A stretch of DNA of 64,000 bases from an uncultured bacterium (GTDB taxonomy: Bacteria; Lernaellota; Lernaellaia; Lernaellales; Lernaellaceae): NCBI GenBank assembly GCA_964534375.1, contig CAZHPN010000007.1:66-64065 (forward strand), read 5' to 3'. The notes under the pieces are model-generated. The model was not told where the DNA came from. It saw only the letters and a program-made list of their open reading frames with translations, and ran no database searches. Shown piece by piece: positions 1 to 64,000 of this stretch; positions within the stretch are counted from its first letter, which is position 1; each line of letters begins with the position of its first letter. Made by a program: the position numbers and the translations under genes.

Positions 1-680
1 CGATCGACCCGAAGAACGACTACTACATTCTGCCGACGTTGGCGCCGGTGGCGTTGCTGACAATCTACGCGGTGTCGCGCCTGCCGATTTCGGCCAAAGC
101 GCGAATGGCGACGGCAGCAGTTTTGCTGTTGTTCAGTCTCGCGCAGGCGTTGGAATTGTCGTGGAACCTCGGCGTTCTGCCGCGATCCGTCGTCCGCTCG
201 CGTTTGCAGGCGCTGTGGGCGAACGACGCCTGCCGCGGCTCCAAAGCCGCCGACTGTCTCTTCAACGTGTACCCGGCGCTGCCTACCGACACGAACGATC
301 AACAAATGGCGCTTGCCGCTGCGGCCGCCTATTTCCGGCAAAATCGCGGCGCCGACCAGTGCCGGATGTTCTATCCGCCCGGCTCGTCGTTGCGCGACTT
401 TGCACCGCACGCCTACTTCGTGAAGATGCTGGAGGGCACGCTCGACCGCGCGTTTTTCCCCGATGTGGCGGAAGCCGACGAGAATCTGCGCCGGGAGTTG
501 GCGGAAAAAGGCTGCGCCTACCTGTTGACCGCGAGCGCGGCGCCGCCGGAAGGAGCCGCCGCGGCCGGACTCGAAAGCCGACTCGCCATAGAGACAGTCT
601 GGCATGACGTGTCGACGCCGCGCGGCGACTCGCTGTTTCTCTTCCGTCTTGCCGTATCGCCGCCGGACTCGCCGAGATAA
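1..680 (+). CDS. 5'-truncated membrane protein, C-terminal part; possibly GT-C/ArnT-like glycosyltransferase
   Basis: Frame is open from the window edge (IDPKNDYYILPTLAP...), with a hydrophobic helix followed by a soluble domain; stop TAA at 678-680. Family call is weak. Confidence 0.55.
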   Translation, partial: IDPKNDYYILPTLAPVALLTIYAVSRLPISAKARMATAAVLLLFSLAQALELSWNLGVLPRSVVRSRLQALWANDACRGSKAADCLFNVYPALPTDTNDQQMALAAAAAYFRQNRGADQCRMFYPPGSSLRDFAPHAYFVKMLEGTLDRAFFPDVAEADENLRRELAEKGCAYLLTASAAPPEGAAAAGLESRLAIETVWHDVSTPRGDSLFLFRLAVSPPDSPR

Positions 681-708
681 GGAGATTCCCCGGTTTTCTT
701 TCCACACG

Positions 709-738
709 AAAACGCCCGGCCTCCGTGGAGACCGGGCG
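709..738 (-). terminator. Intrinsic terminator after the 762-2516 gene
   Basis: Minus strand CGCCCGGTCTC-CACG-GAGGCCGGGCG followed by TTTT, between convergent genes. Confidence 0.65.
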
Positions 739-761
739 CGAAAGGCTGGCGCGTCGGGCGT

Positions 762-2516
762 TTACGGCAGCAGCGACAAGATGTCGTAATTCGTCCAGAA
801 GTTCACCGCCGCCAGGTCGTAGCCGAGGATGCCGACGGGGTTGTAGGCGTTGATGTCCACGCCGGACGGCAGTTTGAAGCCGAAGAGCAGCACGACGTCA
901 TTGCTCGACGGCGTGATGTTCATCGCCGAAGTCGGGACCTGATAGCTCGTCTCCGTGCCCGGAACCTGCGCAAAGATCACCTTGCAGCCTTTGCACGCCG
1001 GGATATACGCGAGCATGTACAGATCGGGCGACTGCCCGCCGCCGGCCGCGAGCGTCCACGAAACCTCGCCCGTCGCGCCGTTGTAGGACGTGTTCGCGTC
1101 GTCGAACCAGGGCAGAAAATCCGCCGCGGCGTCGAACGAAACGCCGGAGGTCCACGCGCTCAGGTCGGTGGTGTATTTGATCGCCGCGGAAAAATGCGCC
1201 TTCGTCAGGTCGGAGGCCAGCAAATCGGTGGCGATCAGGCCCGTGATGTAAGCCGCATCGGTCACCTCGACGTAATCGAGCGCGCCGGCGCCGCTCTGCG
1301 CAATGGCGAGGCCGAACGGCACGAGCGCGCGGTGCGGCACGTCGGCGCCGATGATGCCGAGGTAATCGTAACCAGACGCCGAATTCGCCACCGCCAGCGG
1401 CAACGTGTGCTGCGGCGTTACGGATTCGAGTTCCGGCGCGCCGGCGCCGTTCCAGACCGGATCGACGCCGACGTAGGCGACGCCCAGCGCTTCGTTCAGC
1501 GCGGTCGGGATATACGGCGCCAGGCATTGCACCAGGCCGCTGCCGCCGGTGAGGCACGTCACCAACGTCAGCAGCTCGGTGACGTTGCTGAACACCTTCG
1601 CCACGTCGAGGCTGGCGACGACGCCCTCGATCGGCCACACCGTCGCGCCGCTCTGCACGGGCACCGCGAAATTGTCGTAACCGCCGGAAACCGAAAAGAC
1701 GTCCGGCACGGCCAAGTCGAGCGTCGGCAGAAAGATGTTGTCGTCGGTATAGTAAATGGTCGTGTTCTCGCCGAGCGTCAGCGTCATGTCCCACGTGCCG
1801 GCGGCCAGCAGCGCGCCCGGGGCGTCGAGCGAAAAGATCTCGCGTCGCGACACGCCGGGCAACGCCAGCCCGGCGTACAGCGGCTGCGTGAACAGCGTCG
1901 CCATATCGGGATTCGTCAGCGGCACGGGCGTGCCTTCCTGCGTGAAATCGCCGGCCGGCGAATCGGCGTAGGTGCGGCCGTAGCTGTCGGGCCGCAGGCG
2001 GAAGTACATCACAGCGGCGTCGGCTTGGTACGTCCAGGCCCAGTTGTTGGCGGCCCAGGCCGTGACGATGGGCGCGTCTTTGGCCAGCGGCAGCATGGCA
2101 TGGCCGCTGCTGTCGGTCGTGTAGGTTGTGCCGTTGTAGAGAACTTTGGCGCCGACCAGTGGCGCGCACGTGCCGTCGTCGTAAACGTAGGCGTCGATTT
2201 GCGTGGTCGGCGCGCCGCCGCCGATCAGGTTGCCGTCGCCGAGCGAGGCCGGGTCGGGCAGCGTGCACGTCAGCGGGGCGAACGTGTCGTCGTTGTCGTC
2301 GTTGTCGTCGTCGTTGTCGTCGTTGTCGTCATCGTCGTCGTCCGGGCTCGCGTCGTTGTCGTCGTTGTCGTTATCGTCATTGTCGTCATCGTCATCGAGG
2401 GTCGGCAAGTTCGGGTGATGGGTTGTGGATTTGGAATTGCCGCCGCCGCAACTCATCACGCAAACGGCCAGCAGGATGCACAACGCCGCGACCAGAGTCG
2501 AAACCGCAAATTTCAT
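762..2516 (-). CDS. Predicted lipoprotein with Asp/Asn-rich N-terminal linker and unknown beta-rich body
   Basis: Signal peptide ending VMS-C; D/N tract DDDDDNDDNDNDDNDASPDDDDDDNDDNDDDNDDNDD; then a carboxypeptidase-regulatory-like segment (APLVGAKVLYNGTTYTTDSSG). Confidence 0.8.
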   Translation of the reverse strand: MKFAVSTLVAALCILLAVCVMSCGGGNSKSTTHHPNLPTLDDDDDNDDNDNDDNDASPDDDDDDNDDNDDDNDDNDDTFAPLTCTLPDPASLGDGNLIGGGAPTTQIDAYVYDDGTCAPLVGAKVLYNGTTYTTDSSGHAMLPLAKDAPIVTAWAANNWAWTYQADAAVMYFRLRPDSYGRTYADSPAGDFTQEGTPVPLTNPDMATLFTQPLYAGLALPGVSRREIFSLDAPGALLAAGTWDMTLTLGENTTIYYTDDNIFLPTLDLAVPDVFSVSGGYDNFAVPVQSGATVWPIEGVVASLDVAKVFSNVTELLTLVTCLTGGSGLVQCLAPYIPTALNEALGVAYVGVDPVWNGAGAPELESVTPQHTLPLAVANSASGYDYLGIIGADVPHRALVPFGLAIAQSGAGALDYVEVTDAAYITGLIATDLLASDLTKAHFSAAIKYTTDLSAWTSGVSFDAAADFLPWFDDANTSYNGATGEVSWTLAAGGGQSPDLYMLAYIPACKGCKVIFAQVPGTETSYQVPTSAMNITPSSNDVVLLFGFKLPSGVDINAYNPVGILGYDLAAVNFWTNYDILSLLP

Positions 2517-2617
2517 CAGCGGATCTCCTTCTGCGCGCCGAACGCCGATGGGTTCGACGAATTACGGATGTTGCTGTTTGACGTTCATGATTACGCGCGA
2601 CCGAGCGGCGCGTCAAG

Positions 2618-3409
2618 TCAGTTGATCAGTTGCGCCGGCGGGCTGCCGAGCCGCGCCGCCGGATCCTGCCGGAAATAGGCGGCGAGCAACGCGTACAGAT
2701 CCGCATGCCGCGCCTGCAATTCGCGCGGCTTCTCGAAAAACGCCTCGGTCGCCACGGCAAAAAATTCGGCCGGGTTCGTCGCGCCGTATTTGCGCAGCAC
2801 GGTGCGGCGATGATGATCGCGGTCGTCGAGAAGCTGCGCGTACTCGGCGGCGAATACCTGCCGCCACGCGGCGTACGCGGCCCGGCTCGGCAGCCGCGGC
2901 ACGCCGTCGTGCGGGCCGGCTTCGTTGTCGAGCTGGTGCGCGAACTCGTGAAAAACGACGTTCTCGCCGTCATCCGGATTCTCCGCGTCGTACAAGACGT
3001 CGTCCCACGAAAGAATCACCTCGCCGCGGTTCCAGGCCTCGCCGATGCGGCTTTCGAGCCCTTCGACGACGGTGCCGTCGGCCAGATGGCGGGTCGCCGG
3101 GGCGAAATATTGTTCGGGGTAGACGACGATCGAGAGCGTCTCCGGATAATAATCGGCCTCGCGATGCAGCAGCAGGATGCACGCCTGCGCCGCGATCGTG
3201 ACGCGGACCTCGTCGGTGATCGCCTGGCCGCCGGCGCCCTCGATCTGCTTTTCGGCCAGAAACACCTGCACGTGGCCTCGCAGCTCGGCCCGTTCGTCCT
3301 CGGTCAGCAACTGATAATAAGGGACGTTGCGGTCGACGATCGCGAGCCATTCCGGCGGGAACGGCTCGCGCTTGAGGCGCTCGCGGCGGCGTTTTTTGAA
3401 ACCGAACAT
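2618..3409 (-). CDS. mtfA: MtfA-like zinc peptidase (M90 family)
   Basis: VTIAAQACILLL, GEAW...VILSW, NVVFHEFAHQLD (HExxH), YGATNPAEFFAVATEAFFE. Confidence 0.9.
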   Translation of the reverse strand: MFGFKKRRRERLKREPFPPEWLAIVDRNVPYYQLLTEDERAELRGHVQVFLAEKQIEGAGGQAITDEVRVTIAAQACILLLHREADYYPETLSIVVYPEQYFAPATRHLADGTVVEGLESRIGEAWNRGEVILSWDDVLYDAENPDDGENVVFHEFAHQLDNEAGPHDGVPRLPSRAAYAAWRQVFAAEYAQLLDDRDHHRRTVLRKYGATNPAEFFAVATEAFFEKPRELQARHADLYALLAAYFRQDPAARLGSPPAQLIN

Positions 3410-3575
3410 GCATTAGTTTTAGTCTATTTTCCGCCAAAGCAACAACGCGGAACCGCGAAGCGAACGAATTACGAGCATTCGCGGTTCCAAAAAACCCGCA
3501 GTCATCATCCTTGGCGGTTAATAACATCCTTGCGTCGCAGCGGCCCGGCACGATATCCTCGCGGGCGGAGGTCGG

Positions 3576-5030
3576 ATGCGCGTTTTTTTGGGCAATGCTC
3601 CGTGGAAAAAACCGGGCTTTTACGGCGTGCGCGCCGGCAGCCGCTGGCCGCACTTCGAGACGGCCGACCAGGAGTACATGCCGTTCCCGTTTTTTCTCGC
3701 CTACGCAACGGCCGTGCTCGAACACGCCGATTGCGACGTCTTGCTCGTCGACGCCTGCGCCGAGGGTCTCGACCTGCCGGCCTTCACCGACCGCGCGGCG
3801 ACGTTCGACCCAGCGCTCGTGCTGCTCGAGGTCAGCACGATTTCGATCGACGCGGATCTCGCCGCCGCGCGCGCGTTGCGCGAGCGCCTGCCGCAGACGC
3901 GCCTGGCCTTCGCCGGGCTGCACGCGTTCATGTACGAGCCGGCCTGGCTGGCGGAACATCCAGAAATCGACTTCGTCCTGATCGGCGAATACGAGCTGAC
4001 GTTGCGCGAGCTTGCCCGGCGCCTGGCCGCCGGCGCGCCGCTCACCGGCTGCGCCGGCCTGCTGTGGCGCGACCGCGGCCGCGTCGTCAGCGAAGGCCGC
4101 CGGCCGCTGCTTGAAGATCTCGACAGACTGCCGTGGCCGGCGCGGCATTTTCTGCCGATGGCGAATTACCACGACGAGCCGGGCTCGATCCCGCGCCCTT
4201 CGGCGCAAATGTGGGCGAGCCGCGGCTGCCCATTCGGGTGCATTTTTTGCGCGTGGCCGCAAATCATGTACGACTCGCGCCGCTGCCGCCTGCGGTCGAT
4301 CCGCGACACCGTTGACGAAATGGAGTGGCTGGTGCGCGAGGGCGGCTTCCGCTCGGTCTACTTCGACGACGACACCTTCAACGTGAATAAGGAACGGACG
4401 CTCGCCTTTGCCGCCGAGGTCAAACGCCGGCGGCTCGGCGCGCCGTGGGCGATCATGGCCCGCGCCGATTTGATGGACCGCGAAACGCTCGCCGCGCTGA
4501 AAGACAGCGGCCTGACGGCGCTGAAATACGGCGTCGAGTCGGCCGAACCGGAATTGCTGGCGCAGATGAACAAGTCGCTCGATCTCGAAAAGGTCGCGCA
4601 GGTCCTGGCGATCACGCGCGATCTCGGCATCAAAATGCACCTGACGTTCCTCTTCGGCATGCCCGGCGAAACGCGCGAAACGGCGCAGCGCACAATCGAC
4701 ATGGCGCTGGCGGCGGATGCGGAGTCCGTGCAGTTCAGCATCGCGACGCCGTTTCCGGGCAGCCGCTACCACCGCGACCTCGCGGCGGCGGGCCGGCTGC
4801 TGACCGACGATTTTGCGAAATACGACGGCTTCCGCAGCGCCGTGGTGCGCCCGGACCGGCTTGAACCGCGCGACCTGGAGGAGATCGTCGCCGAGGCCAA
4901 TCGCCGCTGGCGGGAGCATCGCTGGCGGCGGCGGAACCCCGACGCGCGCACGCCGTTGCAAAAGGCGGTCGACCTCGCCAAGGAGCCGAGCCGCATTCCC
5001 GAGAGCGTCCGGCGGTTCTTTCGCCGTTGA
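3576..5030 (+). CDS. B12-binding-domain radical SAM protein (HpnJ/BchE-like)
   Basis: SRGCPFGCIFC (CxxxCxxC), YFDDDTF, YGVES; N-terminal RAGSRWP...LAYATAVLE resembles HpnJ-type proteins. Confidence 0.85.
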   Translation: MRVFLGNAPWKKPGFYGVRAGSRWPHFETADQEYMPFPFFLAYATAVLEHADCDVLLVDACAEGLDLPAFTDRAATFDPALVLLEVSTISIDADLAAARALRERLPQTRLAFAGLHAFMYEPAWLAEHPEIDFVLIGEYELTLRELARRLAAGAPLTGCAGLLWRDRGRVVSEGRRPLLEDLDRLPWPARHFLPMANYHDEPGSIPRPSAQMWASRGCPFGCIFCAWPQIMYDSRRCRLRSIRDTVDEMEWLVREGGFRSVYFDDDTFNVNKERTLAFAAEVKRRRLGAPWAIMARADLMDRETLAALKDSGLTALKYGVESAEPELLAQMNKSLDLEKVAQVLAITRDLGIKMHLTFLFGMPGETRETAQRTIDMALAADAESVQFSIATPFPGSRYHRDLAAAGRLLTDDFAKYDGFRSAVVRPDRLEPRDLEEIVAEANRRWREHRWRRRNPDARTPLQKAVDLAKEPSRIPESVRRFFRR

Positions 5031-5106
5031 CGAACCCGCGTAAAAAGGTTGACACTTGCGGAGCGAGGCGGGTCGATGCCCGCCGCGTTTGCGAAGGGCG
5101 TACGAA

Positions 5107-5802
5107 ATGAGATGGCGGATTTACTTTTTTTTATTGGCGCTCGCGGTCGTTGCGGCGGCGATCGTTGTGTATCTCGGCTGCAGCGCGGATTCCACGAGTT
5201 CGAGCAACAACAATACAGTCACGGTCAACATCACCGTCCTGCGCGACGACTTGTTCGGCTTGAATCTGAACCAGGTGATCGGGCAGGCGCAGTTCAACCC
5301 CGCGAGCGGCGACGTCGGCGTCAACGTGCAGGGTCAGGTCTATCTCGCGACCCTCTCGCGGTTCCCGAATCAACAGATCAACGTCGCCATCGAACTGGAA
5401 AACCAGGACGCCGCGCGCCAGCCGTGGACGGCCATCCAATGGGTGCAGCAGGGCAACCTGGAAAACACCAATTTCCCGATTCCGCTCGTGGAGACCATCC
5501 CGACGCTGCTGAATTTCCGGGTGCACGTCTACTATTATCAATACGCCAACGGCACAACGTCGGACGACGACAGTTCGCCGATCGGCGCCGTCGAAGGCTC
5601 GCCCGTCGCCGACGACGACGCCTCGCCGACCGACGACGATGACGACAATGACGACGACGCCTCGCCCGCGGACGACGACGCCTCGCCGGCCGATGACGAT
5701 TCGTCGCCGGCCGACGACGATTCTTCGCCGAGCAAGGTTTTCGACGCGGAAGGCGTGTTCTTGTTTCTGGTGAACCGCGGTCAGCCAAGCACGGGAAATT
5801 AG
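5107..5802 (+). CDS. Predicted lipoprotein with C-terminal DDDASPA repeats
   Basis: ATG 5107; signal peptide ending YLG-C; Ser/Asn-rich start; five DDD(A/S)SP(T/A/S) units; short hydrophobic tail GVFLFLV. Confidence 0.75.
   Translation: MRWRIYFFLLALAVVAAAIVVYLGCSADSTSSSNNNTVTVNITVLRDDLFGLNLNQVIGQAQFNPASGDVGVNVQGQVYLATLSRFPNQQINVAIELENQDAARQPWTAIQWVQQGNLENTNFPIPLVETIPTLLNFRVHVYYYQYANGTTSDDDSSPIGAVEGSPVADDDASPTDDDDDNDDDASPADDDASPADDDSSPADDDSSPSKVFDAEGVFLFLVNRGQPSTGN
5611..5733 (+). repeat. Coding 21-nt / 7-aa repeat DDD(A/S)SP(T/A/S) x5
   Basis: GACGACGACGCCTCGCCGACC, GACGACGACGCCTCGCCCGCG, GACGACGACGCCTCGCCGGCC, GATGACGATTCGTCGCCGGCC, GACGACGATTCTTCGCCGAGC, with one DDDDDN spacer. Confidence 0.9.
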
Positions 5803-5857
5803 ACGGACATTGGATTTCTGTGCGCGCCGTCGCCGGATTTGGCGCCGCCGCCGCCCC

Positions 5858-5886
5858 TTGTTCCTCGCGAAGCGTTAGTGTATAAC
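5858..5886 (+). promoter_or_regulatory. Putative sigma70 promoter of the EF-G gene
   Basis: TTGTTC-17 bp-TATAAC, upstream of RBS AAGGAG and ATG 5924. Confidence 0.55.
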
Positions 5887-5923
5887 CCGCGCTCTTTTGA
5901 CGGACCGAGCGCAAGGAGTTGCC

Positions 5924-7990
5924 ATGCCGTTATCGAAAATTCGCAATATGGGCGTGGTCGCCCACATCGACGCCGGCAAGACGACCGTGACCGAGCGCAT
6001 CCTGTTTTACACCGGCGTAACCAAACGCATGGGCGAAGTGCACGACGGCAAAGCCACCATGGACTTCATGAAACAGGAGCAGGAACGGGGCATTACGATC
6101 GCGTCGGCGGCCATCACCTGCAAATGGCAGGGCTGCACGATCAACCTGATCGACACGCCCGGGCACGTCGATTTTACGCTGGAAGTCGAGCGCTCGCTGC
6201 GCGTGCTGGACGGCATGGTCATCGTCTTTTGCGGCGTTTCGGGCGTCGAACCGCAATCGGAGACGGTCTGGAACCAGGCCGAGCGCCACCACGTGCCGCG
6301 CATCGCCTTCGTCAACAAAATGGACCGCGAAGGGGCCGATTTCGCCCACTGCCTGCAAACGATGGACGAAATGCTCGACGCCAAAGCGCTGGCCTTCCAG
6401 TTGCCGATCGGCGCGGGGGCCGATTTTGTCGGGCTGATCGACTTGGTCGAGATGAAGGCCGTCATGTACGAAGAAGAGCGCAAGGTGATCGAGGAGATTC
6501 CCGCTGCGCTGCAATCCGCGGCCGAGGTCGCCCGCGCCAAAATGCTCGACACGCTCAGCGATTTCGACGACGAGCTGGCCGAGCTGTACCTCGAAGACAA
6601 GCCCGTGCCCAGCGAGCTGATCTGGCGGGTCGCGCGGCGCTGCGTGCTCGGCGATTTGCTGACGCCGGTTTTTTGCGGCGCGGCGTACAAGAACAAGGGC
6701 ATCACGCCGCTGCTCGACGCCGTCGTTTACCTGCTGCCGTCGCCGCTCGACGCCGGGGCCGAGGTGGGCGACGACCTGGTCGAGCCGGGCAAAACGCACA
6801 AACGCGCGCCGTCGGAGCACGAGCCGTTTTCCGCGCTGGCGTTCAAGATCATCCATGATCCCTACGTCGGGCAGCAAACCTTCATCCGGATTTATTCGGG
6901 CAAGATTCAGCCGGGCGACAAGATATTCAATCCGCGGCGGAAGCGCACCGAGCGCATCGGCCGCATTTTGCACATTCACGCCCGCGATCGCATCGACGCG
7001 GAAGCGGCCGGCGCGGGGGACATCGTCGCGCTGGTCGGCATGAAGCATACGCTGACGGGCGACACGCTTTGCGACCCGGAAAATCCGCTGATGTTCGAGG
7101 CGATCAAGGCGCCCGCGACGGTGATCTCGGTGAGCGTCACGGCCGACGGCTCAAAGGAGCAGGAAAAACTCGGCATGGCGCTGGCGAAACTGGCGATGGA
7201 AGACCCGTCGTTCCAGGTGACCTACGCCGACGAGACGCGAGAGAAAATCATCTCGGGCATGGGTGAGCTGCACCTGCAGATCATCGTCGATCGCCTGAAG
7301 ACCGACTTCAATGTCGAGGCGATCGTCGGCGCGCCGAAGGTGGCTTACCGGCAGACGATTACGCGCGAGGCGCGGGCCAATTACCGGCACGTCAAGCAAT
7401 CCGGCGGCCGCGGCCAGTTTGCGCACGTGGTGTTCCGCATCGAGCCGAACCCCGACGGCGGCTACGTTTTCGAAGACCACACCAAGGGCGGCGTGATCCC
7501 CGCCGAGTATATTCCGTCGGTCGATGAAGGCATCCAGGACGCGATGGAAAAAGGCCTCGGCTTCCCCGTCGTCGACGTCAAAGTGGTGCTGGAAGACGGC
7601 AACTACCACGCGGTCGATTCGTCGGATTTTGCCTTCAAGATGGCCGGCATCATGGGCTTTAAAGAAGCGTTTGCCGCGGCCGGGCCGACGCTGCTCGAGC
7701 CGATCATGAAAATCGAGATCGCGACGCCCGACGACCATATCGGCGACATCGTCGGCGACCTCGGGCGGCGCCGCGGCCGCATCGCCAGCATGCGCCGGTT
7801 CCGCAAAGGTTCGCAGAAACTGGTCGGCTCGGTGCCGTTGGCCGAGATGTTCGGCTACGCGACGGAGTTGCGCTCGCTCAGCAGCGGCCGGGCGAACTAC
7901 TCGATGGAATTGCTGCGCTATATGCCGACGCCGGCCGACGTCGAAAAGCGCGTGCGCGAGCAAGAAGAGGAGAACGCCCGCCGCCGGTGA
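5924..7990 (+). CDS. fusA: Elongation factor G (stand-alone copy)
   Basis: [51 protein letters not shown]; no rpsL/rpsG/tuf adjacent. Confidence 0.95.
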
Positions 7991-8107
7991 GAAGATAATG
8001 CTCTCACCGGAAGACACGGAGAGCGCGCAGAGGCAGAGATTGATGGGAGGTTTTTCTCATGCATAGCAGGAGAGAGATTGATTTGATTGATCCCGTTGAT
8101 CCTGTCA
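7984..8107. repeat. Hairpin over the fusA stop plus short-period repeat arms
   Basis: CCGGTGAGA-9 nt-TCTCACCGG (7984-8010); ACACGGAGAG/CGCGCAGAG arm; GATCCCGTTGATCCTGTCA (8089-8107) before an A-tract. Confidence 0.7.
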
Positions 8108-8147
8108 AAAAAAATCAACCGACAGCGAGCCGCGCCCCGGTGGGGCG

Positions 8148-10238
8148 CTAGATCGATTTGCACCACCGTTCGAGCGTCTTACGGACCATAATCGGATCCA
8201 GCGGCTTGGCGATGTAGTCGTCCATCCCGGCCTCCAGACATTTCTCGCGCGCCCCTTGCAGCGCATGCGCGGTCATCGCGACGATCGGCACGCGGCGGCC
8301 GTCCGCTTCGGTTTTCCGAATTTCCGCCGTCGCTTCGTAGCCGTCCATCGTCGGCATGCTCGCGTCCATAAAGACGATGTCGAACGCATCCCGCCGGAGC
8401 CGCTCGACGGCTTCGCGACCGTCGGCCGCCATCTCGACTTTGCACCCGAGAATTTCCAGCAGCTTTCGGGCGACAATTTGATTGATGGCGTCGTCCTCGA
8501 CCACCAACACGCGGATTCCAAAGCGACGCGGCGCGGCGGCGGCAACCGGCGGTTTCGCCGGCGGGCGGGCCGCTTCGCGCCCGCGGCGCGCGTCCCACGT
8601 CGTCGACAAGACCTCCGCCAGCAGCGATTGGCGCAGCGGCTTGGATACATAGGCGTCAAAACCGAGGTCCTGGATGCGCTTGATGCCGGCCAACTGCGCC
8701 AGCGACGCCGCGAGCAGCAGCAGCACGCCCTTGAGCTCCGGATTGGCTTTGATCGCGCGCGCCAACGTCATGCCGCCGCGGTTCGGCAATTCGAAATCGA
8801 CGATGGCGATGGCATACGGATCGGCGGCCCGCGCCGCGGAAAATAGCTCGTCAAGGGCCTCGTCGGCGGCGGCGACGGCGTAGGCGCGGATCTTCTGACT
8901 GGTCAATTCATCGACGAGAATCCGCTGATTCGCCGGATTGTTCGCGACGACCAACACGCGTTTGCCCGCCAGATCGGCGACCGGCGGCGCGGCGCCGTTC
9001 GGGGCCGGCGCCGGCGGCAGCGGCAGGACGACGTCGAAAACCGAACCGGCGCCGACGCGGCTTTGCACCGCGATGCGCCCGTGCATCAAATCGACCAGGC
9101 GCTTGGTGATCGCCAAACCCAGGCCGGCGCCGCCGAGGGCGCGGACGCCGGCGCCACCGCCCTGCGCGAATTTCTCGAACAACCGCGCCATCAGCTCCGG
9201 CTCGATGCCGATGCCCGTGTCGGTGACACGGATGTGAAAGCCGGCCACGGCGTCCGCGGGGGTGTAGCGAATTTCCACGGTGACGCCGCCTTCGCGGGTG
9301 AATTTTACGGCGTTGCTCAGGAGATTCGTCAAGATTTGCCGGACCCGCAGACTGTCGCCGGCGACCCAGCGCGGCGCGTCGGGCGCGTAATGCAGCGTGA
9401 TCTCGAAGCCCTGTTCCTCGGCGCGGCCGGCCAGCATCTGCGCGACCTCTTCGGCGGTGGCCTGCAAATCGAACGGCGCCGGTTCCAGTTCGAGGCGGCC
9501 CGCCGCGATGCGGGAATAGTCGAGGACGTCGTTGATCACCGCCAGCAGCGCCTCAGACGAGCGAAACGCCAACTCGGCAAATTCCCGCTGCTGCACCGAT
9601 AAATCAGCGCCGAGCAGGAAGCGCAGCATGTTGATGACGCTGTTGAGCGGCGTGCGAATCTCGTGGCTCATGTTCGCGAGAAAATCGTTCTTGGCGTTGT
9701 CGGCCTGCGCGGCCCGCGCCATCGCCCCCAACAAATCCGTTTCGGTCTGCTTGCGGCGCGCGATTTCCTGGTGCAACGCCTCGTTGGCCTCGGTGAGTTG
9801 CTGCGTGCGGCGTTCGACCTGCTCTTCCAGATCTTTTCGATGCGAGGCCAATTCCGTTTCCGCGCGCCGCGTCGCCGTCACGTCGTGGACGTGCGAGATG
9901 GTGCCGCGCAGCCGCAGGGCCGGCGCATCCAGAATGTTCAAGTTCCATTCCAGGATTTTCCGAGCGCCGTCCGCGTTGACGAACGTTCGTTCGCCCCCCC
10001 ACCGCCCGTCGCGCCGCAACGCCCGCTTGGCCTCGAGATACGACGCTTCCGGATCGGGGGCGCCGAACAACTGCGAGACAAAGGCGCCGACGGCTTTTTC
10101 CGCGGGGATGCCCAGCAAATCTTCGGCCGCGGCATTGAGAAAAACGAGACGGTCGTCATCGTCGGCGACCAGAATCGGCTCGTCGACGGAGTAGACCGAA
10201 GCGAGCACGGAGACTTCTTTTTTTGCGACAACGTCCAT
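8148..10238 (-). CDS. Hybrid sensor histidine kinase (PAS-HisKA-HATPase-REC-REC)
   Basis: FLANMSHEIRTPLN, QILTNLLSNAVKFT, DTGIGI, GAGLGLAI; receivers AIVDFELP and VFMDASMP..DG. Confidence 0.93.
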   Translation of the reverse strand: MDVVAKKEVSVLASVYSVDEPILVADDDDRLVFLNAAAEDLLGIPAEKAVGAFVSQLFGAPDPEASYLEAKRALRRDGRWGGERTFVNADGARKILEWNLNILDAPALRLRGTISHVHDVTATRRAETELASHRKDLEEQVERRTQQLTEANEALHQEIARRKQTETDLLGAMARAAQADNAKNDFLANMSHEIRTPLNSVINMLRFLLGADLSVQQREFAELAFRSSEALLAVINDVLDYSRIAAGRLELEPAPFDLQATAEEVAQMLAGRAEEQGFEITLHYAPDAPRWVAGDSLRVRQILTNLLSNAVKFTREGGVTVEIRYTPADAVAGFHIRVTDTGIGIEPELMARLFEKFAQGGGAGVRALGGAGLGLAITKRLVDLMHGRIAVQSRVGAGSVFDVVLPLPPAPAPNGAAPPVADLAGKRVLVVANNPANQRILVDELTSQKIRAYAVAAADEALDELFSAARAADPYAIAIVDFELPNRGGMTLARAIKANPELKGVLLLLAASLAQLAGIKRIQDLGFDAYVSKPLRQSLLAEVLSTTWDARRGREAARPPAKPPVAAAAPRRFGIRVLVVEDDAINQIVARKLLEILGCKVEMAADGREAVERLRRDAFDIVFMDASMPTMDGYEATAEIRKTEADGRRVPIVAMTAHALQGAREKCLEAGMDDYIAKPLDPIMVRKTLERWCKSI

Positions 10239-10394
10239 GGCCTGGCGATTCTCCGCACAAAATATTTATCGCGCCTCGACCGGCACGTTCCATGGTGAAA
10301 GATTCTGCGGTGTTCTTCCGCGGCCGAAGCGCCCAACCAGCAACCGAGCGCCATTATACATTCCCGGCGGCGAAGGAAAAGACGCCGGGCGCCC

Positions 10395-10805
10395 CTATTT
10401 TTTGACGAACGTCGTCGCCTCGATCGCGCGGAGCCCGACGCGTACGGCGACGGCGACCCCGCGCCGCAAGCCGTCCGCCAGTTCGAATTCTTCGACGGCC
10501 CGGCGTTCCGGTTCGCTCAATCCGAGCCAGACCACGCCAGGCAGAAACCGCTCCGGTTCGTCGGGCGACGGCAGCATGAACTGCACCGCGCGGCCGTCGA
10601 CTTGTTGGCGTTCCCAGCCAAAGCCCACGGCGATCGCCGGCGCAAACGACGCCTCGCGGCCGACCAGCGCGGCCATTTTCACCGGGTTCTGCAAGGAACC
10701 GCAAACAAACACGCGGGCGCCGTCGGCGAATAAGTCGCGGCCGCCGTCGCCCGCCGCGACAAAAATCAGAACATTGGCCGGTTCGTCGTAAACGGGCGTG
10801 TGCAC
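10395..10805 (-). CDS. Gamma-glutamylcyclotransferase (AIG2-like) family protein
   Basis: VFVCGSLQNP resembles the FVYGTL motif; GVVW...VEEFE; 136 aa; start uncertain. Confidence 0.6.
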   Translation of the reverse strand: MHTPVYDEPANVLIFVAAGDGGRDLFADGARVFVCGSLQNPVKMAALVGREASFAPAIAVGFGWERQQVDGRAVQFMLPSPDEPERFLPGVVWLGLSEPERRAVEEFELADGLRRGVAVAVRVGLRAIEATTFVKK

Positions 10806-10823
10806 GCGTTGCCGCTCCAGATT

Positions 10824-12131
10824 CTATTCGCCGGCGGCCGGCAATTCGACGACTCCCGGCGTTGTCGCCGCGTCGTACACTTTGTCACGCAGGCGAAACG
10901 CGGAGATCGTTTCCGCGACGCCGAGACGTCGCACGAGCCGGCCGCCGACTGCGCCGACAAACTCGGCCGCGGCGGCGCGATAAACTTCGGCCCAATCGCC
11001 GGTCATGCCCGATTCGATGCCGATCGTATATGCCGAGCGGCCGGCGCGCACGGCCAGCGGCGGCTCTTGGGTCGTCTCGGCCATGCCGCGCCGCAGCCAG
11101 ATGACGCCGTCGGTGCCGGCCACCTCGACCTGCAAATCGTGCGGATAAAACGCCGACCGCACGTGCATGTCCGGCGCGTACGCGCACTCGAGCGCGCCGA
11201 CCCGGCCCGCCGCGGCGAACCGCACGCCGATCAGGGCCTGGCCGCCCGCGCCGTCCATCGGGCCGACGTAGGCCGCCAGCCGCGCCGCCGGCCCGCCGAG
11301 AAACGTCAGCAACGGAAAATGGTCGAACGCCGGGTGCCGCAACGGCCAGTCGCCGAACGGCGGCGCCAGCGACAGCGCGGCGCCCTTGCCGCCGAGAACG
11401 GCGCGCACGCGAACGGTCGTCAACTCGCCGATTTCGCCGGCCGCGAGCAGTTCCCGCAACCGCACCGCGGGCGCGAAATACAAATAGGAATAGAACAACC
11501 GCACCGGGACGCCGCGACTCTGGGCATCGGCGAAGAGCGCCGCGACCGTCGCCGCATCCGCCGCCGGGCCGGCGTGCAGCGACACGGCTGCGCCCGCGGC
11601 CATCGTCTGGCGCGCGAGGTCCGCCGCTTCCGGCCGATCCAGCGCGATCTCGACGCCGTCGGCCGGCTCGCCCGCCGGCACGATGCGGCAATCCGGCCGC
11701 GCCGCATAGGCGTCGCGCAGAAAGGGAAATTCCCAGTGCTCGCCGGCAAAGGCGATGCGCGCCGGCGCCGCGGCCTGTCGCCCGGGGAACGCCGCGACGG
11801 CGGCAAAGGTCGGCGCGGCGGGCGCCGGCGCTTCGACGTGATGCCGCAGCACGCCTTGCAGCACGGCGCGAAACTGCGGGCCCCGGGCTTCCAAGATGAT
11901 GCGGCGCACGGCCTCGCGGCCCTTCGGGTCGTCGCGGAGCAGGTCGCGCAACTCGCGCAATTGCCCGACGTCCGCCTTCCCTTTCGTCGTCGCTTGCATG
12001 ACGCGCTCGGCGCCGTTCAGCAGAGCAATCAGCGCCCTCGCCGGCAACCGCGCCGCGAGCCGCGCCATGCGCCACGCGCACCACGCCGCCGCCTGCCGCA
12101 ACGCCCGCGCTCCGCGGTTTACCTTAGGCAT
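10824..12131 (-). CDS. Gfo/Idh/MocA-like protein with extra N-terminal helical domain and degenerate NAD-binding fold
   Basis: C-terminal half is homologous to the upstream Gfo protein (GEIGELTTVRV; VEVAGTDGVIWL); no GxGxxG or EKP motif. Confidence 0.7.
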   Translation of the reverse strand: MPKVNRGARALRQAAAWCAWRMARLAARLPARALIALLNGAERVMQATTKGKADVGQLRELRDLLRDDPKGREAVRRIILEARGPQFRAVLQGVLRHHVEAPAPAAPTFAAVAAFPGRQAAAPARIAFAGEHWEFPFLRDAYAARPDCRIVPAGEPADGVEIALDRPEAADLARQTMAAGAAVSLHAGPAADAATVAALFADAQSRGVPVRLFYSYLYFAPAVRLRELLAAGEIGELTTVRVRAVLGGKGAALSLAPPFGDWPLRHPAFDHFPLLTFLGGPAARLAAYVGPMDGAGGQALIGVRFAAAGRVGALECAYAPDMHVRSAFYPHDLQVEVAGTDGVIWLRRGMAETTQEPPLAVRAGRSAYTIGIESGMTGDWAEVYRAAAAEFVGAVGGRLVRRLGVAETISAFRLRDKVYDAATTPGVVELPAAGE

Positions 12132-13215
12132 GGAGCGCCTCCTTCACGATCGCGTCGGTCACCTCGTCGGGCCGCACTTCAACGCCCCGGCGCGCCGCGA
12201 CGATCAGCGCGAAGGCGAACCGCAGCACCTCCAGCGCGCGCTCGCCCGTGAGCAATGTGTCGCGGTTCTCCAGGATCGCCCTCGGGAAATCGCGGATGCC
12301 CGCGGTGAAGCTGGCCTGCCAATCCGCGTCCAGGTCTTCGAACAGCGTCCGGCGGCCGTCGCGCCGCAAGATGAGCGCCGGCTGGTCGGCCATCTGGCCC
12401 GTGCAGCGCGTCAACTCGATCGCGCCGCGCGTGCCGACGATCTCGACGCGCTCGTCGGCGCCGAAATACTTCGAATGCGTGTAGAGGTTCGGCTGGAACG
12501 CGATATCGAAGCCGCCGAGCGTGCGGCGGTCTTTGTATTGCCAGATCAACTGCGCCGGCTCGTCGATAAAGGCGAACGAGCGGTCGATGAATCCCTTCAC
12601 CGCCGCAATCGCGCCTATGAAGTGGATCGCCAGCGATAATTTGTGATAGCCGTCGTCGAACACCGCCTGGCCGCGGCCCTGCTCGATTTCGAGCAGGTGC
12701 CACATCTCCGAGCGCAGCGCCGGCGCCCGCGCGCCGAACAACCCCGTGCCGAGCTTGAAGCGGATCGTCAGCGGCTCGCCGATTTCGCCGGCGTCGAGCA
12801 GTTCCTTCGCCCGGACGTAGGGCGGATAGAACACGAAGTTTTCGATCACGCGAAACTTGCCCTGGGCGGCGCGCGCCGCCGCGACCATTTCCTCCGCTTC
12901 GGCGATGCTCGTGGAAATCGGCTTCTGGCAGGCGACGTGTTTGCCGGCCGCCAGCGCCTCAACCGTCAACTTCTTGTGCAAATGGTGCGGCGTGTTGATC
13001 TCGACGATGTCGATGCCGGGGTCGGCCAGCGCCTCGCGGTAGTCGGTCGTGGTTCGCGCCACGCCCCACTCGGCCCGCCGTCGTTCGAGCAGCGCCGGGT
13101 CGACGTCGCACAGCAACGCCAGTTCGGCCAGGTCGAAATCCTTGTACGCGGGAACGTGCAACATCGTGATGTCGCCGACGCCGATCATCGCGACGCGCAG
13201 CCGCCGGTCGCCCAT
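12124..13215 (-). CDS. Gfo/Idh/MocA family oxidoreductase
   Basis: VAMIGVG Rossmann start, INTPHHLH, HVACQKP, GEIGEP; 3' end overlaps the next gene start. Confidence 0.9.
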   Translation of the reverse strand: MGDRRLRVAMIGVGDITMLHVPAYKDFDLAELALLCDVDPALLERRRAEWGVARTTTDYREALADPGIDIVEINTPHHLHKKLTVEALAAGKHVACQKPISTSIAEAEEMVAAARAAQGKFRVIENFVFYPPYVRAKELLDAGEIGEPLTIRFKLGTGLFGARAPALRSEMWHLLEIEQGRGQAVFDDGYHKLSLAIHFIGAIAAVKGFIDRSFAFIDEPAQLIWQYKDRRTLGGFDIAFQPNLYTHSKYFGADERVEIVGTRGAIELTRCTGQMADQPALILRRDGRRTLFEDLDADWQASFTAGIRDFPRAILENRDTLLTGERALEVLRFAFALIVAARRGVEVRPDEVTDAIVKEALHA

Positions 13216-13272
13216 GGGGTTCTCCCGGAGAAGAGGATGTGGCGATGTTATGAGAAGACGGCGGCCGGCGTC

Positions 13273-13409
13273 AAATTCGGAACTCGGAATGCGGAATGCG
13301 GAATGCGGAGTGAACGGGCGTGGAGTTAGTGTGTCTGTCCTGGCCTAGCCGGGCGACGGACGGGTGTGGCGTCAACGATCCCATAAGTCCCATAACTCCC
13401 ATGACTCCC
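13273..13409. repeat. Composite intergenic element: 7-mer array plus 9-mer array
   Basis: AAATTCG GAACTCG GAATGCG GAATGCG GAATGCG (13273-13307); TCCCATAAG TCCCATAAC TCCCATGAC (13379-13405). Confidence 0.9.
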
Positions 13410-13446
13410 GTTAAAAACCCACCGCGCCGGCGATGCCCGGCTGCCT

Positions 13447-14820
13447 TCACAGCGAATCGATCTTCAGCCATTCGCCCGTCGCGCGAGGCAGCGTGACGGT
13501 GATCGTCGTGCCGACGTTCTCGACGCTTTCCACGTCGACCTCGCCGTGATTTTGGCGAACCATGTTCCGCACGATCGCCAGCCCCAGGCCGGTGCCGTGT
13601 GCCGTGCGTTCCTTCGCGTTGGTGGCGCGGAAGAATTCGGTGAAGAGGCGCGCGCGGTCTTTTTGCGGAATGCCGATGCCGGTGTCGGCGATCGCCAGGC
13701 GCACGCGGCTGTCGTCGGCGGACGCCCGGACCTTCAGGCGGCCGTCGTCGCGGTTGTATTTGACGGCGTTGCTGATCAGGTTGCTGGCCACCGTCTTCAC
13801 GTCGTCCGGATCGGCCAGGGCGATCGCCTCCGGATCGAGGTCGAGATCGACCGCCAGGCGCCGTTCCTCGATTTGCGGGCGGTAGGCCTCGATCGTCCTT
13901 TCCACGACGGCCTTGAGCGGCACGGGTTGGTTTTGAAATTCGACGCGGCCGGCGCGCTCGATGGTCAGCAGGTCCTGCAACAATTCCATCAACTGGTCCA
14001 GCCGTACGCCGACCCGGCGCACGCCGTCCTGCTGCTTCTCGCCGAGCGGGCCGAAGGCGCCGGCGCCCATGATGCGGATGATCGATTGCGCCGCGGCGAT
14101 CGGGCTGCGCAATTCGTGGGTCATCGACCGGCGATACAGTTCGCGTTTTTTTTCGGACTCGATCAGTTCGTCCATGGTGCGCTTGTAGCGGACCTGCAAT
14201 TCACGTTCTTCGTTTTCGGCGGCGCGCACGCGATCGATGATCATCGTCGTCAGCCAGATCAAGCCGGCCCACAACACCGCGCAGCCGGCGAGCACGCCGA
14301 AGATGAACCCCCGGTCGCGGTAGAGCCCGTCGACGGCCGGCGCGAACAACGGCCAGTGCGGCAGCCAGCCGAAATATTCGGTGAGGAACAACACGCACAG
14401 GATGAACCAGAGAAAGGCGACGATGCGGATCACTTTCGGCCGCTTGAAGAAGATGCAGGCCATCACGATGTGGATCGAATAGAACCAGACGATCGGTGAG
14501 AGCACGCCGCCGGTGTAATGAACGAGCGCCGTGATGGCGAGAAAATCGAGGAACATCTGCAGGCCGGCGAACCGCAGCAGTTCGGCGATGGTCCCCGGGT
14601 TCAGGCGTTTGTCCCGCCACCAGAGGTAGCCGTTGCAGACGACGATCCCCGCGGCGATTTGCGTCAGCGCCGATAGCGAAATCGGCAGCCCGAACGCCGC
14701 TTTGAAAAACGCGCCGCCGAGCACGATCACGATCGGCGGAACCCACCGGACGCGCGTAAACGTCCGCATCGCGAGCGAAAGCTGCTGCTCCAACGGCAAG
14801 TGAATGGTCGAGGCGTACAT
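13447..14820 (-). CDS. Membrane sensor histidine kinase
   Basis: Multiple N-terminal TM helices; MTHELRSP, NLISNAVKYN, DTGIGI, GTGLGLAI; start may be 14874. Confidence 0.9.
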   Translation of the reverse strand: MYASTIHLPLEQQLSLAMRTFTRVRWVPPIVIVLGGAFFKAAFGLPISLSALTQIAAGIVVCNGYLWWRDKRLNPGTIAELLRFAGLQMFLDFLAITALVHYTGGVLSPIVWFYSIHIVMACIFFKRPKVIRIVAFLWFILCVLFLTEYFGWLPHWPLFAPAVDGLYRDRGFIFGVLAGCAVLWAGLIWLTTMIIDRVRAAENEERELQVRYKRTMDELIESEKKRELYRRSMTHELRSPIAAAQSIIRIMGAGAFGPLGEKQQDGVRRVGVRLDQLMELLQDLLTIERAGRVEFQNQPVPLKAVVERTIEAYRPQIEERRLAVDLDLDPEAIALADPDDVKTVASNLISNAVKYNRDDGRLKVRASADDSRVRLAIADTGIGIPQKDRARLFTEFFRATNAKERTAHGTGLGLAIVRNMVRQNHGEVDVESVENVGTTITVTLPRATGEWLKIDSL

Positions 14821-15040
14821 CACTCCCCCGCCGCGCGCGGCTGCGCGATGGAAGATATTTAACAATGGTAACATGACACTTTCGCCGGCGGCAATCAAAT
14901 TGTACGACTTGCGCCCTATTTGCGTGAAAGGCGCAATTCCTGCGCCGATCCTCCGAAATCGGTCTTTTCAACCCGGGGCGCGTGCGAGTAATATCGGGGC
15001 GAATCAACGAGCGGTCCAAATCATTCCTTGGGGGTGCGCG

Positions 15041-16147
15041 ATGAAAGTCCTGTTTTTAGGCGGCGCGGGCGACATGGCCGTCGAGGCCTTGCGCGAGTTG
15101 AACCGGGAGGCGAAACGGGTCGAACTGGTCACGATCGTCGATCTCGATCCGGAGAAGGCGCGGAAGAAGGTCGGCGACCTGGGTCTGGCGATCAAAACCG
15201 AAATCGAAGGCCACGACCTCTTCGACCGCGATTGGCTGGTCGCCAAGGCCGGCGATCACGACGTCGTGCTGAATTTCGCGGGGCCGTTTTACACCACCGA
15301 GAAGTACGCGGCGGAAGCGGCGCTGGCGGCCAAAAAACCCTATGTCTCGATTTCCGACGACTACGACGCCTACCTCGAGATCGTCAAGCTCGACGATGAG
15401 GCGCGCAAGGCGAACGTCAAACTGCTGACCGGTTGGGGCAACAGCCCGGGGTTGACGCAAATTCTGGCGCGCAAAGGATACAACAGCATGGACAAATGCC
15501 GCCGGATCAACGTCAACTGGGCGGCCGGCAGCAACGAAGACGTGGGCGCGACCAACCTGATGCACCTGTTCCACATTTTCCACGGCACGACGCTGCAGAC
15601 CTTCCGCGGCAAGGAAATTCCGGTGAAGACCGGCGAAGGGCGGAAGATGGTCGAGTTCCCGTATCCGATGGGTTGGCTGCCGGTCTATTACACCGGCCAC
15701 GCCGAAAGCGTCAGCCTGCCGCGCAATCTCGCCGGGCTCGAAGAGGCGACGCTGCACGGCGGCGTGCAGCCGCCCTACATTCCGACGCTGCTCAAGACGA
15801 TCGAAAAAACGGGTTTGTTCAACACCCACGAACGGCGGCGCAAGGCGGCGACCTTCTTCCACAAGGTCGAGGGCGTCTTCGCCTCGGGCGGCCTCGACAA
15901 ATCGGTCGGCCGCGTCGACGTGTACGGCGTGCATCAGGGCAAGGCCGTGTATCGCTACTACACATACATCGGCCATATCGCGGAACTGACCTCGTTGCCG
16001 GCCGTCCAGGCTTGTTTCTGGTTGGTCGACGGCAAGTTCGCCGACAAACCGGGCGGCGTCTACAGCGGCGAGCGAATTCTCGTCAACCCGGATCCGTTCC
16101 TCGAAGAACTGATCTCGCGGGGCTTGGAAATCTACTACTACGAATAG
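15041..16147 (+). CDS. Saccharopine dehydrogenase-like NAD(P)-binding oxidoreductase
   Basis: MKVLFLGGAG, VLNFAGPF, YVSISDD, GWGNSPGLT, HAESVSLPR. Confidence 0.85.
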   Translation: MKVLFLGGAGDMAVEALRELNREAKRVELVTIVDLDPEKARKKVGDLGLAIKTEIEGHDLFDRDWLVAKAGDHDVVLNFAGPFYTTEKYAAEAALAAKKPYVSISDDYDAYLEIVKLDDEARKANVKLLTGWGNSPGLTQILARKGYNSMDKCRRINVNWAAGSNEDVGATNLMHLFHIFHGTTLQTFRGKEIPVKTGEGRKMVEFPYPMGWLPVYYTGHAESVSLPRNLAGLEEATLHGGVQPPYIPTLLKTIEKTGLFNTHERRRKAATFFHKVEGVFASGGLDKSVGRVDVYGVHQGKAVYRYYTYIGHIAELTSLPAVQACFWLVDGKFADKPGGVYSGERILVNPDPFLEELISRGLEIYYYE

Positions 16148-16173
16148 GTCGCGATCGCGCGGCGGAAACGGAC

Positions 16174-16201
16174 GGGCGGGCGTGATGCCCGCCCTTTTTT
16201 T
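16174..16201 (+). terminator. Intrinsic terminator
   Basis: GGGCGGGC-GTGAT-GCCCGCCC followed by T7. Confidence 0.9.
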
Positions 16202-18689
16202 ATTCCGCGGCCGATTCGGAAGACGCCCGCGAAGCCAAGCCCGTTGTCGACCGCAGCATCCGCACTTCTTCGGCGTAGCGGCGGGCCCAGGCGTCTTGCG
16301 GCTGGGCGCGGCAGGCGGCGGAAAAGTCGCGGTAGGCGTCGTCGTAGGCCCGGCGCTCCTGCTCTTGCCGGCCGGCTTGCCGCAGCTTGTCGCTGATGCG
16401 CCAGCCGAGTTTCCGCAACGCCGGATCGCGGGCATCGATGCGCCAGGCGGGCGCGAGCAGGTTCGCCGCGGCGACCGCATCGCCGCCGTCGAAGGCGGCC
16501 GCGGCCAGCCGCACATAGTCGGCCAGCCGCAACTTCTCGATTCCGCGGACATCGGCCGCGACGCTCTGCTCGCCCAAAATCTGCTCGGCGCGCTGCCATT
16601 TCGCCTTCGCCGCCTCGAGCTCGGCCGGCCCGCCGTTGGCTGCGGCGCGGGCTTCCGCCAGCAGGCTCTCGGCCAGCCGTTTCGCCGCCGCTCGGCCCAC
16701 TTCCACCGTTTCCGGCAGTTTGACGACTTCGCGGGCGCCGTGCGGCGGATCGACGCCGACGTACACGTCATAAACGCCGTCTTCTTTCGGCGCTTCGAGG
16801 ACGACCGCTTCGCGGATGAAGCGATCGCGTGGCCATTCCGCGGTGCCGGCCCAACCCATCAGCGCGGCGTGCCCGTGAAGCTCGGGCGTCTCGCCGGGCC
16901 GCGCCAGCCCCACCGACAGGCGGCAATCCCCTTCTTCGCCGCCCTCGCGCCGCCAGGTCAGGAAGATCGGCGTCTTGCGGCCCGGATCGAGCGCCGCGGG
17001 GATCTCGGCGCCGCGCAGCACGAGCCCGGCGACGAAGGCGATGGGCGGCCAATCGGGCCGCGGCGGCGCGTCCACCTCGAACAAATCGCGGCGCACGTAG
17101 TTGCCGTTGGGCGGCTCGCTGAAATGCCGGTCGTCGGGCAGCGTAAGGTACTGCGACGGGAACTTCGGGTTGTCCGGCACGGTCGTCACCTTGCCCCAGC
17201 CGCGGCGGATGTGAATGAAATCGGGCCGCCGCTCCGCGAAGAAATACTCGTCCATCATCCGGGGCCACTCGGGCGTGTACCGGCGGCGCGCCATCGGCAC
17301 ATCGAGCAGGTAGCCGATGTCCATGATCTTGCCGGGCCAATTGAAACTCGTGCCGCCCATGTCCATGTCGCACATCGTCAGGTCGTGCGGCTCGCGGGCG
17401 AGCTTGTGCGCGATGTCGCTCCACCACTTGGCGCGGCGCGCGATGCCCTTCGCCGAGACCTCGTGCTTCTCCGCGAAGCCGTCCAGCACTTTTTGCGAGG
17501 CGCCCACGGCCAGGCCCGCCGGGATCGCCACATACAGGGCCGCGACCGCGAGGCCGGCGACGACGGCGACGCGCGGGTCGCCGCCGCGGGCGGCGAGGCG
17601 CTTTATCCAATCGCCGACGTTCAGCGCGGCGAGGCCGATCAGCAGCCCGAGGGGAATCGGGAACGAAGACAGAAAGCGCCAGGATTTCATCCAGTCGCCG
17701 TTGGACACCAGCGTGAAAAACGCCAGATACGCGGCGGTCGCGGCGAAATAGAGCGCCTCGCGCCAGCGTTTGCCGAAAAACGCCGGCAGGCAGAGGAACG
17801 GCAACGGCCAGAATTCGTACGTGCTGAAGAAGGTGAAGATGTAGTTCCAGCCGGCGCTGTGGAAACTGAACACGCGCGCGCCGAGCGACGGCAGCACCTT
17901 GGCGTAATAGGTGTTCGCGAACGGCCACGCGAAATAGACGTAATGCCAGAGCTGATACAGCGCGAAGACGCCGACGAACATGACGGCCCACAGGGCCAGC
18001 CGCCGGGCGGGCCGGCCGCGGATCGTCAAATCGGCGAGCAGCAGATAGCCGCCCGCGATGACGGCGTGCATCGGACCCTCCGGCCGCGTGATCGCCAGCG
18101 CGGCGAGCGTCAGCGCCGAGAAGGGGAATAGCTTTTCGTCGGCCGCTTCGCGCGTCGCCAGCAGGAGCGACGCCACAAGCAGCAGCGAGTACAGGCTGTT
18201 CTCCAGGCCGGAATGGTTCCAGATCGCGAAGCCGGCGTGCCCCGCGACGAACAGCGCCGCCAGGCCGAGCGCCCACGGGCGCCGGCCGTCGGCCGACGGC
18301 AACAGCGCGAACAAGCCGAACGTCAGCAGCACGCCGCCGCTGAAGAGCAGCGCCAGATATTGCGAGCCGTCGAATGGGTCGACGCCGGCCTTTTGCAGCG
18401 TCGCCAGCAGCGCCACCCAGGTGGGGTTGGAAAACCCTTCGACGCGCTCGCCGCCGGGATACGCCACGGAACCGAAACCCTGGGCGATGTTGCGCGCAAA
18501 GGTGAAGCTGATCGCCGCGTCGTCGACCCAATATTTCTGATAAAACGGCGTTGCGGCGCGCGCGTAGAGCCCGAACGCCGCCAGCACGCCGGCGATGGCC
18601 AGCGCGGCCGCCGCGATCGTTTCCGCCGATGGCTTACCTTCCGGTTCGCTCGTTTGTTGCGTTTCAGATTGCGTGTCGGGTTTGGTCAT
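16200..18689 (-). CDS. GT-C-type (arabinofuranosyltransferase-like) membrane glycosyltransferase with C-terminal soluble and TPR-like regions
   Basis: VDDAAISFTFARNIAQG..YPGGERVEGFSNPTW, SGLENSL, TRPEG, PFANTYYAK, GDWM..WRF; about 10 TM helices. Confidence 0.75.
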   Translation of the reverse strand: MTKPDTQSETQQTSEPEGKPSAETIAAAALAIAGVLAAFGLYARAATPFYQKYWVDDAAISFTFARNIAQGFGSVAYPGGERVEGFSNPTWVALLATLQKAGVDPFDGSQYLALLFSGGVLLTFGLFALLPSADGRRPWALGLAALFVAGHAGFAIWNHSGLENSLYSLLLVASLLLATREAADEKLFPFSALTLAALAITRPEGPMHAVIAGGYLLLADLTIRGRPARRLALWAVMFVGVFALYQLWHYVYFAWPFANTYYAKVLPSLGARVFSFHSAGWNYIFTFFSTYEFWPLPFLCLPAFFGKRWREALYFAATAAYLAFFTLVSNGDWMKSWRFLSSFPIPLGLLIGLAALNVGDWIKRLAARGGDPRVAVVAGLAVAALYVAIPAGLAVGASQKVLDGFAEKHEVSAKGIARRAKWWSDIAHKLAREPHDLTMCDMDMGGTSFNWPGKIMDIGYLLDVPMARRRYTPEWPRMMDEYFFAERRPDFIHIRRGWGKVTTVPDNPKFPSQYLTLPDDRHFSEPPNGNYVRRDLFEVDAPPRPDWPPIAFVAGLVLRGAEIPAALDPGRKTPIFLTWRREGGEEGDCRLSVGLARPGETPELHGHAALMGWAGTAEWPRDRFIREAVVLEAPKEDGVYDVYVGVDPPHGAREVVKLPETVEVGRAAAKRLAESLLAEARAAANGGPAELEAAKAKWQRAEQILGEQSVAADVRGIEKLRLADYVRLAAAAFDGGDAVAAANLLAPAWRIDARDPALRKLGWRISDKLRQAGRQEQERRAYDDAYRDFSAACRAQPQDAWARRYAEEVRMLRSTTGLASRASSESAAE

Positions 18690-18707
18690 TCCAGCCTCTT
18701 GCGCAAA

Positions 18708-19802
18708 TTATCCGTCGCCGAAGCAGACGCCGGTGTCGCGCGCCGCGCGCACCCATTCGCCCGCCGGATCGACGAGCCGAATCTGCTTGATCGCCTCGGC
18801 GAGCGGCGTGGCGATCAGCCGGTTGTTCTGCAGCGCCACCATCGTGCCGAATTCGCCGCGCGCGGCAGTGTGCACCGCAAAGGCGCCGAGCCGCGTGCAC
18901 AAATTGCGATCGAACGCCGTCGGCGCGCCGCCGCGCTGGACGTGCCCGAGCACCGTCGCGCGGCATTCGCCGACGTCGTAGCGCTCCAGCCACCCGGCGA
19001 GCCGGTCGCCGATGCCGCCGAGCCGCACGGGTTCCGCGCTGTCGGGCACCAGTTCGCGGACGCAAGCCTCGCCGCCGTCGGGTTTTGCGCCTTCGGCGAC
19101 GCAGACGATCGTGAAATTCCGGCCGAGCTTTTTCCGGGCCTGGATGGCGCGCACGATGGTCTCGACCCGCCACGGAATTTCCGGAATCAGGATGACGTCG
19201 GCGCCGCCGGCCAGGCCGGCCTGCAGCGCGATCCAGCCGGCGTTGCGGCCCATCGTTTCGACGATCATCACGCGATGGTGGCTTTGCGCCGTGGTTTGCA
19301 GCCGATCGATCGCCTCCACGACAATGTTGACCGCGCTGTCGAAGCCGAAGGTGATGTCGGTCGCGCCCAAGTCGTTGTCGATCGTTTTCGGGATGCCGAT
19401 GATCGGGGCGCCGCGCAGGAAGAATTTGTTCCCGACGGCGTTCGTGCCGTCGCCGCCGACGACGAACAGCACGTCCAGTTCCAGGTCGCGCAAGTTGGCC
19501 AGCGCCTCGTCGCTCCGGTCGGCGGTCGTGACGCGGCCGTTCTCGACCGTCTTGTAGGCGAACGGATCGCCTTTGTTCGAACTGCCCAGAATCGTGCCCC
19601 CGCGGGCCAGCAGCCCTTTGACCATGGCGCTGGTCAGGCTCACTGTGCGCGGTTCGTCGAGCAGCCCTTCGAAGCCGTCGGCGACGCCGAGCACCGTCGC
19701 GCCGTAGCGGGAGATCGCGCAGCGCGTCACCGCGCGAAGGACGGCGTTGAGTCCGGCGCAGTCGCCGCCGCCGGTGAGTATGCCGACGCGTCTGAGAGGC
19801 AT
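18708..19802 (-). CDS. pfkA: 6-phosphofructokinase
   Basis: ILTGGGDCAGLN, GGTILGS, GGDGT, PKTIDND, ETMGRNAGW, LGHVQRGG. Confidence 0.95.
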   Translation of the reverse strand: MPLRRVGILTGGGDCAGLNAVLRAVTRCAISRYGATVLGVADGFEGLLDEPRTVSLTSAMVKGLLARGGTILGSSNKGDPFAYKTVENGRVTTADRSDEALANLRDLELDVLFVVGGDGTNAVGNKFFLRGAPIIGIPKTIDNDLGATDITFGFDSAVNIVVEAIDRLQTTAQSHHRVMIVETMGRNAGWIALQAGLAGGADVILIPEIPWRVETIVRAIQARKKLGRNFTIVCVAEGAKPDGGEACVRELVPDSAEPVRLGGIGDRLAGWLERYDVGECRATVLGHVQRGGAPTAFDRNLCTRLGAFAVHTAARGEFGTMVALQNNRLIATPLAEAIKQIRLVDPAGEWVRAARDTGVCFGDG

Positions 19803-19873
19803 GGTCGATCTCCCCGCCGGGTTTGGGCCCGACAAAAAATCGCCGTTAGAATAAGCCATGACGGCCGCGAGAG

Positions 19874-19980
19874 GAAGACTGGGAGGATCGAAGACTGAGA
19901 GACTGACAGACCGATCCCGGGCAAAGCCAAGCAGATTGCGCCAAGAAACCCCTCTCCGCCTCCCAGCCGTTCAATCTCCA
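19874..19980. repeat. Intergenic 8-mer repeat with inverted arms
   Basis: AAGACTGA GAGACTGA CAGAC (19891-19911); CTGGGAG on the left versus CTCCCAG on the right. Confidence 0.6.
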
Positions 19981-19990
19981 AAATTTCTCG

Positions 19991-21214
19991 TCACTCGTAC
20001 CGCAGCGCCTCGATGGGATCAAGGCGCGAGGCCTTGTACGCCGGGTAGAGGCCGAAGCCGATGCCGACCAGCGCGCTGAAGCCGACGGCGATCAGGACGA
20101 TCTCCGGCTTCACCAGGAGCGGCCAGTTCATTTTCGCCGCGAGTCGGCCGGCCCCAACGATGCCCAGCACCACGCCGACGGCCCCGCCGGCGGTCGACAG
20201 CGTCAGCGCCTCGACGAGGAATTGCGACAGGATGTTCGTCGGCTTGGCGCCGACGGCCATGCGCAGGCCGATTTCCCGCGTGCGCTCGGTCACGCTCACC
20301 AGCATGATGTTCATAATGCCGATGCCGCCGACGAGCAACGAAACCATCGCGATCACTGCGAGCAGGGTGGTCAGCGCGTTCGTGCTGGCTTCCATGGCGG
20401 CGGCCATTTCCGCGAGGTTGCGGATCGAAAAATCGTTCTCGACGCCGTCGGCGAGGCGATGGCGGCTGCGCAACAACGTCGTGATTTGCCGCTGGGCGCG
20501 CGTGGTGGCGTCGGCCGACACGGCGCTGACCATGATGATGCCGGGGATGAATTGCTCCATGCTGCCCTGGAGCTTGGTGAGAAAGGTCCGCACGGGCACG
20601 AAGACCGCGTCGTCGTAATCCTGGCCCGTCGGCGACTGGCCTTTCTTGGCAAGCAAGCCAATCACTTGAAAGGGTACTTTGTTCATTCGCACGACGTGGC
20701 CGACCGGGTCGACATTCGCCCCGAACAATTGCTCCGAGACCGTATCGCCGAGCACGACCACTTTGGCGCCGGTGTCTTCCTTGGGAAACAGTTCGCCTTT
20801 GGCAATGGGCCAATTGCGGATCGTGAAGAAGTCCGACGACGTGCCGGTGATGCCGGTCGTCCAGTTCTGCTCTTCCGCAATCACCTGCCCGGAAATTCGC
20901 ATTTGCGGCGCCGCGACGTCGACCGAAGAGACCTCGGACTGAATGGCCTTGAGGTCGCCCCACGTCAACGTCGGCAGCGAACCGTACCCGCCGCGCGCGC
21001 CGCCGGCCGTGGTCGCGCCGGACAAGACCATCAGCAGATTGGAGCCCATCGAGGCGAACGTGGCGACCACCTGCGCCTTCGCGCCCTCGCCGATCGCCAC
21101 CATCGCGATGACCGCCCCGACGCCGATGATGATGCCCAGGGCGGTCAAGAACGACCGCATTTTGTTGCGGCGCAGGGCGCGGATCGCCGTGCGCATGGTT
21201 TGCAATAGATTCAT
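19991..21214 (-). CDS. MacB/FtsX-type ABC transporter permease
   Basis: RSFLTALGIIIGV, GGIGIMNIMLVSVTERTREIGLRMAVGA, PAYKASRLDPIEALRYE. Confidence 0.95.
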   Translation of the reverse strand: MNLLQTMRTAIRALRRNKMRSFLTALGIIIGVGAVIAMVAIGEGAKAQVVATFASMGSNLLMVLSGATTAGGARGGYGSLPTLTWGDLKAIQSEVSSVDVAAPQMRISGQVIAEEQNWTTGITGTSSDFFTIRNWPIAKGELFPKEDTGAKVVVLGDTVSEQLFGANVDPVGHVVRMNKVPFQVIGLLAKKGQSPTGQDYDDAVFVPVRTFLTKLQGSMEQFIPGIIMVSAVSADATTRAQRQITTLLRSRHRLADGVENDFSIRNLAEMAAAMEASTNALTTLLAVIAMVSLLVGGIGIMNIMLVSVTERTREIGLRMAVGAKPTNILSQFLVEALTLSTAGGAVGVVLGIVGAGRLAAKMNWPLLVKPEIVLIAVGFSALVGIGFGLYPAYKASRLDPIEALRYE

Positions 21215-21951
21215 GAATCGGCCTCCGCTTCCGCCGGCAGGAGCACGGCTTCGCGCGGCGCCTGGCGCTTGTCCGACTGGATGCGGCCGTCTTTCATCAC
21301 CAGGACACGGGCGGCGTATTGCGAAATGTCCGGTTCGTGGGTGACCAACACGACCGTGATGCCGGCGCGATAAAGGTCTTGGAACAGTTTCATGATCTCG
21401 ATGCTCGTGCGCGAGTCGAGGTTGCCGGTCGGCTCGTCGGCGAGAATCAGCCGCGGCTTGGTCACCAGCGCCCGCGCGATCGCCACCCGTTGCATCTGGC
21501 CGCCGGACATCTGGTTCGAAAAATGGTGCATGCGATCGGCCAGGCCGACGCGCTGCAGCGCCTCCGTCGCGCGCAGCCGCCGCTCGCGGGCCGGCGTCGA
21601 CGCATAGGTCAGCGGCAATTCGACATTCTCCAGCGCATTCGTCCGCGCGAGCAAATTGAAATTCTGGAACACGAAGCCGATGACTTCGTTGCGCACCTGC
21701 GCCAACTCGGCCGCGGACAAGCGCGAAACGAGCCGCCCGGCCAGGTGGTACTCGCCGGTGCTCGGCCGATCGAGGCAACCGATGATGTTCATCATCGTCG
21801 ACTTGCCCGACCCCGACGCGCCCATGATCGCGACGAACTCTCCTTGCTCGATGACCAGACTTTCCTTGCGCAACGCGTGCACCTCGACGTCGCCCATGTG
21901 GTACGTCTTGGACACGTCTTGCAACAACACCAACGATTGCGCTGCGCTCAT
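21211..21951 (-). CDS. MacB/LolD-type ABC ATP-binding protein
   Basis: [48 protein letters not shown]; ATGA overlap with the permease. Confidence 0.95.
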
Positions 21952-21961
21952 GGCTGTCTCA

Positions 21962-23257
21962 TCAGCGACGCACGCCGCCGCCGCCCATCGGTCCCATCAT
22001 CGGATTGCGGCTGGCCGTCGAACCAGCCGTGGCGGCCAGCTCGGTGATGACCTCGTCGCCTTCCTTTAGCTCGCCGTCAAGCATTTCCGTGGCCGTGCCG
22101 TCGGAGACGCCGAGCCGCACTTTCACTTCCACCGGTTCGCCGTTCCGCAATACCCACACGGAGCGCGGCGCGCGCGCGGAACCCGCCGCGTAGCCGTCGC
22201 CGCCTTTTTCTCGTTTCGGCGGCTCGCCCGCGACGGCGGCTCGCGCCGAACCGCCCGGTTTGCCAGCCGCGGTCGCCAATTTCTTCCGCAATTCGGTCGG
22301 CGGACGAAATCGCAAGGCGGTATTGGGAATGCGCACGGCGTCTTCGCGTTCCGCGTAGACGAAGCTGGCGCTGGCCGTCATGCCGGGTTTGAGGCGAAAA
22401 TCGTCGTTTCGCACGTCGATGACGGCGTCGTAGGTCACCACGTTTTGCACGGTTTGCGGCGAATTTCGCACCTGCCGCACCTTGCCGTGGAACACATCGC
22501 CGGTATACGCGTCTACGGTGAAGGTCGCATCCATGCCGTCGTGCAGCTTGCCGACATCGGATTCGGCGACGCTGGTGTCGACCTGCATCTTCTGCATGTC
22601 CTCGGCGACGGTGAACAACGTCGGCGTTTGCAACGAGGCCGCGACCGTTTGGCCGACGTCGATGAGCCGGGAAATCACCGTGCCGGTCGTCGGCGTCACG
22701 ATCGTCGTGTAGCCGAGGTTGATCTGGGCTTGATGCAAGCTGGCTACCGCCTGCGCCAGCGCGCCTTCGGCGGCGGCGACGGCCGCGACGTCGCCGTCGT
22801 AGGCGGCCTGCGCCGTTTCGAGATCCTGCTCCGCCAGCAGTTTTTGCGCGAAGAGTTTCTTGTCGCGTTCGTAGATCTTGCCGTCGTTGACGGCCTGCAC
22901 TTTGGCCTTTTCCAGCGAGCCTTTGGCGGCGAGGACGTTGGCCTTGCCCTGTTCGACGGCGGCTTGGAACAGGGCCGGATCGAGTTGGGCGAGAACTTGC
23001 CCTTTCTTCACCGGCGCATTGAAATCGGTGAACCATTTCAAACACGTGCCGGACACCTGGGCGCCGACCTGCACCGTGACCAGCGCGGACAGCGTGCCCG
23101 TCGCCGTCACTTTCGCGACGATCTTGCCGCGTTCGATCTTGGCCGTCTCGAACTGCTGCGTCGGCTTCCTTGGCCAATAATGGTAGGCGCCGTAGCCGAT
23201 CGTCGCGGCGAGGACAACGACCAGGCCGATCGTCAGCCGCCGTTTGCTTTGGTTCAT
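21962..23257 (-). CDS. MacA/HlyD-type periplasmic adaptor subunit
   Basis: ATGTL..VQVGAQVSG, VKKGQVLAQLD, GTVISRLIDVGQTVAAS, LKPGMTA. Confidence 0.92.
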   Translation of the reverse strand: MNQSKRRLTIGLVVVLAATIGYGAYHYWPRKPTQQFETAKIERGKIVAKVTATGTLSALVTVQVGAQVSGTCLKWFTDFNAPVKKGQVLAQLDPALFQAAVEQGKANVLAAKGSLEKAKVQAVNDGKIYERDKKLFAQKLLAEQDLETAQAAYDGDVAAVAAAEGALAQAVASLHQAQINLGYTTIVTPTTGTVISRLIDVGQTVAASLQTPTLFTVAEDMQKMQVDTSVAESDVGKLHDGMDATFTVDAYTGDVFHGKVRQVRNSPQTVQNVVTYDAVIDVRNDDFRLKPGMTASASFVYAEREDAVRIPNTALRFRPPTELRKKLATAAGKPGGSARAAVAGEPPKREKGGDGYAAGSARAPRSVWVLRNGEPVEVKVRLGVSDGTATEMLDGELKEGDEVITELAATAGSTASRNPMMGPMGGGGVRR

Positions 23258-24081
23258 CAGTCAGCATCCCTCTTGCGCCGAAATTCGACCCGCTTAATGA
23301 CACGCTTCCAGCTTCGAGTGTTCAAAAAGGCGTTGTCGATTTCGGCCAGAACCTTGTCGTGGAGCGGCCGCGGGAGCGCCAGGCTCATGTAATCGGGCTC
23401 GACGAAGGGCCGGGCGGCGATGTCGAAGCTGCCTAGCACGGCGCGCGGCTTTTCGCTCTTGGCTTCCTGCAACGGGAAGAGGACGATCGTGCCGCAGGCG
23501 GCGCCGAACGGCGCGATGACGGAGTTCCAGTCCTCCGACGCGAAATTGACCAGGTTCATCAAGCCCGAAAGCGGGTCGGCGTGGCCGAAAAAGACGAGCA
23601 CTTCGGGTTCTTCGCCCGGCGCCAGTTTGTCGATCCGCTTGATCACGCAGTATTTTTTCGGCGCCTTTTGGATGTTCCATTCTTTGACGAAGCGCCGCAC
23701 GAGTTCGGGCGATTTCACTAGGCGCTCGCCCTCGAACAACCCTTCCTTGCCGGTCGAGACAAAGTACGGGACCATCGGCGACATCTCCGCGAGGCCCAGG
23801 TAACACCCGCCGCCCGGACAACCGAAATGGTCGGAGTCGAAATACGAGGTCACGCCGGACCGGCGCGTGCGCCGGACGTACGCCAGGACGCAGGGGTAGA
23901 TCTTTTCCGACGTATCCCAGTCGAACGTGCCGTCCTTGAGGTTTTCCTCGCGTGGTACGATTCCCGATTGCGGGTGAATGGCGTCGGCCGGTTTGTCGTC
24001 GGTGTAAAAGACGGCCAGCGCGTGGTCCGCGAAGCCGAGCCGATCGTCGAGTTCCTTTGCTTTCGCGATGTCGAAGTTCAT
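23257..24081 (-). CDS. DUF169 family protein
   Basis: FGCPGGGCYLG, APFGAACG, AVLGSFDIAARPF; TGATG overlap with the adaptor gene. Confidence 0.75.
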   Translation of the reverse strand: MNFDIAKAKELDDRLGFADHALAVFYTDDKPADAIHPQSGIVPREENLKDGTFDWDTSEKIYPCVLAYVRRTRRSGVTSYFDSDHFGCPGGGCYLGLAEMSPMVPYFVSTGKEGLFEGERLVKSPELVRRFVKEWNIQKAPKKYCVIKRIDKLAPGEEPEVLVFFGHADPLSGLMNLVNFASEDWNSVIAPFGAACGTIVLFPLQEAKSEKPRAVLGSFDIAARPFVEPDYMSLALPRPLHDKVLAEIDNAFLNTRSWKRVIKRVEFRRKRDAD

Positions 24082-24254
24082 CGTTTGGCGACTCCTTCAA
24101 TGTGCAGGCGACCGTCGCTTGCGTCGCATAATGTGCCCCGGAACCCGGGCCTTCGGCAAGGGCGAACGGCGTTTGAAAATTTACCGTCAACGACGAGTAC
24201 GGGGAGTTCCGGCGACACTTCGCGTATTTCCTCACGGCCGCCGGGTTCGCTTTT

Positions 24255-25298
24255 TCAGGGGTTTGCGGAAAACGTCTGAGGCGCCAACACCGGCTCGGTC
24301 GCGAAATCTTTGGGCAGTTCGCCGGTCAGGCTGTTCAAGAAGGCGAGCAGGTCGTCGAGTTGCGGCTCGGCGAGGATTTTGTCGAGTTGGACCTTCGCCA
24401 TGACGCGCACGGCGTCGGGCAACGCGGCCACAGATCCGTCATGGAAATACGGCGGGGTCATCGCGACGTTGCGCAGGCTCGGAACTTTGAAAACGTATTT
24501 GTCCGCCGCGTCTTTGGTGATTGCAAAACGCCCTTCATCCACTTTCGCGCTGTGCGTCGCCGGCCAGTAATCGGCGGCAATTCCGAATTTCTGAAATGAA
24601 CGGCCGCCGACGCCGACGCCGTTGTGGCAGCCGGCGCAGCCGAGGTCGAGAAAGTCGCCGAGGCCCCGGTCCGCCCGCGCCGCGAGCGCCCCCGCGTCGC
24701 CTTTCAGAAACGCGTCAAAGGGCGACGGCGTGACCAGCGTGCGCTCGTACGCGCCGATCGCCCTGCCCCAATTCGCCGGCGTCACGGGCTCGGCATCCTG
24801 CGGAAACGTGGCGGCGAATTCGGCCGCGTATCCCGGAATCGCCTTGATTTTCCGCGTCACGGCGGCGAAATCGGGGTTGCCGAAGCTGGCGGGCCCGACC
24901 AGCGATTTCATCGCCTGCTCTTCGACGTTGGCGCGATCGCCCAGCCAGTGGGCGCGGAATTGCAACGCCGCATTGAGCACCGTCGGCGCATTGCGCGCGT
25001 TCGCCCGATGTTCGACGCCGATCGACGTCGGCAAGCCATCCGTTCCGTACAGCGCCGGATGATGGCACGTCGCGCACGAGACGGTTCCGTCGAGCGAAAG
25101 CCGCGAATCGAAAAACAGCTTGCGGCCCAACGCGACGCGCGCCGGCGTCGTCGGACAATCCGGCGTCGCCAGGTCGGCGGGCAGCGGCGCAAAAAACTGC
25201 CGGGCTTTTTCGAGCAGGCTGCGATCCGGTGCGGACGCCGCGACGAGCATCGCCGCCGCCGCAAACGCCAAGGCGGTCCGCATGAGCCAACGCTGCAT
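24255..25298 (-). CDS. Di-heme cytochrome c peroxidase (CcpA/MauG family)
   Basis: Signal peptide; LGRKLFFD.RLS, CATCH, RNAPTVLN, CAGCH, FKVPSLRNVAMTPPYFHDGS. Confidence 0.93.
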   Translation of the reverse strand: MQRWLMRTALAFAAAAMLVAASAPDRSLLEKARQFFAPLPADLATPDCPTTPARVALGRKLFFDSRLSLDGTVSCATCHHPALYGTDGLPTSIGVEHRANARNAPTVLNAALQFRAHWLGDRANVEEQAMKSLVGPASFGNPDFAAVTRKIKAIPGYAAEFAATFPQDAEPVTPANWGRAIGAYERTLVTPSPFDAFLKGDAGALAARADRGLGDFLDLGCAGCHNGVGVGGRSFQKFGIAADYWPATHSAKVDEGRFAITKDAADKYVFKVPSLRNVAMTPPYFHDGSVAALPDAVRVMAKVQLDKILAEPQLDDLLAFLNSLTGELPKDFATEPVLAPQTFSANP

Positions 25299-25446
25299 TG
25301 TCGAACTCCCTTTTCGATATTTCAAAAAACAGAATAACCACGGCCGATTCCGCGCAGCACTTCGGCAGGAAAAAGAGGATTTCGCTCGTTTTCGACAATT
25401 GGACGCCAATCTTGCGTCAATTCCTCGGTAGGGTTACCGTTTCGCG

Positions 25447-26220
25447 ATGAACGCGGATTCCGTAGAAAACAACGGCGTGTTGGCGTGGACTGTGCGCAAT
25501 GAGGACGCCGGCGGCGTGCCCTTGGTTTTCCTGCACGGCGCGGGCGGTGAAAAAGAAATCTGGTCGGCCGTGGCGCGGCGGTTTGCCGCTTTGCGTCCGG
25601 ACCGGCCGCTGGCGCTCGTCGATCTGCCGGGTCACGGCGACGCCCCGCCGCCGGGCCGCGACCGCATCGAGGATTACGCGGCCGAGGTGCGGGCGTTTCT
25701 GGACGAACGGGCGTGGCCGCAATTCGACCTGGCCGGCCACAGCATGGGCGGGGCGATTTCGCAGGCGCTCGCCGCCGATATGCCCGACCGCGTGCGGCGC
25801 GTCGCCCTGATTTCCACGGGCGCGACGCTCGACGTCAACCCGATGCTGATCGACCTGCTGCCGAATCAGATGGACCTGGTGATGGAAATGTTCGAGTCGT
25901 TCGCGTTTGGGCCCGACACCCCGCGCGGCCTGATCGACGTTTGCCTGGAGCCTCTGCGCCTCGTCGACCCGGTCGTCTTCCGAAACGATTTCATCGCCTG
26001 CCGAAATTGGAACGCCGGCGAGCGGTTGGACGCGATTCAGGCCCCCTGCCTCGTCGCGGTCGGCGAAAAAGATTGGTTGACGCCCGCCAAACGCGGCAAG
26101 TTTCTCGCCGCCAACCTCAAAAACGCCAAACTGGAGATCTTTATGAACGCCGGCCACATGCTGCCGGTCGAACGGCATCGCGAACTCGGCGACTTGTTGG
26201 CCGCCTTTCTGGAGGACTGA
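25447..26220 (+). CDS. Alpha/beta hydrolase
   Basis: VFLHGAGG, DLPGHG, GHSMGG nucleophile elbow, GEKD, AGHM. Confidence 0.9.
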   Translation: MNADSVENNGVLAWTVRNEDAGGVPLVFLHGAGGEKEIWSAVARRFAALRPDRPLALVDLPGHGDAPPPGRDRIEDYAAEVRAFLDERAWPQFDLAGHSMGGAISQALAADMPDRVRRVALISTGATLDVNPMLIDLLPNQMDLVMEMFESFAFGPDTPRGLIDVCLEPLRLVDPVVFRNDFIACRNWNAGERLDAIQAPCLVAVGEKDWLTPAKRGKFLAANLKNAKLEIFMNAGHMLPVERHRELGDLLAAFLED

Positions 26221-26223
26221 ATC

Positions 26224-27588
26224 TTGACGTTGGCGAAGGCGCTGGCCGCCATCGTCGGCGCCGAAAATGCGCTCGACGACTCGGGTTCGCTGGCGGCCTA
26301 CGCGACGGACCACAAAGAGCGCGGCGTGCCGCCGTTGGTCGCCGTGTTGCCGGCGACGACGGCCGAGGTGCAGGCCATCGTGCGGCTCTGCGCCGCGCAA
26401 GGCGTCGCGCTCATTCCCCGCGGCGCCGGCACGGGCACGGTGGGCGGCGCGGTCCCGGAAGCGGCCGCCGTGGTGCTCGATCTGTCGCGCATGAACCGCA
26501 TTCTTGCGGTGGATGCCGACAACCTGCTCGCCGACGTCGAGGCCGGGGTCGTGACCGGCGACTTTCAGCGGGCAATGGAAAAGCAGGGGTTGTTTTATCC
26601 GCCCGATCCGTCGAGCAGCGACACCAGCACGCTGGGCGGCAACGCGGCGACGAACGCCGGCGGATTGCGGGCGATCAAGTACGGCGTCACCGGCGACTGG
26701 ATCGCCGGATTGCAAATCGTGCTCGCCGACGGCCAGCTCATTCGCGCCGGCACGCGGACCCGCAAGGGCGTGGTCGGGTACGATCTGACGCGGCTGTTCG
26801 TGGGCAGCGAGGGCACGCTCGGCGTGATCGTCGGACTGACGCTGCGGCTCGCCCCCAAACCGGCGACGAAGCGGACTCTGTTGGCCGTATTCGCCGACGT
26901 GCGCCAGGCGGGTGAGGCGGTCCTGGCCGTCTTGCGCGGACCCGTGACGCCGGCGGCAATGGAGTTGATGGACGCGTCGGCGCTGGCGGCCGTCCGCAGC
27001 AAGCTGCCCGCACCGATTCCGCCCGGGCACGCGACGCTGCTGCTCGACGTCGACGGCGACGCGGAATCGACCGCGCGCGAGGCGGCCGCGCTCGCCGAAA
27101 TCCTCGCCGGAACGAAAATGGTCGCACTCCGGCGGTCGGCTTCCGAGGAAGAGGCGAAGGCGCTCTGGGCGGCGCGGCGCGCGATCAGCCAGGCGCTTTA
27201 CGAGATTCGCCCGCAGCGCGCGGCCGACGACGTGGCCGTGCCCATTTCGGCGTTGGTCGAGTTGTTCGAGGGCGTCGAACAAATCGCCAAGAAGGCCGGC
27301 GTGCAACACGCGTGCTTCGGCCACGCGGGCGACGGCAACGTGCACGTCAATCTGCTGTACGATCCGGCCGACGACGACGAATCCGCGCGCGTGAAACGGG
27401 CCCGCGAGGAAGTCTTCCGCTTGACGCTGCGGCTGGGCGGCACGCTCAGCGGCGAGCATGGCGTCGGCGTCGCCAAGCGCGCGTTCGTGCCGTGGGAGCA
27501 GCCGGCGGCGTTGATCGATCTGCAAAAACGGCTGAAACGCGCCTTCGATCCGCTCGATATTCTCAATCCGGGCAAGGTTTTTCCGTGA
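26224..27588 (+). CDS. FAD-linked oxidase, GlcD / D-lactate dehydrogenase-like
   Basis: PRGAGTG, YPPDPSS, TLGGNAATNAGG, GSEGTLG, FGHAGDGNVH, SGEHGVG, DPLDILNPGK. Confidence 0.92.
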   Translation: MTLAKALAAIVGAENALDDSGSLAAYATDHKERGVPPLVAVLPATTAEVQAIVRLCAAQGVALIPRGAGTGTVGGAVPEAAAVVLDLSRMNRILAVDADNLLADVEAGVVTGDFQRAMEKQGLFYPPDPSSSDTSTLGGNAATNAGGLRAIKYGVTGDWIAGLQIVLADGQLIRAGTRTRKGVVGYDLTRLFVGSEGTLGVIVGLTLRLAPKPATKRTLLAVFADVRQAGEAVLAVLRGPVTPAAMELMDASALAAVRSKLPAPIPPGHATLLLDVDGDAESTAREAAALAEILAGTKMVALRRSASEEEAKALWAARRAISQALYEIRPQRAADDVAVPISALVELFEGVEQIAKKAGVQHACFGHAGDGNVHVNLLYDPADDDESARVKRAREEVFRLTLRLGGTLSGEHGVGVAKRAFVPWEQPAALIDLQKRLKRAFDPLDILNPGKVFP

Positions 27589-28826
27589 TTTCGCTCGCGG
27601 CCGAAGCGGCGCGCTGCATGCGTTGCGGCAACTGCCGCGCGGTCTGCCCGGTCTGCGAAATCACGCGGCGCGAGAACGACTCGGCCCGCGGCCGGCTGCT
27701 CCGGATTCGCCACGCCCTTGCCGCCGATCGCTGGGCCGCGCGCGACCGCGAGGCGCTCTCGCGCTGCTTACTGTGCGGCCGCTGCACCGAGGTCTGCCAT
27801 GTTCACGTCGAAACGCCGCGCGCGGTGCAGGCGGCGAAAGCGGCGAGCGGCGCCGCCGCCGGTCTGACCGATTTCGCCGCGGAATACCTGCTCGGCGATG
27901 GCGGGCGCCTCGAAACGGCGACGCGCCGTTGGCGCCGGTTCGCCGCCTGGCTCGGACGCGCGACGCCCGACGACAGCGGCCTGCGGCTGCGGTTTTCCCT
28001 GCCCTACGCGGAGGCAGGCCGCTGGCTGCCCAAGCCGCCGGCAATTTCGTACCTCGAAAAGAACACGGGCCGGGCGGCGCGGGGTCGCGAGAAAATTGCG
28101 ATATTCGCCGGTTGCGGCGCCGGGCGATTGTTCGCCGGCGTCGGCGAAGCGCTCGACCGCGTTCTCGCTAAATACGACCTCGTCGCCGCCGTGCCCGAGC
28201 AATCGTGCTGCGGCCTGCCGGCGTGGGGCATCGGCGCCGACCGCGCCGCGAAGACGGCCGCGGCCAATTGGGTCGAGGCGTTTCGCGCCGAAGAGTACGA
28301 CGCAATTCTGACGCCGTGCGCCTCGTGCGCGGCACATTTGCAGAAAATGGGTAAAGTTTCTCTGACAGGATCAACAGGATCACTGGGCCATGACGAAGAC
28401 GAGGCCACGTTCGCGGCGGATGCGGCGCGGTTGGCCGCGAAAGTCGAAGACGTCTTCGCGTGGCTCGCGCGCCGCGAACCTCAGTTCGATCTCGAGGGCC
28501 AGCGCGTCGCCGTCCACTTGCCCTGCCACGCGCGCCGCGGCGTCCGCGACGGAACTGCGGTGTTGCAAGTCTTGGCGCGAAGCGGCGCCGAAATCGTGCA
28601 ATTGCCGGATGAAATCGACCGGCGCTGTTGCGGCATGGGCGGCAGCTTCGGCGCCCGGCATCCGGACCTCTCGCGCGAAATCGCCCGTCCGAAAATCGAG
28701 GCGATGCTCGCCGCGAAACCGGACGCAATCGTCTCAAATTGCACGGGTTGCCTGGTGCAACTGCGTGATGGCGTCGGCGACAATCTCGGCGTTCCGGTCC
28801 GGCACGCGATCGAATTACTTGGGTAG
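27585..28826 (+). CDS. GlcF-like Fe-S oxidoreductase subunit (2x 4Fe-4S plus 2x CCG domains)
   Basis: GTG overlapping the upstream TGA; CMRCGNCRAVCP, CLLCGRCTEVC, QSCCG, HLPCH, RCCGMGG, NCTGC. Confidence 0.9.
   Translation: MISLAAEAARCMRCGNCRAVCPVCEITRRENDSARGRLLRIRHALAADRWAARDREALSRCLLCGRCTEVCHVHVETPRAVQAAKAASGAAAGLTDFAAEYLLGDGGRLETATRRWRRFAAWLGRATPDDSGLRLRFSLPYAEAGRWLPKPPAISYLEKNTGRAARGREKIAIFAGCGAGRLFAGVGEALDRVLAKYDLVAAVPEQSCCGLPAWGIGADRAAKTAAANWVEAFRAEEYDAILTPCASCAAHLQKMGKVSLTGSTGSLGHDEDEATFAADAARLAAKVEDVFAWLARREPQFDLEGQRVAVHLPCHARRGVRDGTAVLQVLARSGAEIVQLPDEIDRRCCGMGGSFGARHPDLSREIARPKIEAMLAAKPDAIVSNCTGCLVQLRDGVGDNLGVPVRHAIELLG
28363..28381 (-). repeat. Copy of the intergenic GATCCTGTTGATCCTGTCA element inside the GlcF-like CDS
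   Basis: Reverse complement matches 8089-8107 at 18 of 19 nt; encodes LTGSTGS in frame. Confidence 0.75.
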
Positions 28827-28927
28827 ACACGGCGTTTTGGGCTCCGCGGCCTTGTGTGCGTTGCGGATTCGCGGGCGCCGCGGATCCGGAGGCCGGTCTC
28901 CCAGTCCCGCGGCGATGCCGCGCAGTC

Positions 28928-28970
28928 GCGCCACGCTTTGAGCGTGGCGCAGCCTTTCAGCCTCTGAGCT
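28928..28970. repeat. REP-like hairpin plus 8-mer repeat
   Basis: Perfect stem GCGCCACGCT-TTG-AGCGTGGCGC (28928-28950), then CAGCCTTT CAGCCTCT. Confidence 0.75.
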
Positions 28971-28975
28971 TCCCG

Positions 28976-29005
28976 TTGACACACTGCGGCAAGGCGGCTC
29001 ATACT
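28976..29005 (+). promoter_or_regulatory. Putative sigma70 promoter of the MaoC gene
   Basis: TTGACA-18 bp-CATACT; RBS GGAG before ATG 29037. Confidence 0.6.
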
Positions 29006-29036
29006 TCCTGCACAAACCGGCAACGGAGATTACGTC

Positions 29037-29498
29037 ATGGCGCGTGGACTGTACTGGGAAGACTTCGAGGTGGGGATGCAGTTCGTCAGCAAGGGGCGCA
29101 CCGTGACCGAGACGGACGTGGTGAACTTCGCCGGCATTTCCGGCGACCACAATCAGTTGCACACCAACGAGCAGTACGCCAAGACGACGATTTTCGGCCG
29201 GCGGATCGCGCACGGCGTGCTCGGCATCGCGTTCATGACGGGCCTCAATCTCAGCTTGGGCATCACCGAGGAGACGATGCACGCGTTCATCGGGTTGGAA
29301 TGGAATTTCCTGCGGCCGGTGTTCATCGGCGACACGCTGCACCTGGAACTCACGGTCGAGTCGAAGCGACCGACGAAAAAGCCGGATCGCGGCATCGTCA
29401 ACTTCGCGTGCAAGATGGTCAATCAGCACGGCGAGGTCGCGCAGGAAGGCATTCGCAAGCTGCTGATGAAACGCAAACCGAAAGACGAAGCGAAATAG
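29037..29498 (+). CDS. MaoC-like (hot-dog fold) dehydratase
   Basis: WEDFEVG, RTVTETDV..FAGISGDHNQLH, RIAHG, FLRPVFIGDTL. Confidence 0.93.
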   Translation: MARGLYWEDFEVGMQFVSKGRTVTETDVVNFAGISGDHNQLHTNEQYAKTTIFGRRIAHGVLGIAFMTGLNLSLGITEETMHAFIGLEWNFLRPVFIGDTLHLELTVESKRPTKKPDRGIVNFACKMVNQHGEVAQEGIRKLLMKRKPKDEAK

Positions 29499-29522
29499 GT
29501 AGCCGTCTATAGTCGGATGACC

Positions 29523-29557
29523 GAAGCCGGAACCCGAGTCCCGAATCCCGAATCCCG
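29523..29557. repeat. 7-mer tandem array between convergent genes
   Basis: GAAGCCG GAACCCG AGTCCCG AATCCCG AATCCCG. Confidence 0.85.
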
Positions 29558-29559
29558 CG

Positions 29560-29934
29560 TTACTTCAACTTGGCGCGCAGCAGCGACAACAGCGCCGCGG
29601 AATTGACCGGTTTTTGCAGCACGCCCGAGAGGCCGAGTTCGGTCGGGTTGATGTTGGCGCTGAGTTGGTCGCCGACGGAACTGAGCATGAAGACCGGCGC
29701 CTGGTTGTCGAGCATCCGCAACTCGCGGACGAAATTCGTGCCGGCGTCCACTTCTTCCATCATCAAATCGACCAGCAACAGGTCGGGGTTGAGGTCTTTG
29801 TAGGCTTTCAGGCCGTCCTCGGCGCTGTTGGCCTCTTCCATGACGTAACCGTTCGCTTCGAGGATGGTGCGCAGCACGTCGAGCAGATCCTGGTCGTCAT
29901 CGACGCAAAGAATCACATGTTTGCCGTCTCGCAT
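29560..29934 (-). CDS. Single-domain response regulator (CheY-like)
   Basis: ILCVDDD, LLLVDLMM, MLSS, LQKP. Confidence 0.92.
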   Translation of the reverse strand: MRDGKHVILCVDDDQDLLDVLRTILEANGYVMEEANSAEDGLKAYKDLNPDLLLVDLMMEEVDAGTNFVRELRMLDNQAPVFMLSSVGDQLSANINPTELGLSGVLQKPVNSAALLSLLRAKLK

Positions 29935-30008
29935 AACCCCTCCTGCTTTCAGTGGCCGGAATCGTAGCCGCGCTCGCGAACACGGTCAAGGCGCCACCGT
30001 CGAAGGAA

Positions 30009-30168
30009 GGAAAAAGGAAAAAGGAAAAAAAGGAAAGCGGCGGCGCGGGCGTTTGGTGACGGGGTGATCGCCGCCGCACGCACGTTGGCAAGACGCCAGC
30101 TTTCAGCTTCGCAGCGTCACCTGCCTTTCAGCCCCGCGGTCGTGCCGCGCAGCCTCTCAGCCTTTCAG
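30009..30168. repeat. Intergenic (GGAAAAA)3 array and CAGCCT(C/T)T 8-mer array
   Basis: GGAAAAA x3 at 30009-30029; CAGCCTCT CAGCCTTT CAG at 30150-30168, touching the stop of the next gene. Confidence 0.7.
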
Positions 30169-32246
30169 TCTCCGTAGTGCTTCCAGTACCGGCGGCTCGG
30201 GGTCTGGAAATTCAAATCGAGGCGTTCGCCGTTGAAGTTGATGATCGTGTCGTTCGTGCCGTAGGCCTGGGTGGCGTATTTGTTGTCCCAGCGATCGTAC
30301 GGGCCGAGGTCGACGGTTTGGCCGGCGACCGTCATCGGGCCTTCGCGGCCGACGACGACCAGGCCCTGGCTCGGCGAATCGTATTCCACGTCGCTGCCAA
30401 TCGTCACTTTGGCGTTTTCGATGTCGCTGACGAACTGCGAGAACTCGCCGTTAGCCGTGGCGTCGCCGAGCTCGACGATCCAGACGTTTTCTTCGCCGTC
30501 GGCGATCAATTCGTAATCGTTGGCGGTCGACCACGTCGTCGGGTTTTGCGAATAGAGCGCGAGGTACGAATCGCCCTTCTTGCCGATCGTCCAGTTGCCG
30601 GATTGGACGACCTGGTCGAACCCCGACTGCTGGAAATAGGCGTGGGTGTACTTGGTGCACAGGCCGTCGATCAGCGGCAACGTCGGCCGCCAATATTGCA
30701 GGACGCCGACGTTCTTGTAGTACGTGCCGCGCGGCTGCCAGCCGCCGGTCCATTGGCCGTCGTCGCCGGTGGAGAGGCTTGGGTAGGTGGTCGTTACGAA
30801 GGCGTTCTTGTCGATCGTCGCCAGCCAGACGAGCACCTGCGCCGACCAGACCGCCGGTTTGTAATCCTGCGCGCCGGAAAGCTGATAATACGCCGTGCGG
30901 TAGGTGTACGTGCTGGATTCCTCCAACTCCACGCCCTGCGACAGCGGCGCGAGCAAATTCGCCGCGTCTTTCAGCAGCGGGCTGCCGACCAGCGGCTTGA
31001 GGAACGTCAGGCCGCTCCAAAGATAGCCTTTCCACAGGTCGTATTGATTGACGAGGGCGAAAGTGCCTTCGATCACGTCCGGCGCCACGTAGCCCGTGGT
31101 TCCCCACCAGAAAATGACGTCGTTCACCGCCGTGTAGCCGATGCCGTATTTCGGCCCGTTGACGAGATTGACGCTATCGGTCTGCTTGTTTTCGAAACTG
31201 GCCTTCGCGTCGTTGGCGATGTCTTCCATGATCGGCGGCGGCCAATACTTCTTGCTGGTGGCGAGCATCGTGCCCGTGAATTCGGCCGGATTTTGCGACG
31301 CGCACAGGCCGAGCATGATGTGCGCCGCTTCGGTCGTCGAGTCGCTGAGGCCGTTGAGCATGTGATCGGAATAGGTGCGGCCGTGGCTCGTCGCGTAAAG
31401 CCCGTTGTAATAGTTCGAGGCGAAATCGAAATTCAACACGTCAAGCGCCATGTGGGCTTCGAGCGCGATGTCCGGATCCTCCGCAAAGTCGGCAAGGTTG
31501 ACCAGCGCGGGCATATCCTCGTCGAAGTAAACGTTCGAGTGGAATTCAGAGAAGCCGAACAAACCGCGCATGTCGAGCCAGCGTTTTTCGAGCGGTTGCC
31601 CGTGGGCGACGTGCTGCTGGCCGGTCATGCCCGAGTTGGTGAAGATGCTGGTTGGGAAAAGCTGGCCGGCGAGGATTTCCGCTGAGTGGTACAGGTTCTG
31701 ATGATTTTCGGACCACCAGCACAGATCGTCCGGCCCGGTTTCGTCGAGCCAATACTTGAAGCCGAGGACCGTCGTTTCGATCGACTGCCGCAAGGCGGCC
31801 GGCAGCACATGCTTGTCGTTGTCCAGATAGAGGATGCGCAAGAGCGCGGCCATGTCGAAGTCCGACGTGTCCTGCCGCGCGTTAACCTTCGTCAGCGACG
31901 CGTTGATCGCATCTTCGTCGAACGTCGTCTGGCCGGTGGCGACGCGGCAGCATTGCGCGTCGAGCCCGCCGCCCGCGCCCGGCGCGCCGGCCGCGCTGCA
32001 CGCCGCGAGATACGCCGCCTGCCGGCTCAAAAATCCGGCCGTGGGCAGAATTGGGTCGCCGCTGTCGTCGTCGGCGGGCGAAACGTCGTCGTCGGCCGGC
32101 GACGCGTCGTCGTTGTCGTCGTCATCGGGCGTGGCGTCGTCGTCCGCGGCGGTCGATGACGACGACGACGTGCCGCTGCACGTTAAAGCGGCGAACGAGA
32201 AAACAATCACACCCAAGAGTGAGAGCAGGCTACGATGGAAGGGCAT
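30165..32246 (-). CDS. Predicted lipoprotein with Asp-rich linker and large unknown domain (possibly lyase/heparinase-like)
   Basis: Signal peptide ending ALT-C; DDDATPDDDDNDDASPADDDVSPADDD; motifs WWSENHQ, FSEFHSNVY, HGRTY; fold call is weak. Confidence 0.75.
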   Translation of the reverse strand: MPFHRSLLSLLGVIVFSFAALTCSGTSSSSSTAADDDATPDDDDNDDASPADDDVSPADDDSGDPILPTAGFLSRQAAYLAACSAAGAPGAGGGLDAQCCRVATGQTTFDEDAINASLTKVNARQDTSDFDMAALLRILYLDNDKHVLPAALRQSIETTVLGFKYWLDETGPDDLCWWSENHQNLYHSAEILAGQLFPTSIFTNSGMTGQQHVAHGQPLEKRWLDMRGLFGFSEFHSNVYFDEDMPALVNLADFAEDPDIALEAHMALDVLNFDFASNYYNGLYATSHGRTYSDHMLNGLSDSTTEAAHIMLGLCASQNPAEFTGTMLATSKKYWPPPIMEDIANDAKASFENKQTDSVNLVNGPKYGIGYTAVNDVIFWWGTTGYVAPDVIEGTFALVNQYDLWKGYLWSGLTFLKPLVGSPLLKDAANLLAPLSQGVELEESSTYTYRTAYYQLSGAQDYKPAVWSAQVLVWLATIDKNAFVTTTYPSLSTGDDGQWTGGWQPRGTYYKNVGVLQYWRPTLPLIDGLCTKYTHAYFQQSGFDQVVQSGNWTIGKKGDSYLALYSQNPTTWSTANDYELIADGEENVWIVELGDATANGEFSQFVSDIENAKVTIGSDVEYDSPSQGLVVVGREGPMTVAGQTVDLGPYDRWDNKYATQAYGTNDTIINFNGERLDLNFQTPSRRYWKHYGD

Positions 32247-32344
32247 TGGTCATGGTCCTTTCGAGCTATGGCTAGGGGATCATACACGCATCGCCGGCGC
32301 CCGAAAAGACGAAACCTCGTCGCCCAAAGTTCCGGCCACCGGTC

Positions 32345-32363
32345 GATCCTGGCTATCCTGTTA
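32345..32363 (+). repeat. Degenerate copy of the GATCCTGTTGATCCTGTCA element
   Basis: GATCCTGGCTATCCTGTTA, 15 of 19 identical. Confidence 0.5.
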
Positions 32364-32410
32364 AAATGATGCCGCACCCATAGCGTTCGCGGCCTTGCAA
32401 TTTTTGCGAA

Positions 32411-33517
32411 ATGCCGATTTATTCACCCCGGTCGGCGTCTGCGCCGGCGCAATTCGCCACAAATCGCCTGACGAGGGATCCCGTGCAACACGAAATTACG
32501 ACGCCCGGACCGTTGCTGACCGAAGCCGGCGAACTCGCGCAACGCGGCTTCGCCAAACGTCCGCTGCTCGACTACGATCCGCGGCGCATCGGGCCGACAG
32601 CGTTCGCTCCGGTCAATCGCCTGCGGCTGAAGGAATGGGATTACTACGCGGTGACGGCGCAGGATTGGTTTTTCTCGGCGACGGTGGCCGACGTCGGCTA
32701 CCTCGGCATGGCCTTTATCTACTTCATCGACTTTGCGCAGCCGGCGATGCGCGAGGCGACGACGGTCACGCCGCTCGGCTGGCGCGCGCGATTGCCGCGC
32801 AGCAGCCGCGCGGGCGACATCGATTTTCGCTGGCTCGGGGCGCGTTTGCGGTTCGAACGCGGCCCGGAAACGCGCCGGCTGACCGTCGACTGGCCGCGCT
32901 TTCACGAAGATCGGCCGCTGCACGCCGAACTGCTCTTGCACCAGTCCGACGCGATCGAGTCGATCGTCATGGCGACGTCGATGGGGCCGAGGCATTTCTA
33001 TTACAACGAGAAACTCAATTGTCTGCCCGCCGAAGGGTTCGTCGAGATGGCCGACCGGCGGTTGGACGCGCGCAGCGGCGCCGCGCTGGCGAGCCTCGAT
33101 TGGGGCCGCGGCGTCTGGCCGTATCGCACGTTCTGGAATTGGGCCAGCGCCTCCGGCTTCCTCGGCGACGGACGCACGATCGGCCTCAACCTCGGCAAAG
33201 GATTCGGCGACCTCAGCGCCGCCACGGAAAACTGCTTTTTCATCGACGGCAAAACGGACAAACTCGGCGCGGTCGATTTCGCGTACGACCCGGCGAATTT
33301 TCTTCAACCGTGGCGGTTCCGCGATGACGCCGGCCGGCTCGATCTGACGTTCACGCCGTTTTTCGAAAGGCCCTCGAACATCAATTTGTGGGCGTTGAAG
33401 ACGGAAGGCCATCAGATGTTCGGCCGGTACAACGGTCAACTGGTTGGCGCGAACGGCGAAAAATTCGCGATCGACGGACTGATCGGCTGGGCCGAAGAAC
33501 ACCGCGCGCGCTGGTAG
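32411..33517 (+). CDS. DUF2804 family protein
   Basis: KEWDYY, DWGRGVWPYRTFWNWAS, GLNLG.GF, ENCFFIDG, HQMFGRYNG. Confidence 0.8.
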   Translation: MPIYSPRSASAPAQFATNRLTRDPVQHEITTPGPLLTEAGELAQRGFAKRPLLDYDPRRIGPTAFAPVNRLRLKEWDYYAVTAQDWFFSATVADVGYLGMAFIYFIDFAQPAMREATTVTPLGWRARLPRSSRAGDIDFRWLGARLRFERGPETRRLTVDWPRFHEDRPLHAELLLHQSDAIESIVMATSMGPRHFYYNEKLNCLPAEGFVEMADRRLDARSGAALASLDWGRGVWPYRTFWNWASASGFLGDGRTIGLNLGKGFGDLSAATENCFFIDGKTDKLGAVDFAYDPANFLQPWRFRDDAGRLDLTFTPFFERPSNINLWALKTEGHQMFGRYNGQLVGANGEKFAIDGLIGWAEEHRARW

Positions 33518-33551
33518 CCGACAATCGCCGCAGCGAAGGTGGAGCCGTGGC

Positions 33552-34409
33552 CTATGCGCGACTGTGCGGTGTCGCCAGGCGCCGCGCGCCCTCGACGGCG
33601 AGCAGCGCCGTCTTCCGCTCGGCGCCCCAACGATAGTCGCCGACCGCGCCCGTGGCGCGAATAACGCGGTGGCACGGAATCAAATACGCGATTGGGTTCG
33701 CCGCGCATGCCGTGCCGACCGCCCGCACCGCGCCGGGTTGACCGATCGCGGCGGCGAGGTCGCGATACGTCGCGACCCGGCCCTCCGGAATCGCGAGCAA
33801 CGCCTGCCGCACTTTGACCTGAAACGCCGTGCCCCGCGGCGCCAGCGATAACCGGCGCGCGGCCGCGCCGCGCATGCGAGCCGCCGCCTCGCGGGCGTAG
33901 GGCGCCACCAGCGCGCGGTTCTCGCGCAGGCGCGCCTCTGGCCAGCGGTCGCGGAGAAACGCCGCCGGCGCAGCCGCCTCGGCGCCATCGACGAACGCCA
34001 GCGCGCACAAGCCCTTGTCGGTCGCGGCGAACAGCGCTTCGCCGAACGGCGTCGGCAGAATTTTCCAGCCGATGGTCAGACCCGCGCCGCCGGTTTTGAA
34101 TTCGCCGGGCGTCATCGCTTCGAGGCCGAGGAACAAATCGTGCAGCCGCCCCGTGCCAGACAGGCCCAGCGTCAGGCTCGTTTCGAGCAGACTCGTCGAG
34201 TCGGCGAGCAATCGCTTCGCCTGCGCCAGGGTCAGCGCTTGCAGGAAGTCCTTCGGCGTTACGCCGGCCCAGCGGCGAAACAGCCGATGAAAATGAAACT
34301 CGCTCAACCCGAGCCGCCCCGCAATTTCGGCGAGGCGGGGTTGTTCGGCCGCGTGCGCGTCGACAAAGCGAATGGCTTCCGCGACGCGCTGAAAATCACT
34401 GCCCTTCAT
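33552..34409 (-). CDS. Ada-like bifunctional AraC HTH / methylated-DNA-protein-cysteine methyltransferase
   Basis: LSEFHFHRLFRRWAGVTPK, GRLHDLF, GTAFQ, RAVGTACAANP, IPCHRV; no N-terminal Zn-Ada domain. Confidence 0.93.
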   Translation of the reverse strand: MKGSDFQRVAEAIRFVDAHAAEQPRLAEIAGRLGLSEFHFHRLFRRWAGVTPKDFLQALTLAQAKRLLADSTSLLETSLTLGLSGTGRLHDLFLGLEAMTPGEFKTGGAGLTIGWKILPTPFGEALFAATDKGLCALAFVDGAEAAAPAAFLRDRWPEARLRENRALVAPYAREAAARMRGAAARRLSLAPRGTAFQVKVRQALLAIPEGRVATYRDLAAAIGQPGAVRAVGTACAANPIAYLIPCHRVIRATGAVGDYRWGAERKTALLAVEGARRLATPHSRA

Positions 34410-34581
34410 TGTGCGCCTCCGACGTTTTCCAAGTCGATAATGCGCCTTGCGCCCGGCTCCGGCGACCCGATTCTTGCGGCGATTTCGAGGAGCAAAAATG
34501 ACCAGGAACCCGAACCGCGGACCGATCGCCGCACCCTTGACGCACCTTAGCCCGCCGTAGTCTGATAACCGCGGAACCAGT

Positions 34582-34652
34582 GGAATTATGGGGGTAATGG
34601 GAGCGGAAAATTTGCTTGACGGCAGACGCCTCCACGCGACTCCCATAATTCC
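34582..34652. repeat. Inverted repeat built from the TCCCAT(A/G)A 9-mer family
   Basis: GGAATTATGGGGGTAATGGGAG (34582-34603) and CTCCCATAATTCC (34640-34652). Confidence 0.75.
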
Positions 34653-34681
34653 CAATTTTCAACCCAGAAGCGAGAGCGGCG

Positions 34682-36871
34682 ATGACCGAATCCAAAACCG
34701 ACGCCCGCGCGGCATTACACACGACGGCGCGAACGCTCGTTCTGGTCCCCGCCCTGGGCGCGCTGCTCCTGTTTCCCCACTTTGTTCTCGCGGTGTTTTT
34801 CGAGAAACTGCGGACCGGCATCTTACTGGTCCCCGTCGGCGGCGTATGGGATCTGCCATTGCCGGATTCCCCCGGGTTCTGGACCGAAGCGCTGGCGAGC
34901 GCAGTTTTGCTGTTGCGCGTCGCGGTGCGGCGCCGCAAAGACCCCTGGACGGTGCAAGCGCCGCTTTTCTCGTACGGCCTTTTATTCGGCCTCTGCGCGT
35001 TTCTCGAAGGCTGCGGCATTTTCGTCGGCCGTTCGGCGTATCGCGCGCTCCTGTCGCTGGTCGGCGTCAGTTTCCTTTTGACCTGCGTCGCCGGTTTCGC
35101 GGTCATTGCGAAGGCTTCCAATACCGAGCGCCGGCGGCGGATCGAAACGGCCGCCGGGGCGCCACCCGCGGCCGCGGCGCGCAGCATGTTGCACCTTCGC
35201 GCGGTCGCTTTTCTTTTTGTCTTGGTTCCCATGGCAGTTCTTGGTCTGCAACGGGGAATCGACGAGGCGCTTACGCTGTTGGGCGACCGGTTCCCGGGAT
35301 CGGCGGCCAGGCCGGAAATGGTGAGAATCCCCGGCGGCAGTTTCCTCATGGGCTGTTCGCCAGGCGACACGGACTGTGGCGAGATGGGGCACGATCCGAG
35401 CGGGCCGCACTGCAAAGACGCCGAGTGCGCCTTTCAGCGTTACCAACGCGAGCACGGCGACATTCATCACCCTGACGGCGACCATTGGTGGTTGCGGTAT
35501 GACGCCGAAGAGCCGGCGCATTGGGTGACGATCAGCAGTTTCTGGATGGATACGGCGCCGGTGACGCAGGCGCAATATCAGGCGGTGATGGGAAAAAACC
35601 CGAGCCGGTTCAAGGGACGCAACCGGCCGGTGGAAAGCGTCGAATGGCCCGACGCCCGCAGCTATTGCGAGTTGGTCGGCAAACGCTTGCCCACCGAGGC
35701 GGAGTGGGAATACGCCGCGCGCGGCGGAAGGACCGGGCCGCGCTACGGCAAACTCGACGACATCGCCTGGTGCGGGCCGGTGATGGGCCGCTGGGGAACG
35801 CATTCCGTCGCCACGAAACAACCCAATGCCTTCGGCCTCTATGACATGCTGGGAAATGTGCGGCAATGGTGCTCCGACTGGTTCGACCACGGATATTACG
35901 AGCGCTCGCCCGCCGAAGATCCGAAAGGTCCGACGGACCCGCCGTTCAACCACCGGCACTCCATCTTTCACGTCGTGCGCGGCGCCGGCTGTGACGATCC
36001 GCCGGGCCACGTTCGCGTCTCCAGGCGCACCGGCTGGATTTTTTCGCACGTGGGTTTTCGTTGCGCTCGCGATGTCGATGCCGCCCTCGCCGCGCCCCCG
36101 CCGCCGGCGGCGGCATTCCAATTCGTTTCGATCCAGCCGGGCAGCTTCTTCATGGGCTCGCCGCCCGACGAGCCGGCGCGAACACGCGGCGAAACGCAAC
36201 ATCAAGTCACGCTGACCAAAGGCTTTCTAATGAGCGCGACCGAAGTGACGCAAGGTCAATGGAAAAGCGTAATGGGCGTCAACCCCAGCGATTTTGTCGG
36301 GTGCGGCGACAACTGCCCGGTCGACCGCGTGACATGGTTCGACGCCGTTGAATTCTGCAACAAATTATCGGACCGCGAAGGCCTGACGCGCTGCTATAGC
36401 GGCTCGGGCAAGTCGGTAAAATGGGACCGGTCCTGCACCGGCTACCGCTTGCCGACCGAGGCAGAATGGGAATACGCCGCCCGCGCCGGCACGACAACCC
36501 GGTTCAACACCGGCGACTGCCTGGCGCCGGACCAAGCAAATTTCCTCGATATGCCGGCCGCGGGTTGCCCGAAAATTGAGAAGCCAGGCCTCAGCTATCC
36601 CGTCGCTGTCGCCAGTTACCCGCCGAACTCGTGGGGTCTCTACGACATGCACGGCAACGTCGCGGAATGGGTGTGGGACTGGCGCGCCGATTATCCGTCC
36701 GGCCCGGCCGTCGATCCGACCGCGGCGGCAACAGGAGACTACAAAGTCTGGAGGGGCGGCAGCGCAAAAACAGTCGCCGACAGTTGTCGGTCGGCATCGC
36801 GCAGTTATGGCATCAGTCCCGATGCGCAAGACTCCGCCATCGGCTTGCGTATCGTCCGCACTCTGCCGTAG
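34682..36871 (+). CDS. Membrane-anchored protein with two FGE-sulfatase (SUMF1) domains
   Basis: N-terminal TM helices; twice IxxGSFxMG...RLPTEAEWEYAAR...PNxxGLYDMxGNV..W...RG...GxR. Confidence 0.9.
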   Translation: MTESKTDARAALHTTARTLVLVPALGALLLFPHFVLAVFFEKLRTGILLVPVGGVWDLPLPDSPGFWTEALASAVLLLRVAVRRRKDPWTVQAPLFSYGLLFGLCAFLEGCGIFVGRSAYRALLSLVGVSFLLTCVAGFAVIAKASNTERRRRIETAAGAPPAAAARSMLHLRAVAFLFVLVPMAVLGLQRGIDEALTLLGDRFPGSAARPEMVRIPGGSFLMGCSPGDTDCGEMGHDPSGPHCKDAECAFQRYQREHGDIHHPDGDHWWLRYDAEEPAHWVTISSFWMDTAPVTQAQYQAVMGKNPSRFKGRNRPVESVEWPDARSYCELVGKRLPTEAEWEYAARGGRTGPRYGKLDDIAWCGPVMGRWGTHSVATKQPNAFGLYDMLGNVRQWCSDWFDHGYYERSPAEDPKGPTDPPFNHRHSIFHVVRGAGCDDPPGHVRVSRRTGWIFSHVGFRCARDVDAALAAPPPPAAAFQFVSIQPGSFFMGSPPDEPARTRGETQHQVTLTKGFLMSATEVTQGQWKSVMGVNPSDFVGCGDNCPVDRVTWFDAVEFCNKLSDREGLTRCYSGSGKSVKWDRSCTGYRLPTEAEWEYAARAGTTTRFNTGDCLAPDQANFLDMPAAGCPKIEKPGLSYPVAVASYPPNSWGLYDMHGNVAEWVWDWRADYPSGPAVDPTAAATGDYKVWRGGSAKTVADSCRSASRSYGISPDAQDSAIGLRIVRTLP

Positions 36872-36985
36872 ACCGGCGCCCGAACCCGGCTCGCTCGAAA
36901 TGACACCTCGCAAGGCGATCACGTATCGACAACGGGCGCAACCCAATACGCGGGAAATATTTTTTGACTCACGCGGAGAATGTGG

Positions 36986-37069
36986 GAAGCCGAACCCCGA
37001 ACCCCGGAACCCGGAACCCGAACCGCGAATCCCTTTGTGTCTTCCGTGCCCTCCTCTGTGCCCTCGGTG
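36986..37069. repeat. Composite element: GAACCC(C/G) 7-mer array plus CTCTGTG-type 9-mer array
   Basis: About 7 heptamer units at 36986-37033, then TTTGTGTC TTCCGTGCC CTCCTCTGTGCC CTCGGTG. Confidence 0.85.
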
Positions 37070-37091
37070 ATTCCAGTTACATCCCCAACTG

Positions 37092-38639
37092 TCACCCCCG
37101 CGCCGACTGCCCGCCGTTGTGCGCTTGCCGCCACCAATCGAACCAGGCCATGCCGGCCAGCACGCGCACGGCTTTTTCGGGCGTGTTGAAGGCGACGATG
37201 TGTTTGCCGTCGCCGGTGGGAATCACCACCTGATTGTGCCGGCGGTCGAGCGAGACGTTCATGATCGGCTTGCCGTATTTTTTCGTCAGCCGCGCGATTT
37301 CGGACCGCAACGTCATTTCGATCCCGCTGGCCATCGCCTCGAATTGCGCGACCGTTTCCGCATTCATGGCGTTGGGCGCCACCGCGTGCGCGACCGTGCC
37401 GATTTCGCGGGCGATCGACGACGCGCCGATGCAGCCCAGCGTGATCACGGCGTCGAACGCGTCGGATGCGACAGTCGCCTCGATCGCCGAGACGTACAGG
37501 TCGATTTCGACCGTACCGACCAGATCGATCGGATTGGCGCGGCTCCAATACGACGGCAACTGCTTGTCGAGCAGCGCAACGATTTCCGCGGGCAAGGCGG
37601 GCAGCCGCAACCGGTACTCCTTGCACAAATCGGTCGCGACGACGCCCCAGCCGCCGCCGACCGTAACGATCGCGACGCGATTGCCGTGCGGCAACGGCAG
37701 GTTTTCGACGCCGGCCGCGCCGTCGATGAGGTCCATCGGGTTCTTGACGAGCATGATGCCGGCCTGGCGCATCGCCCCGTCCCACACCTCGCGGCTGCCG
37801 GCGAGCGCTCCGGTGTGGCTCGACGCCGCCTTCGCGCCTTCCTTCGTGCGGCCGCTTTTCAGCATGACGATCGGCTTCTTCGCCGCGACGGTGCGCGCCA
37901 CCTGCAGGAAGCCGCGGCCGTCGTCGATTCCTTCCAGATAGACCAGGATCGCATCGGTCGTGTCGTCCTGCCCGAGATACGCCAGCAGGTCCGTGCAGGT
38001 GATGTCGCCCTCGTTGCCCGAGCCGAAAAATTTGTTGACGCCGACGCCCTGTTGCTCGGCCCACATCATCACCTGGCCGCCCAGATTGCCGCTCTGGCTG
38101 ATCATGCTGATGCCGCCCACTGGCGGCATCGCCACCGCGCCGGTCATGAACAGCTTTTGCCGGGTGGAGATCATCCCCATGGTGTTCGGCCCGAGGGTCC
38201 GCATTCCCGCGGCGCGCGCCGCGGCGACGACCTCATCCTCCAGTGCGCGGCCCTCCGCGCCGGTCTCGCTGAAGCCGGAGGTGACGATCACCAGATTGTT
38301 GACGCCGGCGGCCCCGCATTCGCGCACGGCCGCGAGCACTTTGTCCTTCGGCAGGGTGATGAAGGCCAGATCGACCGGGCCGGGGCAGTCGCGCAGGCTC
38401 TTGTACGCCGGCCGTTCGAGAATCGTCGCGCGGTTCGGATTGATCGGGTACACCGGACCTTCGAAGCCGCCGTTCAGCAAATTGGCGGTCAGCAAGCCGC
38501 CCCATTTGACGAATTGTTCGCTGGCGCCCAGAATGGCCACGCTTTTGGGATAACAAAGCTGGTCGAGCTTGCGGAACAAGTCTTTCGCATCGGCCCCGGC
38601 GCGTTCGCCGGCCGCTTCTTGGTTCATTGTTGTCCTCAC
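37092..38639 (-). CDS. NDP-forming acyl-CoA synthetase, alpha-type subunit (CoA-binding plus ligase domains)
   Basis: SVAILGAS, VYPINP, LGPNTMG, ISQSG, GNEGD, KSGRT, SHTGALAG (phospho-His), NPIDL. Confidence 0.9.
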   Translation of the reverse strand: MRTTMNQEAAGERAGADAKDLFRKLDQLCYPKSVAILGASEQFVKWGGLLTANLLNGGFEGPVYPINPNRATILERPAYKSLRDCPGPVDLAFITLPKDKVLAAVRECGAAGVNNLVIVTSGFSETGAEGRALEDEVVAAARAAGMRTLGPNTMGMISTRQKLFMTGAVAMPPVGGISMISQSGNLGGQVMMWAEQQGVGVNKFFGSGNEGDITCTDLLAYLGQDDTTDAILVYLEGIDDGRGFLQVARTVAAKKPIVMLKSGRTKEGAKAASSHTGALAGSREVWDGAMRQAGIMLVKNPMDLIDGAAGVENLPLPHGNRVAIVTVGGGWGVVATDLCKEYRLRLPALPAEIVALLDKQLPSYWSRANPIDLVGTVEIDLYVSAIEATVASDAFDAVITLGCIGASSIAREIGTVAHAVAPNAMNAETVAQFEAMASGIEMTLRSEIARLTKKYGKPIMNVSLDRRHNQVVIPTGDGKHIVAFNTPEKAVRVLAGMAWFDWWRQAHNGGQSARG

Positions 38640-38719
38640 CTTTAATGACGCGGCGTGTCGGGATTTTAGGCGGAACGCGTCCGCGCGGCAAGTCGTCGAA
38701 ATCGGGTCGGCCCGCCCCT

Positions 38720-38748
38720 TTGACGCACCGCGGCGGGGCTCCTAGAAT
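38720..38748 (+). promoter_or_regulatory. Putative sigma70 promoter of glpD
   Basis: TTGACG-17 bp-TAGAAT; GGAGG before ATG 38778. Confidence 0.75.
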
Positions 38749-38777
38749 GGCGAAAAATTCGCCGGAGGCCCCGCACC

Positions 38778-40424
38778 ATGAAGCGCGATTTGAAAAAGAT
38801 GGCCGGAACGCAATTCGACGTGTTGTTCATCGGCGGCGGCGTGACCGGCGCGGCGGCGGCGTACGACGCCGCACAACGCGGCTTGCGCGTTGGGCTGGTG
38901 GAGAAGCGCGACTTCGGCTGGGCGACGAGCGCGGCCACGAGCAAGTTGGTCCATGGCGGCTTGCGCTACCTGCAAAACCTCGAATTCGGGCTGGTGCGCG
39001 AGAGCTTGCGCGAACGCCGCGTGCTGACGCTGATCGCGCCGCATCTGGTCGCGCCGGCGCCGTTCCTGGTGCCGACGTACCGCTACTCGACGAACAATCT
39101 GCCGATGATCGCCGCCGGCATGGCGCTCTATGAAATGCTCAGCTTCGACAAGGGTTGGCTGGAGGACCACGCGCGGCAGGCGCCGTCGTTCCGGCTGTTG
39201 TCGAAGAGCAGCGTCTTGGTGGAAGCGCCCGGCGTCGACCCGCGCGATTTGACCGGCGGCGCGCTCTTCTACGACTGCCAGATGCAAAGCCCCACCCGCG
39301 TGACGCTCGAATTCATCATGGCGGCGGCGGCGAACGGCGCCCAGGTGGCGAACTACGCCCAGGTCGAGGGTCTTCTGACCGAGGGCCGCCGGATCGTCGG
39401 CGCGAAGGTGCGAGACATGGAGACCGGGGAACCGTGCGAGATGCGCGCCCACCTGACGGCGAACGTCGCCGGACCGTGGGCGGATTTCGTATCGGAAATG
39501 GCGCTGGGCGGCGACAAGAAGAGCCTGATCCGCAGCCAGGGCATCCACCTGATTTTCCGCCGGGTCGTCAAAGACCACGCGGTCGTGTTGCGCACCCGGA
39601 GCGGCCGGCATTTCTTCCTGATCCCGTGGCGCGGTCTGACGCTTGCCGGCACGACCGACACGCGGTTCGCGGGCCATCCGGACGAATACGGCGTGACGAA
39701 AAAAGCCGCACAGGAATTCGTCAACGAGATCAACGAGGTCTATCCGTCGGCCAAGCTGACGCTCGATGAAGTTTCCTGGACGTACGGCGGGCTGCGGCCG
39801 ATCGTCGAGAAAGAGACGGATGTCCAGGTGGAGGTCTACAAGGCCAGCCGCAAATACGAAATTTATGACCACGCCAAAGAGGACAAACTCGACGGCTTCG
39901 TGACGGTCATCGGCGGCAAATACACCACCAGCCGCCATCTCGCCGAACAATTGGTCGATCTCGCCGAACGCAAACTCGGCAAACCCGCCTCGCCCTGCCG
40001 CACGGCGCGCATGCCGCTGCCCGGCGGCGATATTCGCCGTTGGCGCGATTTCCTGATCGACGGCAATCGGCGGCATCCGGCGGTCGGCGAAGAAATGGTC
40101 CGCGAATTGAGCGAGATTTACGGCTCGCGTCGCGAACGCGTTTTCGCCCGGCTGGACGACCCCGCGCTCGGGCGTCGGCTCGACGAACGGCGCGCGTTGC
40201 CGGCGGCGGTCGTCGCCGAAGCCGTCGAGACCGAGATGGCGCAGACGCTCGAAGACATCCTCTGGCGGCGCACGACGCTCGGCGACGCCGGCCTGCTGAC
40301 CGACGAAGCCGTGAACGGCGCGGCCGCAATCGCCGCCGCCCGCCTGGGATGGGACAAACGCCGCTCCGCCATGGAAATCAAGACGACCTTTGACCGTCTG
40401 GCGCGGCGCAACATGATCGATTGA
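38778..40424 (+). CDS. glpD: FAD-dependent glycerol-3-phosphate dehydrogenase/oxidase
   Basis: IGGGVTG, SKLVHGGLRYL, SQGIHL, GTTD, GLRP, GGKYTTSR. Confidence 0.9.
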   Translation: MKRDLKKMAGTQFDVLFIGGGVTGAAAAYDAAQRGLRVGLVEKRDFGWATSAATSKLVHGGLRYLQNLEFGLVRESLRERRVLTLIAPHLVAPAPFLVPTYRYSTNNLPMIAAGMALYEMLSFDKGWLEDHARQAPSFRLLSKSSVLVEAPGVDPRDLTGGALFYDCQMQSPTRVTLEFIMAAAANGAQVANYAQVEGLLTEGRRIVGAKVRDMETGEPCEMRAHLTANVAGPWADFVSEMALGGDKKSLIRSQGIHLIFRRVVKDHAVVLRTRSGRHFFLIPWRGLTLAGTTDTRFAGHPDEYGVTKKAAQEFVNEINEVYPSAKLTLDEVSWTYGGLRPIVEKETDVQVEVYKASRKYEIYDHAKEDKLDGFVTVIGGKYTTSRHLAEQLVDLAERKLGKPASPCRTARMPLPGGDIRRWRDFLIDGNRRHPAVGEEMVRELSEIYGSRRERVFARLDDPALGRRLDERRALPAAVVAEAVETEMAQTLEDILWRRTTLGDAGLLTDEAVNGAAAIAAARLGWDKRRSAMEIKTTFDRLARRNMID

Positions 40425-40493
40425 CGCTTTGCACTCGTCGCCGCCGCGACCGATGGCGATCGAGCCTGCCGCAGGAAGATTTTGATCGTTTAG

Positions 40494-40637
40494 CCATAGA
40501 TTGCGCAGATTTACGCAGATGCACGGGCCGCGGATGGCGCTCGATAGGGCGGAATCCGTCATGGCCCGCGCCATATCTGCGTCCATCTGCGTTCATCTGC
40601 GGCCAAAAGAACCTTGGGTTGCGGCCGCGGGCCGCAC
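40494..40637. repeat. Long hairpin element with 10-mer inverted arms, plus an adjacent small hairpin
   Basis: Left CCATAGATTG CGCAGATTTA CGCAGATGCA; right CATATCTGCG TCCATCTGCG TTCATCTGCG; inner CGGGCC/GGCCCG and CGGAT/ATCCG pairs; TGCGGCC-GCG-GGCCGCA at 40620-40636. Confidence 0.85.
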
Positions 40638-41047
40638 TGCGACTCTGTGGTTCAATCCTGAAAGCGCCGCTGCAGACCGGCGGACGCGTGGAATGTCTCG
40701 GCCGCGGACCGGGCGCGACGTGGCGGAAAAGAGGCAATGTCCTCAAGAGAGGGTAATAATGAGGGTACAATGATTCCGCGACGTCGTTCGCGATGGAGGG
40801 CCTTGGTCTTCAATTTCCAACAAGGATTGGTCGCGGCAAACCGCGGGGGCAAAATGAACCGAATTTGCCGAGAGTTCCGCTTTCCGCGCCCCGAAAGGCC
40901 TTTGCGAGCGCATCACACGTCGCCGCCGACAGCGGGTCAAGACCCGTGATTCGAATCGGCATGCGAAGCGCGTGAAACGGCCGGCCGCGCCGGAGCCGTG
41001 CGAAGGCGGGGGCGCAACGGAATCGCGATCGCCGAACGCGGAGCAAC

Positions 41048-41077
41048 ATTGACAAGCGCCGGCGGGGCGTCAATATT
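41048..41077 (+). promoter_or_regulatory. hicBA promoter with overlapping palindrome
   Basis: TTGACA (41049)-17 bp-AATATT; ATTGAC (41048-53) and GTCAAT (41069-74) are inverted. Confidence 0.65.
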
Positions 41078-41101
41078 GGGCCGTGCGAAAGGGTGTGAAA
41101 A

Positions 41102-41347
41102 ATGCCGGTTAAAGTGCTTTCTTATACGGTGCTGTTCGAGCCTGCCGACGAAGGCGGTTACTGCGCTTATGTGCCGGCGCTTCCCGGCTGTTTCTCGCAA
41201 GGCGAAACGTTGGAAGAAGCGCGGGCGATGATTCGCGAGGCCATCGAAGGACACCTGGATTCGCTGGTCCGACATGGCGAGGCCATTCCCATCGAGCCGG
41301 CCGAACCGGTCACCGAAAGAATTGAAATTCGCGTCAAAGTGGCGTGA
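41102..41347 (+). CDS. hicB: HicB family antitoxin (short form)
   Basis: YTVLFEPADEGGYCAYVPALPGCFSQGETLEEARAMIREAI. Confidence 0.92.
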   Translation: MPVKVLSYTVLFEPADEGGYCAYVPALPGCFSQGETLEEARAMIREAIEGHLDSLVRHGEAIPIEPAEPVTERIEIRVKVA

Positions 41348-41353
41348 CCGCGG

Positions 41354-41581
41354 ATGCCGCGCCTGCCAAATCTCAAATCGCGCCAAGTCATTTCGGCATT
41401 GCAAAAAGCGGGCTTTTACATCGATCGGCAGAAGGGCAGCCACGTGCAGATGCGACGCCAGGATCGGCCCGGCGTAATCACAGTGCCGAACCACCCGGGC
41501 GCCGATGTGAAAAAGGGCATTCTCAACTCGATCATCGCCGCGTCGGGCCTGTCGGTCGAGGATTTCCTCGCGCTGCTTTAG
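41354..41581 (+). CDS. hicA: HicA family mRNA interferase toxin
   Basis: LQKAGF..DRQKGSHVQM, ITVPNH, GILNSII. Confidence 0.92.
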   Translation: MPRLPNLKSRQVISALQKAGFYIDRQKGSHVQMRRQDRPGVITVPNHPGADVKKGILNSIIAASGLSVEDFLALL

Positions 41582-41648
41582 CGTCGGACGGACGCCCAGG
41601 AAACGGATTCTCGCACGGCGGTCGGCACGGCAACGAACCGCCGTCAAA

Positions 41649-41677
41649 TTGACACTCCTTCCCCGGGTGGGTACTTT
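41649..41677 (+). promoter_or_regulatory. Putative sigma70 promoter of the ABC-2 exporter operon
   Basis: TTGACA-17 bp-TACTTT. Confidence 0.7.
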
Positions 41678-41706
41678 GAAGAGGTTATTCTCGGGAAGTG
41701 AGGATC

Positions 41707-42687
41707 ATGAGTTTAGCTATTGAAACTGTCGACCTGGTTCGCACCTTCAAGAAACGGCGCGGCGAGGTCTTTTCGGCGCTCGACAAAGTGAATCTCGAGG
41801 TGCGGCCGGGTGAGGTGTTCGGGTTGCTCGGGCCGAACGGCGCCGGCAAGACGACGTTGATCAAGATTCTCGTCACGTTGTTGTACCCGACCTCCGGCCG
41901 CGCGATCGTCGCCGGCTGCGACGTAGTGAAGGAAACCGATCGCCTGCGCGGGCTGATCGGCATGGTCAGCGGCGGCGAAACCAGCGGCTACGGCATTCTC
42001 ACCGTGCGCGAAAACATCTGGATGTTCAGCCAGTTTTACGGCATGCCGAGCCGCCTGGCGAAAGAGCGCATCGACGGCTATCTCCAGCGCTTCGGCCTCG
42101 CCGGCGACGCCAAGACGAAGGTCAACAAGCTGTCGACCGGTATGCGGCAGAAGATGAACATCATCCGCGGCTTCGTCACCGATCCGCGCATCCTCTTTCT
42201 CGACGAGCCGACGCTGGGCCTCGACGTGCACATCGCGCGCGAGGTCCGCGCCTATATCAAAGAATGGATGGCCGAAAACCGCGACCGCAACATTCTGCTG
42301 ACGACGCATTACATGGCCGAGGCCGAGGAGTTGTGCGATCGCATCGCGATCATCGACAACGGCCGCATCATCGCCTGCGACACCCCGGCGGCGTTGCGCG
42401 CGACGCTCGGCAAGGGCGGCTCGTTCACGCTCTCACTCGCGCCCGCGCCGGCCGACGCCTCGCTGGTCGAAGGCGTGCCCGGCGTGTCCGGCGCCTACGT
42501 TGCGCAGACCGACGGCGGCGCCGAAGGCGTGCTGCGTTTCCAACTCAACGACGACACGCGGCTGGCCGAGATCTTCGCGGCCGCCAGCCGGGCCGGCCTG
42601 ACCGTGCGCGAGTTCTCGAAACGGCAGCCGGACCTCGAAGATCTGTTCATGAAGGTCGTCGGCCGGCGCTTGCATGAAGACGAATAA
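41707..42687 (+). CDS. ABC-2 (DrrA-like) ATP-binding protein
   Basis: GPNGAGKTT, LSTGMRQK, FLDEPTLGLD, TTHYMAEAEELCDRIAII. Confidence 0.95.
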   Translation: MSLAIETVDLVRTFKKRRGEVFSALDKVNLEVRPGEVFGLLGPNGAGKTTLIKILVTLLYPTSGRAIVAGCDVVKETDRLRGLIGMVSGGETSGYGILTVRENIWMFSQFYGMPSRLAKERIDGYLQRFGLAGDAKTKVNKLSTGMRQKMNIIRGFVTDPRILFLDEPTLGLDVHIAREVRAYIKEWMAENRDRNILLTTHYMAEAEELCDRIAIIDNGRIIACDTPAALRATLGKGGSFTLSLAPAPADASLVEGVPGVSGAYVAQTDGGAEGVLRFQLNDDTRLAEIFAAASRAGLTVREFSKRQPDLEDLFMKVVGRRLHEDE

Positions 42688-43495
42688 GTTCATCGCCGCG
42701 TTGCGGGCGATCAAAGCCCGCGCCTACGTCCGCATCGTCGGCGGCAACCGCGAACTGTCGTGGATGATCAGCGAAGTCGGCCTCCCGATCATTTCGCTCG
42801 CCGCCTACATTTTCGTGTACCGCAGCCTCGGCGCGCCGCCGCAATACGAGGGCCTGGTGGTCCTCGGCGGCGCGATGATTCCGTTCTGGGTCGGCGTGCT
42901 CTGGGGCATGGCCTCGCAATTTTATTGGGAAAAAGAAACCGGCAATCTCGATTTGTTCATGGCCTCGCCGATGCACCCGGCGTGGCTGCTGCTGGGCATG
43001 GCGACCGGCGGCATGTTCATGAGCGCCGTGCGCGCGCTCGGCGTGCTGGCCATCGGCGTCTTCGTCTTCGGCGTGCATTTCACGCCGCATCAGCCGCTGC
43101 TGCTCCTGACCGTATTTCTGCTCACGCTGACGGCGCTTTTTTCGCTCGGCATGGCGGCGTCGAGCGTTTACTTCCTCGTCGGCCGCCTTGGTTTGAAACT
43201 GAATATGATCCTGATGGAGCCGGTATATTTTCTTTCGGGCCTGTTTTTCCCGGTCAATAAGTTCGCGCGGCCGTTGCTGCTCATTGCGGCGGCGATCCCC
43301 TTGACCCTCGGGCTCGACGGCGTCCGTCAACTGCTGCTGCCGCGGGGGCTGGGCATCGGCTTTTTGTCGCCGTACGCGGAGGCGTCGATCCTGGCGGCGA
43401 TGACGGTCGTCTTCACGATCGGCGCCGTACGGCTGATGCGCCGCCTCGAAGCCAAAGGCAAACGCGACGGCACGATGTCGCTGCGGTGGGAATGA
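42674..43495 (+). CDS. ABC-2 type permease
   Basis: About 6 TM helices; EKETGNL; overlaps the ATPase 3' end. Confidence 0.85.
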   Translation: MKTNKFIAALRAIKARAYVRIVGGNRELSWMISEVGLPIISLAAYIFVYRSLGAPPQYEGLVVLGGAMIPFWVGVLWGMASQFYWEKETGNLDLFMASPMHPAWLLLGMATGGMFMSAVRALGVLAIGVFVFGVHFTPHQPLLLLTVFLLTLTALFSLGMAASSVYFLVGRLGLKLNMILMEPVYFLSGLFFPVNKFARPLLLIAAAIPLTLGLDGVRQLLLPRGLGIGFLSPYAEASILAAMTVVFTIGAVRLMRRLEAKGKRDGTMSLRWE

Positions 43496-44337
43496 CCATG
43501 CAAAGTCGGCGCGCATTTTGGGCTTCGATGAAAATCGGTTGGGCGATCGAGTCGAACTGGACGTCGCCGCCGCTGTACCTGCTGTACGCCGCGGTCCGGC
43601 CGATGGCGATGTGCCTGCTGCTGTATTTCTTGTTCAAGGTCGCGGCGGCGAATCCGAGCGCCGACCCGCGCTTCGCCGCGATCTATTTGGGCGACGCGTT
43701 TTTTGCCATTTTCGGGATGATGGCCTCGGGCCTGTCGTGGGCGATCATCTCGGACCGCGAGCAATATCAATTGATCCGTTACGTATACATCGCGCCGACG
43801 CCGTTCGTCTGGACGCTGATCGGCCGCGCCGCAACTTTCGTGCTGATCGCGCTGACGAGCACCGCGGCGATTATCGTCGTCGGCGTCGTCGTGCTGCATC
43901 TGCCGTTCGGTTGGAGCCGGATCCATTGGGGATTGCTGCTCACGACCTCGCTGCTCGGCCTGGCGGCGACGATGTCGCTCGGCATTTTTTTCGCCGGGAT
44001 GCTGCTGGTCACGGCGCGGCACGCGCTGCTCCTCGCCGAGGGCGTGGGCGGCACGTTCCTGCTGATTTGCGGCGTATTGTACCCGACGAGCTACTTGCCA
44101 ATCTGGGTGCGCCCGCTCGCGTGGCTCAGTCCGCTGACCTACTGGATCGAAGGCGCCCGGCGCTCGTTCGGTTGCATCGGCTTCGACAGCAATATCGCGT
44201 GGCTGCCCGATTGGGCGCTGGTGCTCGCGCTCGCCGCCCTGACTGCCGTCACCGGCTTCGGCGCGGCCAAAGGTTTCGCGATGTTCAACCGTTACGCGAA
44301 GAAGCACGGCAAGATCGACGAAGTGACGAATTATTGA
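43492..44337 (+). CDS. ABC-2 type permease
   Basis: About 6 TM helices; GVLYP..YLP, PLTYWIEGAR; ATGA overlap. Confidence 0.85.
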   Translation: MTMQSRRAFWASMKIGWAIESNWTSPPLYLLYAAVRPMAMCLLLYFLFKVAAANPSADPRFAAIYLGDAFFAIFGMMASGLSWAIISDREQYQLIRYVYIAPTPFVWTLIGRAATFVLIALTSTAAIIVVGVVVLHLPFGWSRIHWGLLLTTSLLGLAATMSLGIFFAGMLLVTARHALLLAEGVGGTFLLICGVLYPTSYLPIWVRPLAWLSPLTYWIEGARRSFGCIGFDSNIAWLPDWALVLALAALTAVTGFGAAKGFAMFNRYAKKHGKIDEVTNY

Positions 44338-46109
44338 CGGCGGGAGGGCCGCGGACGCCCGACCTTCGCCAGCGCCGCCTGAATCAGCGGCGCGTTTCCC
44401 GGCAGGTGATGCAGGATCAACGCCTTTTGCATTTCTTTGCCGCGCACATCGCGTTCGACGAACACGGGCCGCAGGGTCGCCGGGTCGAGGCCGGTGGCGT
44501 ACATCACCGTCGCGGCCGTTCCCGGCGTCGGCGTGAAAATCTGACATTGTTCCACCTTGATATGATGTGTCCGCAGAAAATCGTATACGGCCACCATGTC
44601 TTCGATGGTCGAGCCCGGGTGCGCTGCAACGAGGTACGGCAGCACGTATTGCTCTTTGCCCGCCTCGCGGGAGAAGCGGCGGTGCTGTCCGAGGAATTCG
44701 AGGAAACTGTCGAGCGGCGGTTTGCGCATCGTTTTCAAGACGTGCGAAACGACGTGCTCCGGCGCGACTTTGAGCAGGCCGCTCGTATGTTCGCGCGCCA
44801 GTTCGCGGATCAGCGCCTCGGAAAGAACGGCCAGATCGGTGCGAATGCCGGTCGTGACGAACAGGCGCTTGACGCCCGGCGTCGCGCGCGCCAGGCGCAA
44901 CAGTTCCAGATAGGGCGTCTGGTCTGCCCGCAGATGCGGACAACGCACGGGCCACAAGCACGACGGCCGGTCGCACGGCTCCGGGCGCTGGCAGGCGAGG
45001 CCGTACATATTCGCGGTCGGGCCGCCAATGTCATTGATGACCCCGCGAAAATCGGGATGCGCCGCGACGCTCGCCAATTCGCGCCGAATCGATTCCGCCG
45101 AGCGGCTGACGATCGTCTTGCCCTGATGCGCGCCGATCGCGCAAAACGCGCACCCGCCGCAGCACCCGCGATGGCTGATCACCGAAAACCGCACTTGCTC
45201 GAGCGCCGGCACTGGCTCGCGCAACGACGGGTGCGCGTCGCGCGTAAACGGCAATTCGTAGAGCGCGTCGAGCTCGCGCGGCGACGCCGGCGGCCACGGC
45301 GGATTGGCGACCACGCGCATGCCGCCGCTTTCCTGCCACTGGCGGCGGTCGCGATGCGTTTCGAAAAGCTGAAACGCCCGCGCGTGCGTTTCCGGGTCGC
45401 CGGCGATTTCCTCCGACGACGGCAACGCCACGCCGTCGGCCGGCGCGGGCCGGCTTTTCGGTTCGCGATAGACGACGCCGGGGATCTCGCGCACGGCGGC
45501 GAGGCGGGCTTCTGTCGACGGCGCCGGTCCGGCCGCCGACAACGCCGCCAGCCGGCGCGCAATCTCGACGGCCGGCCCTTCGCCCATGCCGTAGACCAGC
45601 ACGTCGGCCCCGCAATCCATGAGGATCGGCCGGCGCACGGAATCGCTCCAGTAATCGTAATGGGCGAAACGGCGCAGGCTCGCTTCGAGGCCGCCGGCGA
45701 CGAGGAACGCCGCTTTGCCGAACGCGCGCCGCAGCAGGTTGCCGTACGCGGTCAACGCGCGGTCCGGCCGGCCGCCGGCGCGGCCCCCGGGGGCAAAGGC
45801 GTCGTCCCGGCGACGACGTTTGAGCGCGGTGTAATTGGCGACCATCGAGTCGAGCGCGCCCGACGTGACGCCGAAAAACAGCCGCGGCAGACCGAGATGC
45901 GCCACGGCCGCCGGGTCGCGCGCGTCCGGACGGGCGATGATGCCGACGCGAAAACCCGCCGCCTCGAGCGCCCGGCCGATCAGCGCCGCGGGGAACGACG
46001 GATGATCGACCGCCGCGTCGCCGGTGACCAGCACGACGTCGAGCGCGTGCCAACCGCGGGCGCGGGCTTCGTCGAGCGACAGCGGCAGATGGGCGGTCGG
46101 GCGTTTCAT
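44331..46109 (-). CDS. ygiQ: YgiQ family radical SAM protein
   Basis: DVVLVTGDAAVDHPSF, GGLEASLRRFAHYDYWSD, HRGCCGGCAFC, DIGGPTANMY, KVAPEH. Confidence 0.93.
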   Translation of the reverse strand: MKRPTAHLPLSLDEARARGWHALDVVLVTGDAAVDHPSFPAALIGRALEAAGFRVGIIARPDARDPAAVAHLGLPRLFFGVTSGALDSMVANYTALKRRRRDDAFAPGGRAGGRPDRALTAYGNLLRRAFGKAAFLVAGGLEASLRRFAHYDYWSDSVRRPILMDCGADVLVYGMGEGPAVEIARRLAALSAAGPAPSTEARLAAVREIPGVVYREPKSRPAPADGVALPSSEEIAGDPETHARAFQLFETHRDRRQWQESGGMRVVANPPWPPASPRELDALYELPFTRDAHPSLREPVPALEQVRFSVISHRGCCGGCAFCAIGAHQGKTIVSRSAESIRRELASVAAHPDFRGVINDIGGPTANMYGLACQRPEPCDRPSCLWPVRCPHLRADQTPYLELLRLARATPGVKRLFVTTGIRTDLAVLSEALIRELAREHTSGLLKVAPEHVVSHVLKTMRKPPLDSFLEFLGQHRRFSREAGKEQYVLPYLVAAHPGSTIEDMVAVYDFLRTHHIKVEQCQIFTPTPGTAATVMYATGLDPATLRPVFVERDVRGKEMQKALILHHLPGNAPLIQAALAKVGRPRPSRRQ

Positions 46110-46221
46110 CGGCTGTCTATACCACATTCGGGCGGCCGAAAAAAATTTCCGGTTCGCGTCCGGCGGCGCTGAAATCCGGCGCCGATAATGTTATATTGAA
46201 ATAAGCTTAAAGGAGGCCTCG

Positions 46222-46797
46222 ATGCCGTTTTGTCCAAATTGCCGCGTGGAATATGTGCCGGGGATCGCCAAATGCTCGGATTGCGACGTTCCCCTGGTGG
46301 ACGAATTGCCGCCCGCGCCGGCCGACGACTCGGCGGCCGAGGAGATGGTCGTTCTCGTCGAGGGCCGCGGCGCGGTCGAAACACGGATGATCGCCGCCGA
46401 ACTGGATGCGGCGGAAATTCCGTACGTGTTGGCCGGCGACGAGATGGGTTCCGTCCTCGTTTATCCGGCGCAGGACGCCAAAATCCTGGTGCCGCAGGGC
46501 GATCTCGAACGCGCCCAGGAAGTTCTGGCGACGGTCGGCGAATCGCTGGCGATCGAGCTTCCGGATGACGCCGACGTGGGTCTGGCCGTTTGCGAGCAGT
46601 GCGGCGCCGAACTTCCGGACGGCGCGACGGCTTGCCCTAATTGCGGCGCGACGGTCGAAGACCCGACCCCGGCTGCCGAGGCGGAAGGCCCTGCCGAAGA
46701 GCAAGTCGAACTCTTTTTCTGCGACCACTGCGGTGCGCAGGCGCCGCGCGACGCCAAGAAATGCCCGGAGTGCGGCGAACCGTTCGACAACCCGTAA
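46222..46797 (+). CDS. Zinc-ribbon / DUF2007-like protein with three CxxC...CxxC modules
   Basis: CPNC..CSDC; PII-like core (AELDAAEIPY..ILVP..DLERAQEVL); CEQC..CPNC; CDHC..CPEC. Confidence 0.8.
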   Translation: MPFCPNCRVEYVPGIAKCSDCDVPLVDELPPAPADDSAAEEMVVLVEGRGAVETRMIAAELDAAEIPYVLAGDEMGSVLVYPAQDAKILVPQGDLERAQEVLATVGESLAIELPDDADVGLAVCEQCGAELPDGATACPNCGATVEDPTPAAEAEGPAEEQVELFFCDHCGAQAPRDAKKCPECGEPFDNP

Positions 46798-46810
46798 GCG
46801 CGGCGAGCGG

Positions 46811-47521
46811 CTATTGCGCCGTCGGCGCTCCCGCGTCGCGAACGGCGAGATAGATCGCGTCGCCGGGCTCACCTAGCGGCTGGCCCAGCGGCGTGGTGTC
46901 GAATTCCTCGGCGACCGGAAAAACTCCCTTGAGCGCGGCGAAAAATATTGGGTTGGGCTGCGGGCTCCACACGGCGACCACGCCGCCCGGGCGCAACGCG
47001 TCGCGGCACGCGCGCACGCCGGCGGCGTCGTAGAGCCGCGCGTTGCCGGGCGCGGCCAACCAGCCGGGACCGTTGTCCACATCGAGCAGCAGCAAATCGA
47101 AGGCGTCGCGGCCGGCGGCGAGCACGTCGGCCAGATCGGCGACGCGGACCTCGGTGCGCGGATCGTCGACCGCGCGGCCGTTGACGGCGGCAAAATAGCG
47201 GCGATTCCAATCGGCCATCTTGGCGCCGATTTCCGCGACCACGACGCGCGTCACGCCCGCCAAATCCAGCGCCGCACGCAACGTGTGGCCGGCCCCCAGA
47301 CCGCCGACGAGCACGCGCAAGTCGCGCGCCGGCCGCTGCAATCGGCGATGCGCCAGCGCGGCCATGGCGGTTTCGCTGTGCGCGCCGTGCGACGCCATGA
47401 GAAACGCGCCGTTGATCGTGATTTCGTAGCCGACTTCGCCCGTTTCGGCCTCATAGCGGCGCAGGACCAGTTCGCCGAGCGCGGTCGGATCGCGGTCGAT
47501 CTCCGTATAGCGAAGGTGCAT
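46811..47521 (-). CDS. Spermidine-synthase-like SAM-dependent methyltransferase
   Basis: FLMAS..SE.A.A, VLVGGLGAGHTL, FDLLLLDVDNGP, LRPGG..AVWS. Confidence 0.85.
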   Translation of the reverse strand: MHLRYTEIDRDPTALGELVLRRYEAETGEVGYEITINGAFLMASHGAHSETAMAALAHRRLQRPARDLRVLVGGLGAGHTLRAALDLAGVTRVVVAEIGAKMADWNRRYFAAVNGRAVDDPRTEVRVADLADVLAAGRDAFDLLLLDVDNGPGWLAAPGNARLYDAAGVRACRDALRPGGVVAVWSPQPNPIFFAALKGVFPVAEEFDTTPLGQPLGEPGDAIYLAVRDAGAPTAQ

Positions 47522-47524
47522 CGG

Positions 47525-49294
47525 TTATTCGGCGCGCGACAAGCGCCGGCGCATAATGCGCAGTTCGCGTTGCGCTTCGGCGTCGAGCGGATCCTTCGCG
47601 GTCGCCGTCTCCAGTTCCGCGACGGCCAATTCGACCTCTCCGGCTTCGGCCAGAATATTCGCCAGCTCGCAACGCGCTTCGGTGAACCGCGCGTCGAGCG
47701 CCAGTGCCCGCCGCAAGGCATCGACGCTGTCGAGCAGCCGGTTCAACGGATCGGCAAACCGGTTATGGGCCGCGGCCCGGGCGTAGATCAGCAGCACGCG
47801 ACGATCGTCGCCGCAGCGTTCGAGCCACTCGCCGGCGCAGCGTTGCGCTTTGCTGTAGGTCTTGTCGCGCAGCAGTTCTTCGGCCATGCGCAGCAGTTGC
47901 TCGTCGGTCAACGGATCGTCCGGCGGCGGCGGTTCGGGTTCGGGCTCGGGCTCCGGGGCGGGCCGCACTTCCGGCGGGCGATCGATATCCACCAGGGGCG
48001 GCGACGGCGTGGCGGCCGGCGGCGGCGGCGCGACGCGAACCGCTTCCGGCTTTTTGGGCGGGGCGACCGGGCGCTCGACCGCGGGCGGCTCGTCGATCGC
48101 CGTAGGTACCGGCATTTCCGGCGCCGCGTGCGGGGCCGCGGCCTCGCCCCGCGACGGCCAGGCATCGTCGGCGTCGAAGACGACGATCTTCAACATCGCC
48201 AGCACATAGGTTGCGCGTTCGAGTTTCTCGCGCGACGGTCCGGCCGCCGCCAGAAAACCGCCGAGGATTTCGCGAGCCCGGGCCGCGGCGACGACCGCCG
48301 CCATCTCGGGTTGATTCGCCAAATCCGGCAGGCGCGCCGGGTCGTCGCCCAAATAGAAAGGCCGGTCTTGGCGGCCCTTTGCCTCCAGCGCCGCCCGCAT
48401 TTTTTCCGGGCCGAAAAACCGGCGCATCGCGCGGTCGACCACGACCGCCGGATCGAACGGCGGGCCGTTGACGGCGATCTGGCGCGAGGTCCAGGTGAAG
48501 CGGGCTTCGCTCGCCCGGCAAAGTTCCGTCAGGGTGTCGGCCGCGAATTCGCGCGAGATTCGCTCCAGTTCCGTTGCTAATAGCAGATTCATGCGCGCGA
48601 GCGTTTCTTCTTCCGTCACCTGTGCGTCCGCCGCGTGGCGATGGGCCCGCCGGGCTTCTTCCTCGGTCAACAGCCCTTCGCGGACGAGCCGTCGCGCCAA
48701 TCCCGTAGTGTGCACGCTGATGGGCAGGCCGTCGTGGAACAACACGGACGTCTTGCCGTATTCGTCGCGAATTTCGAGCGCGCCGGTCGCGCGTTTGCGA
48801 AAGACCTGCGCCAGCACGGCGTGGAACGGCAGGCTCTTGAGCGAACCGTTCGCGGGCAGGGCCTCCGCTTTGTCGGGCGCAACCGCCGCGGCGGTCGCGG
48901 CCCGTTTTGGCGGCGCGACCGGCTCGGACGAGCCGGGGCCGATCAGCCGTTCGACCGCGCGCAGAAATTGCGCCTGGTCGATGGGCTTGGCGATCTGGTC
49001 GTCGGCGCCGAGTTTTTGATAGAGCTGCGACCGGCCCGCCGCCAATTGGTTGATCGCGATGACGGGCAGGTGGCGCGCGCCGCCCTCGAATCGCCGCATC
49101 ACGTCCGCGGCGGGCATATCGGGCAGCAGCAGATTGACGACCGCCAGGTCAGGGTCTTCGTTGCGAAATAGATCGATCGCTTCCGCGCCGGAGCCGGTCA
49201 CCAACGCGGCATACCCGTTGCGGCGCAACGCGGCGGCCAGCATCTGCGCGTCGCGCACGTCGAATTCAACGACCAGAACTTTCTTACGTTGCAT
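47525..49294 (-). CDS. Pseudo-receiver / DUF4388-like / Pro-rich linker / TPR protein
   Basis: REC fold with VVEFD and AVVNLLLP (N at the phospho-Asp position), KP; GSL....F..VL...FRKRATGALEI; PEPEPEPEPPPP; C-terminal TPR-like helices. Confidence 0.8.
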   Translation of the reverse strand: MQRKKVLVVEFDVRDAQMLAAALRRNGYAALVTGSGAEAIDLFRNEDPDLAVVNLLLPDMPAADVMRRFEGGARHLPVIAINQLAAGRSQLYQKLGADDQIAKPIDQAQFLRAVERLIGPGSSEPVAPPKRAATAAAVAPDKAEALPANGSLKSLPFHAVLAQVFRKRATGALEIRDEYGKTSVLFHDGLPISVHTTGLARRLVREGLLTEEEARRAHRHAADAQVTEEETLARMNLLLATELERISREFAADTLTELCRASEARFTWTSRQIAVNGPPFDPAVVVDRAMRRFFGPEKMRAALEAKGRQDRPFYLGDDPARLPDLANQPEMAAVVAAARAREILGGFLAAAGPSREKLERATYVLAMLKIVVFDADDAWPSRGEAAAPHAAPEMPVPTAIDEPPAVERPVAPPKKPEAVRVAPPPPAATPSPPLVDIDRPPEVRPAPEPEPEPEPPPPDDPLTDEQLLRMAEELLRDKTYSKAQRCAGEWLERCGDDRRVLLIYARAAAHNRFADPLNRLLDSVDALRRALALDARFTEARCELANILAEAGEVELAVAELETATAKDPLDAEAQRELRIMRRRLSRAE

Positions 49295-49381
49295 GCCGTC
49301 CCGTCCGCGTCCCAATTCCCGCGGCATTATTATCTCGTTTCGATTTCGTAAAAAAGCCCCACTCTTTTCCGCGGCCGGCAT

Positions 49382-50251
49382 TCAAATCGGCGGCGGCGCG
49401 GGCGCGACGGGCAGCAGGTCGACGGCGCGCGCGAAACGGAAATCCGCGAGCAGCCGGCGCAGTTTTTTTTCAAACGTGCGCAAGCCGATGTAATGTTTCA
49501 GCCGGGCGCCGAGGCGGGCGTCGATCCGCCGTTGGTCCGGCGCGAATTCCCACGGATGGACGTAAATCACGGCCGGGGCGGCCGATTGCGCGTGGACGCG
49601 CCGCAAGCCGGCGCGGATCAACCAATACGGATACATACGAAAATAGCCGCCGCCGGCGAACGGCAGGCTGCGGCCCGCCACGTCCAGGCGCGTCAACGGC
49701 AATTCCAGCAGGGCGCCGACGCCCGGCCGCTCGATGACCGTCGGCCGGCGATCCGCGCCCAGGAAACCGACGGGAACCTTGCGGCCTGGAAAGAGGCTCG
49801 AATCGTAGCGAAACCCCTCTTCGATCAGCACGTCGAAAACCCAGAGGTTGCTGTGGTTGATCGAGAAACTCGGCGCGCGAAAGCCAGCGGGGCGGCCGCC
49901 GCCGGCGTTGGCGATGGCGTCCTTTGCGGCGTGCAGGTCGGCGCGGAATTCCGCCGGCGTCATTTGCAACAGGCTGCGGTGCGCAAAGCCATGGCAGGCG
50001 ACCTCGTGGCCGGCCTCGGCGATTTCGCGGACCAACTGCGGCCAGCGCTGGGCGATCCACCCCAATACGAAAAACGTGGCGCGGACATTATGCTCCGCGA
50101 ACAACGCCAGCAGCCGGCGCGTGGCGTCGGGGCAGGTCGGCGGCAACGTTTCCCAGGTCTCGCGCGCGATGTACGGCGCCAGGTTGAGCGCGTGGAAATA
50201 ATCCTCCACATCCACGGTCAGGGCGTTGACGATTTCCGCGGGCTCATTCAT
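49382..50251 (-). CDS. Polysaccharide deacetylase, XrtA/PEP-CTERM-locus type (DUF3473)
   Basis: LTVDVEDYFH, HEVACHG..H, GFRAPSFS, YDSS, AGGGYFR, HPWE. Confidence 0.9.
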   Translation of the reverse strand: MNEPAEIVNALTVDVEDYFHALNLAPYIARETWETLPPTCPDATRRLLALFAEHNVRATFFVLGWIAQRWPQLVREIAEAGHEVACHGFAHRSLLQMTPAEFRADLHAAKDAIANAGGGRPAGFRAPSFSINHSNLWVFDVLIEEGFRYDSSLFPGRKVPVGFLGADRRPTVIERPGVGALLELPLTRLDVAGRSLPFAGGGYFRMYPYWLIRAGLRRVHAQSAAPAVIYVHPWEFAPDQRRIDARLGARLKHYIGLRTFEKKLRRLLADFRFARAVDLLPVAPAPPPI

Positions 50252-50784
50252 CGCGTCAGTTTCACTCCGTCGAGATAAAGCGTCACCCGCCGGTCGGTGC
50301 GCCCGAAGTAAAAGAGAATGCGGCGCATGGCGCCGAGATTTTGCGGCCGGCCGCCGTTGCCGCGGGCGATGCGGTCGAGCGGCACCCGTACGTGCTGCGG
50401 CGCGCCGGTGAGCGGCACGGCCAACTCGAAGCGATCGGCGAAAGCGGTCGCGTCGCCGCGATCGTCAATGCGAATCATCAAGGTCTCGCCTTGCAGGTCC
50501 GGCGCCCAGAGGTCCGCCTCGAACCACGTGTAGCCGCGCCAATCGCGCGGCACCTTCCACAATTCGACCGTCGGATACTCGCCGGCCGGGAATTCCATCT
50601 TCAGCCCGTGGGCGCCCGAGGTCGCGAACTCTGTGGTCTGCTCCAACCAATAATGGCAACGCCACTTCAAACAGTCCAGATCTCTTGCCGTTTCGAAATC
50701 ATTGATCATCAAGACGTCGGAATTGCCGCAACCGAAGGCGACCGCCGCCAAGAGCAGCGCCGCGGCCCAATGACGGCGGATCAT
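50248..50784 (-). CDS. Predicted lipoprotein, possible carbohydrate-binding (galactose-binding-like) fold
   Basis: Signal peptide ending AFG-C; NDFE, YP, PRDWRGY, IRIDD; ATGA overlaps on both sides; fold call is weak. Confidence 0.65.
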   Translation of the reverse strand: MIRRHWAAALLLAAVAFGCGNSDVLMINDFETARDLDCLKWRCHYWLEQTTEFATSGAHGLKMEFPAGEYPTVELWKVPRDWRGYTWFEADLWAPDLQGETLMIRIDDRGDATAFADRFELAVPLTGAPQHVRVPLDRIARGNGGRPQNLGAMRRILFYFGRTDRRVTLYLDGVKLTR

Positions 50785-51602
50785 GACCGGCCCTCCATCA
50801 ACACCACTTCGGGCGGCCGCGCCAAGCGCGCCGGAATATGGCTTTCGCCGACGCCGCGCGTGACGAACATCGGGGTCCGACCCTCGTAAAACCAGCCGTA
50901 GCGGTATTTCTTCACGGGCGCTTGCGTGATCAGCGGGTAAACCCAATACGGCGCGATGATCTGGCCGCCGTGCGTGTCGCCGGCAAGGATCAGCGACGGA
51001 TGAAACGCGCTGGCGAACGGCAGCGTCTGCGGATAATGAACCATGACGATGCTCGGCCGCTCGGGCGTGATGCTCCGCCGGCATGTCTCGTCCCAGCCGT
51101 GAGAATCCTCCCCGTCCAAGCCGACGAGCGTGACCTTGTCGTCGGCGATCGTCACGGCTTCGTTGCGCAGGAATCGCACCGGCAGGTCGTGCCGCAGTTC
51201 GCGGCTGCCGGGCACGTGGCAGTAAATGCAGTTGCGGACGCGGCCCATGTAATCGGCGTCGCCCAGCACCGCGTAGACGCCCTTGCGCGCGTGGAACTGC
51301 TTCGCAACTTCCATCGCCGGCCCGGCGTCGGCCTCATACCACACCATGTCGCCGGCGATCAGCAGGTAATCGGGGTCCAGCCGCTGGAGCGTATCCAGCA
51401 ACAACTTCGTCTTCGGCCAGTTTTTTCGAATGTGCAGATCGGAAATCAGCGCAATGCGTTGACCGGCGAGCGCCGCGTTCAGATCCGGCGGCAGGTCGAT
51501 GCGGGTGACGCCCAGGCGAAAGGGCTCGATCCGCCACGCGTACACAACGACCGCGCCGAGGACCAGCGACGCGAACACGCCGACGCGGGCGCCGCGCGTC
51601 AC
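50781..51602 (-). CDS. Calcineurin-like metallophosphoesterase (YkuE-like) with altered metal ligands
   Basis: GTG start overlapping the upstream TGA; ISDLH, AGD, GDAD (canonical GNHD), VHYP, GDTHGGQ (canonical GHTHGGQ), TRGVG..R...PPEV. Confidence 0.85.
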   Translation of the reverse strand: MTRGARVGVFASLVLGAVVVYAWRIEPFRLGVTRIDLPPDLNAALAGQRIALISDLHIRKNWPKTKLLLDTLQRLDPDYLLIAGDMVWYEADAGPAMEVAKQFHARKGVYAVLGDADYMGRVRNCIYCHVPGSRELRHDLPVRFLRNEAVTIADDKVTLVGLDGEDSHGWDETCRRSITPERPSIVMVHYPQTLPFASAFHPSLILAGDTHGGQIIAPYWVYPLITQAPVKKYRYGWFYEGRTPMFVTRGVGESHIPARLARPPEVVLMEGRS

Positions 51603-53155
51603 GAGCCGAGCCTCGCTTTGGCCAGACTGAGAAAATCGCCGGACGGTCGCAGGAAGAAGCCGTGCAGGCGGTTCGGCACGACGGCAATGTTGTCGGCCCA
51701 CCACAGGCTGACGTAGACGCAATCTTCCGCGAGTTGTTTTTGCACGAGGCCGTACAGCCGCCGGCGTTCGATGCGGTCGCCGGTCCGCCGCGCCTCTTCC
51801 AGCCACCGGTCCACGTCGGCGTTGGCGTAACGGCCGCGGTTCGCGCCGCGGGGAGGCTGCATCGAGGAGTGAAACGCGTAGAACAGATGGTCCGGATCCG
51901 AGACGCCGACCCAGACCAGCGTGTAGGTTTCGAAATTGCCGCGTTTGACGTCCTCGAAAAACGTGCCCCATTCCAAACTGCGGCGCTCCAGACTGATGCC
52001 GACCGCCGCCAACTGGTTGGCCATCACCTCGGCGATGCGCAGCCGCAGCTTGTCGGTGCTCGTTTTGTACGACAGCGTAAACCGCGGGCCACGGCCGCCG
52101 GCGGGCAACGGGAAACCGGCCTCGTCGAGCAGCCGCCGGGCGCGGTCCGGATCGTATGGATATTGGCGCACGTCGGCCTCGTAGGCCCAATTGCCCGGCG
52201 CGAGCAAACCAGTCGCCGGTCGGGCCTGTCCGTAAAGCATCGTCTTGATAATCTGGTCACGGTCGAGGGCGTAGGCGATGGCCTGCCGCACTTTCGCGTT
52301 GCTCACAATTCCGCGCGGGTCCGCCAGGTTGAAGCCGAGGTAGCTGTAGTTGCCGCCCGGCGCGCGCAACATCTGCCGGCCCGGCAATTCTTCCGCGTAT
52401 TTGAGCGCGTACGGCGGCGTGCAATTTTGCAAGACGTCGAGTTCGCCCTTGGAAAGCCGCAGCAACCGCGTGGTGTCGTTGGCCACGACGAAAAACTGAA
52501 GTTGTTTGATGGCCGGCGGCCCGTCGCGCCAGCGTTCGTTGGCGGCCAGAACGACCTTCTCGCCGCGACGCCACTCCGCCAGGCGATACGGGCCCGACCC
52601 GACCGGTTCGGCGGCGAGGAGGTCGGGCTCTTGCAACCGGGCGGGCACGATCGGCTGCGTCAGCTTGTTGAGAAACGAGGCGAACGGCTCGCGCAGGTGC
52701 AACTGCACGGTCCGCTCGTCGGGGGTCGCGATCGCGTCGAGGCGGCTGAAAACATCCTGCGTGGGGCAGGCGCGGCGCGGATCGGCCAGAAAGCGAAACG
52801 TCGCCGCGGCGTCGGCGCTCGTCACCGGCGCGCCGTCCTGCCAAACGGCGCCGGCGCGCAGCGTAAAACGGTACGTCAAGTCGTCCGGCTGCTCCCAGCT
52901 TTCGGCGAGCGCCGGGGCGACGCCGCCGTCGCCGGGGTCGGTCAGCAGCCCTTCGTACACCAGGCCGAGAATGCGCGTCGAATAGGCGTCGGTCGCGTAT
53001 CGCGGATCGAGACTGGTCGGGTTGCCTTCCAGGCCGATGCGCAACGCGTCGGCCGGCGGCGCGGCGCCGGAACAGGCGGCGAGCAAGGAAGCGAGAGCGA
53101 GAAACGCCGCGGCGCCCCCCGCGGCTCGGCGAAGGGCGGGCCGGCGCGGCGACAC
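51599..53155 (-). CDS. ABC transporter substrate-binding lipoprotein, family 5 (peptide/nickel)
   Basis: LAA-C lipobox, SLDP, VYEGL, LAESWE, GSGPYRL, VRQAIAYALDR. Confidence 0.93.
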   Translation of the reverse strand: MSPRRPALRRAAGGAAAFLALASLLAACSGAAPPADALRIGLEGNPTSLDPRYATDAYSTRILGLVYEGLLTDPGDGGVAPALAESWEQPDDLTYRFTLRAGAVWQDGAPVTSADAAATFRFLADPRRACPTQDVFSRLDAIATPDERTVQLHLREPFASFLNKLTQPIVPARLQEPDLLAAEPVGSGPYRLAEWRRGEKVVLAANERWRDGPPAIKQLQFFVVANDTTRLLRLSKGELDVLQNCTPPYALKYAEELPGRQMLRAPGGNYSYLGFNLADPRGIVSNAKVRQAIAYALDRDQIIKTMLYGQARPATGLLAPGNWAYEADVRQYPYDPDRARRLLDEAGFPLPAGGRGPRFTLSYKTSTDKLRLRIAEVMANQLAAVGISLERRSLEWGTFFEDVKRGNFETYTLVWVGVSDPDHLFYAFHSSMQPPRGANRGRYANADVDRWLEEARRTGDRIERRRLYGLVQKQLAEDCVYVSLWWADNIAVVPNRLHGFFLRPSGDFLSLAKARLGS

Positions 53156-53158
53156 CGG

Positions 53159-54097
53159 TTACAACCCGTGCGCGATATTGATGTTTTCCAGCCGATCCAG
53201 GGCGGATTCTTTTTCTTCCAAATGCCGCTCGAAGCGATCGATCAGTTCGCGCAGATCGGGGTCGTCGGCCAGTTGTTCCTGCAAGCGGCGGCAGGCCAGG
53301 AGCGACTCGTCGAGCAAACTGATCTCCAGTTCCACCTGGGCGATCACCGCGGCGGCCGAGATTTCCTCGGCGCTCGCGGCGAGCATTTCGCGCCGCGCGG
53401 CGGACAGCCGTTCCGTTTTGGCGCCGTCGGGCCGCGTCTTTTCCTCGCCCGCCGCCTGAAACAGGCGATCGGCCTCGGCGTCAATGACGGTTTCGATGTT
53501 TTCGAGGCCGTCCAACGCCGCGTCCGTCGCGCGCCGGACGCTCTGACGATCGAACGCCGGTTCCGGCAACTCGTCGATGATCCGCTGGATGTCGACGACA
53601 GCCGGCCGTTGCGCGAGAGCGTAGATATCCACCGTGTCGGGGTTTTCGCCGCGGGCAACGGCGCTGCGGCGCGCCGCGTCCTGTTCCTGCGCCCGTTGCA
53701 ACTGCGTTCGCAGATTGCTCATTTCAAAGTCGAATGGATCGCGCACCACCAGCCAGTCGAGCAGTTCGAGCGCGCGCCCGCGGTCGTTGGTTTTGACATA
53801 CACTTTCGCGAGCGCTTTGCGCAATTCGATGTTTTCGCCGATGACCTCGTGCACTTTTTCCAGCTCGCGGCGCGCGTCCGCCAGCTTGTTCTGGCGCAAG
53901 AACACCTTGCCGAGGGTTTCGCGGCAAGCGAGGTAACGGGGGAAAATCTCCAGCCCGACGCGGCAGACGTCGGCGGCTTCGTCGAGCAGACCGACGCGGC
54001 GCAAACCCTCGCCGAGCGGCGCGTGGACTTTCGCGTACTTATCGCGTTTGACGCGTTTGGTGAATTTGAGAATTTGGCGGATCAGTTGTTCGTCCAT
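53159..54097 (-). CDS. TPR-repeat / coiled-coil protein
   Basis: APLGEGLRRVG.LDEA..VC..GL..FP.Y......LG: TPR pattern; helical acidic C-terminus. Confidence 0.7.
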   Translation of the reverse strand: MDEQLIRQILKFTKRVKRDKYAKVHAPLGEGLRRVGLLDEAADVCRVGLEIFPRYLACRETLGKVFLRQNKLADARRELEKVHEVIGENIELRKALAKVYVKTNDRGRALELLDWLVVRDPFDFEMSNLRTQLQRAQEQDAARRSAVARGENPDTVDIYALAQRPAVVDIQRIIDELPEPAFDRQSVRRATDAALDGLENIETVIDAEADRLFQAAGEEKTRPDGAKTERLSAARREMLAASAEEISAAAVIAQVELEISLLDESLLACRRLQEQLADDPDLRELIDRFERHLEEKESALDRLENINIAHGL

Positions 54098-54133
54098 TGG
54101 CGTCTTGTCGTCAGTTACGGCCGTTCTCGGCTG

Positions 54134-54568
54134 TCAGACCTTTTTCGCGTGAATCTCGATCCGTTTCTTGAACGCTTCCAGCATTTTCGGCAAGTTGCTT
54201 TCCTGCAGCATGCGGACGACCGCGGGCGGCACCAACAGGCCGAAATCGACATCGACGGTGTAGGTCGCCTCGGTGCGGCCTTTTCCGAGATCCTCGAAAT
54301 GCCAGCCGCCGTCGTTCTTTTTGAAAAAGCCGTGCACGAGGGTCCAGTTGATGTCCGTCGGCGTTTTCCCGACGATGTCCAGCGTGTATTTGATTTCTTT
54401 GATGACCTTGATCGTGAACTCGGCGCGCACTTTGCCTTTCTCGCGGCTGAGCATCTCGACGTTCTTCAATTCCTTGACAAAAACCGGATATTTCGCGAAA
54501 TCCCAGACAATTTCGTAACACTTGTCGGGCGGAGCATCGAATACGATCGTCTTGACGGATTTAGCCAC
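54134..54568 (-). CDS. SRPBCC/START (polyketide cyclase, Coq10-like) protein
   Basis: GTG start with AGGAGG RBS; IVFDAPPDKCYEIVWDFAKYP.F; FKKNDGGW. Confidence 0.85.
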   Translation of the reverse strand: MAKSVKTIVFDAPPDKCYEIVWDFAKYPVFVKELKNVEMLSREKGKVRAEFTIKVIKEIKYTLDIVGKTPTDINWTLVHGFFKKNDGGWHFEDLGKGRTEATYTVDVDFGLLVPPAVVRMLQESNLPKMLEAFKKRIEIHAKKV

Positions 54569-54588
54569 GAAACACCTCCTCGACCAAA

Positions 54589-55626
54589 CTAATTCACCAG
54601 GGCCTTGATCGGCAGCGGGATGAACGTTCCCAAAAACACCGCCAGACAGACGACGCCGACCGCCCGGCGAGCCGGGCTCAGCGGCGTGTGCAGATCCGTC
54701 GCGGGCGGATGGTCCAGGCCGAATAAATAAACCAACAGGCCCCACACCAGCCAGACCCCGCTCGCCGAGCTTGTCTCGCTGTTGATCTGCGCGACGATCT
54801 GCAAAAGAACCAGACCGAGAAAAACGTTGAGAGCAAGTTTACGCCCCGGCGGCCGCAAACTCAAGACGAGCGACCAAATCAGCAACGCTCCGGCGCCCGC
54901 CCATTGCCACCAAGTCTCCGCGACCGGGTCGCCCAGCACGCCCCACCAGACGAGCCCAACAAACACGACCCGCGAGATGACGCGATGCGCGCGGCCGAAC
55001 ATGGCGTGCGCGATATGGCCGCCGTCAAGCTGTCCGGCGGCCAGCAAATTAAGCGACGTGACAAACAGGCCCAACCAACCGGCCATCGCGATCGGATGCA
55101 GCACGACGTCCTGCCCGGTGGGCGGTTCGCCGACGATCAAGCGGCGCAGCGCCCAAAACAACGCCGATTCGCCGAACTCCAGGGGCGACCCTTTCGACGG
55201 CAACTCGATGATATGGCTCAAGCGCAGGCCGACGATCGTCCACGCCACCGCCAGCACGAAGCCGGCCAGTGGGCCGGCCGCGCCGACGTCGAACAGTTTC
55301 GCCCGCTCGCGGATGCGGCTGCGAATGCGGATGAACGCGCCGAAGGTGCCGATCGCGAGCGGAAACGGCGGCCCGGGGATGAACAACGGCAGCGTCGCGT
55401 CCAGGCCGTAGCGGCGGCAGGCGAGAAAATGGCCCAATTCGTGCGCCAGCAAAATCGAGAGCAGTGCGGCCGGAAACGTCATCGCGTCGGCGACGTACCG
55501 AACGGAGGAGCCGCTCGGTTCGGCCATCGCCAATCCCGAAAGAAACGTGGTGAAGACGGTCGCCGCCAGCATGCCGAGGTAAAACGCCGGATGGCGATGG
55601 GCGGGTTTTCTGGTCAGTCGGGGCAA
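54589..55626 (-). CDS. Site-2 protease (M50 family)
   Basis: AHELGH, GTFGAFIR, AAGPLAG, NLLAAGQLDGGH. Confidence 0.92.
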   Translation of the reverse strand: MPRLTRKPAHRHPAFYLGMLAATVFTTFLSGLAMAEPSGSSVRYVADAMTFPAALLSILLAHELGHFLACRRYGLDATLPLFIPGPPFPLAIGTFGAFIRIRSRIRERAKLFDVGAAGPLAGFVLAVAWTIVGLRLSHIIELPSKGSPLEFGESALFWALRRLIVGEPPTGQDVVLHPIAMAGWLGLFVTSLNLLAAGQLDGGHIAHAMFGRAHRVISRVVFVGLVWWGVLGDPVAETWWQWAGAGALLIWSLVLSLRPPGRKLALNVFLGLVLLQIVAQINSETSSASGVWLVWGLLVYLFGLDHPPATDLHTPLSPARRAVGVVCLAVFLGTFIPLPIKALVN

Positions 55627-55691
55627 CGGCGCCGGGAGGTCATCGCCGTTCGGGAGGGCAGGGCCGGACGTCCAACCGGGAATTTCCTGGC

Positions 55692-56057
55692 TCAGTCCGC
55701 GTACCCTTTCTCAATCTTTTCCATTTCCTGCTTGCAGCGGATGCACAACGAGGCGACCGGTCGGGCCTTCAACCGTTTGACGCTGATTTCCTCGCCGCAC
55801 GAGTCGCAGATGCCGAACGTGCCTTCGTCGAATTTCTTCAGCGTTTTTTCGATCTTCGACAGCAGCATGGACTCGCGATCCCGCAACCGGAGGTTGATGG
55901 TTTGATCCGTTTCCGAACTGGCGACGTCGCCTTCGTCGTTGAGATCGTCGAGATTGGGATTGGTGATGTTGCCCATCGTCTTGCGGGCGTTGGCCAGGAT
56001 CCGTTCCCGGTCCGAGGCCAGCTTCCGCCGGATCTCTTCCAGATCGCGCTTTCTCAT
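55692..56057 (-). CDS. dksA: RNA polymerase-binding protein DksA
   Basis: DEGDVA (DxxDxA), FGICDSCGEEI..KRL.ARP....CIRC. Confidence 0.93.
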   Translation of the reverse strand: MRKRDLEEIRRKLASDRERILANARKTMGNITNPNLDDLNDEGDVASSETDQTINLRLRDRESMLLSKIEKTLKKFDEGTFGICDSCGEEISVKRLKARPVASLCIRCKQEMEKIEKGYAD

Positions 56058-56371
56058 CCTTCTCTACTCCTCTCGCCGCTGCGTCCCGTCGGCTCCAGCA
56101 ACTCCCGCGCCGCCGGCGGCAGAAAAACGTCGTCGAAATTGAAACGCGACAACTCCCGCGCCAACGCGGCCACGCGCTCTTTCGGCCCGAGCCGCCGATC
56201 GATGATGACCGTGTCCACGCCCCGAATCTTGCACGCGCCGCTGGTCGCTTTGATGTCGCCGGAGGCCAATTTGTCGTAGCGGACCACGACGCCCACCGCG
56301 GTCGCCGCTTGCTCCAACGCTTCGAGCAGCGCCTGTTCTTTGGCCTGCGCTGCTTCCGCCGCGTCGCTCAT
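56054..56371 (-). CDS. Small hypothetical protein coupled to dksA
   Basis: ATGA overlap with dksA; LEQAA...GVVVRY; GACKIRG..VIID. Confidence 0.7.
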   Translation of the reverse strand: MSDAAEAAQAKEQALLEALEQAATAVGVVVRYDKLASGDIKATSGACKIRGVDTVIIDRRLGPKERVAALARELSRFNFDDVFLPPAARELLEPTGRSGERSREG

Positions 56372-56432
56372 TTTGGCTTTTCCGGCATCCTGACCAGACC
56401 CCATATCGACCCCAGCACGCAACCGAAAGGGA

Positions 56433-56465
56433 AGTATAAATATACTACTCAATGACTCAATGCAA
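56433..56465 (-). promoter_or_regulatory. AT-rich putative promoter of the dksA operon with a tandem 8-mer
   Basis: Minus strand TTGAGT-16 bp-TATACT; plus strand ACTCAATG x2 (56447-56462). Confidence 0.45.
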
Positions 56466-56579
56466 GGCCGCTACGGGACAAAAAAACCCGCGCACCCACT
56501 TGATTTCCGCCCCATTTTTCGGCCCGACGCCGCTTCCTTTCGCTTGCGGGCCGGACGCCGAGCCGGCATAGTGTCGCGC

Positions 56580-58556
56580 ATGCGCCGCACCCTCGCGCCG
56601 GTCGTGCTTCTCTTGGCGATGGCGACCCTCGTCGGGGCGCAAGAACGCCTCGACTTGCTTCCCGGTCACGGCCTGCCGACCCTGCCCGCGCCGGACCGCA
56701 GCGGGTTCCGCCTCGCGGTCGGCGGCCAGACCGTCTTACACGTCGCGCCGGAGGGCGAAAACCGCGCCCGCCTCATCGAGACCAACGGTGCGGCGCGCAT
56801 CGTCGATCTGCCGCCGGCGCTGGCGCTGGCGATCGCGCGGCCGGCCGCATCGCCGGCCGGCCCGCCGCCGCGACTCGTGTCGGCGGATTTCTCGACGCTC
56901 TACGACGGCGTCACGCTCCTGCTCGCCGATCCACCGCCGGCCGTGCCGCTGCGCTGGAGCGCGACGTTGCGGCTGACCACCGACGCCGGCCACGTCGGCA
57001 ACAGCCGCGTGGCGCTCCTCCGCCGCGGCGAGCGTCCGCCGAACGCCGAACTGGATCGGCAACTCGAACGGTTGGTCGCCGCCAACCCGCTGCCGCCGCT
57101 CGCCGGCGGCGCCGCACGATTGGATGTAGTCGTCGCAGCGACGCCGGGCTTACGCCCGATGTTGAGCGTTTGGGTGAGCGAACCCTATGCGGAGGACGCC
57201 GACTGGCTCGCGCCGCTCAGTCGCGGTTGGCTGATGCAAGAACCGATCGGCTGGCCGACGGCGGTCGTCGACGCGAAATCCGCCGCCCCGGTGCGTGCCG
57301 CGTACGCCGGCGATTGGCAGGCGGCCAAGGCCGAGCTGCTCGCGCAACTCGCCGCCCCGGGCGGACGGATGCTGTTCGGAAATTGGCGTTTTGGGGCCGC
57401 CTCGACGCTCGCGGCGGCGCGGCAGGCCCTGGCCAGCGCGCCGCCGGGGAAGGCCGATCGACTCGTCTTCCTGGGGGCCTGGGCGTTGGCGCGTGAGCGG
57501 CGGTTCGCCGAGGCGCAGCAATGGATGGCGCAAATCGGCGCCGGCTCGCGCGACGCCGCGCTGGCCGCCGAGGCCCGTTGGCTGGCGCTGGCGTGGCGCC
57601 GTCGCCTGGGCGGCGATGCGCGTCTGACGCCGCGCGCTCCGGCCAACGACGCGACGCGTTTTGTCTGGCAGATTCGGCTGAACGGCGATGACGGGTCCGC
57701 CGCCGGTGATTGGCGCGCCGCCGGCGCCGCGCTACGCAAATTCGGCGCCGAACCGGCGCGCGACGACGCCGATTTCGTGCAGCGGGCGCTGGTCGCGCGC
57801 GCCGCGAGCGCGCTGGCGAACGCCGCGGCGGAACTGCCGCCGCTGGCGGCGGCGGCCCTTTTCGCCGAATGGACGAACGCGGAAACGCCGGCGGCCGACT
57901 GGGCGCTGTTCGACGCCGGCGCCGCTTTGCTCGCGGCCGGCCGGCCGACCGTCGCGCTCGAGGCGTTTCGCTGGCTGCTCGGCGAATGCCCGTTCTCGCC
58001 GTTGGCCCCGCAAGCGGCGTGGGCGGCGCAACGAGCGGCCGCCGCGGGCGACCGTGAGCTGGCCAAGGCCGCGGCGTGGCGCATCGCGGCGGATTGCGCG
58101 CCCGATTCGGACTGGCTGACGGCGCGCGACGAGGCGGAAGAAATGCCCGAATGGCAGTCGGCCGTCGCTTTGCGTGCGCCCGCCGCGGCCGAGGTTCGCC
58201 TGCGGGCGCTACGCTGGCTGCGCGACGCCGAGTTCGCGGACTACTTGACTGCCGGCGGCGGGGAGACCCTGAGCGCCGCCGAGCGCGCTGCACGTTTGCT
58301 GCTCGACGAAGCGCCCGGCCCGGAGTGGCGCCGCCTCGATTGGCTGGCCCTGGGCGACATCCTGCACACCGCCCGCCGCCTGCCGGAAGCGGCGCAAGCC
58401 TACGCCAATGTCGCGCTGGACAAATGCGACGACGAGTTGCGGCGCTCGGCGCTGCGCTCGCTCGCCGCCTCGCTGACGCCCGACGCGCGGCGCGTCGCTC
58501 TCGCCCTCGCCGGCGACGCGAGGTTCGGTCCGCTGCTGGCGCCGTTGCGGCCCTGA
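56580..58556 (+). CDS. Exported Ala-rich TPR-like protein
   Basis: Signal peptide MRRTLAPVVLLLAMATLVGA; helical repeats (ALEAFRWLL..CP.SPLA; LGDIL...RLPEAAQAY). Confidence 0.65.
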   Translation: MRRTLAPVVLLLAMATLVGAQERLDLLPGHGLPTLPAPDRSGFRLAVGGQTVLHVAPEGENRARLIETNGAARIVDLPPALALAIARPAASPAGPPPRLVSADFSTLYDGVTLLLADPPPAVPLRWSATLRLTTDAGHVGNSRVALLRRGERPPNAELDRQLERLVAANPLPPLAGGAARLDVVVAATPGLRPMLSVWVSEPYAEDADWLAPLSRGWLMQEPIGWPTAVVDAKSAAPVRAAYAGDWQAAKAELLAQLAAPGGRMLFGNWRFGAASTLAAARQALASAPPGKADRLVFLGAWALARERRFAEAQQWMAQIGAGSRDAALAAEARWLALAWRRRLGGDARLTPRAPANDATRFVWQIRLNGDDGSAAGDWRAAGAALRKFGAEPARDDADFVQRALVARAASALANAAAELPPLAAAALFAEWTNAETPAADWALFDAGAALLAAGRPTVALEAFRWLLGECPFSPLAPQAAWAAQRAAAAGDRELAKAAAWRIAADCAPDSDWLTARDEAEEMPEWQSAVALRAPAAAEVRLRALRWLRDAEFADYLTAGGGETLSAAERAARLLLDEAPGPEWRRLDWLALGDILHTARRLPEAAQAYANVALDKCDDELRRSALRSLAASLTPDARRVALALAGDARFGPLLAPLRP

Positions 58557-58560
58557 CGAC

Positions 58561-58630
58561 ATTGCGGATTGCGGATTGCGGACTGCCGATTGCCGAAATT
58601 CTCGGCGTCCTCTGCGTCCTCGGCGGTTAA
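58561..58630. repeat. Composite element: 7-mer array plus 9-mer array between convergent genes
   Basis: ATTGCGG x3, ACTGCCG, ATTGCCG; then CTCGGCGTC CTCTGCGTC CTCGGCGGT TAA. Confidence 0.9.
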
Positions 58631-58677
58631 ATTACCATTGCTGGAAATGCCGAAATCACTGTTCTTCGCGGTTCAAT

Positions 58678-60015
58678 TTAGCGCAGGGCGATCCGCCGGA
58701 AGAACTTGTCGATCGAATACGCCACGAACAGCCAGGCGTCGCGCAGATCGAGCATAGGATTGGGCATGCGGAAATGGCGCGGAATGACGGTGAACAGTTG
58801 TTTGGCGCCGATCGGGCAGCCCTTGGCGCGAACGATTTTGCGCGCGCGCACGGCCCCTTCGACGCGCGTGCAATCGCCGACCAGCAACGCGACGCCGTCG
58901 CCCGCATCCACGTCGCCCCGATAGACGCCGGTGACAATCGCGCCGCCGCGCGCCGCGGCGACCGACCCGGGCCGGCGCTTGTCGATCGTGCCGAGCGCGC
59001 CCTTGACGGCGGCCAGACAGCCGCCGTGGCACAAACGGCCGCGCGTCGGGTCCGTGCCGCAATAAAAGCGAATCGGCGTTTTGACCTTATGGATATCCTG
59101 ATATTCACTTTCGATGCCGCGCGTCGCGGCGCGCAATTCGTCGAGCGCGACGTCGCCCTCGACCCGCACGGCGTCGACGTTCGGCGGACCGTAGCCGCGC
59201 TCCAACGCCAGCGCCAGGTGGCGGCACTCGTGCGGTTCGAAGCCGAGGATACGGCAGGCGACGATGTCCATCGCCACCGGGTCGTCGGCGACGAGCACGA
59301 CACCGAGATGAAACGGCCGCGGGGCCGATTCGAAGCCCGTACCGATCTCGATCGCGTCGGCGACGACGGCGTCCGGATATCCGGCTTCCAGAAGATCGAC
59401 GATCTTTTCGTCGAGCCGGTCGTCGTGGAACAGCATCCGCTCGGCGTGGGTCAGGATGCCGACATTCAGCTTGAGCGCGCAGGTGATCGTGCAGCAGATA
59501 TGATATTTGAGTTTCGGCGCCCACAAGTAGAAATCCGCGTCGTGCAGGCTGCGCGCCAGGCGCAGCGCGCGATGGTGGACGCCGCGCGCCAGCGGGATCT
59601 CGACTGTCGGTTCGAGGTTGAAATCGACCAGTTCCGCGCCGGGGAAGCGGCGCGGATCGTAGCCGGCCTCGCGGAAAAACAGGCGCGACGGAATGCCGAA
59701 ACCGCCGGATTCGCCGATTGTTACGCGTTCAGCGCCGCGGTCGCGGCTCCAGTTCACCGCCGCGGCGACGACCCGCGGGTCGGTGAAAGAATGGTGGATG
59801 TAGCGCCGGTTGGCCGTGACGATATTCGGCTTGATGAGCGTTTTTGCCCCGACGCGCAGGCCCAGCTCGTCGAGGCTTTCCGCGATGACGCCGCGCAGGC
59901 GGTCGTCGTCGGGCGTCGCACACCGGCGGATGATCACCCGGCATTGGCGGCGCCGCTGCAACCGCGCGGCCGCGCGTTGCGCGTAACCCGAGTTTTCGGA
60001 AGAAGAAAAGCCCAT
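58678..60015 (-). CDS. DUF362 family protein (Fe-S related)
   Basis: GGGAGG RBS; LIKPNIV, TDPRVV, IGES, PKLKYH..C.IT.ALK..VG, DPVAMD; C-terminal C..GC, GDC, GCP. Confidence 0.85.
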   Translation of the reverse strand: MGFSSSENSGYAQRAAARLQRRRQCRVIIRRCATPDDDRLRGVIAESLDELGLRVGAKTLIKPNIVTANRRYIHHSFTDPRVVAAAVNWSRDRGAERVTIGESGGFGIPSRLFFREAGYDPRRFPGAELVDFNLEPTVEIPLARGVHHRALRLARSLHDADFYLWAPKLKYHICCTITCALKLNVGILTHAERMLFHDDRLDEKIVDLLEAGYPDAVVADAIEIGTGFESAPRPFHLGVVLVADDPVAMDIVACRILGFEPHECRHLALALERGYGPPNVDAVRVEGDVALDELRAATRGIESEYQDIHKVKTPIRFYCGTDPTRGRLCHGGCLAAVKGALGTIDKRRPGSVAAARGGAIVTGVYRGDVDAGDGVALLVGDCTRVEGAVRARKIVRAKGCPIGAKQLFTVIPRHFRMPNPMLDLRDAWLFVAYSIDKFFRRIALR

Positions 60016-60145
60016 CGCCAGCCTCCCTTGGCCAGTCTATCGCGAAAGAATGCCGTTCGAAAAGCCGGCGAAACCCATAGGAACGCGCCTGCCGATTCGC
60101 GCCCGGATTCTCCCACGCGAGACCGGCGACGCTGGATCGCCGGTC

Positions 60146-60173
60146 TTGACATTGGCGCCCTCCATAGGATTAT
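60146..60173 (+). promoter_or_regulatory. Putative sigma70 promoter of the Cys-rich lipoprotein
   Basis: TTGACA-16 bp-GATTAT; GAGGAGG before ATG 60215. Confidence 0.45.
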
Positions 60174-60214
60174 GTGTCTAGTTCCAACCTGTTCGGCCAA
60201 TAGAGGAGGATGAC

Positions 60215-62209
60215 ATGAAGGCGAGGATTTTTTCACTAATGGGTCTCGCGCTTTTGCTGGGCTTGATCGTTGGCGTCGTGGCGTCTTGCGGCAGTACAAG
60301 CAGCAAGGCCAGCAGCCAACAGGCCGACGACGACAATGACGACAATGACAACGACACGACGGACGACGACGGGTCGCCTACGCCGGACGACGACGACAAC
60401 GACACGACGGATGACGATGTGTCGCCTCCGGACGACGATGACGACGCCTGCAGCGCCAGCAATTGCCCGAGCGGCTGTTGCGACGCCAGCGGAACCTGCC
60501 AGCCCGGCACCGCCAATGGCGCGTGCGGCACGAACGGCGCGGGCTGCATCGCCTGCAGCGCCGGCAACGAATGCACGAATCAAAGTTGCGTCGCTTATTG
60601 CGCTCCGACCGACTGCGCGACGGGATGCTGCAGTGGAACGACATGCGAGGCCGGAACCGCGGCTGCCCAGTGCGGCGCGGCGGGCGCGGCCTGCGTCGCC
60701 TGTGCGACCGGACAAGCCTGCGTCAGCGGCGCCTGCGTGTGCAATGCGGCCAGTTGCCCGAACGGCTGCTGCGACGCCACCGGCAATTGCCAGCCGAGCG
60801 TCGTCGCCACGTGCGGCTTGGACGGCGTGGTCTGCGTCGCCTGCGCGACCGGGCAAGCCTGCGTCGACGGCGCGTGCACGTGCGACGCGGCCAGTTGCCC
60901 GAGCGGCTGCTGCGACGCGAGCGGCAACTGCCAGCCCGGCGACACGGCTGCCGTCTGCGGCGGCAGCGGCGGCGCCTGCGTCGCCTGCGCGACCGGACAA
61001 GCCTGCGTCAACGGCGCGTGCACGTGCGACGCGGCCAGTTGCCCGAGCGGCTGCTGCGACGCGAGCGGCGACTGCCAGCCAGGCGACACCGACGCCGTCT
61101 GCGGCGGCAGCGGCGGCGCCTGCGTCGCCTGCGCGACCGGGCAAGCCTGCGTCAGCGGCGCCTGCACCTGCGACGCGGCCAGTTGCCCGAGCGGCTGCTG
61201 CGACGCCGGCGGCAACTGCCAGCCCGGCGACACCGATCCGGTCTGCGGCGGCAGCGGCGGGGCCTGCGTCGCCTGCGTCACCGGGCAAGCCTGCGTCAGC
61301 GGCGCCTGCACCTGCGACGCCGCCAGTTGTCCGAACGGCTGCTGCGACGCGAGCAGCCTCTGCCAGCCTAATGCCCCCGCCGCTTGCGGCACAGACGGCG
61401 AATCCTGCTTCGCCTGCCGGACCGGGCAAGACTGTGTCAGCGGCGCGTGTACGTGCGACGCGACCAGTTGCTCGGCGGGCTGTTGCGATGTGAACAACGA
61501 CTGCCAGGCCAACGCCCCCGGCACATGCGGCACGGACGGCGAGGCCTGCTTCGCGTGCGCCGCAGGCCAAGACTGCGTTACGGGCTTGTGCACGTGTGAC
61601 GCGACCAGTTGCCCGAACGGCTGCTGCGACGGAAGCGGCAACTGCCAGGCGGGCGCGGTTCTGACCGCGTGCGGCACCGGCGGCGTCTCGTGCGTCGATT
61701 GCTCGGCTTTGACGAATGAGTACTGCGGTCCGCAGCAAGCGTGCGTGGCCGACGACGCCGAAACGGTGTGGACCGATTCGACTTCCGGGTTGACGTGGCA
61801 GGACGGCGAAACGGTCGGGACTACGCCCTCCGATTTCGCGGATGCCCCGACTTACTGCACGGGTCTGACGTGGAACGGTCTCACCGGCTGGCGTTTGCCT
61901 GACGTCGACGAACTGCGCAGCCTGCTGCGCGGTTGCACCGGCACGGACACGGGCGGGTCCTGCGGCGTGACCGATTCGTGTTTGAACTCGACTTGCGTGA
62001 CTGGCGCCTGCGCCGGCTGCTCCAGTTTGGGCGGTCCGGCCCCCGGCGGCGCCTACTGGCCCGCGCAAATCACCGGCAGCATCAATTATTATTGGACGGC
62101 ATCGGCGGAGGGCGACGTCTCCGGCAACGGGTGGTACGTCGATTTTCGCGACGGCGCCGTGGCGGGCCTGGACGGCAACAACGGCGGCTCGTTGCGTTGT
62201 GTGCAATAG
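60215..62209 (+). CDS. Lipoprotein: Asp-rich linker, nine 10-Cys repeats, C-terminal DUF1566 (Lcl)-like domain
   Basis: VAS-C lipobox; DDDNDDNDNDTTDDDGSPTPDDDD; repeats; TDSTSGLTWQ...GWRLP..DELRSL...YYWTAS...WYVDF..G...LRCV. Confidence 0.88.
   Translation: MKARIFSLMGLALLLGLIVGVVASCGSTSSKASSQQADDDNDDNDNDTTDDDGSPTPDDDDNDTTDDDVSPPDDDDDACSASNCPSGCCDASGTCQPGTANGACGTNGAGCIACSAGNECTNQSCVAYCAPTDCATGCCSGTTCEAGTAAAQCGAAGAACVACATGQACVSGACVCNAASCPNGCCDATGNCQPSVVATCGLDGVVCVACATGQACVDGACTCDAASCPSGCCDASGNCQPGDTAAVCGGSGGACVACATGQACVNGACTCDAASCPSGCCDASGDCQPGDTDAVCGGSGGACVACATGQACVSGACTCDAASCPSGCCDAGGNCQPGDTDPVCGGSGGACVACVTGQACVSGACTCDAASCPNGCCDASSLCQPNAPAACGTDGESCFACRTGQDCVSGACTCDATSCSAGCCDVNNDCQANAPGTCGTDGEACFACAAGQDCVTGLCTCDATSCPNGCCDGSGNCQAGAVLTACGTGGVSCVDCSALTNEYCGPQQACVADDAETVWTDSTSGLTWQDGETVGTTPSDFADAPTYCTGLTWNGLTGWRLPDVDELRSLLRGCTGTDTGGSCGVTDSCLNSTCVTGACAGCSSLGGPAPGGAYWPAQITGSINYYWTASAEGDVSGNGWYVDFRDGAVAGLDGNNGGSLRCVQ
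60449..61747 (+). repeat. Nine coding repeats of about 47-50 aa with 10 Cys each
   Basis: C-x4-C-x3-CC-x4/5-C-x7/8-C-x6-C-x2-C-x5-C-x4-C; units starting at 60881, 61025, 61169 and 61313 are exactly 144 nt apart. Confidence 0.95.
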
Positions 62210-62213
62210 CGAG

Positions 62214-62248
62214 GAATCAGAAGACAGCACGCAGCACTCAGAGGACGG
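62214..62248. repeat. Degenerate 7-mer array just after the stop codon
   Basis: GAATCAG AAGACAG CACGCAG CACTCAG AGGACGG. Confidence 0.55.
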
Positions 62249-62272
62249 AAAGCAAAAATTAGACGGCGATGT

Positions 62273-62306
62273 AAGGGGCGCGGCGTTTGCCGCGCCCCTT
62301 TGATTT
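62273..62306 (+). terminator. Intrinsic terminator
   Basis: AAGGGGCGCGGC-GTTT-GCCGCGCCCCTT (12-bp perfect stem), then TGATTT. Confidence 0.8.
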
Positions 62307-62332
62307 GATGCACGAATGCGCCTTCTTGCCCC

Positions 62333-62361
62333 TTGCCCGCGGGACCCGCGGCGAGTACATT
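62333..62361 (+). promoter_or_regulatory. Putative sigma70 promoter of pyrH-frr-uppS
   Basis: TTGCCC-17 bp-TACATT upstream of ATG 62389. Confidence 0.55.
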
Positions 62362-62388
62362 TCGCACATCTTGAATACTGAGGCGCGG

Positions 62389-63105
62389 ATGGGTGAAACC
62401 AAGTTTAAGCGCGTGTTGCTCAAATTGTCCGGCGAGGCCTTGATGGGGAAAGCGGCCTACGGCATCGACGACGAGCAACTGGCCGCGATCGCCCGGGAAG
62501 TGGCGGCGGCGCGCAAGACCGGCGTGCAAATCGGGCTGGTCCTGGGCGGCGGCAATATCTTCCGCGGCGTGAAGGGCGCCAGTCAGGGCATGGATCGCGC
62601 CAGCGCCGACTACATGGGCATGCTCGCCACCGTCCTCAACGCCCTGGCGATGCAGCATGCGCTCGAGCGCGAAGGCTGCCCGACGCGGGTGATGAGCGCG
62701 CTGCCGATGCAGGCCGTCGCCGAGCCCTACCTCCGCCAGCGGGCCATCCACCTGCTCGACCAGGGTTACGTGGTGATCTTCTGCGCCGGAACGGGCAGCC
62801 CCTTCTTCACCACCGACACGGCGGCCGCGTTGCGGGCCGCGGAGACCGGCGCCCAAATCGTGATGAAGGCGACGAAGGTCGACGGCGTCTACGCTGAAGA
62901 CCCGGTGACGAATCCGGGCGCGGAGTTCTTTGCGAATTTGACTTTTGGCGACGTGATGGCCAAGAATCTGCGGGTAATGGATTTGGCGGCCGTCAGTTTG
63001 TGCCGCGATAATTCCATTCCCATTTTGGTGTTCAACCTGCTCGTGCCCGGCAACATTCTGCGGGCCGTGCGGGGCGAAGCAGTCGGAACGTTAATCAAGG
63101 AGTGA
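62389..63105 (+). CDS. pyrH: UMP kinase
   Basis: [44 protein letters not shown]. Confidence 0.97.
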
Positions 63106-63108
63106 ATC

Positions 63109-63666
63109 GTGATCGACGATGTCCTCAGCGAGTGCAAGCAAGGCATGGAAAAGGCGATCTCCAACCTCGGGCGCGAATTGGCCAAGGTCCGCACCGGCCG
63201 CGCCAACCCGACGATCATCGACGGCATTCGCGTCGATTATTACGGCACGCCGACGCCGATCAGCCAGATGGCGACCGTCGCCGTGCCCGAAAGCCGGTTG
63301 ATCGTCATTTCGCCGTGGGAACAGAGCCGCTGCGGCGACATCGCCAAAGCGATCCAGGCCGCCGACATCGGCCTGACGCCGCAGACCGACGGCAAGGTCG
63401 TGCGCCTGCCGTTCCCCTCGCTCACCGAGGATCGGCGCAAAGAGCTGGTCAAGGTCGTCAAGAAGATCGGCGAGGACCACAAAATCGTCGTCCGCAAAGA
63501 GCGCCGCGACGCCAACGACCTGCTTAAAGCGCTGCAAAAAGACGGCGAAATCGCCGAAGACGACTCGCACAAGGCCGTCGACCGCGTCCAAAAAATGCAC
63601 GACGACTACATCAAGAAGATCGACGATGTCCTTACGCGGAAAGAATCCGAAATCATGGAGATCTGA
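63109..63666 (+). CDS. frr: Ribosome recycling factor
   Basis: VRTGRANP, YYG.PTP, GLTPQ.DG, LTEDRRKELVK, KESEIME. Confidence 0.97.
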   Translation: MIDDVLSECKQGMEKAISNLGRELAKVRTGRANPTIIDGIRVDYYGTPTPISQMATVAVPESRLIVISPWEQSRCGDIAKAIQAADIGLTPQTDGKVVRLPFPSLTEDRRKELVKVVKKIGEDHKIVVRKERRDANDLLKALQKDGEIAEDDSHKAVDRVQKMHDDYIKKIDDVLTRKESEIMEI

Positions 63667-64000
63667 GCCGGCGCCGGCCGGCCCCGGCGAGCCGCCGGGC
63701 CCGGGACTCGATCCGTCGCGGCTGCCGCGTCACGTGGCGATCATCATGGACGGCAACGGCCGGTGGGCCAAGAGCCGCGGCCTGCCGCGCGTCAGCGGTC
63801 ACCGGCAGGGCGCGGTGGCGACGCGGACGGTCATTCGCGCGTGCCGGAAAATGAATGTGCCGTACCTGACGCTTTACGCCTTCTCGCTGGAGAACTGGAA
63901 TCGGCCGCCGCGCGAGGTGGAGACGTTGATGCGGCTGCTGTCGCGCACGCTGGCGCGGGAAGTCGTGAAGCTGCTGAAATATGACATCCGGCTGCGGACG
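63626..64000 (+). CDS. uppS: Isoprenyl transferase (undecaprenyl diphosphate synthase), 3'-truncated
   Basis: LPRHVAIIMDGNGRWA from 63722, GHRQG, LTLYAFSLENWNRP; nearest in-frame ATG is 63626 inside frr, so the start is uncertain. Confidence 0.92.
   Translation, partial: MSLRGKNPKSWRSEPAPAGPGEPPGPGLDPSRLPRHVAIIMDGNGRWAKSRGLPRVSGHRQGAVATRTVIRACRKMNVPYLTLYAFSLENWNRPPREVETLMRLLSRTLAREVVKLLKYDIRLRT

Follow-up and report, generated by a model that had tools for sequence, protein, structure and literature searches.

The open reading frame at positions 60215 to 62209 on the plus strand of the window, as we call the whole 64,000-nucleotide stretch of DNA analysed here, is a genuine gene of an uncultured Lernaellota bacterium and encodes a predicted lipid-anchored surface protein. 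From the N- to the C-terminus, its 664-aa product is laid out as a lipobox signal, a poly-Asp linker, nine cysteine-rich units and an Lcl_C (DUF1566) domain. The explanation we favour, and consider fairly probable, is an envelope lipoprotein in which a polyanionic tether joins the membrane anchor to a spacer rod held by disulfides, with a binding head at its end, a reading in which we infer the disulfide bonding, the rigidity, the surface exposure, the role in adhesion or binding and the ligand.

Gene structure and genomic context

The gene was taken from the open reading frame listing of the window, and its product contains exactly 99 Cys (14.9%), in agreement with the approximately 99 cysteines and 15% of a preliminary description of the locus, alongside 99 Gly, 97 Ala, 66 Asp, 2 Lys and no His. 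A Shine-Dalgarno sequence, GAGGAGG, can be read directly at 60203–60209 (+), 5 nt before the ATG at 60215, and is preceded by a promoter-like site at 60146–60173 (+; TTGACA, 16 nt, GATTAT), a consensus match only, with 10 of 12 positions matching and one occurrence in the sequence against 0.2 expected in shuffles. Downstream, there is an intrinsic terminator at 62273–62309 (+), in which a perfect 12-bp inverted repeat (62273–62300) encloses a 4-nt loop and a T-rich tail comes after it.

The listing also contains two antisense "mirror" open reading frames of 664 aa (60236–62230, minus strand) and 360 aa (60595–61677, minus strand), which were judged not to be genes because the homology, domain, signal and model evidence all lies on the plus strand. 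Public gene calls nevertheless place the 360-aa antisense frame over the stalk and cut the true gene down to its 154-aa tip, and an exact look-up found both the 664-aa protein and the antisense frame to be absent from the public collection. Standard gene callers thus choose the wrong strand for this GC-rich repeat gene, and counts of the module family are probably too low as a result. Next to the stalk gene stand a divergent DUF362 gene and pyrH-frr-uppS, to which the operon context revealed no functional link; since family relatives carry orf698-pyrH-frr without this gene, synteny gives no clue.

Predicted lipid anchor and acidic linker

As the mark of a lipoprotein, and hence of a signal peptidase II substrate, we used an N-terminal signal peptide whose first ~35 residues include a lipobox of the pattern [LVI][ASTVI][GAS]C. 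By inspection, the N-terminus (60215–60289, +; MKARIFSLMGLALLLGLIVGVVAS followed by C25) begins with MKAR, continues with an 18-residue hydrophobic stretch and ends in V-A-S-C25, which agrees with this pattern. Its n-region, h-region and V-A-S-C fit the standard lipoprotein arrangement, and Cys25 is the predicted lipidated residue. Next comes a linker rich in Asp, Asn and Thr (aa 26–78; 60290–60448, +), whose DNA contains a 48-nt internal repeat. The preliminary description had called it acidic, and indeed 23 of the 54 residues from aa 25 to 78 are Asp, with a net charge of -22. A similar acidic linker adjoins the anchor in many paralogs.

The repeat array

The stalk (aa 79–510; 60449–61744, +) comprises nine tandem units that start at aa 79, 129, 176, 223, 271, 319, 367, 414 and 461. 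Each is 47–50 aa long and carries 10 Cys with the invariant spacing C-x4-C-x3-CC-x5-C-x8/9-C-x6-C-x2-C-x5-C-x4-C, as had been described from the letters, which gives the stalk 90 Cys together with a net charge of -33 and neither Lys nor His. Tandem Repeats Finder reported a 144-nt period with 6.9 copies (score 1062), the period at which units 4–6 had been noted to be nearly identical. These three units (60881–61312, +) are recent duplicates that differ at 9–13 positions per 144 nt, corresponding to 91–94% identity in DNA and 90–94% in protein, while the remaining units share 36–73% protein identity.

In a tandem repeat with copies this similar, the nine-unit array or the near-identity of units 4–6 might have arisen from collapse, expansion or chimerism in a short-read assembly. 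Low-complexity parts of these genes do vary by assembly or strain, as indicated by a 45-aa indel in the poly-Asp linker between one paralog and its public version, and one public contig ends inside the acidic linker. The array itself, however, is found in two independent public assemblies from other samples than the window (ENA ERZ27249816 and ERZ27250145), in which all nine units are identical and gapless, down to the same bases in the near-identical units, making an assembly artefact unlikely. Moreover, no exact repeat in the gene exceeds 59 nt, which is far below the k=141 carried in the contig names of the independent assemblies and also below typical read length, the frame is intact and the unit boundaries are regular. 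We therefore regard an artefact, the outcome against which the preliminary description had cautioned, as highly improbable.

The same description had suggested that the unit may be an undescribed domain and had set a search for a described repeat as the test, which was run and returned none in Pfam-A or NCBIfam, Stig1, TIGR04201 and TIGR02232 included. No match to the unit was obtained in either collection, even unit by unit at E<=10, nor among PDB sequences, and across 77 diverse family members the unit region matches no described repeat in Pfam. For the myxobacterial repeats, TIGR04201 (Myxo_Cys_RPT) had no match on the protein at E<=1 in the NCBIfam scan and, when run against the whole genome, reached no better than E 0.63, on a contig unrelated to the units, and hit none of the unit-bearing frames, while TIGR02232 (myxo_disulf_rpt) matched nothing in the genome at E<=1 or in the NCBIfam scan. 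Likewise, PF00526 (Dicty_CTDC) had no genome match at E<=1 and none in the Pfam scans, and PF04885 (Stig1) yielded only two sub-threshold genome matches, one with E 0.06 and one with E 0.8, the contigs concerned (C72 and C149) being devoid of units, and was absent from the single-unit Pfam scans at E<=10. Literature searches turned up no description of this 10-Cys repeat.

An AlphaFold2 model of units 6–8, within the two to three units that the preliminary description had proposed for modelling, shows a ladder of beta-hairpins (pLDDT 94.8), and certain Gly and Pro positions of the unit are conserved. Foldseek found no significant PDB neighbour of the three-unit model. The top matches, all weak, were cysteine-rich domains of 4-1BB, RANK and OX40, EGF-like regions of mastigonemes and the Cys-rich region of the insulin receptor. 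The comparison that had been drawn with eukaryotic EGF-repeat proteins holds insofar as both are tandem Cys modules of small hairpins; no significant sequence or fold similarity of the unit to the EGF-like or TNFR cysteine-rich domain superfamilies was detected.

The tip domain

The tip (aa 511–664 plus the stop codon; 61745–62209, +), assigned by Pfam, AlphaFold2 and Foldseek, had been described as DUF1566-like and lectin-like, and both assignments are supported. It matches Pfam Lcl_C (PF07603) at aa 519–663 with E 4e-14 and 53.3 bits against a cut-off of 34.9, covering profile positions 3–116 of 117. Its AlphaFold2 model (pLDDT 96–99) has as its top Foldseek match 8q4e_A, the C-terminal domain of Legionella Lcl (Lcl-CTD; E 4.5e-4, probability 1.0). 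Second comes 8oks, the tip of the Bdellovibrio Bd2740 fibre, and after it C-type-lectin-like domains of snake venoms and animals. A C-type-lectin-like fold of the modelled tip is thereby supported.

The tip contains 8 Cys, six of which lie in an insert of ~40 residues relative to the solved Legionella domain, the Cys-rich insert that the preliminary description had also noticed. Alignment to 8q4e places its Cys-rich part at aa 574–602 (61934–62020, +; CTGTDTGGSCGVTDSCLNSTCVTGACAGC), in the stretch that separates the WRLP helix from the YWSS strand, where ~55 profile positions stand against 14 residues of 8q4e, and the insert is conserved in the other Lcl_C copies of the genome. With no Lys, 5 Arg and 18 Asp plus Glu, the tip has a net charge of -13. 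The Lcl_C domain of Legionella, the only one characterised mechanistically, binds sulphated glycans via a positive outer surface formed by Lys369/380/385/391 (PMC11162425). Such a Lys-based positive surface is missing from the tip, and its strong acidity argues against glycosaminoglycan binding of the Lcl type, so that the ligand chemistry is not transferable.

The tip was also considered as the variable protein of a diversity-generating retroelement, a candidate that was rejected since a near-identical template repeat differing at adenines was not found: blastn of 61741–62215 against the genome returned paralogs only, at <=73% identity.

Disulfide bonds or metal ligands

The high disulfide content implied by the favoured reading is less self-evident in this organism, because neither DsbB nor VKOR was found in the MAG (94% complete) and anoxic water is where Lernaellota MAGs reach their highest abundance (PMC9324843). 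Both facts also fit the reading that the Cys repeats are thiolate metal-binding modules, forming a metallothionein-like buffer or sequestration protein in the envelope of an anaerobe, as do the 15% Cys and the acidity of the whole protein, which would attract cations. The MAG does, however, encode a DsbA-like CPFC protein, and six of seven family relatives carry VKOR-DsbA fusions, so that a gap in the assembly probably accounts for the lack of an oxidase.

The cysteines themselves also speak against metal binding. They occur in even, unvarying numbers, with 10 in every unit and 8 in the tip, each unit contains a single CxxC, and a search for metal-cluster and haem motifs found no CxxCH, since the protein lacks His. 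Among 1,612 distinct units, the ten Cys columns are 90–100% conserved and C1 and C4 are lost together in 19–21 units, as expected of a bonded pair; it is the sole pair to emerge from co-absence because the other cysteines are too invariant. In addition, the confident hairpin model with its conserved Gly and Pro is unlike the unstructured metallothioneins, and the units consistently sit as spacers between tether and head. Taken together, a metal-binding role appears distinctly improbable to us. If the repeats are indeed disulfide-bonded, the oxidation of ~2,200 extracytoplasmic repeat Cys in a lineage described from anoxic water constitutes a biochemical puzzle.

Paralogs and family spread

The 10-Cys module is not rare: this genome alone holds 219 units in 44 open reading frames, and worldwide the module occurs in 1,613 cluster representatives with varied heads. 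Outside this genome, the heads of the family include C2, the clostripain-family Peptidase_C11, pentapeptide repeats, a phosphoesterase and Lcl_C. The genome holds 83 Lcl_C matches, and a single-protein locus scan identified eight Lcl_C loci in MAGs, which gave little indication of taxonomy. Paralogs occur in two layouts, one running from lipobox through acidic linker and units to the head, the other its mirror image with signal, head, units, acidic linker and a GCGC tail. Either way, the units separate the distal domain from the tether next to the anchor, which points to a spacer role. The hairpin-ladder model and these mirror-image architectures support the stalk proposed in the preliminary description, whose disulfides and adhesive function are putative. 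Lcl_C heads sit on stalks of 1, 2, 5 and 9 units in this genome, and such stalks with one head type provide a natural series for the spacer idea.

Paralogs with anchor, linker and units that lack a distal head also exist, with 20 units on contig C2 and 18 on contig C146, and would suit an explanation in which the repeats are the functional part and Lcl_C just attaches. The repeats could then be inhibitor- or toxin-like domains, such as protease inhibitors or knottin-like antimicrobial units, or they could associate with one another into a matrix or coat. Secretion of many peptidases has been inferred for the lineage (PMC9324843), the protease inhibitor hirustasin gave a short local Foldseek match to the stalk (rank 47, E 4.8), and the 44 paralogs with the Lcl_C matches could make up a polyanionic coat. 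We nonetheless regard this explanation as unlikely, as neither sequence nor fold comparison gave a significant match to inhibitor or toxin families, the units differ little in sequence and have few surface positions that vary, and most architectures place the units beside a separate distal domain.

A proposed length-adjustable display stalk

According to the favoured lipoprotein reading, the lipidated Cys25 would anchor a stand-alone envelope lipoprotein in the membrane, and the poly-Asp tether of ~50 residues would act as a flexible, strongly negative spacer. The nine modules of 48 residues, each probably locked by five disulfides, would stack as small beta-hairpins into a stiff, protease-resistant rod that keeps the C-type-lectin-like Lcl_C head off the membrane for an external ligand, most likely a glycan, a polymer or a surface feature of other cells or of particles. 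Tandem duplication of units would set the length of the stalk, with units 4–6 as a recent case, and the protein belongs to a large genome-specific expansion in which a shared stalk and head appear in many combinations.

More tentatively, we propose that the unit is an undescribed bacterial domain with no solved fold relative which forms a disulfide-laddered, length-adjustable stalk for display in two orientations in Lernaellota and Myxococcota. As part of the same proposal, some proteins may be anchored by an N-terminal lipobox and others by a C-terminal acidic-GCGC tail, the heads may be interchangeable, and the ~44 stalk proteins and ~80 lectin-like heads may have arisen by amplification in this genome and represent a bacterial repertoire of surface receptors, possibly analogous to eukaryotic ectodomains of the EGF and TNFR types.

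The module is present in at least 1,613 protein clusters and yet lacks a family model or a structure. With a defined family model and a single solved structure, thousands of proteins now labelled "hypothetical" could be annotated, and the attachment of polymer-degrading anaerobes to particles or to other cells would become more accessible to study. To our knowledge, Cys-rich stalks with swappable heads are an emerging theme in uncultured Myxococcota-like bacteria, of which TraA alone has been studied.

Comparison with known systems

Adhesive heads on stalks have been characterised experimentally for Lcl and Bd2740 (PMC11162425; PMC10769870). Legionella pneumophila Lcl likewise carries a C-terminal Lcl_C domain on an elongated repeat stalk of varying repeat number, and the Lcl-CTD monomer is C-type-lectin-like (PMC11162425). 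The Lcl stalk is a trimeric collagen triple helix, whereas that of the Lernaellota protein is an array of Cys-rich modules; Lcl-CTD lacks disulfides, in contrast to the acidic, Lys-free tip with its 8 conserved Cys and its insert; and Lcl is exported by type II secretion and attached by an N-terminal helix rather than through a lipobox. The MAT surface fibres of Bdellovibrio bacteriovorus combine a common stalk principle with many interchangeable adhesive tips, among them a Ca-independent C-type-lectin fold (e.g., Bd2740, PDB 8oks; PMC10769870), which is the second-best structural match of the Lernaellota tip. These fibres are trimeric coiled or beta-helical structures without Cys-rich modules, while the Lernaellota tip was modelled as a monomer.

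In the cell-surface protein TraA of Myxococcus xanthus, a long Cys-rich beta-hairpin region is thought to be a presentation stalk for a recognition domain (PMC12045341). TraA is laid out as a variable head, a stalk of TIGR04201 Cys-rich repeats and a MYXO-CTERM, and the paralogs here that end in GCGC after an acidic tract recall such C-terminal sorting tags. The unit described here is, however, a different module of 48 residues and 10 Cys, and TIGR04201 misses all frames that bear it; the anchor is an N-terminal lipobox, and the head is Lcl_C where that of TraA is PA14-like. Among eukaryotic disulfide-rich modules, TNFR CRDs, EGF- and furin-like repeats and granulin-type hairpin stacks are likewise arranged in tandem, each module comprising ~40–50 residues folded into small beta-hairpins in which Cys are dense and recur at regular spacing, and they build elongated ectodomains.

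The gene and its product

The open reading frame at 60215–62209 (+) comprises 664 codons and encodes a protein rich in cysteine (99 residues, 14.9%), glycine (99), alanine (97) and aspartate (66) that contains two lysines and no histidine and carries a net charge of −68 in its mature form. The signal peptide ends at the lipobox V-A-S-C25, an acidic linker of 54 residues (23 of them Asp) separates it from the stalk, and the Lcl_C domain (formerly DUF1566) spans residues 519–663 (Pfam E 4e-14, exceeding the gathering score). The preliminary description of a lipoprotein with about 99 cysteines (about 15%), an acidic linker and a lectin-like, DUF1566-like tip is therefore accurate, as each element it named is present in the sequence. 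Signals on the plus strand suggest that the gene is transcribed on its own: a promoter-like site (TTGACA-16-GATTAT) lies upstream, a ribosome-binding site (GAGGAGG) precedes the ATG by 5 nt, and a perfect 12-bp hairpin with a T-rich tail follows 64 nt past the stop codon. Just past the stop and before the hairpin terminator, at 62214–62248, lies a brief series of degenerate heptamers of the form CAGNNNN (CAGAAGA CAGCACG CAGCACT CAGAGGA), over which a direct-repeat search reported no repeat family at the settings used. GC content reaches 73–74% across 60500–61500, in the stalk, versus 64% genome-wide; this results from the codons of Cys, Gly and Ala (TGC, GGC, GCC) and by itself is no evidence of foreign origin.

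On two independent public assemblies that carry the nine-unit array (loci L019 and L021), the stalk is covered by the call of a 360-aa antisense ORF (60595–61677, −), and the only call on the correct strand is a 154-aa Lcl_C product at 61745–62209 (+), starting at GTG 61745. A collection of 15 billion proteins lacks both the 664-aa protein and its antisense counterpart. All positive evidence supports the plus-strand reading, namely the signal peptide, the ribosome-binding site, the in-frame Pfam domain, more than 1,000 homologs and confident structure models. GC-rich Cys-repeat genes may be mis-called systematically.

A reproducible array of an uncatalogued unit

Nine tandem units begin at residues 79, 129, 176, 223, 271, 319, 367, 414 and 461, every one 47–50 residues long with ten cysteines in the spacing C-x4-C-x3-CC-x5-C-x8/9-C-x6-C-x2-C-x5-C-x4-C. 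Tandem Repeats Finder detects 6.9 copies at a period of 144 nt (score 1062). Both the fixed spacing and the near identity of units 4–6 at this period had been noted earlier and were recovered here: these three units are 90–94% identical in protein and 91–94% in DNA, with 9–13 differences per 144 positions and about as many synonymous as non-synonymous changes, and the outer units are far more diverged. Three other public contigs of the locus, located via the neighbouring frr gene, bear on whether the array is an artefact of assembly. The ENA contig of sample ERZ27249816 is 100% identical to 60357–64000 and that of ERZ27250145 matches 59646–64000 with a sole mismatch at 59701, outside the gene, both gap-free across all nine units; the match of the Logan contig of SRR6181340 begins at 61602. 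Moreover, the longest exact repeat within the gene is 59 nt, far under the k-mer size of 141 in the public contig names. The nine-unit structure, units 4–6 included, is reproducible on these grounds, and an artefact is very improbable even though one public contig of the locus breaks within the acidic linker and a paralog shows a 45-residue indel in its poly-Asp linker. This paralog (C98:18390-20507, −; Lcl_C, five units, Lcl_C) is otherwise the same as the public protein P0001, so that linker length varies between strains or assemblies.

The suggestion that the unit may be an undescribed domain has held up so far as the databases reach. In the whole-protein scan the repeat region had no Pfam-A or NCBIfam match at E≤1, and single units and two- and three-unit blocks gave nothing at E≤10 save one stray, sub-threshold PUA match that is certainly due to chance. 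The repeats matched no PDB sequence, no Pfam family covered them in 77 diverse family members, and no description of the unit was found in the literature. Whole-genome scans with the four curated repeat models judged most plausible, Stig1 (PF04885), Dicty_CTDC (PF00526), the TraA-type TIGR04201 and myxo_disulf_rpt (TIGR02232), placed nothing on any unit-bearing ORF. "Undescribed" holds for Pfam (2025 copy), NCBIfam release 20 and the PDB only.

Stalk, tether and head

Modelling with AlphaFold2 from 83 in-register three-unit blocks, all taken from paralogs in the same genome, predicts units 6–8 (mean pLDDT 94.8, pTM 0.69), each unit as a series of short beta-hairpins without helices. In a set of 1,612 distinct units, each of the ten Cys columns is 90–100% occupied, and the sole recurrent double loss, of C1 together with C4 in 19–21 units, suggests that these two are bonded to each other. 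Paralogs in the genome follow two layouts that mirror each other: lipobox, acidic linker, units and distal domain, as in the present protein and in relatives that have 4, 7 or 10 units ahead of other C-terminal regions; or signal, distal domain, units, acidic linker and GCGC tail. In both, the units lie between a tether adjoining the presumed anchor and a domain at the far end. Many unit-bearing paralogs (on contigs C6, C123, C232, C40, C178, C142, C11, C38 and C32) have an acidic tract and then G-C-G-C as their last residues, mirroring the layout that starts with the lipobox, and two (C35, C47) share a ...SYCPC tail behind an extra domain of about 85 residues. Lcl_C heads sit on stalks of 1, 2, 5 and 9 units, and elsewhere units carry C2, clostripain-family peptidase (Peptidase_C11), pentapeptide-repeat, phosphoesterase or Lcl_C domains. 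Judged from these architectures, the unit would be a generic spacer with interchangeable heads. Some paralogs consist of units only (20 or 18), which would be compatible with a function residing in the repeats themselves; we regard such a function as unlikely. The arrangement we consider rather probable is an anchor that would hold a polyanionic tether, from which a disulfide-bonded rod would present the lectin-like head.

The head (residues 511–664) was modelled from an alignment of 62 tip domains of the genome, with pLDDT 96–99 over its Lcl_C part; unit 9 came out poorly in the same model owing to the small number of aligned rows there. In the PDB the head is matched best by the C-terminal domain of Legionella pneumophila Lcl (8q4e_A, E 4.5e-4, probability 1.0); the C-type-lectin tip of Bd2740 (8oks), a Bdellovibrio fibre protein, ranks next, followed by numerous C-type-lectin-like domains from snake venoms and animals. 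Between its WRLP helix and its YWSS strand the tip exceeds 8q4e by an insert of about 40 residues, which contains six of the eight conserved tip cysteines, as expected from the Cys-rich insert described before, and the genome's other Lcl_C copies share it, most often with eight Cys. The Legionella domain lacks disulfides, and its surface lysines mediate binding to sulphated glycosaminoglycans, whereas the tip has no Lys, eight conserved Cys and a net charge of −13. The function of Lcl is therefore not simply transferable, and the ligand of the tip is probably not a polyanion.

Disulfide-forming capacity

Strong Dsb capacity had been expected. The assembly (6.3 Mb, 94% complete) contains no DsbB or VKOR match, and its one DsbA-like protein, which is membrane-anchored and has the motif CPFC (C115:8085-8999), stands alone. 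DsbB is essentially absent across the phylum, and in six of seven other family genomes VKOR and DsbA are fused in a protein of about 400 aa that has CxxC motifs in both halves (for instance G015:C119:104856-105251 and G016:C28:23214-23612); tblastn with the fusions of two relatives recovered only the DsbA-like protein. Compared with its relatives G010–G016, the genome has the most Cys-rich exported proteins, yet no VKOR/DsbB match. The oxidase is missing either through an assembly gap or because it has really been lost, the simplest reading being that the unassembled 6% contains its gene. Were it truly lost, the alternative that the repeats bind metal, which we hold to be quite doubtful, would gain strength.

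Genomic context and distribution

Frr of the window shares 72% identity with its counterpart in Candidatus Lernaella stagnicola and at most 63% with proteins labelled Deltaproteobacteria or Desulfobacterales; the genome is a member of Lernaellota (FEN-1099), for which amino-acid fermentation and protein and polysaccharide degradation, mostly in anoxic water, have been inferred from MAGs (PMC9324843). A 698-aa exported protein without Pfam match (56460–58556, +) lies directly upstream of pyrH in relatives (identity 44% in G015, 34% in G016), and in the present genome the two are separated by an insertion of a DUF362 gene and the Cys-rich gene. Family relatives have orf698-pyrH-frr without either, so the Cys-rich gene is not syntenically conserved.

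The protein is part of a large paralogous expansion, not a singular oddity, with 219 units across 44 open frames of the genome. Of 17 species genomes available from the phylum, only four have the unit, with 99 three-unit matches here versus 2–6 in each of the other three, which makes the expansion genome- or genus-specific. The lectin-like head has likewise undergone a very large expansion: there are 83 Lcl_C matches (e.g. on C81, C34, C11, C93, C20 and C122), many of them in tandem in a single protein and almost all with the same Cys-rich insert, and none in any of 14 control genomes. Among 1.84 billion cluster representatives the three-unit profile matched 1,613 at E≤1e-3 and 159 at E≤1e-30, the named ones being mostly MAGs labelled Myxococcota, Polyangiaceae, Archangium or Deltaproteobacteria.

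Taken together, the protein is worth recording for its structural novelty and as an annotation blind spot. Similar stalk lipoproteins already recur among uncultured Myxococcota-like genomes, and a new principle is not demonstrated; what is new is the uncatalogued variant of the module, and what is known is the kind of protein, a cysteine-rich stalk with an adhesive head. The pattern of a spacer with interchangeable heads has parallels both in the "presentation stalk" proposed for Myxococcus TraA (PMC12045341) and in the chimeric fibre proteins of Bdellovibrio (PMC10769870).
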